This document shows positions 1 through 64,000 of a DNA stretch of 64,000 nucleotides, in pieces (the stretch's first letter is position 1; each line of letters opens with the position of its first letter). The position numbers were made by a program, and so were the translations under genes. This stretch comes from Camelus dromedarius (lineage: Eukaryota), in assembly GCF_036321535.1 (NCBI RefSeq), contig NC_087451.1, positions 19,716,001-19,780,000 on the forward strand, read 5' to 3'. Below the pieces are notes generated by a model, which worked only from the letters and a program-made list of their open reading frames with translations, did no database searches and was not told where the DNA came from.

Positions 1-829
1 AACGGGAGACAGACATTTGGTACGGGACACAGGATAGGAGGAAAGAGAATCCTGTGTTTATTCCATTTCTCCCTCAACACTGTGCTTGTGGCAGTGGCTT
101 CCTTTGTCCTGTTGAATGCCCTTCCCTCATGACTCCACTTCTCTCCCAGCTAATAACACCATTCCTCCCTTTGTCCCTTTGAGCCTGGAGGTGGTAACCA
201 CTTTCTGCTCTTGCCAGGCTCTGGGCGGCTCACAGTATTTTGCTGGTTCCCTTAATCCAGCCCATGTCTCTTTAAGTAGACTACTAAATTCTTATTGATT
301 ACACCTTTTTGAGTGTACCATCTGTTTTCTGAAAGGATCCTGACTAATACAATCATACAGGTATGTATTATGAGGGTTTTAAAAATGTGCAAAAAACAAG
401 TACATAGGTAGAAAGTGATAAGTGTTTGCATTACGAAACTAAGGAATGAATCACTGCAATATGCCTCAGCTTCCAAATCTGTCAAATAAGGATTTTGTGA
501 AGATCGACCGAGATTATGTGAAGTGCTTTAATGGGTGCCTAATAAATGCTTCCAATCATTATTATTGTTACTGTAACTAGCCAGAATATGGGAGTTAAAA
601 ATATATGCCTCCCACTCTTCTAAGAATTAAACAAATCAGCTCATTCAGAAAAGACAAAAGTGAAAGAAAGCAAGCCAAGGGAGCAGGGGGAGGAAACTTG
701 AGTCCTGGTTCCGTTTCCTGCATTCAAAGTATGTCTCCGTCACAGTTTGCACAGGGACAAGAGAAGAGGGGACATGGAACCGAGTGTATCTTCACAAACG
801 TTAACTCAAGAGAGATTCGTGGGACAAAC

Positions 830-1200
830 CCTCTGCGGGGAGAAGCTTCTCTAGGAATTGAAGCAAGAGCGCGGCTGCAGCCTGGGCCGGCCGGGAGGGG
901 CGCTCTTAGGCTCCGCCTCTGCTCGCGGCGCGCGCGGATGACGTTGCTCTGCGCGCCCGGTTCGAGGAGCTCAGGGACTGCAGGAGCAGCTACCACGTGC
1001 GTATGGCCACCGCGCGCCCGCCCTGCCGCCCCCGCATGCAGCAACCGGTAGCCACCCACCCCACGCCTGACCCAGGCCCCTGCAGGATCCCCACCAGGCT
1101 ACTGCGCCTAGCGGGGGCCTGCGTGCCCGCCTTAGTGCATGCGCCCTTTCCCGTTTCTTGGACGCCCGGCAGGGAGACTCCACGTAAACTCAGGCCCTCT
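830..1200 (+). promoter_or_regulatory. PFAS: CpG-island promoter / non-coding first exon region of PFAS
   Basis: Dense CpG, E-box CACGTG at 994-999, ATGACGT CRE-like site near 938, NRF1-like GTGCATGCGC near 1135. Exact TSS and exon 1 donor not resolvable. Confidence 0.75.
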
Positions 1201-1589
1201 CTAACAATTCAACCAACAAAGAAAAATCCTTTGACCGCCTACTTTTTTTTTTTTCCTTTGGCCGCCGATTTTATGTCAGGCACCATGCTAGTCGTTGGGG
1301 AGACAGCCCTGATGTAAGCAGTCTTGTCTCTGTGCTATTAGAGCTTCTATTTTACTGTGAATGATAGACGAAAATCAGCTGGTTTAATACAATGATTTAT
1401 GGATATGATAATTCCTATGAAGGAATTATGGTATGGAGCACGACTGAGGCGTCTAACTTTAAAAAGGGTGATAAACACGGAGCAGGAATCACTGAGATAG
1501 TGAGGAATCAAGATCTGGCAGGAGCACTGATTGCTGAAACTAGCCTTGGCCTGGTGAATGATGGGAATCGAGAGTTAATTCAATCAGTC

Positions 1590-2900
1590 AACAGTTTTTA
1601 GATTTTTGTTTTTTAAGCCCCAGGTATTGTTCTAAGCCTTGGTAATCCAGTGGAGGTACATTCATTAGTACATTCATGCCCCCATGGAGATTTTGTTCTA
1701 GTGGGAAAGGAAGAGCTAAAAATAAATTAAAATGTCAGATAGCAATAAGTACTATATAGAAAGTTAAAATAAGGCCATCTTACCATGGCTCCTTCAGAGC
1801 AGTTGATCAAGGAAGTCCTTTTCAAGAAGGTGAGTTTCACCTGAAGTCCAAATAACAAGAAAGAGCTAGTCATGCAAAGATCAGGGTGAGAAAAATGCCT
1901 TTTAGACCTGAGCTTGGCAAGTTAGAATAATAGAAAAGAAGCCAGTGTGGTTGATGCATCATGGGTGAGAAGGAGAGTAGTGTGAGACAGTGTTGGAGAT
2001 GTAGGCAATGGCCAGACCACATAAGCCAGGACATGAGTTAGAATGTTAGACCATGTGTGAGGAGAAGCCATGATCTCATTTATGCTAACTTGTGGCAGGT
2101 GGATTGTGGTTGGGGCAGGAGTGGAATCGGGTGCATTAATCCAGGTGAGTACTGGTGTAGCAGAGTTGAAAGCATGTGGACAGGTTTGGGATACATTTGG
2201 AAATAGATTAACTGGTGGATCGGGTATAGAGGGGGCTCAAGGAAAGAAGAATTAAGGTTGACTACTGTGTTTTTGACTTGAGCAACAGATTGGATGATGG
2301 TGGTGGTGTTAACTGAGATAGGGAAGATGGGAACAGGAGTTCTGGAGAAATGATAAATCACAATTTCTCTTTTTGTCAGAACAGGCTATCCTCTGTGTTT
2401 ATGAGACATCTATGTGGCGATGTCACCTAAGCATTTGAATGTACTAGTTTGGAGTCTCGGAGAGTCAGAGTTAAATAAAGTTATGGAATCTGTTGGCAGA
2501 TATTAAATCATATGAAATTGCCATTTTGGTCAAAAATGGTTGAATGCTGGTAATTTCATTGGTTCAGTCTAATAGATGATATTTAAAGCTACTGGATGAG
2601 GTTGCTTAAGAAGAGCATGTAGAGGGATGAAGAACCAAGGGCAGAGCCTTGGGCACTCAACATTTAGAGGTCAGGCAGAAGAGTAGGAGCCAGCACAGGT
2701 GACTGAGAAGGAGCAACCAGAACAGAAGATAGAGGAATATCAGGAGAGTGGTCATGAAGCCAGGAAAGGACAGTGTTTCAAGAAGTAGGGATTGAATAAG
2801 TCAAATGCTGACTAGAGGTTGAATAAGGTAAAGAAGTTATTGAGCTCTAGATTCACAACTTTGCAATCTTTGGTGACCTTGACAGAATAATCAGATTAAG
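1590..2900. mobile_element. Degenerate L2 in PFAS intron 1
   Basis: Purine-rich L2 motifs (gttctaagcc, gagctgagacc-like, tgaagccagg, ggtgaccttgacag). Similar L2 blocks at about 18600-19560, 20640-21460, 39780-40180, 49320-49830, 52210-52600. Confidence 0.65.
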
Positions 2901-3914
2901 CCTTGAGTAAATTAGATTTGAGATGCCTATAAGTTGTCCAAGTAAAGAAGTAAGGCAATGACCTTCCTTTTCTCCCATTTCCTTGGGAAGAGGCCATGTA
3001 TGCCTGGGAGTCCCATGTGTATCATCAAAGCTGAATGAGTGGTATGGATCAGAAGCCCTCAGCTCTGCTAGGAGGGAGATGTCCCTGAGCACTGGGGCAG
3101 CTGGGGGGGCCTACCAGAGTTGGTGAGATCTGTATTCACCTTGGGAAGGCTTCAGGTAGGATGGGGATAGGTATAGGCATTCTAGGATAGGGGCAAAGGA
3201 ATGGAGAGGGGACCAGGCAGGGTTTAGTGAGTAAAGCCAGGGTCCTGATGAGAAGGAGTGGGATCACAAGTTGAAAAGTAGCTGGGGAGAGATGTGGAGG
3301 GCCTTCGAGTGTCAGGCTAAAGCCTTTGGATTTACCTTGAGCAGGGACATAATATTTCAAAACTGAAGTAGAGGAACTATCATTTGACTTCATCAACCAG
3401 CCCAATCCAGCTCATCCTTCAGGTTTGTGCTTAAATGCCATTTTCCCCAGGAAGTCTTTCCCAGTTCCAGAGTGCTAGGTTGGTACCCACAGTCCCTTGA
3501 CCTTGGTCACAATGGACTGGAAATGTCTGGGTACTTGGCTGTCTTCCTCAATAAAATGTAAGCTCTACGAGGGCAGAAATGATTTTCATCTTGTTCACAG
3601 CTTTGTTCCTAAGATCTTGCCTGGGGCCCAGCAAAGTGTGGTGTACAAGGAACACATGTCAAGGATATACATGTATACCCCAATCCCACGTTACTAAAGC
3701 CCACATTTTGCAGGATTGGCTAAAACCCCCAAGGTTACATTTTTCAGGTTACCTTGTATCCCTGAATGCCCCCACTCCTTTCCCCCACCCCATCCCTAAT
3801 GCCTCCAAAGCCTCAGCTGGCCTTGAAACTTGAAATCGGTTCAACAGATAGGCTCTAGCTAATGTTATTTTTTAGGAACCCAACTCATCTCTCCAGCAAC
3901 AGTCACCTGCAGAG

Positions 3915-6900
3915 ATGTCCTCAGTCCTGCACTTCTATGTCCGTCCCTCTGGCCATGAGGGAGCAGCCTGTGGGTACACTCAGAGGAAGCTGCAAGAGAA
4001 ACTGCCAGAGCTGCAGGATATCAAGACCGAGCTGTGCTACAATGTGAACTGGACAGGTTGGGCCAGGTATTGGATTCTTGGGAGTGGTACCGAGTACCAG
4101 GGGCAGTTTCTGTAGGTGTCCTTGCTCTGTCTCCCTGCAGTTAATTCTTCCCCAAGTGCTGAGGAACTGAAGAAGCTGACGTGGCTGTTTGGCTGCCCCT
4201 TGTTACTGGACGATGTCGCTCAGGAGTCCTGGCTCCTTCCCGGCTCCAGTGACCTGCTGTTGGAGGTCGGGCCCAGGCAAGTGTCTCAGCCTTGGGCAAC
4301 TTGTTCCGTGGTCCAGAGCACATCAGCTCTTCCAAACATACTGCCCACCCCTTCCACTTTCATTCCTCTTCCTCCTTTTGTGATCCTTGGGAAATTTGTT
4401 TGCCCTTTACTCCATCCCACTCCCTGCCTCGAAGTTCTGCACATACCTTCCCCACGTGGGAAGATGTCTTTGAAGAGTGAGCCAGCTCCCAGGCATATTC
4501 TGGAAATATAACAGGTTGCATTCTGAGTTGAAATTGAAGCAGTCTGATGCTCCAAGGACAGTTATGATTTGCTTTAAACCACCTTTGGAAGCAGGTTTCT
4601 TGGTGCCCAGGTCTGAGGCTGGAGGCCAATGGTGGGGTGAGTGGATAGAGGTGGGAGACTGGCTGGACAGCAGCAGGCAGGATCCACCTTCTCAGCTGGG
4701 GCTCTCAGGCCCTAACCATCTGGCCCACTCCTCAGGCTGAACTTCTCCACCCCGACCTCCACCAACATCGTGTCAGTGTGCCAGGCTGTGGGGCTGGGGG
4801 CTGTGGACCGCGTAGAGAGGACCCGGCGCTACCTGCTCTCGGTGAGGCGGTAGGCAACCAGAGGGGGATCAGGAGGAGGAGGTGGGCCAGAGATAAGAGA
4901 TTGGGTCCTAAACTCTGGAGAAATGATGTGAGAAGCAGGGGGAGGAGTTCTGGTTTCAGGCCTGCCCTGTTTGCAGGTTGTTCACTGCCTGAGGTCACCT
5001 GGTCGAGGAGTGAATAGGACAAACACAGCCTGCACTCTAGTCTGTGCATGCTGACAGGGACTCCTGCCTGGAAGGGGTATCTTTTTCTAATCTGAGCAGA
5101 AGTGCCATGTAGGCTGGCAGTGGGCTGGCCCTGTATGGCTTGAAGGACCAAAGGTAGACCATTTTGTCCATGCATCACCTCTGCACCCCTTGCCCTCTGT
5201 GTCTCCACCCCTAGTTTGCCCACCCGCCTTCAGCTGAGATGGAGGCCATCGCGTTGGCCACCCTGCATGACCGGATGACAGAGCAGCACTTCCCCCAACC
5301 CATCCAGAGCTTCTCCCTTGGCTGCATCCAAGTCCCCCTAGGTGGCCCAATCGACATACTGGCCGAGGGCCAATCTGCCCTGGAGAAAGCCAACCAGGAG
5401 CTGGGTGAGCAGGGGTCCCTGGAGGAAGGCCCAGGCTAGGCTGGTAAGGGTGCGGAGTCCAACAGTCAGCTCTTCCGGGGTTTGTCTCCTAGGTCTGGCC
5501 CTGGACTCTTGGGACCTGGATTTCTACACCAAGCGCTTCCAGGAGCTGCAGCGGAACCCCAGCACTGTGGAGGTCTTCGACTTGGCTCAGTCCAATAGGT
5601 GGGGAGGAATGGGGACGTTCTGATGTCTGAGGCCGCGGAGGTTGGAAGGGAAGACAGCAGGGACTCTCCATGGCTCTCTCTTGGCCTCGGGGCCTCCCTG
5701 AGTCTGTTTGAGTGCTTGGGCTCCCCTTCTATCCAGTAGTCTGCATTCACATCTTGGTTTTTATCTTCACTTTGGATCTGGAGAATCACAGTGACAGACT
5801 GTTGGAAGATTATGACTTTCTGGAATCTATTTTGACCTGTGAGCTAAGCACCAGTTGGCTGTAGTTATGTTTATACTGGTGAGAAGACATGCCAAGGCCT
5901 GAGAAATGACCCGTGTTTCCGCCCTGCCTTCCCCTCCCCGTGACACCCTCTGTAGTGAGCACAGCCGACACTGGTTCTTCAAGGGCCGACTCCACGTGGA
6001 TGGGCAGGAGCTGGCACACTCTCTGTTTGAGTCCATCATGAGCACCCAGGCATCCTCCAACCCCAACAACATCCTCAAGTTCTGTGACAACAGCAGGTGG
6101 GCTGTGCCCTAGGCTGGGGTGACCTCAGAGCCAGGGCACAGGAGGCTCCAGGCTCCGGTGGGGTAAGCACAGATCCCAGGAAGGAAACGGGGTCCGGAAC
6201 GGATGTGTCCACAGTGCAATCCAGGGGAAGGAAGTCCAATTCCTACGGCCTGAGGACCCCACACGGCCAAGCTGCTTTCGGCAACATCAGGGGCTGAGAC
6301 ATGTTGTCTTCACAGCAGAGACTCACAACTTCCCCACGGGTGAGCTGAGTCCCCAGGAGGGACAGGCAGGATAGGGCAAAGGTCCCAGGCCCACTGTGGA
6401 CATCAGGTCGGCTGCATGTCCTTATTTTCAGTGCTGTGGTCAGAGGTGGAATTTGCCTCTTTGGTGCCATACGTCTCCCTGCTCTCTTCACAGGAGTAGC
6501 CCCCTTCAGCGGTGCAACCACTGGCACAGGGGGCCGGATCCGAGATGTGCAGTGCACAGGCCACGGGGCCCACGTCGTGGCTGGCACTGCTGGCTATTGC
6601 TTCGGAAACCTGCACATCCCAGGTCCCATCTCTTTCCTCTCTACCCATCTCCCCTCCAGATTCCTTGTCCTGGCAGGGGCCGAACACTTTTCTCTCTTAG
6701 GTCAAAGGGAGGGCTCTAGAGTAGCTAGCCTTTAGCCAACTATGTCAGGAGGACAGTAGGCCAGGGGCAGACCCAGGCTGCCAGGCTGACTTTGCAGAAC
6801 CACAGTTTTCTTTATAAACTAGTACCTACTCAGCAAGAAAACGTGATGCTGGGTTGAACTTGTGACCATCAGCTGCCCCCAGAATCCACTTTCTTAGAAA

Positions 6901-9900
6901 GCATGAAGAGTTCTGATCACAAGAGTCAGTGGGAAGGCTGATGTGGGAGGTGGGGAGCAAGACCAATGCTTTATTGCATTTTTTAAATTTGCATCTTATT
7001 ACATCTTCCTAAAATGGGACTCCCTAAAGTGGGACATTCCACCCACCCAGGTAGGCCTTGGTGGCTTAGTCTCTTTCTGAAGGACCCTGGCTTCTCTGGC
7101 TTTCATCTTTACAGTGTAGCCAAATTTCTCATTCCTGCCCAGGTTACAGCATGCCCTGGGAGGATTCACGCCTCCAGTATCCTGAGAACTTTGCCCGACC
7201 CCTGGAGATTGCCATCGAGGCCAGTAATGGGGCTTCCGACTACGGCAACAAGTTTGGAGAACCAGTGCTGGCTGGTGAGGCTGGGGGACATGGGTGATAA
7301 TAAACACTAATAATAGTCCCAGAGGTGGGGTGAGGTGTGTGACCCAGTGAGCGCTGAGGAGACTGGGTGACTAGACCCTGTCCCCTCTCACTGTGACATC
7401 CATGCTCCAGGCTTTGCCCGCTCCTTGGGCCTCCAGCTCCCAGACGGCCAGCGGCGTGAGTGGATCAAGCCCATCATGTTCAGTGGAGGCATTGGGACCA
7501 TGGAAGCTGAGCACGTGAGCAAGGAGCCCCCAAAGCCAGGTAAGAGCCTGCCACCTCTCTCCAGATCCAGCCGGCTTCCTCCCTAGCACTTGGCAGCCAC
7601 AGGAGGGGAATTTAGAGGACACTTCAGTGGTTTGCTTTTTTATCTCCCAGCTCATATCTCTTCTCCTCAGTATAGATTTTCAAGGCAGGGCAGGGCTTTA
7701 TGCCAGTGGGGCAGGCTTAGTCTGTGTTGCCTCTTATCTCTTCCCTGTTTGACTTCTGCATGGCAGGGACCCACTCTGCTAAGTCAAGGCAGCCAGTGTT
7801 TATCTAGGACCTGAGTTCATACGCAAGCTCAGTTCAGTGGGTCAAACATTTACCGAGCATCCATTGGGTGCTGGGCACCATGCTAGGAGCTGTGGCAGAA
7901 TCAAGATAAAGGCCAGGTGCCATTTATTGAATGGGTGACCCAGCTGCATGGTTCAGAATTTAAAAGGTGAAAAAAGGTTATACAGTGAAAACTCTTCTCT
8001 TACTTCCAGCCACCCAATTTCCCTCCGGAGAGATAACCTGTGTTAATCAGGTGCTTTTGTACCCTATGTATTTCCTGCATATGTAAACAGACCCATGTGT
8101 ATATTTGCCTCCTTTTTTTTTTAAACAAATAGCATATGTGCATATTTTTATAACCATTTTTTAAAGATGTAATTCATATACCATAAAGTTCACCTTTTTA
8201 AAGTGTATGAGTCAGTGGTTTTTAGTGTATTCACTGAAATTGTACATCAATCACCAGAAATTCAAGAACATTTTCATCACCCCGAAGAGAAACCCTGTAC
8301 CTGTGAGCAGTCCCCATCCCCCCTCTCTCAGCCTCTGGCAACCAATAGTCTACTTTCTGTCTCGATGGGTTTGCCTGTTATAAGTGGAATCACATAATAT
8401 GTGGCCTTTCACTTAACATGTCTTCAAGGCTCATTCATCTTATAGNNNNNNNNNNNNNNNNNNNNNNNNNNNNNNNNNNNNNNNNNNNNNNNNNNNNNNN
8501 NNNNNNNNNNNNNNNNNNNNNNNNNNNNNNNNNNNNNNNNNNNNNNNNNNNNNNNNNNNNNNNNNNNNNNNNNNNNNNNNNNNNNNNNNNNNNNNNNNNN
8601 NNNNNNNNNNNNNNNNNNNNNNNTAATTCTCTTGGGTATTTCACTAGGAGTGAATTTGCTGGGTCACATGGAAACTGTACTCAACTTTTTAAAAAACTTC
8701 CAGACTGTTTTCCAAACCAGCTGTGCCATTTTATATCCCCCTCAGCAGCATATGAGAGTCCCAATTTCTCCAGATTCTTGCCAGTACTTGTTATTATCTG
8801 TCTCCTTGATTATAGCCATCAGAGTGGATATGAAGNNNNNNNNNNNNNNNNNNNNNNNNNNNNNNNNNNNNNNNNNNNNNNNNNNNNNNNNNNNNNNNNN
8901 NNNNNNNNNNNNNNNNNNNNNNNNNNNNNNNNNNNNNNNNNNNNNNNNNNNNNNNNNNNNNNNNNNNNNNNNNNNNNNNNNNNNNNNNNNNNNNNNNNNN
9001 NNNNNNNNNNNNNNNNNNNNNNNNNNNNNNNNNNNNNNNNNNNNNNNNNNNNNNNNNNNNNNNNNNNNNNNNNNNNNNNNNNNNACTTTCTTCATGGTGC
9101 CCTCTGAAGCATAAGCATTGTTAATTTTGGTAAAGTAGTTTATCTATTTTTCCTTTGATTGCTTCTGGTTTCAGTGTCATGACTAAGAAACTATTGCCTA
9201 AGCCAAGGTCACAAAGATTTACTCGTATGCTTTCTTGTAGTACTGTTATAGCTTTTAGCTCTTACATTTAGGTCTCTGATGCATTTTTGAATTAATTTTT
9301 GTATATGGTTTGGGACAGGGGTCCAACTTCCTTCTTTTACATGTGGATATCCAGTTGTCCTAACAACCCTTTTTGAAAAAACTATTCTTACCCCATTGAA
9401 TTGTCTTGGGATTCTTGTCAAAAATCAGTTGGCCACAAATGTATGGACTCATTTACGGCCTCACAGTTCTATTCCAGTGATNNNNNNNNNNNNNNNNNNN
9501 NNNNNNNNNNNNNNNNNNNNNNNNNNNNNNNNNNNNNNNNNNNNNNNNNNNNNNNNNNNNNNNNNNNNNNNNNNNNNNNNNNNNNNNNNNNNNNNNNNNN
9601 NNNNNNNNNNNNNNNNNGAATTTCTATACAAATTTTAGGACCAGCTGGTCAATTTCTGTGAAAAAGGTAGCTGATTATGTTGACTCTGCAGATCACTTTG
9701 GGGGAGAGTATTGCCACTGGAACAATGTTAAGTCTTCCAATCTATAAACGAGATCTCTTTCAGTTTGTTTAAGTCTACTAAGATATTTCATAAGTTTTTA
9801 TGCATAAGTCTTGCATTTCTGTTGTTAAATTTATTCCTAAGTATTTTATTCTTTTTGATGCTGACATAAGTGGGTATGCATACTTCTGTACCTTGCCTTT

Positions 9901-12900
9901 TGCAACTTAGCAATGTGCTTGGAGATCATTGCTTACCAATGAGATCACATTACTTCACTATATTCATATGTAATTCTCTTTTTTGGTGGCTTAGTTTTTC
10001 AGTGTATGGCTTATACCATAATTTGTTTAACCAGTTCTCGGTTAGCATTTAGATTATTTCCCATCTTTGGTAATGCAAATTTAATCCCACACTGTTTAGT
10101 TTTGTGCATAGTGATTTTGTACCTGTGCGAATAAATCTGGAGGGTAAATTCCTCAAAGTGTATTTACCTAGTTAAAAATATGTGCATTTGTAATTTTGGT
10201 TGCTCTCCCCTGATAACAGCTTCCCTTGTACTGACATTTCTTATGGTCACTTCGCCACGTTCTGATTCTGCCCTCCTTCCTCATAGGCATGGATGTTGTG
10301 AAGATTGGGGGTCCTGTCTATAGAATTGGAGTTGGGGGCGGAGCTGCTTCATCTGTGCAGGTAAGTGGGAATAGCTCAGATTCAGACTCCATGATATCCC
10401 CAGGCCCCATGCCTGGGTGGGGTGTGAGCTCCCAGCCCCCCTGAGTGGAGCTATGCCATCTGTTCCTCCAGGTGCAGGGAGACAATGCCAGTGACCTGGA
10501 CTTTGGGGCTGTGCAGCGGGGAGACCCAGAGATGGAACAGAAGATGAACCGCGTGATCCGGGCTTGTGTAGAGGCTCCTGGCGGGAACCCTATCTGCAGC
10601 CTCCATGACCAGGGTGCCGGTGGCAACGGTGAGAGGAGGAGACAAGGGACCAGGCCTGCCTGGTCTCCTGCCAGGTTTGGTTTAGGGAGAGGCATCGAAG
10701 ATCTGTAACCAGCGCCCATCTCTGGGTCTCACTCCCCACCAGTTACACCTTCGGGACAGGCTCAGGGGTGGTGGGTAGCAGCCTGCTGCTATGGGATAGC
10801 TGTGGGGAGGGTGCGGCAGCGATTTGCACAGGGTCTCACAGAATTAGGGGTTTCTTTGGAGGCTGGGGACGGCCCTTCCTTTGCCCGGTGCTGACCAAGA
10901 CCAGATCAGCACCTCCCCTGGAAACCCTCTCACCAGGCAATGTCCTAAAGGAGCTGAGTGACCCAGCTGGAGCCATCATTTACACCAGCCGCTTCCAGGT
11001 AGGTCTCATCCCCTGAAGTCTGGCTGTCTCCCTGTCCCTGCTAGTCCCAGCCAGCCCCACCCATCTGCCCCCTACTCCCAGCAAGATCATGAGATTTGGG
11101 GGCGGCCCCTAACCCTTCCCTTTCATCCTCCCACATGGATGTGCAGCTTGCGGATCCGACCTTGAGTGCCCTGGAAATCTGGGGGGCCGAGTACCAGGAG
11201 TCGAATGCGCTTCTGCTGAGGCCCCCCGACCGGGACTTCCTGAGTCGTGTCAGCGCCCGGGAACGCTGCCCAGTTTGCTTTGTGGGCACCATCACCGGAG
11301 ACAGGAGAGTGAGTTTGAGTTTGGCCTGGGGAGTGGGTAGCAGGCACTGTGGGTGGGCTTGAGCCGCCTAGGTACTGGAGGGAGCTGTCGCAGGACAGAG
11401 ATGAGAGGAGGGCGAGAGCTGTGGCACACACGCCGTGGGGAACAGTGTTTAGGAGGTGGTAAGGGAGGGGCACTCAACAGATAAGCCAAACGAGGTGGAA
11501 AGAGTATTTCTGCCCTGCTTTCTAGAAGTATTTATTCCCTGCTAACTGTCATAGTCTTATTCTCTCTGGGTGGTGTCCCTGTGGTCTACAGATAGTGCTG
11601 GTGGATGATCGGGAATTTCCTGGGAAAAGAAGTGACGAGGGGGATGCACCCCCAACACCTCCCTCAAACCCTGTGGACCTGGACCTGGACTGGGTGCTGG
11701 GCAAGATGCCACAGAAGGTATGTGGGGGCAGGCAGGGAGGCTGTGTTTCTCCCTTCTCTGGCCCAGCCCTTCAGACCACCCTCTACCCTCCGTGTGCTTT
11801 GTCACCTGAGCGCCTGGCACTCCCCTGCGTGCTCACACCCCTGTTGCTGTCCGTGTTGCAGGAGTTCTTCCTCCAGAGGAGTCTTCCTGTGCTGCAGCCT
11901 CTGGCCTTGCCCGCAGGGCTGAGCGTGCACCAGGCTCTGACGTGGGTTCTCAGGCTGCCTGCTGTGGCCAGCAAGCGCTACCTTACCAACAAGGTCCTCC
12001 CTGCGCCCCAGCTCCACCCCCTCAGCCCTCTGCACCTCTCCCTCACCAGGGCCGGGGCAGCTACCCTGATGGCCTGGTCCCCTGCTGTCCACGCTCTGAG
12101 TCTTGTCTGCTCAGGGCAAGCCAGGCCTCCTCCCGCCCCCTTGTCCCTGTCCCTTGGCCTCTTGCCAACCCCTCTTGCAGGTGGACCGCTCCGTGGGTGG
12201 CCTGGTGGCACAGCAGCAGTGTGTCGGACCCCTACAGACCCCTCTGGCAGACGTGGCGGTTGTGGCGCTGAGCCACCAGGCGCTCGTAGGGGCTGCCACA
12301 GCCCTGGGAGAGCAGCCAGTCAAGAGCCTGCTGGACCCCAAGGCTGCTGCCCGGCTGGCCGTGGCTGAAGCTCTCACCAACCTGGTGTTTGCTCTGGTCA
12401 CTGACCTCCGGGTGAGTCCCCTGCAGCTCCTGCCCTGGAGCCCCAGGCCTTTGGGATGCAACCACATCCGCCATTTGCTTACCCCTCTGCCCCCAGACTC
12501 TGCACATCGCGCTCCCTCTCTAATGCCAAGTCTCTGCTGCTTTCTAGGATGTGAAATGCAGCGGGAACTGGATGTGGGCAGCTAAGCTCCCGGGGGAGGG
12601 TGCGGCTCTGGCTGACGCCTGTGAGGCTATGGTGGCAGTGATGGCGGCCCTGGGTGTGGCGGTGGATGGTGGCAAGGACTCCCTCAGCATGGCTGCCCGG
12701 GTTGGCTCTGAGACCGTGCGGGCTCCTGGTGAGGTCTGGGGACCAACGGGAGAGGACCAGGCCTATGGGCCTGGGCTAGTGCCTCACTCCCTTTCTCCTT
12801 GCTTCGCAGGGTCGCTGGTTATCTCAGCCTATGCTGTCTGTCCAGACATCACAGCCACTGTGACCCCAGACCTCAAGCATCCTAAAGAGAGAGGTATGGG

Positions 12901-15900
12901 TTCTTCCTCCTCCTCACTGCATTGTGTATTCAGAGCCTTGTCCTTAGTTTGGGGTCTGCTTTGTGAGTGCTGGGCCCCCTCATCTCAGCACTGGGGCTGT
13001 GGTGCTTTCTGGGGCTTGTGGTCTGGGTGCCTTGCCACATCCTGGAAACTTCAGTGCTCCTGAGCACAGTGAGGAGCGGGTCTCTGGGGCCGTCCATCTC
13101 CCCTCACCCCTTCCCTGTCTCCCCAGGCCATCTGCTCTATGTGCCTCTGAGTCCTGGGCAGCACCGGCTGGGGGGCACAGCTCTGGCCCAGTGCTTCTCT
13201 CAGCTTGGTGAGCAGCCTCCCGACCTGGACCTTCCCGAGAACTTGGTGCACGCCTTCAGCATCACCCAGGGGCTGCTGAAAGGTGAGTGAGGCGCTGGGG
13301 GAGACAGTCCCTGTGGCTGACACATGGCAGCATTCACCAGCTGAGCATGTGAGAGGGGCAAGAGGAATCCGGCGCCCTTTTCTCTGGTTCTCTGAGTGCC
13401 CGCATCCTCGCACACAACCTCTGCCCACTGTCCAGAAGTGGGGCGGGGCCACCAGGTTTGGGTCCCGAGGTTGCTGAGCAATTTTCTCCTTCCTCCAGAC
13501 CGCCTCCTCTGCTCAGGCCATGACGTCAGTGACGGGGGTCTCATCACCTGCCTGCTAGAGATGGCCTTTGCTGGGAATTGTGGGATAGAGGTGGACATAC
13601 CTGCCCCTGGGGTTGATGGTGAGGAACCTGGGGTCTAGATGCAGGCCCCACCCTGTGGACTCCAGGTCCTTTTAAAGAATGGCATATCCCCAGCCCCTTT
13701 TCCCTGGAGTCCCTTGCTGTCTTCTCTGACCACTGAGCCAGGTGACACCCGTTTCTGACTGCACCCTTCTGAGACCTCCCGCAGACCCTGATGCTGCATC
13801 CTCGTCCTTGCTCTCCCAGGCCACACCCCATCCCCACATCCCTGATCCCTGCCTTTGCTCCTCTAGCACCAACCCCTCCCCTCGACTGCACCTGAGTCCC
13901 TGGCAGTACCCTAGTCACTTAATGCCCCCATTACTCTCTCAGCACTGCCTGTGCTGTTTGCTGAGGAGCCAGGCCTAGTGCTGGAGGTGCAGAAGCCAGA
14001 TGTGGCCCAAGTGCTGACTCGTTACTGGGATGCCGGCCTCCACTGCCTGGAGCTGGGCCACACGGGCGATGCCGGGCCCCATGCCACGGTGAGGAAGTAA
14101 AGAGGAACGGCCGGCCCACAGAGGAGAGGCCATGGTTCACCTCTACCAGCGTCGGAGGAGGCCCAGGGTGCACATCCTTGATCTCAGCCCCTGAAAGATT
14201 TGCACTTCCCTCTAGGTCCGGGTGTCAGTGAACGGCGCTGTGGTTCTGGAGGAGCCTGTCGGGCAGCTCCGAGCCCTCTGGGAGGAGACCAGTTTCCAGC
14301 TGGACCGGCTGCAGGCAGAGCCACACTGTGTGGCAGAGGAAGAACAGGGGCTGAGGGAGCGGACAGGGCCCACCTACTGCCTGCCCCCTACCTTCCCCAA
14401 AGCTTCTGTGCCTCACGAGCCTGGTAAGGGAGCGTGTGCAGGGGCTTGGCTTCCTGCGCACTTTGGGCCTGGGTTTGGAGCCCAAGGCTTGGATGCCAGG
14501 CCTGCCTTGGAAAAGGTGTCTGGGGGGCTTGGGTGGGGAAGTAGTCTCCTAGCACAATGACATTCTTCCTCCCCCCAGGTGGCCCCACCCCCCGAGTCGC
14601 CATTTTTCGAGAAGAGGGCAGTAATGGAGACCGGGAGATGGCCGATGCCTTCCACTTGGCTGGGTTTGAGGTGAGCAGGGTGCCTGGCAGAGCTGGGGCT
14701 GGGCCTCTGAACATTTGCCATCTGACACTTCCCTCCCCTGTCCTGCCAGGTGTGGGATGTGACCATGCAGGACCTCTCCTCTGGAGCAATCAGGCTGGAC
14801 ACATTCCGCGGGGTGGCCTTTGTGGGCGGCTTCAGCTATGCGGACGTCCTTGGCTCTGCTAAAGGTGAGTGTGCCGGCTTCTGACCCCTCATTCCTGAAG
14901 AGGTACTTTAGCTCCCTTCGTCCTTGCCTGAGAACAGGCTTCTCACCTCCATGAGGTTGGCCAGTGGGGCGTGAGTGCATTCATTCTGGGCCAGATGCCA
15001 GCAGAAGGCCTGCAGGTAGCTAAAGTGAGGTAGGTGGGCTGGGTGGCGCCGTGCCAACCTGGAGGGCACATGCCCTGTTGGAAACAGCAGCTGCTACTCC
15101 GCTTCAGTAGATTGTCCTGTTGGAAAGCTGGCTCAGCATGGCCAGATCTTTCTGTTTTTCAAGAGAAGCCAAAAATCCCAATTTTTTATGTAAAATCTTA
15201 CTTTTAAAAATTAGGTAACTAAATTAAAAATTTTGAAAATGCTCTGCTGGCTAAGCAGAAAGCTTGTTATGGGCCATCTCTGGCCCAGGAGTTGGCTACG
15301 TCTGTTTCAAGCAAGTAAACCTGTTTCTCCCCTGGCATTTGCCCTCAGCTTGGGCGGGGGGAGGGTCCTGGGATTGTGTAACAGGGAAAAACAGCTGTCG
15401 CCCTTCATTCCAGGTCTCACCGCAGCTTCCTTGTTCCTCCTAGGGTGGGCAGCTGCTGTGACGTTTAACCCACAGGCCGGGGCTGAGCTGAGGCACTTCC
15501 GGCAGCGGCCAGACACCTTCAGCCTGGGCGTGTGTAACGGCTGTCAGCTGCTGGCTCTGCTGGGCTGGGTGGGAGGCAGTCCCAGTGAGGAGGCAGCAGA
15601 GACGGGCCATGATTCCTGGCCAGCCCGGCCCGGCCTCCTGCTGCGCCACAACGTGTCTGGGCGTTATGAGTCTCGCTGGTCCAGCGTGCGTGTGGGCACC
15701 GGGCCCGCCCTGATGCTGCGAGGGATGGAGGGTGCTGTGCTGCCTGTGTGGAGCTCTCATGGGGAAGGTCAGGCTCTGGGAAGGCAAGGCCAGGGGAGGG
15801 CCTGAGGACAAGGGCAAGTGGTCGGCATGAAGGCACTTTGATCTCATGTCCCTCCTTCCACCCCAGGTTACATGGCGTTTTCTTCTCCAGAACTCCAAGC

Positions 15901-16177
15901 CCAGATGGAGGCCAGGGGCTTGGCCCCGCTGCACTGGGCAGACGATGACGGGAACCCCACAGAGCAGTACCCCCTGAATCCCAACGGGTCCCCAAGGGGT
16001 GTGGCTGGTGTCTGCTCCCCTGATGGCCGCCACCTGGCTCTCATGCCTCACCCTGAGCGGTCTGTGAGGCCTTGGCAGTGGGCATGGCGACCCCCTCCAT
16101 TTGACACTCTGACTACCTCCCCCTGGCTCCAGCTCTTCATCAATGCCCGAAACTGGACCCAGGAAGGAAGCTGCTGA
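3915..16177 (+). CDS. PFAS: Phosphoribosylformylglycinamidine synthase (FGAM synthase, large PurL), complete spliced CDS, 1338 aa
   Basis: Coding exons: 3915-4056, 4141-4276, 4736-4841, 5215-5404, 5493-5598, 5956-6096, 6215-6339, 6494-6622, 7143-7274, 7411-7539, 10287-10360, 10472-10628, 10937-10998, 11147-11308, 11592-11717, 11862-11993, 12181-12411, 12548-12728, 12810-12893, 13127-13282, 13499-13618, 13943-14088, 14216-14423, 14579-14670, 14750-14864, 15444-15767, 15867-16177. Sum 4017 nt, open throughout. Starts MSSVLHFYVRPSGHEG; has SEHSRHWFFKG, GATTGTGGRIRD, DGGKDSLSM and glutaminase triad motifs GVCNGCQ and MPHPER; ends NARNWTQEGSC. All introns GT-AG except 4277-4735 (GC-AG). Confidence 0.98.
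8130..10200 (-). mobile_element. L1 3' region in PFAS intron (contains three N-runs)
   Basis: Reverse L1M 3'UTR motifs (taattcatataccataaagttcacc, gctgggtcacatgg, ccagttgtcctaacaaccc). Confidence 0.85.
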
Positions 16178-16782
16178 GCAGGCCAGGGATGCTCCCCTGG
16201 GTACCATGGTTGGTACTCGGGGTATCTGCTGCCCTCTTCCCCATTATCCTTAGAAGTACCCTGTGTTACTTCCAAATGTGTTAGATAAGGACCAAATGCC
16301 AAAAAAACCTCAGCCAGTTGTATTAATCTGCCTTGCTTTTGCCTTATGCTGTTGGATCTGTTTTCAGTTCTGCTCTAACATGTTTTGTCCTTTGTGGGCC
16401 TGGGGAAGCAGCAGGTGGTTCAGAGAAGACCCCCTTTCGGTGGGCAGTTGGGATGCATGGGGTGGGGGGGTTCCATTGTCCCCCTTCACTGCACCGCATC
16501 ACTCATGTCACTTATCTGGGCTCGGAGGGATGTCTTAGGCCCTCCTTCCTCATCGCTGGGGTTTAGGGGGTGAGGGTGTACAAAAGCATGCAAGTCAGGA
16601 CCTAAGTGTTCTCATCTGAAAAACAGCAGAAACTTTCTAGATTCTTCTTTTTAAAGGCAGTGCTGTGCTAAGTGTAAGCAGTTGTTGGCAGCTTTTCTGA
16701 CAGTGTCTCCAGCTATGTCCCAGGGCTGCCCCCGAGCTGGCCTCTGAACTCAGGTTCCTGAGTTTTACTCCTGATTAGCAGT

Positions 16783-16798
16783 CCCCCCCCCCCCCCCC
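16783..16798. repeat. C16 homopolymer in PFAS 3'UTR; (TTCA)n at about 16850-16873
   Basis: Read directly. Confidence 0.9.
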
Positions 16799-17359
16799 GC
16801 CAAAGCAGTGGTCAGCACCCTCACCCCTAGCACTGGGCCTTTAGTGTTCGTTCATTCATTCATTCATTCATTCCATCAGTGTTTGATGATTAGCTGCAGT
16901 GCCAAGCAGTGTCACTGTCGCCAGGGAGGTTATGGTCTAATAGAATTTAAAATAACATTTTAAATAAGATCTGTGTATGACACCTACCGTGAACTGGGCA
17001 TGTGCTAGGCATTTTATATGTATGGAAATTATTTCTTATAAGAGTTCAGCAAGGTACTTGATACCCTCCTCCCCACTCTTTTTTTTTTTTCTTTTTTAAA
17101 CAAAAGGAGAATTAAGGTTAACTAGATTGCCCAGGGTCACACAACTTGTGAAGGGACCAGCTGGGAGGCCTTGCTCAGTACTGCAACATCTGCTTCCTGT
17201 CATCCTGCAGTCACAGTCATGGAGACAGCATCGTCAGGACTTCTTGCTGACAGCTGTCCTTGCTTCCTTTGCTCACAGGAGTGTGTAGAGGCCACTTCCT
17301 CCTGACAGTTGTGTGGTACAGCTCAAGTCAGTCCGCCCCCTAAATAGCTCAACATCTTG

Positions 17360-17365
17360 ATTAAA
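17360..17365 (+). terminator. PFAS: Probable PFAS poly(A) signal ATTAAA
   Basis: Variant hexamer about 1.18 kb after the stop; I saw no AATAAA between the stop and this site. Confidence 0.45.
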
Positions 17366-18199
17366 GAAATTCCCTGAGAAGGGAGACTGGAATCTCAGAT
17401 CCCTGAGGACGTCGGGCCTGGCGGGGAAGGGGGAGGCCCCACACCGTGCTCCTGGTAGAACAGCCAAAGGAGAGACTGGTCGTGAAGAAACAGTGTTAAA
17501 TTTCAGCTATGGAGAAAATAACTGGATTGTTTTCTTATTGCTTTGCAAACTCACTTACCCTGAACAGTGTGGGGCTAGTAGGTCATTTCTGGTATTTGAA
17601 TTTTCCTTCATGGTGCTGGGAAGCAACGTATATATATAATCAGATAATCTCAAATTGACAATTTTGAGGACTGATCCCAGGGCTGGGATGTCAAGTTTAC
17701 AAGCACTTGATGCAAAGGTAGCAGGATGGTATGTGAAGTAACCTGCTGATTGGCTGTGGTAGATGAATTCATGCACTTTGGAGAAGGAGCAGTTTCTGGT
17801 TTTGATCACTCTGGCCAAGCAAGACCCACCCTCGGACACTGCCATGACGAAGTCAGCTCAGCTTCTCATCCTTGTTTTTATCTAGTAGCCACACATCACC
17901 CTGTCCTTGCTGGTCCCTGACCCAGCTCCTATCTCCCCATCCATCCCAAAAGCCCCTCCTGGTGGTGGCTTTTATTCTCAAAGCTCATCTTATCTTCCTC
18001 AGGCCAGGGAGTTGGGGTTTGGGTCCCCTCCATACCACTCCCAGATTATTCTCCACCCACTTTGAAGAAAATATTGCCCATTTTAGGTTCATGCCATCCT
18101 GTATCACCTTCATCCTGTACTTTGTGTTCTGCTGACTTCCCCATCACTTGGGATACCAGTCGTTCCCAATATCTGATTCCCCTTTCTAGAAACGGGACC

Positions 18200-18600
18200 T
18201 CTCAGTACTTTAGCAGGGGTCGTGGCTACTCAAAATAAAGATGACATCTCCCAGTGTCCCTAATAGCTCTGACTAAATTCTGACCAATAAAAGAGAAAAT
18301 GATGTACACAATTTCTAAGTGTCCTTAAAGGAAGGGATGTATGCTTCTCTTCATCTAGTCTTGCTTCCTGCTACCTGCATTGAAGACGTGATGGCTAGAA
18401 CTGCAGCATTATTTTGGACCATGAGTTGGCTTTGGGGCACTAGCACCATGCAGAGTAGAGTAATAAGATAGGAGACTGGGTTTCTTGACACTGAGGAGTA
18501 TGGACAAGCCCTGAACAGGCTATCACTGGGTATCTTAAACTTCTGTCTTGTTTAATCCCTATTTTGGTGTTTTCTGTTCCTTGTAGTCAAATCTTATCCT
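18200..18600 (+). mobile_element. Old MaLR (MLT1-like) LTR
   Basis: tgaccaataaa, ttttggaccatgag, aaacttctgtcttgtttaa motifs. Related MLT1 fragments at about 38290-39060 and 56265-56700. Confidence 0.55.
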
Positions 18601-21600
18601 ATTCAACCCTTCCTAACTCCCCCTCATTATTCAAGGGCATTGCTCCCTGGTTTATATTCTTGCTTTCCACCTCAGCCCCTTCCATTATCCTGATCCATGT
18701 TAATAACCATATAACAAAATGATCTTTTCTTCAATGACTTCCTCCATTCACCTCAGCCCTGGAATGTTGTCATCACCCCAGATCTTCTTCACTTCACACT
18801 CATTTATTCGAGCACCCTACCTCTGACCTTAGCCTCGCTTCCTTCCACTTTGCATCTTCATCTTCAGTATTCATCTCAAAGTCATCAGGACCTCCAGCTC
18901 AATAGCAACTTACCCCCAATCCATTTCTTCTCTCTTCTTCCCTCTTATCCAGCCTCCAGTAATAGCCTTTCCAGTGCCCTTCAACTTGACCCAGTATCTT
19001 TTCATCATTCCCATTTGACTAAATCCTAACCCATCAGCTTTCTCTGAGAAAGCCAGACAACAGGGCAGATTGTCTCATTATCATCAATTCATCATTACCC
19101 ACCTATGAGGGAAACGGGGAATGGGAATGAGAAACAGATCAAATGTAATGAGAGGGCACTCAAGTGGAGCCGTGATAGTAATGCACCATGAACTAAAGGG
19201 GTAAGATGACCTCAGCTCACTACACCCAAGGTCTAAAGCAAAACCATTTACAATAACATCCAAATCTAAGTCCTGCCCTCTCTCTGGGTCTCATCAGTCA
19301 ACAGCTCTTGGATCAAATTCTTTGTAGGACACTGAAGGCTCTCAGAGCAGCATCACATGCCTCTCTTTCCAGCCCAAATCACTGTTGTAGTTTTTTTCAT
19401 CACTGCAGTCTTGCTCTGAACTATGTGTTTCTTTGATCAGAGAGCTGTCTCCTCAGTAGAGTGTAAACTCAATGAGAGCAGTTTTGCCTTCCACTGTAGC
19501 CTACCTCCTAGTGTGGTGCCTGTCACCTACCAGATGCTCCATAAATATATATTTAACAAATGAATGAATCTGAATGTTAAAATTAGTAAAGGTTGATACA
19601 CCTTTTTTTTTTCTTAATAGAAGAGTGAACTTAGTGAACTGGGCTCGCGGGTGGCTTGGCTTTGCAGTTCCTCTCAAGCGTTTCCCCTTTTTACTTCATT
19701 TCTCCAGTATGCAAAATACTGTTTCAAGCCCTTGTCATCATTTCAAGTGAATGACACTATGTATGTGTTGGGGTGGGGGTGGGAGGACAGGAAGAACCAG
19801 TAAGTCTTGCCTCTGTCTTCACTTAACACTTGCCTGGCAGCCAAAAGGGACCTTCAATTTCATAGAAAAAGACACAGCACTGAACTGAGCATGTGTTCAT
19901 CCCCTGTCAGCGCAAAGTGTGCTGGAAGGAAGGCTCCAGCAGGACCAGGCACAGAGAGGAGGAAGTGTGTGCAGGGATCTGGATGGGACACCCCCACCCC
20001 TACAAGAAGGCCACTTTCTCCAGAGAGGCTCCCAGCCTCTCCAATAATAGGCCAACCCACACCTGAGCGTCCCTCCAAACAGTGCCTGGGACACCTGCCC
20101 AAACTCAGATGTGGACAAGGGGGATAGAAAGGAAAAAAGGTGGTCATCAGACAATGAGCCTATGGGAGGAGAATGTCTCCCACAGCAGCTGAGTCTTCAG
20201 AGGCCCAGGGTCCCACAAGCTCTATTTATTTCCCCAGCACCTGCTGCATTCAAGACCCGGGAGCAGAAATCAAAGGAATCCTCAGCCTGTCATTATATGC
20301 CTGGGGGCACCAAACAGCCAGAGAATGGAGCCTCGTGCACTGCTGTGGAGGGACCTCTGGCTTCAGGAAAGACCCTCTTGTGTGAGCAACCTGCTAGGCG
20401 TGCCGGGGATTCTCGGCTGTTTTGCCCCCAGGAGGGGTGGCTTTGTGCAGCTTCATCTCCCTAGTCTGGCTGGAGGAGTGGCCCATGGCTACAGATTGGA
20501 ACAAAGAGTATGAAACAGAGCCCCACTCAACCTGTCACTGAGGTAAGAAAATTGTCAAGGGTCTCCTCCCAGGGCAGGCACACATGAGAAGGGAGACAAA
20601 TCCTGAAATAAACAACTTCGAAGAAGTATGCTTTAGCGGAAGCTCGGGGTACAGGTGGGAGCTCACCGCAGGGGATGTGGCCCAGACTCGGGATCAGGGA
20701 AGGAGTCTCAGGATTAGCTGAGTCCTGTGGGAAGAGTAGAAGCTTGTTACAGGAGAGGGCAGGGAGGGCACTCTAGGAAAGTAGACGATATTTGCAAAGC
20801 CTCGGAGGTGAGCAACAAGGTGAGTGAAAGAACTAAACAAAGGTGAGTCTGTCTGGAACATTAACTACATTAGGAAACAGGACAAGCACAGTTAAAGGCT
20901 TAACAGAGCGTGTCAAAGAGCCTGAACTTCATCCTTAGAGCAATGAGAAACCACTGAAGGGGTTTACATGGGGGGAAGACATGATCACTCCACTGCAGAG
21001 GACAAAGACAGGAGAGGATGTGGGGAGTCCAGTAAAAGGGTTTTCAATTCTCCTGGCAGAAATAATGCTGGCCAGGACTAGGGTGATGGCAGAAAGAAAT
21101 GGAAGGATTCAAGAATCACCAGGAACTGGATGTGAGGGGAGAAGGAGAGAGAGGAATCAGTAATGAAGCCCAGACTTCTTGCTTGGACCGCTGGGCAGGT
21201 GATTATTTCATTAACTGTGGTAGCAACACAGGAGATGGCGTGTATATGGGAGGAAGATGAGGTGCTTTGCTTAGGGCTTGTTGAGTTTGAAGTGTCAGTG
21301 GGACAGGAAAATGGAGGCATCCAGCTGGTCGTCAGAAGAGATCTGGGATGGAAATGGAGATTTGGGAGGCACTAGTCTGTGTGGGGAAGATTATCTAGGA
21401 GGGATGAATGGAGCCTGGTAACCAGCATTGAAGAGGTTGGCAGAAAAAGAGGAGACTGAGGAAGAATGGCATCACTAACCTTACAGCTTAACCAGCTGAA
21501 TGACTTCCCACTGCCCAAGTCATTGGAGTATCCTGGGATGCCCCTGGGAGGGTATCCAGGGCAACAGAAGGGACTAGGCAGTCAGCCTGTTCTCCTCCCC

Positions 21601-22959
21601 ACTGAGTCCTAGCATGCTGACCCCATCTTCACAGTGAGGCAAACTCTTCTCTCCCTTAGATCTTTTCCCAGCGTAGTACAGACAGCCGTCCCCACTCCCA
21701 CACACCTCACCTGGAGAAGGTTACGAGGACATGGCTAAGCTAAACAAAGCAGATGAAAAGAGGTAAGTTATGTGGTACCTGGGAGGCTAGGACCCTGTAG
21801 ATTCCCAGTGGCACCTTGTAGGAGGTTCCAAAGGAAGGAGCAGGGGGTATCCCCACTGGGTTAAAGACACAGGGATCCTGGCCCAAGGAAACCCCTTCTC
21901 ACCCTTGAGGATGTGATGGGCCTCCTCCTGCCACTTCTAGAATATATGCTGAGAAACAGATGTGAGATGCAGGAGGGCAGGTGTCTTTTAAGGAGTCAAA
22001 ACTAAGAGTTGCCAGAACCTAGTCAGAAGAATGTATAACTCTGAGTGTGGCGGGGATGTGTGTACCTCACTAGCTCCAGACACTGGGTCCTTATGAAGAA
22101 ACGGTACCGAACACTGACATATGGTGCAGCCATCCCTGCTTCGCTGGCTCATGATAATCCCGTAGTGAAAAGGAATGAATGGCAGAATTCTACCGTTGGG
22201 GAGAGGGGGACAGAAGGTAAAGTGCCCGTATTGTGACTTGAGGGCAAGAACAGATGCCCTCTCTCCTCTGTGCCCTATCCACAGCCAAACCCTTCATCAG
22301 AAGCCCTATGTCTGTCATTGGTGTCTCCATTCTTCTTGGCCAGGCCTCCATCTTCATTCTTCCCCTGCACTTTGGGGATCATCCATATTATTGCTTCCCT
22401 TGCTTTTTGCTTATCTGGCTTCATCGCTTCCTCTCCTACCTCTACCAGCTTAGTGCAGACCCTCATCTAGCTTAGTGGAATGACCTGTTATTCCATTTCA
22501 CCTCCAACTGGTCTAACACCAACTGGATGTTCTACAATAGAATTCTGTTTTTTTTATTATTATTCTTTTTCATATTCTTTTTTTTTAAATTGAAGCGTAG
22601 TCAATTTACAGTGTTGTGCAGTTCTGGTTCTTAATTTTGATAATTGTATTTAAATAGTTTAATTTGCCTTGAATTCCTATATATTTTATTTTATGAATTT
22701 AAAACCATCATTCTGAGTAGGCGTCCGTGAGCTTCACTTAGCTGCCAAGGGGGTGCATGGGAGCAAAAAAGGTTAAAAACTCCTGCTTGATAGAAATATA
22801 TATTGCCCAAAGGGATGCTTGACTTTGGTGTTGAGTCAGATATCTCTCTGGTTCAAGTCCATCACTTCCACCTCTTGGTGCCCTCAAAAGTAGGTAGGGT
22901 GGGGGCTCTGGGACAGCAGTCTCCCCAAAGCAAAAAAAAAAACTGCATCAACTGCATGC

Positions 22960-23400
22960 AGGTAATTGGAAAAGGGAATGTCTGCGAGGTACAGAATCAA
23001 TCAGTTGCAGGCCTACTTCAATCAGTTCTTGGACATACCTTCACACCATCTTGAGAAAAGTGGCTGCAGGCCATCATGGCCTACTGAGATCTGTCCCATG
23101 ATATGCATAATTCTATTCACAGCTAGCTGGCCAAGGATCTCACCTGTGTCTGGCTAGTGGCCTGGGAAGTGGCCAGGCTGGAGAGCTGGCCAAATAGGTA
23201 CTTTCAGATAGGTTGGCAGCTAATGGACCCAATTAGAATCTGTCTCTCGGGGAGTTTGAATTTGAACACACAGTGGGAGCCAGCTGCTGGGAAGGCCAGA
23301 AGAAGTGACAAGACACAGGGAAAGAGGTGAAGGGTGAGACAGAGAAAGTGGAGTCAAGAAGAGGAACCTGCCAAGTTAGGGATTCCTTCCACCCTGATCT
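22960..23400 (+). mobile_element. Old ERVL-type LTR fragment (LTR16/LTR33-like)
   Basis: ggacccaattagaatctgtctctcggggagtttgaatttg resembles these LTRs. Confidence 0.45.
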
Positions 23401-24722
23401 CCCTGAGGAGGTCCGGCCTTGCACCTCCATGCATGGAGGTCTGCTGCCTACCATCTGGAAGAGCCCACCTAACTCATGCCCCAAGAACTCCAAAGCTGGA
23501 GGGCCAGGCGTCCCCTGCTGCACAAGGCTCATAGCAGAGCATGACTCCTGGCATGACAAAGACCCAAAATGAGGAAGTTGAGGGGATTCTCCTCAGTCTC
23601 CCTAATCTAGTCTGACCTCCTGGCCCATAAATAGGCCCCTATCCCTTGTGCCTGGAGCCAGCGCCCTGTTAACTTCTAAGTCCTTGAAGGTTCCTTTCCA
23701 AGGGTTCCCTCTCTGCTTGACTGCTCACAAAGTAGTCAGAGCCAGTACTGCCCCTGGCGGGGAGGAGGGGGCAGATGGTAAACCAGCAGAAATGGGGAGG
23801 GAGGGGAGGAAGCATGGGGTTGACCCTTGCGGGCTGGCTCCCTACATTCCCCAAGTCTAGACTCCTCCTTTCCCTCTGGGGTCTGTGACACATCCCTCTC
23901 TAATTCCTCATGGATCAAACTTAGTCCACTCTCTTTGCCCAGAAACAAATTCAGGTTCAACTACATCCTTACTTCCTTTAATCCTAACAATCTTTTAGAG
24001 AGGAGGAAATGAGTCTCAGAGAGAAATCTGATACTGGCCATCAGAAGTGAGGAGTCCAGGCTCTTTAGTATGCTCTATAAAAACCCTGCATATGGCCAAC
24101 CCCTCCTCCTTCACAGATCCCTGCCATTCATTCCCCATGGCACCCTTGCCAAACTAATATACTTGCATTCCCCAAAACATGTCCTCTCATTTCCAAGTCT
24201 TTGCTCCCAGTGTTCCCCTGGCTAGAATACCCCTAGGATGCCCTGGTGAATTCTGAGTCATCCTTTAAGACTCAAAGGATCATCCACTGTTCTTTGTAAA
24301 CTCCTCGTGAGGCAGAGCCTGTGTCCTAATAGCCTTTGTAGCTCTAGCCCTTCACTTAAGGCCTGGTAAGGTAAAGGACCAAAGAATATGCATCCCTTGG
24401 CCACAGTGTCACAAAATCATTAGGATCCAGAGGTTTGGCCGGCACTTGCAGCCCCAAGGGTGGGACGGCCTCAAGATGAGAATCCTCTTGAAGTTTTTGG
24501 CTGGGAAGTAGATGACATCTAGAACCCCTGAGGGTATGCATGGCCTGGGTTCCAAAATTCATCCTGTTGGGTCTATTCAATCACTCAACTATACATAATG
24601 GGTCTATTATGCTCTAAACACTCTGCCAGGTGCTGGGGATCAAAGATGAAAGGAGAAATTAGCTGGGAGGATACACTTGAGCCGAAGCTTTAAGAACACT
24701 CTAAAAATCTGTAAAACAACAG

Positions 24723-24968
24723 NNNNNNNNNNNNNNNNNNNNNNNNNNNNNNNNNNNNNNNNNNNNNNNNNNNNNNNNNNNNNNNNNNNNNNNNNNNNNN
24801 NNNNNNNNNNNNNNNNNNNNNNNNNNNNNNNNNNNNNNNNNNNNNNNNNNNNNNNNNNNNNNNNNNNNNNNNNNNNNNNNNNNNNNNNNNNNNNNNNNNN
24901 NNNNNNNNNNNNNNNNNNNNNNNNNNNNNNNNNNNNNNNNNNNNNNNNNNNNNNNNNNNNNNNNNNNN
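24723..24968. other. N-run, 246 nt (other N-runs: 8446-8623, 8836-9084, 9482-9617, 35476-35660, 35795-35929)
   Basis: Read directly. Confidence 0.99.
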
Positions 24969-25379
24969 GCCCCCTCCATCCCCTCGCATGGTTCCCAAGG
25001 TGAAGATTTGAGGGGGATTAGATACATAATCCCTGGGTTGGGTTTTGCTTTCAGGAAGGCGGGAGTCCTAAATCCTAACCCGGCCCCACACCTGGCCCCA
25101 TTGTTCCCCTAATTCTCCGCATCCGGGAATTAGTGGTCTGGCTGGCAGCTTATTCCCGGTCAGGAGGCCCTGAAGAGTGATTTGGGAGACTCTGAAACTA
25201 TCCACTCCCCTCCCCTCAGGAGATTCCACTTGTACGTCAGACCCTTGGACGATCAACTGCCCCTAAGGAGGGTCTCAGGCGACATTGTTAGAAAGTGCTA
25301 TCCCTTTAAAAGGAGGAGACAGACGGGTGCGAGCTAGTGACCACAAGGGCGTCACAAATACTAAACCGAGGTCTTAGCT

Positions 25380-25632
25380 CCTAGCTGACCCCCGCGATCC
25401 CGCCCCGCGCCCTTCTAACAGCTTGGCTTCCGGGAGCAGCCCCACTGGGGCACCGCCCCCCAAGGCGAGGGCGCCGATTGGCCAGCGCGATCGAGGGGCG
25501 GGGCCAGGCCTTAAAGGGTCGAGGGCCAGGGAAGACTGGCGGTGGCTGCTGCGAAACGCAGGGAGGGGATGCCACGTGGGCCTATGTGGGTTTCTTTTAA
25601 ATCTCTAGTGCCCAGACCCTAGTCTTAGGCCC
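25380..25632 (+). promoter_or_regulatory. RANGRF: RANGRF CpG-island promoter
   Basis: CpG-rich, inverted CCAAT (gattgg about 25476), GC box ggggcggggcc about 25495, directly upstream of the ATG. Confidence 0.7.
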
Positions 25633-26799
25633 ATGGAGCCCACGCAGGACTACCCACTGTTTGGGGGCGCCTTCTCAGCCACTCTCCCTCCCGGGGCCAT
25701 TGACGTAAGGTGAGACGGCCCGGGCGCCAAAGGAGGCTGACGTGGTGGGTTGCGGGCAAGAAGCGGGGTCAACCAGGGTCTACCTCGCCTCTCTCCAGCG
25801 ACCTTCGACCAGTCCCGGACAATCAAGAAGTTTTCTGCCATCGCGTGACAGACCAGAGCCTGATCGTGGAACTTCTGGAGCTGCAGGCCCACGTGCAGGG
25901 TGAAGAGGCTGCTCGGTGAGGACGTCGAGACGGCGGCTGGCCAATGGGAGAGCCAGAGCCGAAGAAGTGGGCGGGGCCGGTGGCTGGACGGTTAACCAGG
26001 GCAATGAAAACTCCAAGGGCAACACCTATCACCATAAGTGAGCGAAGCTTAGGACTTAAAAGATGCTTGTCGGGGGCGGTAAGAGATGTCCCTCCATGAC
26101 CCTGCTTCCCTCACTCCAGGTACCACTTTGAGGATGTTGCTGGGGTGCAGGAGGCTAGAGCTGTACAAGTGGAGGCTGTGCAGCCCCTCCCTTTGGAGAA
26201 CCTGGCCCTGAGGGGCTGCTGTCAAGAAGCCTGGATCCTCTCTGGCAAGCAGCAGGTAGCGAAAGAAAACCAGCAGGTGAGGGCCAAGGGAGTTTGAGAA
26301 GTCCTGGAGGGGCGAAAAGGGGTGGCCCCGGGGAATCAGGTAAGCATCCCGACTCTGATTCCTTTAGGTAGCAAAGTATGTGACATTGCACCAGGCCTTG
26401 CTGCGGCTGACCCAATACCAGACTGATCTCTTGCTCACCTTCAATCAGCCCCCGTAAGAAGCACAGAAAGGGTGCATGGCTTGTGACTGGGTCCCCATGA
26501 GAACTGGCTGGGAGGGGCAAAGCAGGGAGATCCGTTGGTGGGTCCTCCAAGGACGTGGGAGTAGGCCAGGGCTTTGGGGTCACAGACATCCAGGTCCTCT
26601 GGGGAACAGGAGATGGGAACTTACAAACCCAAGGCTTGGATGACGTTCTCTCTCTGTCTGTTCCTCACCTTCAAGCCCTGAGAATAGGTCATCTCTTGGC
26701 CCTGAAAATCTGTCACTTCTGCCCTGGAGCCTGGGTGACTTTGAACAGCTGGTGACCAGTCTGACCCTTCACGATCCCAACATCTTTAGTCCCCAATAA
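25633..26799 (+). CDS. RANGRF: RAN guanine nucleotide release factor (MOG1), 186 aa
   Basis: Exons 25633-25709, 25799-25915, 26120-26276, 26368-26453, 26676-26799 (561 nt). Translates [40 protein letters not shown]...[20 protein letters not shown], recognisably MOG1; GT-AG introns. Confidence 0.97.
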
Positions 26800-26933
26800 A
26801 GAAACTGAAATGCTGCACGATCATGATGCTGCTGAAGACCTGGAGCCCCTATTCTGCAAGGGGAGCAAGGGGTTGGATATAGTCCCCTAATTCCTTCCCA
26901 GTGCATAAACATAAGACACCTCCTCTCTGCAGA

Positions 26934-26939
26934 AATAAA
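26934..26939 (+). terminator. RANGRF: RANGRF distal poly(A) signal AATAAA
   Basis: AATAAA 135 nt after the stop, followed by T-rich sequence. Confidence 0.65.
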
Positions 26940-27353
26940 CTTGCTTTATATCCAATATAATATCTGTGCCTTTGAATCTAACAGAACACCTTGGTCCCCC
27001 CAATTCCCTTTGGTCTTGGACGGTGGAGTTTAAATTTGTGCATGGGATCAGAAGGGACTTGAGGCCGGCAGTGGAGAAAGGGAGGAAATACACTCTGGAG
27101 TGACTGATTCAGCCCTGAGAGAGGGGTGTGAAATGTACAGGGGTACAGGTAGGGAGGGTTTAAAGCGACACCCAAGGAACAGAGGGAAACTATCCCTTGT
27201 AGTGATTCAACCCTGAGAAAACAGATGGGGTATAGGGTTGGCTGTTCCCCCTCAGATGGACCATGGCAGGTCATCTGGTCAGAAGTCACCACACCGTGGT
27301 AATGGAGTGTCCAAGGAGTGCTGATTTGGTGGAGTGTGGAGGAGTGGCTGTTG

Positions 27354-30099
<2,746 letters not shown>

Positions 30100-30539
30100 G
30101 GTGGGTAGCAGTAGCAGGAACTGGCCCAGGAGTAAGAAAGTTAAAATGAGCTTTAGAAAGAGGGTCAGAAAATCAAGGGAAAATCTCAGTTCCAGCAGTC
30201 CAGGCTACAGGAGGTAGAGATTTAGACGTCTGTAGTCAAGAATGTCAGGGTCAAATGTCAAGAGGTCAGGGGTTAGCGGGAATTTGAGAGTCAGGAGCTG
30301 GCAAAGAAAGAAGAAATAATGAGTTTAGGAGAGTCTGGTGAGGAGGTTATGACGAGGACTTGTTAATTAAGGGATTTGAGGTCAAGGAGGGGCAAAAGCC
30401 AAGAGGACGGCAGGTGGGGTGCTTAGGATGACCGGCTACGGGGCCGGGAGAAGGGATAGGGAAACGGAGTTGGGAGACAGGGGCCAGGGAGGAAGGAAAA
30501 AGAAAATCAGCAGGTTAAGGAAAAGAATCCGGGAGAAGA

Positions 30540-31150
30540 TCCGTTGGCGTCCCCGGGACAGCAAGGAGATCTGGATCGGGGGAGGAAGTCGAGACTCCTG
30601 CAGAGAGTGAGCCTTCCCAGGCAGCTGCCAGTGCCGGCAGCAGCTTCACCCCTAGCAGCCAGCGGAGGCCGGGCCCCCACACTCCAGTCACCGGAGCGCC
30701 GCGCCCAATGGGGAGCCTTGGAGGGTCAGAGCCGAGAGCCTCAGCCAATCAGCGCTGAGCCGGCTCCGCGGCCAATGGGAGGCGCTCTCCGCGACCCGGC
30801 CCCCGGAATAGGCTGAGTGGCGGTTGGAATTAACTCTCCCTACGCTGGCGCCGGGGTCTGGGCTGCGGATTCGGAGCTCTGGGAGGGGTCCCCGGGAAGC
30901 GGAGGTTTTATCACTGGCCGCGAGGAGAGGCTGGACCCTGTGTTACTAGACGGGCCCAGAGGTGGAGTGAGCACGCAACAGCCCCATATTGGCATGCTTG
31001 GGACTGCTCCTCTTGCGGGCAGAGGGCTCCCTTCCTTCGCCATCTATCCCGGGACATTGCCAGGTGGGTTGCCAAACTGTAGATCCACACCCTCTCGGTT
31101 CAGGCACCAGAAGAGCCCGGAAGCTGCAGCTTCGCCCGTGGGGTAGGTGG
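30540..31150 (-). promoter_or_regulatory. SLC25A35: SLC25A35 CpG-island promoter with three CCAAT boxes
   Basis: CpG-rich; CCAAT at 30705, 30745, 30772 and ATTGG near 30988, about 0.6 kb upstream of the ATG. Confidence 0.7.
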
Positions 31151-32181
31151 GGCACACCTGCTGGACTGGACAGATCTCCTTATGCTGAGTAAAATATTTG
31201 TAGGTTCTAAGCGCCAGGGTGTGACTGGCTGCGGGCACAGAGGAATGGGTCCTGAAGGATGGCGAGGGAACGTAGTCACATCCCTATGCTCTTCTGGACC
31301 TCACAGCAACCCAGAGAATGCCGGACAGCCCAAAGCGGGATTTTAATCCCTGGTCTTAGGTTACACAGGGCCAGCAAATGGTGGGAGAGATCCTGAGATT
31401 CTGGACTCCTGTCTTGTTCATGAGCCTGGTAATCGTTAATCAAAGAAGAACTTCTAAGAAAAGGGACTAGGGAAGCTAGCTGGGAAGGGGTTGAGGGGGA
31501 AGGCTTGAAGAAAGATGACAAGAGAATAGGGAATATCATATGCGGCAGGAGTAGGTGGTAGCGCGTACACCTGTGTGTGAAGCAGCCACCAGACTTAGAA
31601 TACATTTTGAATTCCAGTTTGGGTCTTTCTGCTTACCAGCTGGATGGCCTTGAGCAAGTTACTTAACATCTCAGAGTCTCCTTTGTAAAAATGGGGATGA
31701 TAATTATCTATTGCACATACCTGAGTGAAAGTGTTGGACTTTCTCTAGGTGCTCAGTTATCAGTTTCCTGAAAAGTTAAGAGCTGTCAGAACCCTGTGCC
31801 CTTGTGTATGCTGTTCCCACTGTGCCCTTATTTGGGTGACCTCCAAATCATTCTTCAAATAGAGCTTCATCTCTCCTGATCCTTGAAGCTTTTTAGCCAC
31901 TTCATCCTGCTTTGCTCCTCAAGCATTTACCCTTGTTTCACATTTGTTTAGCAGCTGTTTACTCTCTGACTACTTGGTGAGTTCTTGGATACCCCCAGGG
32001 CTGGATTTGAATCCTCTCTGTCTCACCAGTGTACTGGTTAATCTTTGAGTCTTAGGGTGAGGCAGGAGGGTTGGAGGGCAAACTAGAGCAGATAATGGGG
32101 CTTCTCAGGAGAGGCTCTGAAAAGGTCCCCTGAAAATTTCTGAGGAAAGTTCCCCAAATGCTTCCATCTGGTTGCTGGGAT

Positions 32182-33278
32182 TGTCACCCAAAAAACTGGA
32201 TTCGCCACTTGGTGTGTGAAGGAAAAGCCCAGATGGGCTAATGAGCTAAGTCACAAATCTAAGTGTGATAAGTGTCAGTTTACTGATATAAGTTCTGCCG
32301 GGCTAACTCGTAAATCTGAAGTTTAGTGTCAGTTTACTGGGCTAACAAGCTAACTCTTAAATCCAAGCTCAACAAGTGTCAGTAACGTGATCTGTTCTGA
32401 ATTGATAAGCTTCAGTGTACTGATTCCTTGCTTTTTGTTGTTTGAACCTTATTGGCTAATAACCCCATACTTGTAATTAACCCTATAAAACCTCATGCGC
32501 ACGTCTTGGAGGTGCTCAGAGCTTCGGAGCAGAAGCCCCTCTGAGCCCGCCGTCGTAATAAATCTGAGTACTCCAACCCTCCGAGTGGTGCTTGTTTCTT
32601 GGCTGGCCTGTCATTTCCGTAACAGGTGAACATTGAGCCAAAATATACAACCAAGCCAAAGAGCAGGAGAATGAAGGAATTATTACTTGTAGCAAGTAAG
32701 AAGGACACCAGAGATCTTTCCCAAAGCAGTGTCTCCCCAAACAGCAAAACTGGGGAAGTTTTCAGCTAAGGGTACATGCATATTCGTGAAAGGGTTTGGG
32801 TGATATGTGCTTATTTCTGAAGGGGCTGGAGCAAAAGAAAATTCAGCATAGAATTAGGGCAAAGGTTGCTAGAGTACAAGTTTTGGTTGAGAAATCTGGA
32901 GGGTCAGAAAAAGATTAACATCTTCATTCCTTATGTTCAGAAAGGTCTGTGGTCTTAGCACAGAGTTACCATCCTCCACCTGCATGGGGGCCTTAGTTCC
33001 TGCAGAACAACTGAAAGATACATATCAGATTGTTATGTATATCCCTTGAGGAGGACCTAAGACTGTTTTACACTGAACTATTGTTTCTTGAATGCTTTTC
33101 CTTTGTTCCTGCATTCTTTTGTTCCCCTAAAATTCTTAATTACTGAGACCTGTTCTAGGGTAAGCATTGTGACTGTGCTTAGATCACAAAATTGCTTCGG
33201 CCTGAAATGGCTTCTCTTACGCCAAGAAAGCCATGCCTGGGATTCTCTGTGGGGACCCCCTTACTCTATCTGCTTACA
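32182..33278 (-). mobile_element. ERV1-type solo LTR interrupted by a younger LTR
   Basis: TG...CA termini, 4-bp TSD ggat/gggt; the halves rejoin across the nested element. Confidence 0.65.
32215..32624 (+). mobile_element. Young ERV1-type solo LTR, 410 bp
   Basis: TGTGAA...TAACA termini, perfect TSD GGTG, internal repeats agtgtcagt, ATTGG, TATAAAA at about 32483, AATAAA at about 32557. Confidence 0.85.
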
Positions 33279-33309
33279 GGGTGAGAGTTCATCATTGTTT
33301 TGATCTTTG

Positions 33310-33460
33310 AGTTTATACCAGCAGCAGCAGCACTCGGGAACTTAATAGAAATGCAAATTCTCTAGTCCCACCTCAGACCTCCTGCACCTGAAGGTGGGGC
33401 TTGACAAGAGGTTTAATAAGCCTTCTAGGTTATTCTGATATGTGCTTAAGTTTTAGAACT
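33310..33460. mobile_element. MER5A-like hAT-Charlie fragment
   Basis: aatagaaatgcaaattctc...cccacctcagacct...aataagccttctagg...ttttagaac. Other hAT-like fragments at about 15100-15310, 22630-22790, 47080-47270, 55000-55270. Confidence 0.7.
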
Positions 33461-33826
33461 GTGCTTATGTCTCTTAATATCCAGATGCTCTAGAGATAGA
33501 CAACTTTTAAAGTGTTATTTTAAAAAAATAAACTCAATTTTTAGACCAGTTTCTGTTTACAGAAAAAATTGTAAAGATACTGTGAGAGTTCCCATATACC
33601 CCACATCCAATTTCTCTTATTAATATTTTACATTGATATGATATGTTATAATAAATGAACAAATATTAATTCATTATTGTTAACTAAAGTCCATATTTTA
33701 TTCAAATGTCCTTCATTTTTGCTTGAAGTTCTTTTTCTCTTCCAGGATTCCATCCAGGATACCCCATTACATTTAGTTGTCTTATCTCCTTGGGCTCCTC
33801 CTCGCTGTGACAGTTTTTTAAACTTT

Positions 33827-34398
33827 TGTTATAGAAGAAAAAAGTTCACGTGCCCGACGCACAGTGAAGCCAAACAAACAAGAAATGTGAGAGTTTGGAA
33901 CAAAGAAAAGTTTACTGCAGGGCCAAGCAAGGAGAATGGGTGGCTCCTGCTGAAAAAACCCGACCTCCTCGGTAGTTTTCAAAATGGGAGAAGCTTTTAA
34001 CAGACAAAATTTGCCATGAGGGCTTCAGGGCATGTGACTTTTTTTGATTGGTTTGTGATGAGGTAATAGGGCCATGTTCCAGGAATCTGCTCAGCCTGAA
34101 GTTGCCATCCTCCACCTGGGTGGGAGCCTTAGTTCCTGCAGCAGAACTCAAAAATATTGTCCTGTATATCCCTTGAGCAGGAACCAGGATCCTGCTTTAA
34201 TAGTCTCACTGTCATATTTTGATTGTTCCTCCTTTGCTTCTACATTCCCTTGCTTCCCTGGTTAGCAGCTTTTTGAATCTGCTCTTTGAAACTCAGGAAG
34301 GTCTAGGCGGCTGAAACCTTTGGGGTTGGGGGGGAGGGACAATGACATGGGAAGGCTTTTGTGCCCAGGAGGGCCCCACATGGTCCTGCTCAATTTCA
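33827..34398 (-). mobile_element. ERV1-type solo LTR inserted in an old L1
   Basis: TGTTA...TTTCA termini, perfect TSD CTTT, AGTAAA on the minus strand near the left end. Confidence 0.75.
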
Positions 34399-36191
34399 CT
34401 TTCCTTGTTTTTGGTGACCTTGACAGTTTTGAGGAGTACTGGGCAGGTCTTCTGTAGAATGTCCCTCTACTGGGTTTTTTTTCTCATGATTGGACTGAGG
34501 TGGTGGGGTTTTGAGAGGAAGACTATACAGGTAACTGTCATTCATCACATCATATCAAGGATGCTACTAGATACATACTGTCAAAGTGATATCACTGTTG
34601 ATGTTGACCTTGATCACCAGGCTGAGATAGTATTTGTCAGGTTTCTCTGTTGTAAATTCATTATTTTTTCCTCCTTTCCATACTGTACTCTTTGGAAGGA
34701 AATCACTATGCACATCCCACATTTAAGGAGGGGAGAGTTAGGCTCCACCTCCTTGAGAGAGAGGTATCTACATAAATTATTTGGAATTCTGCATGGGAGA
34801 TCTGTCTCCCTCATTTATTAATTCAAGTATTTATTTCTGTCAGTATGGACTCATGGATATTTATTTTGTAGTTTAGGTTATAATCCAAAATACTTTATTT
34901 TCTTGATCAAATTTTTCTGGTTTTGGCCTTTGGGAGCTCTTTTCCTGATTTCTGTGTTTCTTTGCCATATCCTCATCAAAATTCTTTTAAAAGAAAATTT
35001 TAAAGCATTTATTTACATTTTGGCAGTATACCTTATCAACTAGAATACAGTGCTTATGTGTAATTTCTTTTGCCTTTGGTCTTAAAGACTCCACTCAACT
35101 CCAAAGTTACTTAGGTCAGCACCCCCCACCCTTTTTGTAAAGTTGTTTCATACATTTGTAATACAGTTAGATTTGGTCACATTCTGCATTCCTTCCTGGG
35201 ATCCTCTGACCTCCAAAATTATTTTTTTTATCATGCATACATTAAGCAAGTTATGCTTCATAATTTGTTCTTTGTAAGTTCTACGGGTTTTGACAAATGT
35301 ATTATATGAACTAGTCTCACTACCCTAAAAAAGTCCCCTGTGTATCACCTATTCAACCCTCCCTAGAAATGACTGATCTTTCTACTGTATATTTTTGCCT
35401 TTTCCAGAATATCAGATTGTTGGGACCATAAGAAATGTAGCCTTTTCAGACTGGCTGCTTTGACTTAATATGCACNNNNNNNNNNNNNNNNNNNNNNNNN
35501 NNNNNNNNNNNNNNNNNNNNNNNNNNNNNNNNNNNNNNNNNNNNNNNNNNNNNNNNNNNNNNNNNNNNNNNNNNNNNNNNNNNNNNNNNNNNNNNNNNNN
35601 NNNNNNNNNNNNNNNNNNNNNNNNNNNNNNNNNNNNNNNNNNNNNNNNNNNNNNNNNNNNAGAAATTAGTTTTCAGATTGGCTTAATTAATACCTCGGAG
35701 TGTAAATGCTGAGTTGAGTGATAAGACCATGTTTAGCTTTGTAAGAAATTACCAAACTCTCTTCCAAAGTGGCTGCACCATTTTTGCCTTCCCANNNNNN
35801 NNNNNNNNNNNNNNNNNNNNNNNNNNNNNNNNNNNNNNNNNNNNNNNNNNNNNNNNNNNNNNNNNNNNNNNNNNNNNNNNNNNNNNNNNNNNNNNNNNNN
35901 NNNNNNNNNNNNNNNNNNNNNNNNNNNNNTTGAGCATCTCTTCGTATGCTTTTTGCCATCTGTATATCTTCTTTTTTTCAGCTTTATTGAGGTATTAACA
36001 TATATCATATGTAAGTTTAAGATGTACGACTTGATGATTTGATACATGTATATATTGTGAAATGATTACCACAATAAGGTTAGCACTGCCATTCTCTCAC
36101 ATAATTACCGTGTGTGTGTGTGCGCGCGCGTGCCTGGTGATAACTTTTAAGAACTACTCTCTTAACAACCTTCAAGTACGTAATACAGTAT

Positions 36192-36843
36192 TGTTACGAA
36201 AATGGGGCTTGAGAGGATGGCCATGTTCTAGGTCATGGGCGAGTCCCTGGGACTTGCCTCTTCAAGTGAGGGTCCTTGGCTTCGCAGAGGAAAGAATTCA
36301 AGAGTGAAACATAGTAAAGTGAAAGCAAGTTTATTCAGGGAGATACATACTCCACAGACAGAGTGCAGGGTTTCTCAAAAGGCAAGAGACTGAGAGGCAA
36401 GAGGCTTAGGAGATATACATTTCATAGGAAGAATATGGTTCGTGTCAATCAGAAGGGAGAGTCGCCTAGAGGTGCAGGGGCGGTTAGTTTTTATGGGTTC
36501 AGTAGTTTCATATGCTAACAAGTGGGAAGATTATTCCAGCTATTTTGGGGGAGGGGCAGGGATTCCCAGGAACTGGGCCACCGCCTACTTCTTGGCCTTT
36601 TATTTCCAGCCTTGGAACTGTCATGGCACCTGTGGGTATACCATTTAGTATGTTAATACATTATGATGAGTGAATAATAAGGCTCAGTGTCTACTGGAAG
36701 TCGTATATTCCACTATATTGGGCCTCAAGATCTTCTGGGAGTTGAATCTTCTGCCATTTTGGCTGTAACCAGGTGATGTCTTATCCTCAATTGCTGTGTC
36801 TTTCTTTTAATGGTTGTGCCCTGCCCCCTTCCCTCCTGTTTCA
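36192..36843 (-). mobile_element. ERV1-type solo LTR nested in an L1 3' fragment
   Basis: TGTTACG...TTTCA termini, TSD gtat/gtgt, tttatt at about 36330. Confidence 0.75.
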
Positions 36844-39800
36844 GTGTTGTTAATTACCCTTGACATTGTGTACGCTAGATCCCCAGAACTTACTCATCTC
36901 ATAGCTGGAAATGTATACCCTTATATACATTCTTTAGTGAGGTATTTGTTCAGATCTTTTCCCCATTTTTAAATTGGGTTTAAATTTTTTTCTTATTGTT
37001 GAGTTTGAGTTATTTGTGTGTTTTGGATAGCAGTCCTTTATCAGAAATGTGTTTTGCAAGTATTTACTCCCAGTCTGTGAGTTGTCCTTTCATTCTCTTA
37101 ACATTGTCTTATACAGAGCAGAAGCTTCATTCCCCCCTTGGTTGAATACATTATTTATATTCATATTCAGAATTTTTTTTAATGAAAAACAAATTTTTAT
37201 TTTGTTAAGCCACTGAAATGTAGCTATTACAACAAATAGGATTACCTTAATTGATGCAGAAGTTTTAATTATAATAAAATATATTATTTTCTTTCCTGGA
37301 TTGTGTTTTTGGTGGTGTATCTAAAAACATATTGCCAAACGCTAGGTTGCCTAAATTATCTCCTGGGTTTTATTTTAGGAATTTCATAGTTTTATATTTT
37401 ATATATTTTACAATTAGGTCTATGATCTTTTTTGAGTGTGAAAAACGTAAGGCCCGTGTCTAGGTTGATTTTTTACATATGGACATCCAGTTATTCCAGC
37501 AACTTTTGTTGAAAAGACTATCCTTTCTCCATTGAACTGCCTTTGCTCCTTTGTCAAAAATCAGTTTTCCCAGGGGATATAGTCAATCTTTTATAACAAC
37601 TACAAATGGAGTATAATCTATAAAAATTTAAGTCACTATGTTGTACACTTGAAACTAATATAATATTGTAAATTAACTATACCTCAATTAAAAACTTTTT
37701 TTAATTGACAAAGAGTTGACTATATTTGGTTTGGTCTATTTCTGTTGATCTGTGTGTCTGCCCCACCCCACAACACCATGCTGTGTTGATTACCATAGGC
37801 TGTGATCATTTTCTTCCTGGATATGAATGGAATGTCCTGAGACAAGTTTGAGGGGAATGGACAGGGAACACAAAGATGGCCCCAAGTCTGAGAGAAGGGG
37901 TGAAACCGTGGAGAAAGGAGGGTGGCCTGAAGGGTACCCGCTGTGCCTGCCTCTTCTGCATGTTTGCCTGGGGTGGCCTAGACACTGTTGGGTTCATATT
38001 GGATGCCAGGCCCCACACCTGAAGTGCTCAGACTCCACCTGGTGGCAGTTGGACAGAATCCTCTATCTTCACTGAGATCCAAACCTGAATGGATTCCCAG
38101 AGCAGGCCAGGGTTTCCTCACTGCCCCTTCTTGATTTATCCCACACCACAGGCAGGCTATCTACCCCAAATGTCTTTCTACACAGAAAAGAGGGCCAGGT
38201 GTTCTGTACTCTGTGAAAGATTCTGTTGGAGTTCAAAGTTCCGGCCCTACCAGAGGCCAGTGGGACTCAACACTCCTTTCATTATGAGCTCCTCTCCCTT
38301 TGCAAGAGTTTTTTGGTTGTTAAGTGACAGAAACCCAATTCAACTGATTTACAAAAAGGGAATTTATTGACACACATAACTGAAAAGTGCAAACACAGAT
38401 ATGATTTCAGGCCAGAAGGATCAAGGACTTAAATGTGTCCCTCCCCGCCTCTCCCCTATGATCGTTTAATTCTCAGGCTACCTTACCGACAGCCACCAGC
38501 AGCTCCAGGCCTAAATTCCACAGCTCAGCATCCCCACTGCTAAGACAGTGTTTTGATTATTGCTGCATAATGAATCAACCCTAAAACTTAGTGACTTAAA
38601 ACAAGCCATTTCATTGCTCATGAGTTTGTGGATCAAGAATTTGCATAGGGCTCAGTGGGGATGCTCTTGTGGTATCAGATGGGTGCTTGACTGGGGCTGA
38701 AAGATCCAAGATGGCCTTGCCCACATGTCTTAAGACCTTGGTCCTAGCTGAAGGCTGGGCATCCTGGTTCTCCAAGTGGCTTCTCTCGCCATGTGACCTC
38801 TTACCCTTCAGTAGTCAAACCCATTCATCTGTACATGGAGGCTATATTCTAAGACAACAAAGTGGAAGCTGCCAGTCCTCTTAAGCCCCAGGACCCAAAC
38901 AGGCAGTGTCTCTTCCTCCACATTGTCTTGATCAAATCAAGTCACCGGACCAGCCAAAACTGAACTGGAGGGGAAATAAATTGTTCTTGACGGGAGTTAG
39001 AGGCAGTCACATTGCAAAAGGGCATTTGGAATGGGAGGGATCATAGCAGTCATCTTTGAAAGCAATCTAGCAGAGAGTAGAGTCTTTTCCAATAATTTGT
39101 GCAGAAGTTCTGTGTGAATTACACTTTGGCCCTGCTTGTGTCATAGGCTCACCCCTGAACCAATCTCAGTAGGTAGGGAAGAGAGAGTGTGCTTACTGGC
39201 TGCTCCTGGGCCATACCTTCCCCCAGAATGGGCCATGTTGACCCAGAATGATGGAACGGTGGGTCCCCAAAAGAAAGCTAGGTGCTGGTATCAGAAGAGG
39301 GGGAAGGGGTGGGAAACTGGTTAAAACTCTTGCTGTCCACTCCCCCACCTGCTCAGAAACCTCAGTGCTGTTCTGCCCTGTCTGGTTGCCCATGATATGG
39401 CCTCCACTTGTTCCTCCAGCCTCACTCCTCTCTTTCTATTTCAGCTAAACTTCCCTTTCAGAGTCCTCCAGACCGGCCTACTTTCCTCCTCACTGTGCCT
39501 GTGTTTCCCTGGTCTCCCCAAATGGTCACCCATGCCTTGCCTCTTGGCCTGACCAAACTCTACCTGATTTTCAAGAAACAGTCTAAGTACCTCTCCTCCA
39601 CGAACCCTTTCCTAACAACCAGGCGACTGACATAAGGAAGACTGAAGAAGGATTGATGTTGCCTGATGTGGTGGTAAATGGATGAGAGAGGAAGACCTCA
39701 GGACTCCTCCATCCTTCCTGAAAAGAAATGATCTGTAGGGAAGGAGAGCCAGGGGAGTAGTGGGCTTTACAGAGGATTCCATTCAGTTTGGTTCAATTCA

Positions 39801-40734
39801 TCAAATATTAAATACCTATTATCATATGCCTGACCCTGTTCCAGAATTTTAGGATACATCAGTGAACAAAAAAGATAAAGATCCTGCCTCCAGGAAGCTT
39901 ACTTTCTAATGTGAAAAGATAATTAACTATAAACACAATATGTCAATTTAATAGTAAGCTACACACTACATTATTAGGCATGATTGCTATGGGAAAAAAG
40001 GCAGGTTGGGAACATGGTGTCAGGTTGTGGATTGTGATTTTACAGTGGCAGGTAGCCTCATTGAGAAGGTGGTATCTGAGGAATGACTTAAGAGAAGTGA
40101 GGGAATCAATCACGAGGATGTCTTGGGAAGGAGGTTTCCAGGCAGAAGGTACAGCCAGTGCAAAGGCCCTGGGGCAGGAATGTGCCTGAGAGGAGAGGTG
40201 GGGGAGACTTCCAACCTGGAAGCACAGTGTTGGTCACTGAAAGGACGTCGTCTTTTACTCTGAGGAAAAATGGGTTAAAACGTATTTCTATCCCAGTTTT
40301 CTGGCCTGTCTTCTTAGTGTCTTGTTTGGTGTGTGTGTGTATGAAGACCTGGCAAAAACAGGCACCTGGGCATGGGCAAAGGCCCCCAGAGTTCAAAGTT
40401 CATAACTGCCCTTGGTCTTCCTCCCACTACCCGAATTCCCAGGCAGGGGTGTGGCTCATTCTGCCACCTCAGTTGTTTTTACGACACACCCCGAGCCCTG
40501 AGAACTCAGCTCCTCAACCATAAAGCAAATTAGAGGTGAGAGGAACACCCGCCCACCCACGTAGGGGTTACTGACTCCCGGCCAGCCAACATCAAACCTC
40601 CCAGTGGAACAGAGAGAGTCAGGCGCTGGGACGCTGAGAGACATGGATTGAGAATGGAGAGTAGGCAAGGGGGCCCAGCATACCCACCTGGAGGAAACAG
40701 ATCTCAGATCTCCCTCCTGACCTCCCTATCTCCA

Positions 40735-40745
40735 CACACCCCTCA

Positions 40746-40781
<36 letters not shown>

Positions 40782-40785
40782 CTCA

Positions 40786-40821
<36 letters not shown>
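40735..40821. repeat. Compound (CA)n microsatellite, two 40-bp units
   Basis: cccctcac(ca)n repeated twice at 40-nt spacing. Confidence 0.95.
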
Positions 40822-40823
<2 letters not shown>

Positions 40824-40879
40824 ACGTCTGACACAATGGCCGGGTGGGGCTGAGGAATTGGCTTCCTCTGCGGAGATTT

Positions 40880-41007
40880 CAATCTGGGCCCTCAGTTCCC
40901 GCCCAGAAACACAGAACAGACACTCAGAGAGACCGGGCCCCACAATCCTTGCTCCAAAGGGCAGGCAGGACAGGCTGAAAATAGAAACTGCTTCCAAAAA
41001 GATAAAG
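40880..41007 (+). other. ARHGEF15: Possible non-coding exon 1 of ARHGEF15
   Basis: Donor AAG|GTAAAT at 41007/41008, about 1.9 kb upstream of the acceptor at 42935/42936; the 5' end is a guess. Confidence 0.3.
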
Positions 41008-42981
41008 GTAAATTCAGGGGGAGCTACTGCAGAGTTAGGGATTGGGAACATGGGTTGGGGGGATCCCTTGGTGGGAAATCGTAGGCTGGCTCACACCCAG
41101 GAGATAGATTGGATGCTAAAAGGACAGGCTGTCATGTGAGGTGTGGGAGGGACACATACCATCCCTCAGTGACCAGAGGTGTCTAGAGCCCATGCCCTTC
41201 TGCTAGACGTCCCCCTGCCATTGCCACCCCATCCTCACCCCCACCCCTCCACCCCTAGCCCCTGTGAGCCCCCCCATGCAGCAATGCAGACCCAGAACAG
41301 AGTGTGCGCATATGGAACAGCCCACTCTCCATGCCTGAGTTTTAGCCTTTCCCCAGACGCTGTTAACCTCCCAAATCTGGCATTCAGGGTCCCTCGCATC
41401 TTCCAGAGCCCCAGTGTGCGCATGTGGAGTGTGGTGTGGTTTGGAGGGGGGGTGTCCGGTTGGGAGGAGGATCCGATTCCTGTTTCCTGCCCCTACTCAC
41501 TCAGCCCGGGAGGTGATTGAGAGTGGAGAGGACTCAAGGGTGAGTGCTTGGGCAGAGGACCTGGGTCCCTGCAAGAGGCCCTAGTAGGGGGCTGGGGGAA
41601 GGAAGTAAGTGCAGGTATCTGAGGTGGGCAGGGATCTCCGAGGGGGGTAAGGCTGGGGAGGAGCTGGCCAGCTGGCGAGGCTTACTGCCTGGGTCACCTA
41701 AGGAGCTTCCTGCCAAAACACAGAGGCCATTGAGCTGCAAGACTCCCAGCCTACAGCCCTGAGCCCCCAGCCTACATCATTTCTCAAAAACCAGTCTGGG
41801 GCCTGGAGGGGTCTGATTCTCCTGCTGACTGCTCAGGGGAGTGTGGGGCTGCCCAGTCTCCCAGCCTCGACCCTGCAGCCTTCTCAGGATTACAGCCACC
41901 TTCCCCATGAGAGGAAGTGAGCCCAGGCCGCAGCGTCTTGGCCCCACTGGTCCTCACCTTCAGTCTGGTCTCCCAACTACCCCCCAAGGCATCCCAGTGG
42001 GACCCAGGCTTCTCATGGGGCATCTCTCTGTGACCAGATGGGGGGCAGGGGGGAGGCAGGGATGAGGATGGGGCAGGAGAGACCATGCCCGGGGCCTCCT
42101 GGTCTCTTGGGGTCAGAGGCTCCAGGAATCTTCATGGCAGGAAAAGGAGACTAAAAATAATCCGGAAAGGGAGAGTCCGGAGAGAGGAACTGGGAAATGG
42201 GGGCGGAGGGCCCGCTGGCGCAGGGAAATAGTGATGCATCCCGCACAGCCCAGGCATGGGCGGGCATGCAGGCAGACACACACCACACACACGCCCCACA
42301 CAGACCCACAGACAGCACAGAACACACACACCCTCGCACCCCCATCTCACAGTGCACACCACGCACGGCGTTCTCCACTCTCCTACTATGGGCCCACATG
42401 TAACGACGGATACAGCATACAACACCCTGTGCATATAGCACTAGAAATAGCGCACACACGATGTCCACACATACTTAAACCACACATGCAAACCTCTGCA
42501 ACACACACTACAGACACAAAACACAATTCATCAGGGAGACACGTGGCAGCCATACTAGCATGCCCCATTTCCCTTACTGATGGGGTCTCTTGTACACATC
42601 CCCAACCTAGGTCTCTACCCAGGCGCCCCCACCCCAGCCTCACTGTCTCCTCTGGCCTGACTGTGGCAGCAGAAGCCAAAAGACAGAGGCTGGGAGGGCC
42701 AAGAAAGGCTGACCAGGAGGGTCCAGAGTCCTCAGGGAATGGAATGAGGAGGGGTAAGAGATAAAGAGAGAAGACAGTGGAGAAGAGAGAGAAAGAGAGG
42801 ACGTGCACCAGCTTTCCCTCCTGACTGTGACATCATGGTTCATTTGCTGACAATTCTGCTTCAAGGCCTCGATCTACCCATGGTGGGGTGGGCACTAAGG
42901 GTCTCTCTCTCTCTTTCTCCCTCCCTCTTCTTCAGGGGATGACTCCAGCAGAGCACCCCACTCCTTTGAAGAGCTCAGAAG

Positions 42982-45900
42982 ATGTCAGCCCAGTCTCTTC
43001 CCACAGCAACACCCCCTACCCAGAAGCCCCCTCGGATCATCCGCCCCCGCCCCCCTTCTCGCCCCCGGACTGCCCAGTCCCCCGGGCCCCACCACAACGG
43101 CTCCTCTCCGCAAGAACCTCCCCTCACTGCCAATGATGCCCCCAACCTAATGTGCACCCCCATCTTCTGGGAGCCCCCAGCCTCGTCCCTCAAGCCCCCA
43201 GCCTTTCTGCCCCCATCGGCTTCTAAAGCCAGCCTCGACTCCCAGACTTCCCCAGACTCTCCTTCCGGCACCCCCAGTCCCGGGTCCCGGCGCTCCATCT
43301 CCCCGGAACCTACTCCCCGGTCTCCAGTACCCCCACCCAAACCCTCTGGGTCACCCAACACACCTCTGCCCCTGCACCCTACGGCCGGGGTCCTGGCCCA
43401 GGCTGGCTCTGCCTCGGCCCCAGGCACTGTGCGGAGACTGGCTGGCAGGTTTGAATGGGGCACTGAAGGCAGGATCCAGGCTGTGGACACCGTGGAGTCG
43501 GGTCCCCCAGGGGGAGTGGATGTGAATGGGGAGACAGAGCCTCCTCAGGGCATCCTCGCTGGGAGTGGGTCCCAGGAGAACGGCCCTCCAGGTAAGCCCC
43601 TCATGGACCCGCTCAATCCAGCTCCTCTTCTTTGTTTTTAGTCCTTCAAGACTGGGTAGTTTCAGGGACTATTTTTTCAAAAATGGATTCTGTGTTTGGA
43701 AAAATCTGGTTTTCATATTTCTGGGGGTTTGAAGAGTCAGGGTGGAGGAGATAGAGGCCTAGCGCTGGACTTCCATGTTCCTGCTGCTGGGCAGGTGAAG
43801 GGGAGGGCGGAGGCCTGGGCAGGTCCTGAGTGTGCCCCTGCCCTCCACAGATGCTGCCCTGGTCTGCCCTCCCTGCTGCCCCTGTGTCTGCCATGTCACC
43901 CGGCCTGGCCTGGAGCTCCGATGGGTGCCTGTAGGGGGCTACGAGGAGGGATCCAGGGCCCCCTGCCGGGCCTCCCCGCTGCGGACCTCTCGCTCCCGCC
44001 CCAGCCCTCCAAGCCTCAGTCACCCCCCAGTCGTCCTCACGTCCTACCGCTCCACCGCCGAGCGCAAACTCCTGCCACCCCTCAAACCCCCCAAACCAAC
44101 TCGGGTCAGACAGGACGTCACCACCTCTGGGGACCCCCCACAGCCAGAGCTCGATCTGCCCTCCGAAGATGGAATCCAAGCAGGTACAGGGCCTGGAGGA
44201 GTGGACCTCTGTGCTGGGAAGAGAAGGGGTGGAGGCGGAGTAGTCTAAAAACCAACTAACTACAACCCCCAGCAGGCCCTGGGCTGCTTCCGGCTGGGGC
44301 CCGGGGTGGGGGGGCTGACCGGAGTTGTAGTTTTTATAGTAACAGTCTCTGCTGGGCCCAGAGTCAGGAGTCCTGGCCTGGGGATCCTGGAGGTTTGTCT
44401 CTTCACTCTGAGTTCCCTCTCTAGGGGATGGTCCTGACGGAGCCCCTCAGCAAGATCCTCCAGCAACCACGGAGGGCAGGTACCGAACACCCCCACCCTT
44501 ACCCCTACCTGAGAGCAGACTAACCTTGGCGTCCACCTAAATCCTACCCTCACAAGTGTGCAGAGAAGGGCTAGGGCTATAGGGACCAGCAGCCCTGGTT
44601 TCTAATCCCAGCTTTGTCCCTTTTTACACTTCACTATACCTCTCCAGGTCTCAGCTTCCTCACCTGTGAAATACCAAAAATACCATACGGTTGTTGAGGT
44701 ATGATGATAGTTGAAGAGCCAGGCCCAGAGTCCCCCCACCTGATCTTCTATTGAAATTATTGTCTGCAAATACATTTGGCAACCAGGAACATCTCTCCTG
44801 TGTTATTTGGGCCTGTTAGTCAGATTCACCACCCTTATCAGAGTTAATCTGTCTGAGGCGACTCATTTATTCGATAAACACTTACTGGAGTTTGTATCTG
44901 CTCTCTAGAACCCCTGTACCAGAATTATTCTCCTGGGTTTTTACTCTGGGTGAATGGGTGTGCAGTGGTGCTGATCCCCAGGACAGAGTGGGGATGTGTA
45001 AGAGCTGAGTTGGACCAGAGGGGAGGGTGTTAGAGCACATTCTTAGCATGCATGAGGCCCTGGGTTCAATCCCAAGTGTCTCCTCTAAGAATAAATAAAC
45101 AAACCTAATTACCACCCACTCCCCCCCTAAAAAACTTAAAAGAAAAAAAAAGAGTTGGGCTGGACTCTGTTGAGTTGCACCAAGGCACAAGTAGGACATT
45201 CCAGACAATGGTCGTTACATGAGAGCCCTGGAGACAGGGGCTTGGAAGTCTCTGGTACACGGTAGTCGACATCACAGGAACAGAGGGCCCCACTTAACAG
45301 AGCTTCACATACAACAGGCACATGAAAAATCTGGGGTTTGGTCAGGGTCCCTGCATACAACCCCTACCACTATCATGTGGATAGCACCCCCTGCAGGCGT
45401 GCACCGGTGGTGGTTCTGGGGGACCTCATCCCTTTCTCTTTCCACAGGGATGAGGAGGGGCTGGAGGAGCTGAAAGAGCAGAACTGGGAGCTGCCCCTGC
45501 AGGACGGTGAGGGGCTCTGAGACCACTGAGCAGTGGGAAGGGGTCTGGGGCGCTGGACTTCCCTGACGTGCTACGTCTGCTCTCCAGAACCCCTGTATCA
45601 GACTTACCGAGCAGCCGTGCTGTCAGAGGAGCTGTGGGGGGTCGGTGAAGATGGGAGTCCGTCTCCACCCAATCCTGGAGAAGCTCCCACCTTTGCCCGG
45701 CCACCGGGACCTCGCAACACGCTGTGGCAGGAGCTCCCAGCTGTGCGAGCCAGCGGCCTCCTGGAGACCCTCAGCCCCCAGGAGAGGCGCATGCAGGAGG
45801 TGGGTGCACCTGGGGCTGAGCAGGGCGGGCGGCGGGGAGGGGCGTGGGTCCTGGGTCTTGGCCTGGCTGGGAGCTGGGCGTTCCACTCCTGCCCTGCTCT

Positions 45901-48900
45901 TCGCCTCAGAGCCTGTTCGAGGTGGTGACATCCGAGGCCTCGTACCTGCGCTCCCTACGGCTGCTGACTGACACCTTTGTGCTGAGCCAGGCTCTCCGGG
46001 ACACGCTCACCCCTCGGGATCACCACACTCTCTTCTCCAACGTGCAGCGAGTCCAGGGAGTCAGTGAGCGGTCAGTGGGGTCCTGACCTCTTCACAAATC
46101 AGGCCTTGGGAGAAAGCACTCCAGAGCTTTCTCTCTGTCCCCAGGCCTTCCTCCCAGGGTCCAGTTAGGGCCCAGATCTTCCCTCAAGAACCCAGGACAC
46201 CTGGCTCTCTGCACCCTCTCCATTGCTTGTTCCCCACTCCTTCAGGTTTCTGGGGAAGTTACTGTCCCGTGTGCGCTCCTCCCCGCACATCAGCGACCTG
46301 TGCGACGTGGTGCATGCCCACGCCGTGGGGCCGTTCTCGGTGTACGTGGATTACGTCCGGAACCAGCAGTATCAGGAGGAGACTTACAGCCGCCTGATGT
46401 GAGTGTCAGAGGCACGGCCACATCCATTCCCCTTACGGGAGGAAGTTGGAGAGCAGGGTTGGGGGCCAGGCCAGGGCGGGTTGAGGGGTTAGGGCCTTGA
46501 GGCAGACGCCAGCCTGAACCTGCCTCTGCAGGGACACGAACATGCGCTTCTCCGCGGAGCTGCGGCGGCTGCAGAGCCTCCCGAAGTGCCAGCGGCTCCC
46601 GCTGCCGTCTTTCCTGCTGCTGCCATTTCAGCGCATCACGCGGCTCCGCATGCTGCTGCAGGTATCATCCTGGCTTGGGCCCTTCTCAGTCCCACCAAGC
46701 CCGTTGGAGAATTCTCCCCAAGGGCCTCCTGCCCCGCCATCACTATCTCCCACCCCACCAGGAACACAGGAGTACCTTAGTCAGGACTCCTAATCTGGGC
46801 GTCTCTATCTGGGACCCACCAAGCCCGACCTAAAAGTCTCAAGGAGCAGTCTGGGTGCAGGAAAAGAGCCTCTGGCTAGAGACCTGAATTCTAGCCTTAG
46901 CTCTGCCACTAACTGGCTGAGTGACCTTGGGCAGGTCCCCTTCTCTCTCCGGGCCTCAGGGGGAATGTGGTGACTGGTCTTTGAGGTTTTCTCAGCTGTA
47001 TCTTTCATTGTATGCCTTCCCAGTGGGGGTGATATCACCCCCCTCCAAGGAGGTAGAAACTCATTCTTTGGTGGGAGAGATGAAAAAATCTTAAGGATTC
47101 CAATGGTTGTGGTACTCCAAAGGGCCGTGCTACCTAAATAGATATACAGTATATCTGCGGTATTAAAATTCTTTGGGTGGGGAGGGGGGAGCCGCGGGTG
47201 ACAATTAGAGGAAAAATGTCTAAAAAGGCTCCTTAGTCGGGGATACTGAAAAAAGGGGTGAGAAATACTCTTCTATTGCAGAATAGATATTTCTCCCTAA
47301 ACCAAGTCACCCAATGTGGGGATCTCAGTGTAAAGGCCTCTAGCTAGATTATCAGTGTCTTTATGTCTTATTCAACTTTACATCTCCCCAGTGTAGACAA
47401 CAACATAATAATGATACTAATCATAATAGCTAACAGCCCTTGGATGTCTGTTCTAGACGCGGTTCTTTTTTTAATGGAGGAACTGAGGATTGAACCCAGG
47501 ACCTTGGGCAGGCTAAGCATGGGCTCTGCCACAGAGCTACACCCATCCCTCCCAGATACGGTTCTAAGTGCTATACACCTCGTTTAACCTTACCAATGAC
47601 TGTGAGAGTAGGAACTGTTATTGACTCCACTGTATAGATGAGGAAACTGAGGCTCAGAGAGGTTAAATAACTTGCCACAAATGACACAGATAATAACTGA
47701 TGGAGACAAACTTTAAATCCAGGCACTCTTAACCCTGTGGTACATTGTTTGTACTAATAGTTGTGGTTAATAATTATTAAAATAATAGCAACCCTCTTTT
47801 CAGCATTTTCAGCATGCTAAGTACTTTGCATATAGCTCCTTGCTGAATCCTCACAACAATGCTTTTGGTATAATAGGTGGGAGTTATTCCCACTTTACAG
47901 ATGGGGAAACTGAGACTCAGAGAGGTACAGTGACTTGCTCAGGGCTATGCACACAGTGTGTGGTGAGGCTGGTCCCCCAGCCCTGTGAACCCCAAAATGC
48001 CAAGCCCAGCAGGGTCCTCTGAGCTGCAGCCCTTCTGAATCCCAGAGCCGCAGAGTAGAGGTCCAGTGACCATTTCTTTTGTGCCCAGAATATCCTGCGC
48101 CAGACAGAGGAGGGGTCCAGCCGCCAGGAGAACGCCCAGAAGGCCCTGGGTGCTATCAGCAAGGTGGGCAGGGGGATGCGGGGGCTGGGAGAGGTGATGA
48201 GGTGGTAGGGAGAGATGGAAGGGGTGGAAGGGAGAAAGGGTGGGTGACTTGGCTCTCCTTTCCCAGATCATTGAGCGTTGCAGCGCCGAGGTGGGGCGCA
48301 TGAAGCAGACGGAGGAGCTGATCCGTCTCGCACAGCGGCTGCGCTTCCACAAAGTCAAGGTTGGTCCCTACCCAGACTCCTCGCTTCCCTTTTCCCGTGG
48401 TGCTGTGGAGAAGTCAGACCCTCCTCCCTGTTCCCCCACAGGCCCTGCCCCTGGTCTCCTGGTCCAGGCGCCTGGAGTTGCAGGGGGAGCTGACAGAATT
48501 AGGATGCAGAAGGGGAGGTGTGCTCTTTGCCTCGCGCCCCCGCTTCACCCCCCTCTGCCTGCTGCTCTTCAGTGATCTGCTGCTCATCACTCAGCCCAAG
48601 AGGTGGGTCCGAGGGCTGGAGGGAACCCAGGCAGGGGGCAGGGGGAGGAGGAGTCCAGCTGGACCTCTGTTCTCCCTTTGAACTTCCTCTTCCCTGGGCA
48701 GTGGGCAGCGGCTACAGGTCCTGGACTATGCCCATCGCTCCCTGGTCCAGGCCCAGCAGGTCCCCGACCCATCTGGACCTCCTACCTTCCGCCTCTCCCT
48801 TCTCAGCAACCACCAGGGCCGCCCCACCCACCGGCTACTCCAAGCTTCATCCCTGTAAGTTATGTCTCCTTCAGAAAACACCCTTGGGAGCCTCACCTGA

Positions 48901-50195
48901 CCTGTCAGTGTCCCCCACCCTCATCCCCAGTCTCTCTCCTCTGAAGTCCCTGCCAACCCCCAGGAAGATCTCCTGGGCCAGCTGTGACCCGTTCCTTATA
49001 TTCCTACCAGATCAGACATGCAGCGCTGGCTGGGAGCCTTCCCTACCCCAGGCCCCCTTCCCTGCTCCCCCGACACCATCTTTGAGGATTGTGGTGAGTG
49101 TCCCCTGGAGGGGAGGCAGGAAGGAGAAGTGAGCCTTTGGGGGAATCTGGGCGAGAAGCTAAAATGAGTCTTGACTCCACTGTAATGTCACCCACCCCCA
49201 GACTGTTCCCAGGAACTCTGTTCAGAGCCTTCCACACCCACTAAGACTGAGGGACGGAGTCCGGAGCCCAGGGCTCCCCTCAAGCACCTACACAAGAGCC
49301 CTGAAGGTGAGAAATTCTTTTATTTATTCATTCAATAAGTATTTATGAAGCACCTATGAGGTGCCACTCACAGTTCTTGGTCCCATGAGCTAAACACGCA
49401 GGTGTTCCTGCCATGCTGGACCACATATTCCAGTGGAGGAGAAACAATAAAGAAGAAACATGATAAATAAGTAAATTTTACAGTGTGTCTGAAGGTGATA
49501 AGTGCTGGTGAAAAACAAAAGTGGAGCAGAGTCAAGGCAGTCAGGAGTCCCGGGGTTGGGTAGTGTTACAAGTTTAAATAGAGAGGTCAAGGTGGACCTC
49601 ATTGAGGAGGTGTCTGGGGGAAGAATGTCCTAGAGGGAGGCAGAGGTCAGGGCAAAGGCGCTATGGCCAGTGTGTTTGAGGAACAGTAAGGAGGCCAGTG
49701 TGGCTGGAGGGAGTGAGGACAGTGGGGAGAAGCAGATGAGGTCATAGAGATAACGGGGACCAGATTGCGTGGGTCCTCGTAGCTTCCTGTTAGTACTCTG
49801 GCCCTCACTCTGAGTGAGATGGGGAGTCAGTGCGGGGCTTGACAGAGGAGGGACCCCGACCCTCTTTGCTGCTGCGGTCTCCTCCACCTCTAATGGCCCT
49901 TTTACCAGTGCTCCAGGCTTTTCCACTAATTCCCACTCCCGCCATGACCCTCAGGCATTTGACCTCCTCCTGGGCTTTCTCTCCCCCCTGACCTACCCCC
50001 TGCCCCAGCCCCACTTGGGCACTCGTTGTCTCTTTTTCCCCAGGCTGGCTGAAGGGGCTTCCCGGGGCCTTCCCTGCCCAGCTGGTGTGTGAAGTCACAG
50101 GGGAACACGAAAGGAGGAAGCACCTTCGCCAGCACCAGAGGCTCCTGGAGGCTGTTGGGCCCTCTTCAGGCCCCCCTGGTGCCCCCCCACTCTAA
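42982..50195 (+). CDS. ARHGEF15: Rho guanine nucleotide exchange factor 15 (Ephexin5), 844 aa
   Basis: Exons 42982-43591, 43851-44183, 44425-44479, 45448-45506, 45588-45799, 45910-46070, 46246-46398, 46532-46661, 48089-48163, 48267-48359, 48442-48602, 48702-48854, 49011-49093, 49202-49306, 50044-50195 (2535 nt). Pro-rich N-terminus MSAQSLPTATPPTQKPPR, EPLYQTY motif, DH domain (ESLFEVVTSEASYLRSL, SFLLLPFQRITRL), PH domain (LLLFSDLLLITQPK); GT-AG introns. Confidence 0.97.
45020..45151 (+). mobile_element. tRNA-Ala-derived SINE (camelid Vic-1-like), ARHGEF15 intron
   Basis: cttagcatgcatgaggccctgggttcaatccc B-box core, aataaataaacaaacctaattacc tail, A-tail, imperfect TSD aagag(c/t)tg(a/g)g(t/c)tggac. 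Confidence 0.85.
47466..47553 (-). mobile_element. tRNA-derived SINE (Vic-1-like), ARHGEF15 intron
   Basis: Reverse complement of the same head (gattgaacccaggacc...gctaagcatg), T-tail, TSD-like agac/tacggttct. Confidence 0.8.
47570..47960. mobile_element. MIR elements
   Basis: MIR core gatgaggaaactgaggctcagagaggttaaataacttgcc (twice). Other MIRs at about 430-575, 17040-17160, 31600-31720, 46870-46960, 56750-56930, 59030-59200, 61150-61400. Confidence 0.8.
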
Positions 50196-50933
50196 TGCAG
50201 GCTGGGGGAGCGGCTCAAGTTGGACAGCTGACAGTGTGGCACAGAGAAGACAAAGCCCATCCATCCACTGGAATCGCTGTCAGTGGAAACGCTACCTCTA
50301 GTGGCAACCAATAGGGATGGAACTTCAAGACTGCGCAGCCAATGAAAACGGCCGTCGGAGCCCACGCATCAGGGAGGATGAAGATGGCTTGAGTGCGTTG
50401 CCAATGGAGACAGAGGCTTAGTGCAGAGCAGCCAATGGGTGCTGAGCTGGCTGAGCCCCTGGCCAACGAGTACCCCTTCTAAGCTCACAGCAGGACGAGG
50501 AAGCTAGGTCAATGCAGTTAAAAGAGGGCTGCATTGGAGATAAAGACCTAGGATAAAATAGCCTACAGCGATGAGCAGGGACCCATCCAGCCAAAGAAGA
50601 TGGTGATCTGGGCCCAAGAGACCAGTAGGAACTCTGCTTGGTGCTATAGCAATGACTCTCTTGCCCTTTGAGTCTGGGAAGTATTAGACCCCATTCCTGG
50701 GGTGCCTCCTGTGTCCTCTTAAGCCAGTTCCTCTCTTTTAGAAGAATCCAGAGTGTGTGTCTCAGAGAATCTGTGTGTGTGCATATGTCTGTATACATAT
50801 CAGGCAAGGTGATTCTGCTGAACGTGATGTGTGTGGTCTTGCCCCCCTCTCGGAGGACTGAGTGCTCCATTTCTCCCTGCACCCCCCTCCCCCGTTCTTC
50901 CTATTAGTCCCCTCAGGAAAGACAGTAGGTCTA

Positions 50934-51013
50934 GGGGGAGGGAAATAGCTTAGTGGTAGAGTGCACGAGGTTCTGGGTTCAATCCCTAGTACCTCCATTA
51001 AAAAAAAAAAAAA
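50934..51013 (+). mobile_element. tRNA-derived SINE (short, internal deletion) in ARHGEF15 3'UTR
   Basis: ggggagggaaatagcttagtggtagagtgcacgaggttctgggttcaatccc, A-tail, TSD-like ca(g/c)taggtct. Confidence 0.85.
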
Positions 51014-52165
51014 GTCACTAGGTCTGAGCTCCAGAGGGGAAGATGCTGGGTGTGGCTTGGCAGCCAGAGGCCGGAGTTGGGGATTAGAGGCCTGGGTCTG
51101 TGTCTCTTGGAGGCCAGGGTTCCATGACAGTTGGAGGGTGATGTTATGGAACAGCCGAGTAAACTGGCAGAGGAGCCTGAGGGACTGAAGATGGCCAGTA
51201 GCTGGGGTCTGAGGCCCCCTGAAGCCTGCAGGCCCTTCTCCTTGCCCAAAGCTTGGCCTTCACAATCTCTACCTGCAGATCCTCCAACCTGAACTATAGC
51301 CGGCCGTCCAGCCTCAGCCTTGGGCTTCAGACTGGCTCTGGGTCCCAGGTTTGGCTGAAGAAACAGGAGCTGTGGATCACAGGCCAGCCAGTGAGCCTCC
51401 AGGGCTTCCTTGCCTTCATCCTGGCCCTCTCACAGAAACACTGGGCCAAGCAGTGAGGAGAGAACAGAGAGCCAGTGTTTCTGCCAACCCTACCCAGAGC
51501 ATCTGCTTCCAGATGAGAAACTGCCCCCGCACAATGCCAGAGGAGGTGACGGATGGAGACAGAGCAGAACAGAGAGTTGCTGTCAGGTTGGGACTGGGGC
51601 CTGGCACAAAGCCGTCTCCGAGCTAGGTCATCACACCTTTCCTTCAACTCATGCACGGAAACTTGTGCAGGACAGAAACTAGCACACTGGCCACAGGAGG
51701 TGCCATGACTTGGAGACTCAGAGGGAGAAAGGCACTGGTATTTGGCATGTCTATGATTTTGGAGATTCACTTAGCACAGTGCCTGGCATATGAGAAATCC
51801 TCAGTAAATGTCGGTGAAACTGTATTGAGACTCTCTGGGGGAACGTGTGCTTAAAGGAGCGGGTTTCCAAATGTGGCTTTATTAGTGGGGGCAGGGCTGG
51901 TTGAAAAGGGATTCTTTGAGAGCAGGGGTCAGCTCTGCTGGGAACAGGGGCTTGGAGACCAGGTGTGCAGCCTGAGTGTCAGTCCACTTATAGCTTCTGA
52001 GGGCTCTGTGGCAGTGGCTGTGGCGGTGGTGAGAGGGTTGCAGATACTGGAGCAGAGAGTTGCTGCAGGTTGGGGAAGAGGAAGGACGGGTAGAGCCAGA
52101 TACGGCTGAGGCTCCGGCAAGGGATGAAGATGCAGCAAGAAGGACAAAAAGGGTCGTCAGTCAAC

Positions 52166-52171
52166 AATAAA
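52166..52171 (+). terminator. ARHGEF15: Probable ARHGEF15 poly(A) signal AATAAA
   Basis: First canonical AATAAA I found after the stop (about 2 kb), followed by T/GT-rich sequence. Confidence 0.55.
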
Positions 52172-53291
52172 GGTCCTTTGCTGACCAGCCAAGCATCTCC
52201 GTGTTTAATTCATTTTAATCTTACACCTATTTTATTGAGTGCCTTCTATGTGCCAGGGAATCCTCTAGGATCTGGTGATACAGAGATGAAGAAGACAAGG
52301 ACCTTGTCCTCAAGGAGCCTACATTCTAGGCGAGTGGAGGTTGGGCGGAAGTTACTAAGTAAACAAATTAATAAAGTGAGATGAGATTAGGTAGCTGTGA
52401 GTGCTACAAAGAAAATACAGCAAGGGCTATGATACAGCGTCGTGTGTGTGTCTTTGGGGAAGACCCTGGAGGAGGTGACATTTGAGCTGAGACCCAAATG
52501 ACAAGAAGGTTACTGCCCTGGGAAGATCTGGGCAGAGAGCACTCTAGGGGTGGCAACAAGGGAATAGAAGTCCAGGAAGAGAAGGCAGTGGTCATGGGGA
52601 GGGAGCTGGTGTCAGCGCTCCTTGAAGTTTCCTAGTGGGGGGAGTCCCTCAGTACAAACTCCCCCTCTTCCACTGAGATACTTAGAGAGACAAATAGACT
52701 GAGATATCTGGAGGCAGACACAAAACTGCACATGTGCCCCAGATATGTTTTCCCCCAGCTCCTTACTCCCTTTCCTAGTCCTGCCACTTAAGGAAGCCTC
52801 CAGTCTCCGAGTCAGAGATTCTAATATTGAGATAATGGGGAGGTGGAGACCAGTTAAGAGTTGTTTGGGGGACATAAAGGCACATAAATGCAACCACATG
52901 TTCTAAAAGAGGGGGGTGGGGAGAGATTGGGGAAGCTGAGACCTTGTTGAGAGTCTCTCTAAGTCAGTATGTGCTCTCCCCGCTCAGCCCTGCTCCTCCA
53001 TATTTGTGGCCTCCATATCTGGGGAGTCGATGATAACACAGACAGCATAGGGCACTGACCTCTCTTTGCGTTGGCCCTTCTATGGCTCTGGGTCTACCAG
53101 CTCGGCCATTATTGCAGGTGAGCTGAGCAATTACGACCTCAAGCAACAGGTGGGTGAGAGGAGCCCGCTTCTCCCCACAGCCTGCTTGTTAGCATAGCCA
53201 GGCTTTCAGTCCATCCCTGAAAACTTCTTTCCTCCTCTTCCCTCTCCCTCTCCCTCAATGCTCCCATCTCTGTGCTTAAAGGATTTTGGGG

Positions 53292-54240
53292 TGACAAGTG
53301 GCCTGGGGCCAACAAAGAAAAGTGGGAAAAGGCAGGAATCTCCAGTGTCCCAATGTAAACTTTTGCTCATTATGCCTTTATTACAATAAAATTAGCCTTG
53401 CAGAGTAGAAGTCCGCATCATGCCCCGACGCCATGACACTTCCAATCCAGACTAAGTAAGGACAAAAATCCCCCCTCCCCTCGGGAAAGTGGGGCTGGGA
53501 TGGAAATCAGGGAAGACGACCCCAAACCCTTCCCTCCCCAATGAATATTCCGCTCATTCATTTTTTCAACCTATGCAACCAACCTGTCAAAGAAACAGCG
53601 CAGCTGCTCACCTGAGCCTGCCCGCGCTTCCCTTCAGAAGGTACTATCTATCCCTTCATACATCCTCACTTTACTTTCTTAACCTCCATGTCTTATCTCT
53701 GAATTCTTTCTGGGAAAAGACAAGAACCTAATCACCGGTGTCGACTAAAATAAATGCACAGCCTAAACGTTGAGAGTTATGTTTTATTTGGCAGGAGGAC
53801 TCGAGCCGGGATGACAGCCTCTCAGATCGCTCTGAGGAACTGCTCCGAAGAGGCAGGGGAGGAGCTAGGTTATACAGGAGATTTACAACAAAGACCAGGT
53901 AGTTGGAACAGTAAAAGATTTCTTGTTATCTAAAGAAAACCAGGCACTTCAAGTTAAAGAATTTAGTGCTTTTCTGTGTATGGGAGGAAGCAAACATTTG
54001 GGCTCATTGAATTCATTCCTTTGACAAGCACCTAGCTATCTAGGGCCAGTATCCTGTCCTTTCTTATTCTGAGTCCCCTCAGAGGGCACCATTGTGAGTG
54101 GCTGCAGAGGCTGGGCTGCAGGCCCGTCCTCACTGGGGGGTGGCAGCAGCCGCTGAAGACTTGGTTTCAGCATTCTTTGCTTACTGATATGGTTGCAGTA
54201 TTTTCGTTCACACCGGGAACACTGGATCCTCACTAGCTAT
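53292..54240 (+). mobile_element. ERV-type LTR host, interrupted at 53739-54212
   Basis: LTR-like U3/R/U5 composition (gaattctttc...gacaagaacc); ends approximate. Confidence 0.5.
53739..54212 (-). mobile_element. ERV1-type solo LTR, 474 bp
   Basis: TGTCG...TTCACA termini, perfect TSD CCGG, tttatt near the left end. Confidence 0.8.
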
Positions 54241-54286
54241 TGGCTGCCTCCCTCGATTCCTTGCCATTTGGGCCTCCCTCATACAG

Positions 54287-54770
54287 TGTAACCGAGCAGG
54301 AGCCTGTGGGGCCTTCCAGGGCCAAACCCCTCCCGCATATCCTCTGCTGTAGCTCCTCTCTGAAGTACCCAGATAATAGTATTCATGAATATTTCCCGAG
54401 TTTTTCAGATGCTAAAAACCACCACCAAAGGGAAGAAATTAACTACTTGATGATTGAGAGCCCCTGACCTCCAGACCTCCTGGCACCAAGGGGTTGAAAG
54501 TGTTGACTGCCCTGTTCCCTCAACATCAACCAATCAGAGAATTGTGCACGAGCTGATCACATACTCTGTGACGCCGCCCACACCCACTTGTCTTTAAATA
54601 TGCTCTGCTGAAAAGCTTTGAGGAGTTTGTTTTCCTGGGCACGAGCCATCCCATCCTCCTTGCTCAGCCCTGCAATAAATCTTTCTCTGCTCCAGACTCC
54701 GACATTTCAGTTCGTTTGGCCTCATAGTGTGGCAGGCAAACGGGGTCACATGAACTTGCCTTCGGTAACA
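54287..54770 (+). mobile_element. ERV1-type solo LTR
   Basis: TGTAACC...GGTAACA termini, CCAATCAG, TTTAAA TATA-like, AATAAA at about 54675, TSD acag/aaag. Confidence 0.8.
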
Positions 54771-55583
54771 AAAGCAATTTGTTTATCAGAGGGCAAGCTG
54801 AGAAGGCAACAGAGGGGTTTGCTCTCACAAAGGAAGTTAGTCTTTTATAACCTAAGCATAGAATAGATACCCCATCACTTTAACCATTCATCTGAACCAA
54901 ATCTCTAAATCCAACCCTAGTCAAAAGGCAAGAAGATTACAAAAAAGGCATGAGCAGCAGTTGGGAATTACTGGGGGCCACTTTGGAGGTTTGCTTACCA
55001 CATCCATTCAATGCAAATTAAGTATGTCCTCAACTGAACCTCCTTCGCTGGATCCCCATAGTGCCCAAGGCCGTGCCGCCCCAGTGCTATGGGATGAGAT
55101 GCCGAAAGGGCTGGGGCTGGACTGGAAAGAGTAATGGACTGTGGTTCAGACTTTTGCAAATTTTATAGAAACATATGCCCATTTGAGCACATTTTGGGGG
55201 CCCTTCAAGGGGAGCCTGACAGGGGCCAACACAAGTAAGGGTCTGGGAAGCTTAAGTTTTAGTAGCCTCGTGGAAAATCAGTCTCTGCTCCTGCTCCCAA
55301 ATCTGAGGTCTCTGCTTTTCCAGGCCAGATCCTGACCCCTCCGTTGCCAGCAGTCCCTCCTCCACATTTCTTTTTGCCTTCGCTCCCAAATCCACTTTAT
55401 TTTCCTCCTTCTCCATTCCAGCCTCCTTTCAATTTAGGCACTTAGCAGAGGTTCAGGAAATGCGCGTTGGGTTTAATCGACATTTTCCCAGCACCTGTCA
55501 GCACTTCTCTCTGGTTCTCACCTCTTCTCAGTCTACTTTGTTTCTTCTCACCCCAAATAGAAAAAAAAAAAAAAAAAAATCAA

Positions 55584-55719
55584 GGGGCTAGGATATAGCT
55601 CAAGTGGTAGAGCACATGCTTAACATAGATGACTCTGGGTTTAATCCCCAGTACCGCCTCTAAAAATAAATAAATCAACCTAAATACCTCCCCCACCAAA
55701 AAAAAAAAAAAAAAAAAAA
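55584..55719 (+). mobile_element. tRNA-derived SINE (Vic-1-like)
   Basis: tatagctcaagtggtagagcacatgctta A-box, B-box, family tail, inserted in an A-run with aaaaatca on both sides. Confidence 0.85.
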
Positions 55720-58478
55720 TCAGAATATCAGTTTCTTCCCCAAGAGAAAATGCTTCTGAGCTCTCTGGACTGGTGCTCAGTGCAGTTGTGCGGCCCCAGC
55801 CCCGGCAATAAACTGAAAGACACAGCGAGGCTGCCTCTGCACTAGCGTTAAGAGTCTGCTAAACTCAAGGCTGTCTCCTCTTCTGGATCTGGCTGTATTT
55901 TTTGGATTTTTTTTTTTTTTTACAACAAAATGATAATTTCAGGACCATGTGAGGAGAGTTATAGATTTCACAGGCCCTTTTCTCTTATCGAATACACCCC
56001 CTCCGGCCCTCTCCCAGAGAGTGGGATTCTTCAATTGTCTACCTAGTGTTAAGACAATTAGCCTCCTAAACTGGTGCTTCTCCTCCAGAGGCCAGAGGGC
56101 TTGACTGTACCTTGCAGCAAAGTTTCTGTAAGCATGATCTGACTCTCATTCCAAGATGGGAGGAGTAGGGGAGAAGGGGGAGTGAGAGATTACTTTTCCT
56201 AAGGCAGAAATTGTGGGCGAGGGGTAGCATCCCATCTCAGCCTTTCTACCTTATAACCTAAGGGAAATCTTAAATCTGTGTAGATCCCATAAAGAGTTTA
56301 GTACCTATTAAATTACCCTGAATGTCCCTGGAGTCCCAACTGAAGTACACAGCAATTTGTTAGAAGGATATGGGTGTTAGCTCACAGAATCATGACCAGG
56401 TTGGGGGATGGGCAGGACCAAGGGAGCTTGGGGGTGGTGGGGCAGGAAACCGGAATCAGAATACACAGCCATGGACTACTAGCCCCAAGAGCTGCATCAG
56501 GACACAGCCACTGTGAGAGATAACTGCCGACACTCCTCTCATCCTTGCGCTACCCTCCAAGGTTCAGAGTTCTAGGAGAAAACATCCAGTAGGCCATGAT
56601 CAGGTCATGGGCCAGATGCTGGCTGTAGCAGGCATTGGGGAGAGACCCCATCAGATCCTACAGGAAGAGATGGACGCCCTTGCACAGAGACCACCAACAG
56701 TGGGAGAGAAAATCCCCCAGGAATTGTCCTTGAATCTTCTCTTGGCCTCTCTCACTTAAGGCTGTGTGACCTTGGGCAGGTTACTTAACTTCTCTGTGCT
56801 TTAGTTAGCTTATATGTAAAATAGGGATAATAATACCCACATTACAGAGATATTATGAGATAAAATTAGTTATTATTTATAAAGCACGTAGAACAATGCC
56901 TGGCACACAAAAAGAACTCCGTGGTTGTTAACTGAGTGCCACTGGAAAGGCGAGCAAGTGCTAATCTGAAAACAAAGCATAGAAACTCCCTCTCACTGGT
57001 ACAAAACCTTATGAGATAGTTGGCCAGCACTGGTGCTAGCCCATAAAGTGCCTTTGTGCCTTTAACCTTATGGTTAAAAGACAGTCCCTCTGAACAGATG
57101 TAGAGGTAGTTGGCTTGGAGGGGAGCAGCACCTTTATGAGATATAGAACAAAGTGGGGTCTCCTTGGCAGGGCATGGCTTGCCAAGCAGAGTGCAGACCG
57201 GAGTTCTGTTCTCACTCACCTCCTCTGCTGCCTGCTCTTGTGCAGTGCCCATCCTGCACAACCTTATATGGAGACCCTGTTGTCAGGTCCTCCACCCTTC
57301 TCTTCGGCTCTTTCTCTTCCTCCCACCTTCCAGTTAACCTCTTCTAGGCTTCTACTTGGGCAACATCAAGGCTGATAACAGCTATGTTTATTTTTGTAGC
57401 TATAGTCATATCTTCCGTGCTTTGTCCATCTGTTGATTCTAAAAGTTGAAACTCAATTAACAGTGTTTACCTTATATATTGTGACTATATAAATGTCTTT
57501 CATTGCAGAGCTAGTAATCACTAAGATTACATTTCCTTTCTTGAGGAAATGTTGGACTATTTTAAATTACCTTTTGAAAAACAATATTTGATACATTCAC
57601 AGGGTTATATGAAATGTATGTTATAAATGATTCTAATATAATGAACACCCATGTACCTATCACCCAGCTCAGGAACCACGAACCTACTGCCAATAAGCTG
57701 TATGTATCAGTGTAACCCTTCCTGTCCCATTTCCCTGTCTCCCCTGAGAAATAGCCACTATACTATATTTTATGTTTATCATTCCACTGCTGTTTATTTG
57801 TTTGTTTATTTATTTCCACTGCTTTAAAAAACACACCATGCAATCATAATGGCATGCATGTTTAAACAACGTTTTGCTAGATTGTGCTTGTTTACGAGCT
57901 CTAGAAAAATGGTGTCATGTTTTATGGTCTAGTCTGCTGGAAGTTACATTTTTCAGGAAACATTATATCCCCAAGATTTTTCCATGTTGTTTTGTGTTGC
58001 TGTTAGAACTGCTTGTTATGATTAAAAACTTCTAGGAACTTCAGGAAAAACTAGAACAGATTCAAGGAAGAAAACACAGTCCTGTTGGTCACCAGTTTGG
58101 CATGAGTGATGCTCCCAGTAGGCTCAGCCCTCCCTCCCTGTCCCCAACACTGCTCCCACGTGGTGTAGAAAACGCATCAGAGTTCTCCCATCCTCTGGCG
58201 GAGGAAGCTAGGGAATTTGTCCACCCACTCCCTCTCTGTCATTAATTCATGGGTCAGCCTTCATGGCTAATTGTTCTAGGGATGGTCTTTGTCCCTAACA
58301 GGGCCAGAGAATGTTTGGGATTGGGACTGAGAGGTCTCCGCTCTGGCAGCTAAAGGTGTAAGACAGAAAGCCTGGGGTGTAAGAGCCACGATTCTCACCA
58401 CGTGGACCAGAGAAGAGGAGAAGGTTGGTTTGCAGAGAAAGAGCAAGGTGCTCAGGGAGAAGCAGACCAGAGTCTGAG

Positions 58479-58811
58479 TGCTACAGTCTGAACGTTTATG
58501 TCCCCCAAGTTCACATGTTGGAAAACTAACTCCCGAGGTGATGGTTTTAGGAGGTGGGCCTTTGGGAGGCTCCGCCCTCATGAATAGGATTCATGTCCTT
58601 ATAAAAGAGACCCCACAGGGCTCCCTAGCTTTATGTGAGGACACAGCAAGAAGTTTGTGACCGGAATCAGACTGTCACCTCACCATGCTGGCCATGACAG
58701 CATCTTGTTCTTGGATTACCAGCCTCCAAAGCTATGAGAAATAAGTTTCTGCTCTTTATAAGCTCCTCAGTCCGTGGTATTTTGTGATAGCAGCCAGAAC
58801 AGAGTAAGACA
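58479..58811 (+). mobile_element. MaLR LTR (MLT1A-like)
   Basis: tgctacagtctgaa start, ccttataaaagagacccca, gaaataagtttctg, taagaca end; 5-bp TSD ctgag/cagag. Confidence 0.85.
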
Positions 58812-60006
58812 CAGAGGAAGACTCCTCACAGGATTTGAATTCCTGATTCTAACCATTCTGAGTGACCTCATGTGACCTCATGATCCATTATTAATACCCC
58901 TTAAATTAATTTTGCTTCCATTCCATCATTTGCAGCACTCATATGCAAGCGTGCCTGCCAAACACCTCTGTGTTTTTGCTCCTTCTGTTTGCTAGTGAAT
59001 GGTGCCAAACCATTACAACAATAACTTAACAATAATAACTCCACTTTCTGGGAATTTACCATGAACCAGAGTGCTTTTTGTTCATGATCTCATTCAATTC
59101 CCAAACCAAGCTGGAAACAAATATTACTGTCCTGGGTTACAGATGAGTAATCTGAGGCCATGTGATTCCTTCAGGTTCACAAGGTTGTTTATTCATCCCT
59201 CTGCCTGTTGGACCCAAAAGCCTGTGTTCTTAATCACATGTATCACTGTATTTGCAAAGCAAACCAACTCTGGTGGGATTCAAACTCACATCCCAAATTG
59301 GAAAGACTCTCATCTCATGAGAATTTCAGGGGCTAAGTGAGGTCTGGAAGCCCTTGTGATCAGGCTGCCGCAGGTGACTCAGATTTATTTTCCTATAGCT
59401 TAAAAGAGAGGTGAGAAAAATCTTCTCAGACTGTGTGAAGCCCCTAAATTGCCTCCTCATCCTCTGCCCTCCCCCTTCTGGTGCTGAGAGAAAAAGAAGA
59501 GAAAAGGTAAAAACTGGGGATGGAATGGGAACTGGGGACCTGATGTGAGCAGAGGTTGGGGAGGTAAGGGAGAAGATGGATGACGTGTGTAGAAGGCATA
59601 TCGAAATGTTTCCCTGGGGACAAGCTCCCCTCCTGCTCCATCAGGAGCACTTGGCATGGGGTTAGGGCAGAGGACATGGGAAGAGAGGAGACCCTCAGCG
59701 ACCACGGCTCTCAGGCAAAGGGAGGCATCAGACCCACAATTCTGAGTTGGGGCCCGAGGAGCAGGGTTTCCAGAAAGAGCTGGAGCTGAAGCTGTAGGTC
59801 CCCTCCCCCATTTGACACCCCCCCCCCTCCAGGAATATTCCATGGCAGTTAGTGGCCCTGTCCTGCTGAATGGGTTGTTTTTTCCCAGATCCCAGACCCT
59901 GAGGCGGCCACTGATGATAATATTTAAAAGATGAGGGACAACTGACTCTGGCAAGGGAATGGAGAGATGGGGTGGAGGATAGCAGGGAAGTCAGGGAGTG
60001 CTCAAG

Positions 60007-63000
60007 ATGGGGACAGGGGACATTAGGGATGAGTTTCCTGGGTCAGGAGGAGACAGCGATGAGCATCAGAAGACTAGAAACGGCTGGGAGGGCTGGGAAG
60101 CAGGATGGGGTGGAGGTGAGCCTGGAACAAGATGAAGGGGTGCAGAACTGCGTCTCCGCCCCGGCCAGTAACAGGCAATTGCCTGTGGACCAACATGTGC
60201 AGCGTCGCCGGGTCTCTCCGCTGCCCCTGCAATGGAGGATTACACACAGCTCCCGCTGGATAGCGCAGATGTTGGCCTCGGAGCTCAGCCTGATTGCCTT
60301 CATCTTGCTGCTGGTCATGGTCTTCTCCAAGAATTGGCTGTACCTCTCGAAGTGTCGGTTCTATCAGCGCTGGCCCACGAATGTTACCACCAGAATCTAC
60401 ACGACGGCTCACATCATGTCCATGGGGCTCCTGCAGATCTGCAAATCCAAGAGCTGTTCCAACTCAGAAGAATGGGAAAGGTGAGCCCCTTACACCCCCA
60501 TCCTACACCAGGGCGGCAGCCTGCCTTGGCCTGGCCATCAGCACCCCGGTATTCTTGGGCCTTCTCTCTGGTCATCCCCACTTTTTTGGCCTGTAAGATG
60601 GTTCCACTGGCCCCAAGACCCCCAGGGATCATTTTTCCTCCCCGATTAGCCTGACCCAATGGAAAGTGTCACTGCTTTTGATAAGGCTGGGGGAGCCAAG
60701 TCTGTGCTTGCGGAAATGTTGTGAGGGGCATGGCCTCTGGGCGCATGTGAATCACTCATGGGAGGTGGGGATGGCCATTCTCCAGACTTGCACACCCAGA
60801 GCTTGAGGAGGCCCCAGAATGCTCTCCCTCAGGCCCACATTCCTACCACTGGTCTTCTCTCCGGCCTCAGGCTTTGCTTTTCTGGGCCAGCTCTGGGTTT
60901 CCACATCTGGTTACCCTGTTCCTTCCTTCCCAGGTTTCTTGCGGCTACTTCATTCCCTAGTCTTGTTAGTTTCCTGTCGTGTTGTCCCCTCACCTCCCTG
61001 GTTTGGGCCTCCTTTCTCAGCGCTTTTGAACCTCACCCCCACCCCAATTCCACTTCTTCACCTTGCTAACATTAAAAAAAAAGTTACACAGCTGTTATTT
61101 ACTTCTATTATGAAAGCAACATGTCCTTATTCCAATAAATTTAGGGAAACATTTATGGCATACTTATCCTATTTGCTTAATTTAATCCTCAATCAATCCT
61201 AACAGCTAGAGATAATCATCCTTATTTTACCGATAAGAAAACAGACTCAGGTTACCTTGCTCAGGGTCATACAGCTATTAGGTTGAACATGAAATGACCA
61301 ATTTTTGACGTTTTTTTCACCGACAAAAAGGGCAAATTCATATGGATCAACCTAACAGTGGCAGGTTTACAATGGTAATTCAGGTGTGTCTGGCTCCAAA
61401 ACTCATGTAAGTATCTCCATGAGTTTTCGCTCCTCAGGGCTAGTCAAAGACAGTCTCCACTGGCTGTTGATTCAGCACTCGGTTGTTTCCAGGCTTCTTT
61501 TTGTCCTATTGAACATGTTTTGAATGATTTTTACATAGTTATATTCCTCATAAATAATTTTATATATTTTAAATTACTTTTATTATTTATTTTATATTAT
61601 TTTAAAATTTATCTTTAGGAGATATAATAAACATTTCCATATTATGACCGTCCTATTCAACTTAATAGATTTAGCATTTTTTATTTGACTATTTTGTCTA
61701 TTTTTGCTTTTAATTTTTATTTAAAGAAAATTTTTTTTCAGTTTTCTTTTGTGGGGGAGGTAATTAGGTTTATTTGTTTATTGTTAGTGGAGGTACTGGG
61801 GATTGAATCCAGGACCGCCTGCATGCTAAGCATCTGCTCTAACACTTTGAGCTATACTCTTCCCACTTATTTGTCTATTTTTGGCAAATTTATTTCCAGC
61901 TTCCTATTTGAGAAAAAAAAAAAGAAGCAAAAAAGTTGGTTAATCATAAAGTTTTTTCTGGGTTTAGTATTCTTTGGAAAAGATTTCCCAAAGTGGATTT
62001 ACTGGACCAAAGAATATAAATATTTTAAGGCTTTGAATAAAAATTTTCATGTTGCTTTCAAAAAGGATGATAGCATTTTATGCTTCCACTAACAATATAT
62101 AGGGGAGGGTATAGCTTAGGCAGTAGAGTACCTACTTAGCATGCAGGAAGTCCTGGGTTCAATCCCCAGTACCTCCTCTGAGAATAAATAAACCTAATTA
62201 CCTCTCCCCTCCCCCCTGCCAAAATAAAATAAGTAAATAATATAATAAATAAACAATATATGAAAAGGCTGTTGCATTGAAGCTCTGCCAGCAATGACTG
62301 TTAACTTTAAACATATGAGTAGGCAATTTCTTTCTGATTTAAAAAAAGTTGCATAGTCATTGTTAGAAATGCAGAAAGTTTAAGAAAGGAAATAAAAATG
62401 ACCTAAAATTTCTCCACACAGATGTAATCACAGTTGGCATTATACTGGATATACGTCTAGTCTTTTGTGTATCTATATAAAATAAATATATTCGTTTATT
62501 TTTATTTTTACAAATACATCCTTTTATTTTTTTCAAAATTGCCATCATTTTATATGCTGTGTGTTGCAAAGTCCACTTTTCAGTGGTAAGCATTTATTTG
62601 TACCAAAAAATCATTATTCTATAACTCACCTCTGTTTAAAATTTATTTGATTAGGTCGTGTATGTACAGAGTGAAAATTCAAAAAATACAATAGATTACA
62701 TAGTGAAGTAAGCCTCGCACCTGTGGCTCCCAGGTTTCCTCCTTAGTTTCTTCCTAGAGACATTCTGTTTAGAGACAACCAACTATCAGATCATCATTTT
62801 TTAATTCATTTTTTTATATCATCATTTTTAACAATCATATACTAACCCGCTCTATGGGTACACTATAATTTATTTAAGAAATATCTTATTAGACATATAA
62901 ATAATTCTGCAAAGAAGATCTTTGTACATAAATTTTTGTGCATTATCTTGGATTATTTCCTCAACATAAATTCCAGGAGGAAACATTGCTGGGTCAAAGG

Positions 63001-64000
63001 GCTTTAACAATTTAGATTTTAGAAAGGGGGATATTTTGTGCCACGTGACGCAGCAGAAATGCTGCCCACCAGCAGTGTGTCAAAGCCCCTCTTTTCTCTG
63101 ACTCCTTTCCTACACAAGATATCAGCAATTTTGTTTTGATCTTTGCTAATTTGATACATCAAAAGATCACATTTAATTTACAATTCTTTTTTTCCTTTTT
63201 CAGTTTTATTAGGTAGAATTATTACAGTTTGACTGCACATACACATTATATTGCATGTAAATACATATAAACAGTATACTGCATTTTTTGTTTTAGTTTA
63301 CATATATGTACTGATCATTGTTTCTAAGAACAGATCAGAGCTTTAGCTTTTTAAACTTACATAGTTATCAAAGGAATAAAGCCAACTACTAAATAAGAAT
63401 CAACAGAACGCGGTAATCCAATCATAAAGGACAGTCAAATGTGCTTACACATATTCAAGAAATCAGTCATCTAAGTTAAAAATAGTAAGTAGTTCATTTT
63501 GTCATTATTACTATTATTTTTTAGATTCTTCATGGAAATTATATCACATAGCTTTTTTCTTTCTCTTTATGGCCCACTTCACTTAGAATGATGATCTTCA
63601 GGTCCACCATACTGCTGCAAATGGCATTATTTTATTCTTTTTTTATGCACATTTAATTTACAATTCTTGGTGTTGGGTTTCAGGTGTTTGTTGGACATTC
63701 AAATACCTTTGAGAATTGCACTTCAAGTCCTCGGTCCATGTTTTCTGTTGAGGTATTTGTTTTCATGTGATTGGAATTATTAAGCAATTTCCACATCAAG
63801 AATCTCTGCCTATGTAACAAGCGGAAGTGGTATTTTATTGTTATCGCACATGTGCATTTCTCTGGTTATGAGGGGGCCTGAACATTTTCTCGTGTTTGCC
63901 CATTTGATTGTATTGTGTCTTTCATGAATCCTTGGTTCATCCTGTTTTCTCATTTTCCCTAGACAGTTTTAAGCTGTGGACAAACCACCCAGCCTTTGGG
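60007..64000 (+). CDS. ODF4: Outer dense fiber protein 4, partial (exon 1 to 60480; exon 2 from 63963 to window end); frame apparently disrupted
   Basis: Exon 1 encodes SPLPLQWRITHSSRWIAQMLASELSLIAFILLLVMVFSKNWLY...MSMGLLQICKSKSCS, donor AAG|GTGAGC at 60480/60481. Exon 2 after ttttccctag encodes DSFKLWTNHPAFG, matching my recollection of mouse ODF4 DNFKMWTIHPVFG. Two apparent +1 shifts (see findings), so it may be a pseudogene, an altered gene or contain sequence errors. Confidence 0.85.
61705..61864 (-). mobile_element. tRNA-derived SINE (Vic-1-like), ODF4 intron
   Basis: Reverse complement of head and tail (ggtaattaggtttattt...gaggtactggggattgaatccaggacc); tttgtctattttt flanks both sides. 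Confidence 0.85.
62102..62251 (+). mobile_element. tRNA-derived SINE (Vic-1-like), ODF4 intron
   Basis: ggggagggtatagcttaggcagtagag...gtcctgggttcaatccccagtacctcc, family tail, perfect TSD aacaatatat (62091-62100 and 62252-62261). Confidence 0.9.
63189..63647 (-). mobile_element. Chimeric retroposed insertion (L1 fragment plus non-L1 polyadenylated tail)
   Basis: Perfect 21-bp direct repeats cacatttaatttacaattctt at 63168-63188 and 63648-63668; T-tract and ttttatt at the left end; L1 3' fragment at about 63500-63647. Confidence 0.75.

What the first reader, a model, noticed from the sequence alone, without database searches (positions are those of the whole stretch)
60465..63972. ODF4 exon 1/2 frameshift with a potential rescue by an acceptor 4 nt downstream
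Seen: exon 1 ends TCA GAA GAA TGG GAA AG (phase 2), one base more than TCA GAG AAT GGG AAA G (SENGK, phase 1, as recalled for human and mouse). Exon 2 at 63963 needs phase 1 (G|AC AGT TTT AAG CTG TGG = DSFKLW). As sequenced, splicing gives R-Q-F-TAA (63970-63972), truncating the protein after the first hydrophobic segment. But the acceptor reads ttttccctAGacAG: using the CAG at 63964-63966 gives AG|T TTT AAG CTG TGG = SFKLWTNHPAFG, restoring the frame with EEWES in place of ENGKDS. With the start-site shift, ODF4 is either a camelid pseudogene or a gene kept alive by two bypasses. ODF4 is a sperm-tail protein, so either outcome is of interest.
Basis: partly seen in the sequence, partly recalled or inferred. 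Interest (0 to 1): 0.75.

Follow-up and report, generated by a model that had tools for sequence, protein, structure and literature searches.

The report
Camel ODF4 frameshift rescued by splicing
Camels and alpacas carry one extra base at the end of the first exon of the sperm-tail gene ODF4, and their RNA shows the gene still reads correctly because splicing uses an acceptor 4 bases further on; cattle and deer reached the same solution independently.

Summary

- **Extra base.** Exon 1 ends at 60480 in phase 2 (…SEEWE+AG). Other mammals end in phase 1 (…SENGK+G). The extra A is present in three contig sets from three studies, in a second Camelus assembly and in alpaca.
- **Splicing.** RNA contigs show both junctions. 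60480→63963 gives R-Q-F-stop (run X1, depth 31). 60480→63967 restores the frame (X1, depth 43.8; X4, a 1266-nt contig).
- **Intact ORF.** A separate 2090-nt mRNA contig uses 63967 and carries an intact 307-aa ORF. RefSeq C. bactrianus XP_045380754.1 is the same model.
- **Mis-modelled relatives.** The dromedary, C. ferus and alpaca RefSeq models are "LOW QUALITY" base-deleted versions, or start out of frame.
- **Ruminant parallel.** Bovids and deer have a different lesion at the same spot (−2 nt) and use the same +4 acceptor (SNSEWE|SFKLW). This includes Swiss-Prot Q0II41.
- **Independent origin.** The locus tree follows the species tree. An AU test rejects a camelid+ruminant clade (p = 5.5e-13).
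- **Possible predisposition.** All artiodactyls sampled read TAGACAG at the acceptor. Horse and jackal read CAGATAG; mole and siamang read CAGACAG.
- **Start-site shift.** It is shared with horse, dog, hippo and cattle, so it is not a camelid defect.

No protein-level evidence was obtained. This is an instance of a known kind of event.

The parts
59815..60480 (+). ODF4 exon 1 as seen in mRNA. The 5' end is at or upstream of 59815. The main ORF starts at ATG 60029-60031 (MSFLGQEET...) and ends in phase 2 with ...GAA AG.
   Evidence: mRNA contig L005 is collinear with window 59815-60480. Contigs X1 59840-60480, X2 59842-60838 and X4 59869-60478 cover it. Translation.
60464..60480 (+). TCAGAAGAATGGGAAAG, the last 17 bases of exon 1. 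One extra A (60468/60469) relative to the ancestral TCAGAGAATGGGAAAG turns SENGK+G (phase 1) into SEEWE+AG (phase 2).
   Evidence: Multi-species alignment. No indel in three runs.
60481..63962 (+). Intron 1 (GT...AG) when the ancestral acceptor is used. It extends to 63966 when the +4 acceptor is used. It contains high-copy repeats.
   Evidence: Joints with GT..AG ends. Very high contig depth at 61716-61860, 62004-62291 and 63156-63731.
63960..63962 (+). Proximal (ancestral) acceptor TAG; the exon then starts at 63963. In camelids this junction is out of frame.
   Evidence: Joint 60480->63963 in X1, depth 31. It is the productive site in hippo, where the model is reproduced exactly.
63964..63966 (+). 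Distal acceptor CAG; the exon then starts at 63967. This is the in-frame junction in camelids: AG|T = Ser, then FKLW.
   Evidence: Joint 60480->63967 in X1 (depth 43.8) and X4 (depth 48.6, 1266-nt contig). Also in L005 and in P0078 and P0143.
63970..63972 (+). TAA, a premature stop reached only by transcripts spliced at 63963 (…EEWE-R-Q-F-stop, 153 aa).
63967..64000 (+). First 34 bases of productive exon 2 (FKLWTNHPAFG...). The window ends here. The rest of exon 2 and exons 3 and 4 lie beyond it.
   Evidence: Exons 2-4 were read in L001, L004 and L005.

Best explanation
Camelid ODF4 is a live protein-coding gene. A 1-nt insertion at the 3' end of exon 1 moved that exon from phase 1 to phase 2. 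An ancestral second AG lies 4 nt inside exon 2 (tAG ACAG|T; the AG of the Ser codon AGT). Splicing to this AG removes 4 nt, so the net change is -3 nt. The protein is unchanged except that ENGKD becomes EEWE. These residues lie in the loop between the first and second hydrophobic segments. Shown: the insertion, both junctions in RNA, and an intact 307-aa ORF in Camelus and alpaca. Inferred: transcripts spliced at the old TAG acceptor end after R-Q-F and are probably removed by nonsense-mediated decay; the +4 product is translated and functional; the exon-2-skipped short isoform annotated in human and horse is no longer in frame in camelids. No compensating second mutation was needed, because the insertion simply switched which of two pre-existing competing acceptors is productive. 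In all artiodactyls sampled the first AG is a weaker TAG and the second a CAG. This may explain why the same switch also became fixed independently in pecoran ruminants, through a 2-nt deletion.
For: Insertion real. Both junctions in RNA: (X1: 31 vs 43.8; X4: +4 only, 1266-nt contig). Full-length mRNA contig L005 has 4 exons, the +4 junction and a 307-aa ORF. The same model is RefSeq C. bactrianus P0078. The alpaca genome spliced at +4 gives a clean 307-aa ORF, with no further lesion in exons 2-4. From the intron indel rate between camel and alpaca, the chance of no frameshifting indel in 921 nt of CDS is about 0.03-0.04. In the exon-1 core there are 0 nonsynonymous against 3 synonymous differences between camel and alpaca, and the camel-hippo dN/dS (0.47) is like cattle-hippo (0.50). 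Ruminant parallel, including bovine cDNA-based Swiss-Prot Q0II41 and curated NP_001421971.1; the banteng model is reproduced exactly with -2 nt and the +4 acceptor. Independent origin. Acceptor states TAGACAG / CAGATAG / CAGACAG. Odf4 knockout male mice are infertile (PMC9941515), so loss would be costly.
Against: There is no protein-level evidence for the EEWESFK junction. Depths come from assembled contigs, not read counts, so the roughly 40:60 ratio in X1 is only indicative. The X1 junction contigs have just 28 letters on the shorter side. The tissue of the RNA runs is known only as 'reproductive system' or is coded. dN/dS within camelids rests on 7 substitutions in the core, and in exons 2-4 alone it is 3N:1S (omega about 0.9, uninformative). 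A large share of transcripts still uses the out-of-frame acceptor. No +4 junction product was found among database ORFs from pig, horse or dog, so ancestral dual use of the two AGs is not shown.
Confidence: 0.85

Rival explanations
1. ODF4 is a transcribed unitary pseudogene in camelids. On this view the +4 junction is splicing noise, and the intact downstream ORF reflects too little time for decay.
For: The out-of-frame junction is abundant in X1. Within-camelid dN/dS for exons 2-4 is uninformative (3N:1S). Three RefSeq pipelines treated the locus as needing correction.
Against: The +4 junction is the major or only form in the contigs of X1, X4 and L005. The insertion predates the Camelus-Vicugna split, yet both keep a 307-aa ORF with no other lesion. 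The same architecture is the standard coding gene throughout Bovidae and Cervidae. The camelid branch shows no higher dN/dS than the cattle branch.
Confidence: 0.08
2. The functional product is an N-terminally truncated 191-aa protein. It would be translated from an internal ATG in the shifted frame of exon 1 (about 60380) on transcripts spliced at the old acceptor 63963. This is how the earlier RefSeq models for dromedary isoform X1 and alpaca are built.
For: The ORF exists (MLPPESTRRL...KNGKDSFKLW..., P0141 and P0142). The 63963 junction is present in RNA.
Against: This ATG lies about 350 nt downstream of the main ATG and behind several other AUGs. The product would lack the conserved first hydrophobic segment and loop. 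The exon-1 core is perfectly conserved at the protein level between camel and alpaca in the main frame (0N:3S), which this reading does not explain.
Confidence: 0.03
3. The frame is restored mainly by a different acceptor further inside exon 2 (GCC AG|G ATC, about 9 nt beyond the window end). This gives ...EEWE-R-ITFCL, as in the 2012 C. ferus model P0001.
For: Camelids have AGG (Arg) where other species have AAG (Lys). This creates an AG that would be in frame.
Against: No contig shows it. X4 and L005 continue through FKLWTNHPAFGVAR. It would delete 15 conserved residues.
Confidence: 0.02
4. The extra base is a sequencing or assembly error.
For: NCBI flagged three camelid models as LOW QUALITY.
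Against: The base is present in the window, two other assemblies of two genera, and contigs from four runs.
Confidence: 0.01

Closest known systems
Ruminant ODF4 (Bos taurus Swiss-Prot Q0II41 / NP_001421971.1; also Bubalus, Capra, Ovis, Cervus, Odocoileus, Rangifer)
   Same: Exon 1 ends in phase 2, and exon 2 is joined at the same CAG 4 nt inside the ancestral exon, giving ...EWE|SFKLW. Transcripts using the old TAG acceptor and ending EWERQF* also exist (P0009, P0227).
   Different: The lesion is a 2-nt deletion, not a 1-nt insertion, so the loop is one residue shorter (EWE vs EEWE). The origin is independent.
Evolutionary splice-site shifts and compensated frameshifts, as handled by CESAR/TOGA comparative annotation (PMC4914097)
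   Same: An exon boundary moves between species while the reading frame and the exon are preserved. Homology-based pipelines misread this as a gene-breaking mutation.
   Different: The cases described there usually lose the ancestral site and shift by multiples of 3, or pair two indels within one exon. Here both AGs stay intact and both are used. The shift is 4 nt, and it compensates an indel in the preceding exon.
NAGNAG / tandem acceptors (own knowledge: Hiller et al. 2004; related GYNGYN donors in PMC1779574)
   Same: Two closely spaced AGs compete at the second step of splicing, and both are used in the same tissue.
   Different: The spacing is 4 nt, not 3. One of the two products is therefore always frameshifted and prematurely terminated, rather than differing by one residue.
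Unproductive splicing coupled to nonsense-mediated decay (PMC12322889)
   Same: The 63963 junction creates a stop codon in exon 2, upstream of two further exon junctions. This is the configuration expected to trigger decay.
   Different: Decay and any regulatory use were not tested here. The unproductive isoform is the former productive one.
Human, horse and sea-lion short ODF4 isoform (exon 2 skipped, ...ENGK|V..., e.g. P0040, P0015)
   Same: Same gene and the same exon 1 and exon 3.
   Different: In camelids exon-2 skipping runs into a stop after 13 codons, so this isoform cannot be made. The LOW QUALITY RefSeq models P0002 and P0144, which show it, depend on deleting a genomic base.

Membership tests
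ODF4 orthologue | Full-length sequence similarity to ODF4 of other mammals | tested here: met
   E = 1e-86 to 1e-20 against named ODF4 proteins. 72% identity to gray whale over the C-terminal 164 aa.
ODF4 orthologue | Conserved four-coding-exon structure with GT-AG introns | tested here: met
   exon boundaries are homologous in camel, alpaca, banteng and hippo. Only the exon 1 / exon 2 phase differs.
ODF4 orthologue | Position directly downstream of ARHGEF15 on the same strand | tested here: met
   ARHGEF15-like exons at 43150-49356 (+), ODF4 exon 1 at 60227-60478 (+).
ODF4 orthologue | Expression in the male reproductive tract | tested here: inconclusive
   the RNA runs holding it are labelled 'reproductive system metagenome' or are coded. 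The tissue is not stated.
Frameshift compensated by a splice-site shift | A real frame-changing indel in a coding exon relative to the ancestral state | tested here: met
Frameshift compensated by a splice-site shift | An alternative splice site whose offset restores the frame, used in RNA | tested here: met
   joint 60480->63967 in X1 and X4; L005.
Frameshift compensated by a splice-site shift | Downstream coding sequence intact and conserved | tested here: met
   The dN/dS support is only weak.
Frameshift compensated by a splice-site shift | Protein with the new junction is made | not testable with these tools
   No camelid sperm proteome could be searched. Paper searches gave nothing.
Unitary pseudogene | Disabling mutation that no transcript bypasses | tested here: not met
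Unitary pseudogene | Accumulation of further stops, frameshifts or splice-site losses | tested here: not met
   The two 1-nt insertions in the C. ferus assembly L001 are absent from the window, alpaca and the mRNA.
Unitary pseudogene | Relaxed constraint (dN/dS near 1) on the affected lineage | tested here: inconclusive
   too few camel-alpaca substitutions. The long-branch values resemble those of cattle.
NAGNAG tandem acceptor | Two AGs exactly 3 nt apart, so that both products stay in frame | tested here: not met
   the AGs at 63961-63962 and 63965-63966 are 4 nt apart.

The most novel reading that the evidence does not exclude
The artiodactyl acceptor TAG-ACAG may be a standing two-way switch. 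On this reading both AGs are used at comparable rates in every artiodactyl, so a large share of ODF4 mRNA is always unproductive. Any +1 or -2 indel at the end of exon 1 then swaps which isoform is productive at little cost. The C-to-T change that weakened the first AG in the artiodactyl ancestor would have made this possible, and the swap was taken twice, in camelids and in pecorans. It also abolishes the exon-2-skipped short isoform in both lineages.
Probability: 0.3. Interest if true: 0.55.

Novelty: new member of a known kind. Interest (0 to 1): 0.4.

Why it matters
**Annotation.** The result settles a conflict in public annotation. The correct camelid ODF4 model is the one in C. bactrianus (XP_045380754.1). 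The 'LOW QUALITY' dromedary, wild camel and alpaca models alter a genomic base that is real. The 191-aa and exon-2-skipped models are artefacts. Similar mis-models exist in deer, goat and ibex.

**Gene-loss screens.** An automated screen would wrongly score ODF4 as inactivated in camelids and ruminants. Odf4 is required for male fertility in mice (PMC9941515).

**Evolution.** This is a clean, RNA-supported example of a frameshift absorbed by a pre-existing tandem acceptor. It occurred twice in one order by different indels. It leads to a testable prediction about acceptor competition (TAG/CAG against CAG/TAG).

Tried and rejected
1. **dN/dS**. Pairwise NG86 values for ODF4 are about 0.45-0.6 in all comparisons. 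The camel-alpaca comparison has too few changes, so it is not decisive either way.
2. **Pfam**. The camel and cattle proteins give no hit. Hippo gives only sub-threshold claudin/PMP22 hits. I therefore make no family claim beyond 'four hydrophobic segments'.
3. **Use of the +4 acceptor in phase-1 species.** No ORF of the form ...ENGK-VLSCGQ was found among the database members for pig, horse, dog or whale. This is weak negative evidence only, because contigs drop rare and decay-prone forms. Loci of other species cannot be given to the reads tools.
4. **Shared origin of the camelid and ruminant states** (an old 'Selenodontia' grouping, or lineage sorting). Rejected by the locus tree and the AU test.
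5. **Literature.** 'ODF4' with 'frameshift', 'camel', or 'bull' plus 'proteom' returned no paper on this event and no proteomic detection.
6. **Assembly artefact.** Rejected.
7. **Internal acceptor of the old C. ferus model P0001.** No RNA support.
8. **Not attempted.** Structure prediction and complex prediction were not run, because they would not change the verdict.
Full report
**What is in the sequence**

- Exon 1 of ODF4 lies on the + strand. The reading frame homologous to ODF4 of other mammals runs ...SKSCSNSEEWE and ends with the two bases AG at 60479-60480. GTGAGC follows.
- The next coding piece begins behind ttttccctAG at 63963 and reads ACAGTTTTAAGCTGTGG.
- Joining 60480 to 63963 gives AGA CAG TTT TAA, a stop at 63970-63972.
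- Joining 60480 to 63967, behind the second AG at 63965-63966, gives AGT TTT AAG CTG TGG, which is SFKLW.
- The window ends at 64000, so only 34-38 bases of exon 2 are in it.
- ARHGEF15-like exons lie upstream on the same strand at 43150-49356, as expected for ODF4.

**The extra base is real and old**

- Named ODF4 proteins of whale, hippo, pig, horse, rhino, dog, primates, rodents, bats and moles all read ...ENGK(D)|SFKLW or close variants.
- At the DNA level, hippo, gray whale, pig, horse, golden jackal, siamang and mole have TCAG-AGAATGGGAAAG|GT. The window, C. ferus (L001) and alpaca (L004) have TCAGAAGAATGGGAAAG|GT.
- Contigs of three runs from three studies (X1, X2, X4) cover the site with no gap or other letter. 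The mRNA contig L005 carries the same bases.
- The insertion therefore predates the split of Camelus and Vicugna and is not an assembly error.

**What the RNA does**

- Two GT..AG joints start from 60480.
  - One goes to 63963 (X1, depth 31).
  - The other goes to 63967 (X1, depth 43.8; X4, depth 48.6, on a 1266-nt contig that begins at 59869).
- In X1 the exon-1 contig stops exactly at 60480. That is what an assembly graph does at a fork, and the two short fork contigs carry the two junctions.
- These are contig depths, not read counts. The shorter side in X1 is only 28 letters, so the ratio is indicative only.
- Independent support comes from a Logan contig of another run (L005, 2090 nt).
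  - It is collinear with window 59815-60480 and uses the +4 junction.
  - It continues through three more exons and carries an uninterrupted 307-aa ORF, MSFLGQEET...EEWESFKLWTNHPAFGVARITFCL...EVLDPE.
- RefSeq C. bactrianus XP_045380754.1 (P0078) is the same model.

**Downstream exons**

- In C. ferus and alpaca, exons 2, 3 and 4 are intact. They have GT-AG boundaries and are 81-89% identical at the protein level to whale and pig.
- The alpaca genome spliced at +4 gives a clean 307-aa protein, with no need for the base deletion implied by its LOW QUALITY RefSeq entry.
- Camel and alpaca introns differ by 2.8%, with about 12 frameshifting indels in 3.5 kb. Neutral drift would therefore have left a 921-nt CDS free of such indels with probability of about 0.03-0.04.
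- dN/dS is not decisive.
  - The gene evolves fast everywhere (0.45-0.6).
  - Camel-hippo (0.47) resembles cattle-hippo (0.50).
  - Between camel and alpaca, the conserved core plus exons 2-4 shows 3 nonsynonymous and 4 synonymous changes (omega about 0.2).
  - The N-terminal 63 residues show 9 nonsynonymous to 2 synonymous changes.

**Consequences for the protein**

- EEWES sits at residues 147-151, between the first hydrophobic segment (about 85-102) and the second (about 166-182). Only a loop changes: ENGKD becomes EEWE.
- Skipping exon 2 gives the annotated in-frame short form in human, horse and others. In camelids it now runs into a stop after 13 codons.
- The junction at 63963 gives a 153-aa product ending RQF. 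Its stop lies upstream of two exon junctions, so decay is expected. That is an inference from the usual rule and was not tested.

**The same solution in ruminants**

- Bos, Bubalus, Capra, Ovis, Budorcas and Capricornis read ...SNSEWE|SFKLW. So do the deer Odocoileus, Cervus, Dama, Rangifer and Muntiacus. This set includes curated NP_001421971.1 and cDNA-based Swiss-Prot Q0II41.
- Banteng and white-tailed deer DNA reads CTC---AGAATGGGAAAG|GT, two bases fewer than the ancestral state.
- Combining this exon 1 with the +4 acceptor reproduces the banteng RefSeq protein exactly. Hippo is reproduced exactly with the old acceptor.
- Cattle transcripts joined at the old acceptor and ending EWERQF* also exist (P0009, P0227).

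**Independent origin**

- A maximum-likelihood tree of about 3.9 kb of aligned ODF4 locus gives (camelids,(pig,(ruminants,(hippo,whale)))). Support values range from 90/93 to 100/100.
- The best tree that holds camelids and ruminants together is 58 log-likelihood units worse (AU p = 5.5e-13). The phase change maps as two events.

**Why artiodactyls**

- The acceptor reads CAGACAG in mole and siamang, CAGATAG in horse and jackal, and TAGACAG in all seven artiodactyl sequences.
- By outgroup comparison, the artiodactyl ancestor changed the first AG from CAG to TAG and kept CAG at +4.
- Closely spaced AGs compete, and CAG is the preferred context. That is established knowledge and was not measured here.
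- This arrangement plausibly raised +4 usage enough for a phase-changing indel in exon 1 to be tolerated. This step is inference.
- I found no +4 product among database ORFs of pig, horse or dog. That is weak evidence either way.

**The start-site remark**

- The frame that begins MGTGDIRDEFPGS (ATG 60007) does end at a stop at 60133-60135.
- However, the frame actually joined to the conserved core, with MS.R.LE..AGKQDG, is the annotated N-terminus in horse, rhino, dog, hippo, whale, pig and cattle as well.
- Alpaca has lost the 60007 ATG (it reads ATA).
- The start-site shift is therefore not a second camelid lesion.

**Known or new**

- The gene model is already public for C. bactrianus and for cattle.
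- The general phenomenon, splice-site shifts and compensated frameshifts that fool homology-based annotation, is described (PMC4914097).
- I found no paper on this event in ODF4.
- I file it as a new member of a known kind. Its modest added interest comes from the convergence and from the testable acceptor-competition idea.

Noticed in passing
window 60007-60135: The ORF starting MGTGDIRDEFPGS matches the N-terminus used in human and in some pig, peccary and whale models. Here it is a short upstream ORF that overlaps the main start at 60029. Alpaca has ATA instead of this ATG. Several further AUGs lie upstream in the mRNA (from 59841).
   Followed up: partly
window 60112-60121: GGAG|GTGAGC inside exon 1 is a consensus-like donor. 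The dromedary RefSeq isoform X2 (P0140, 136 aa) joins it to exon 3. No loose end or joint at this place was listed.
   Followed up: partly
L001 (C. ferus GCA_009834535.1), equivalent to window 60081 and 60148: Two 1-nt insertions in exon 1 are absent from the window, alpaca and the mRNA contig. They are probably assembly errors. They explain the odd MKGCRT start of the C. ferus RefSeq model P0002.
   Followed up: yes
window 60113: G>A (Glu to Lys, GVEVS to GVKVS) in run X2 and in mRNA contig L005 / P0143. Likely a polymorphism or a species difference.
   Followed up: partly
window 59902: A>T in the contigs of X1, X2 and X4, in the 5' untranslated part of exon 1.
   Followed up: no
window 61716-61860, 62004-62291, 63156-63731: Very high summed contig depth in all runs, which points to high-copy repeats in intron 1. 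Loose ends near 62123-62135 read GGGTATAGCTCAGTGGTAGAGC, like the head of a tRNA-derived SINE.
   Followed up: no
Ruminant and camelid protein models (P0150, P0161, P0146/P0148, P0162/P0163, P0164, P0166, P0141, P0142): Many public models trip over this junction. Examples are a LOW QUALITY Dama dama entry, goat SEWERDSFKLW, genes split in two in muntjacs and ibex, and 191-209-aa fragments in sheep, dromedary and alpaca.
   Followed up: partly
P0174 (sheep, 1039 aa) and P0210 (dog): Fused ARHGEF15-ODF4 gene models. In the window the two genes are about 11 kb apart on the same strand (43150-49356 and from 59815).
   Followed up: partly
L001 9881-9883, about 9 nt beyond the window end: Camelids have AGG (Arg) where other mammals have AAG (Lys) in GVA(K/R)ITFC. 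This creates a further in-frame AG, which the 2012 C. ferus model uses as an acceptor. It has no RNA support.
   Followed up: partly
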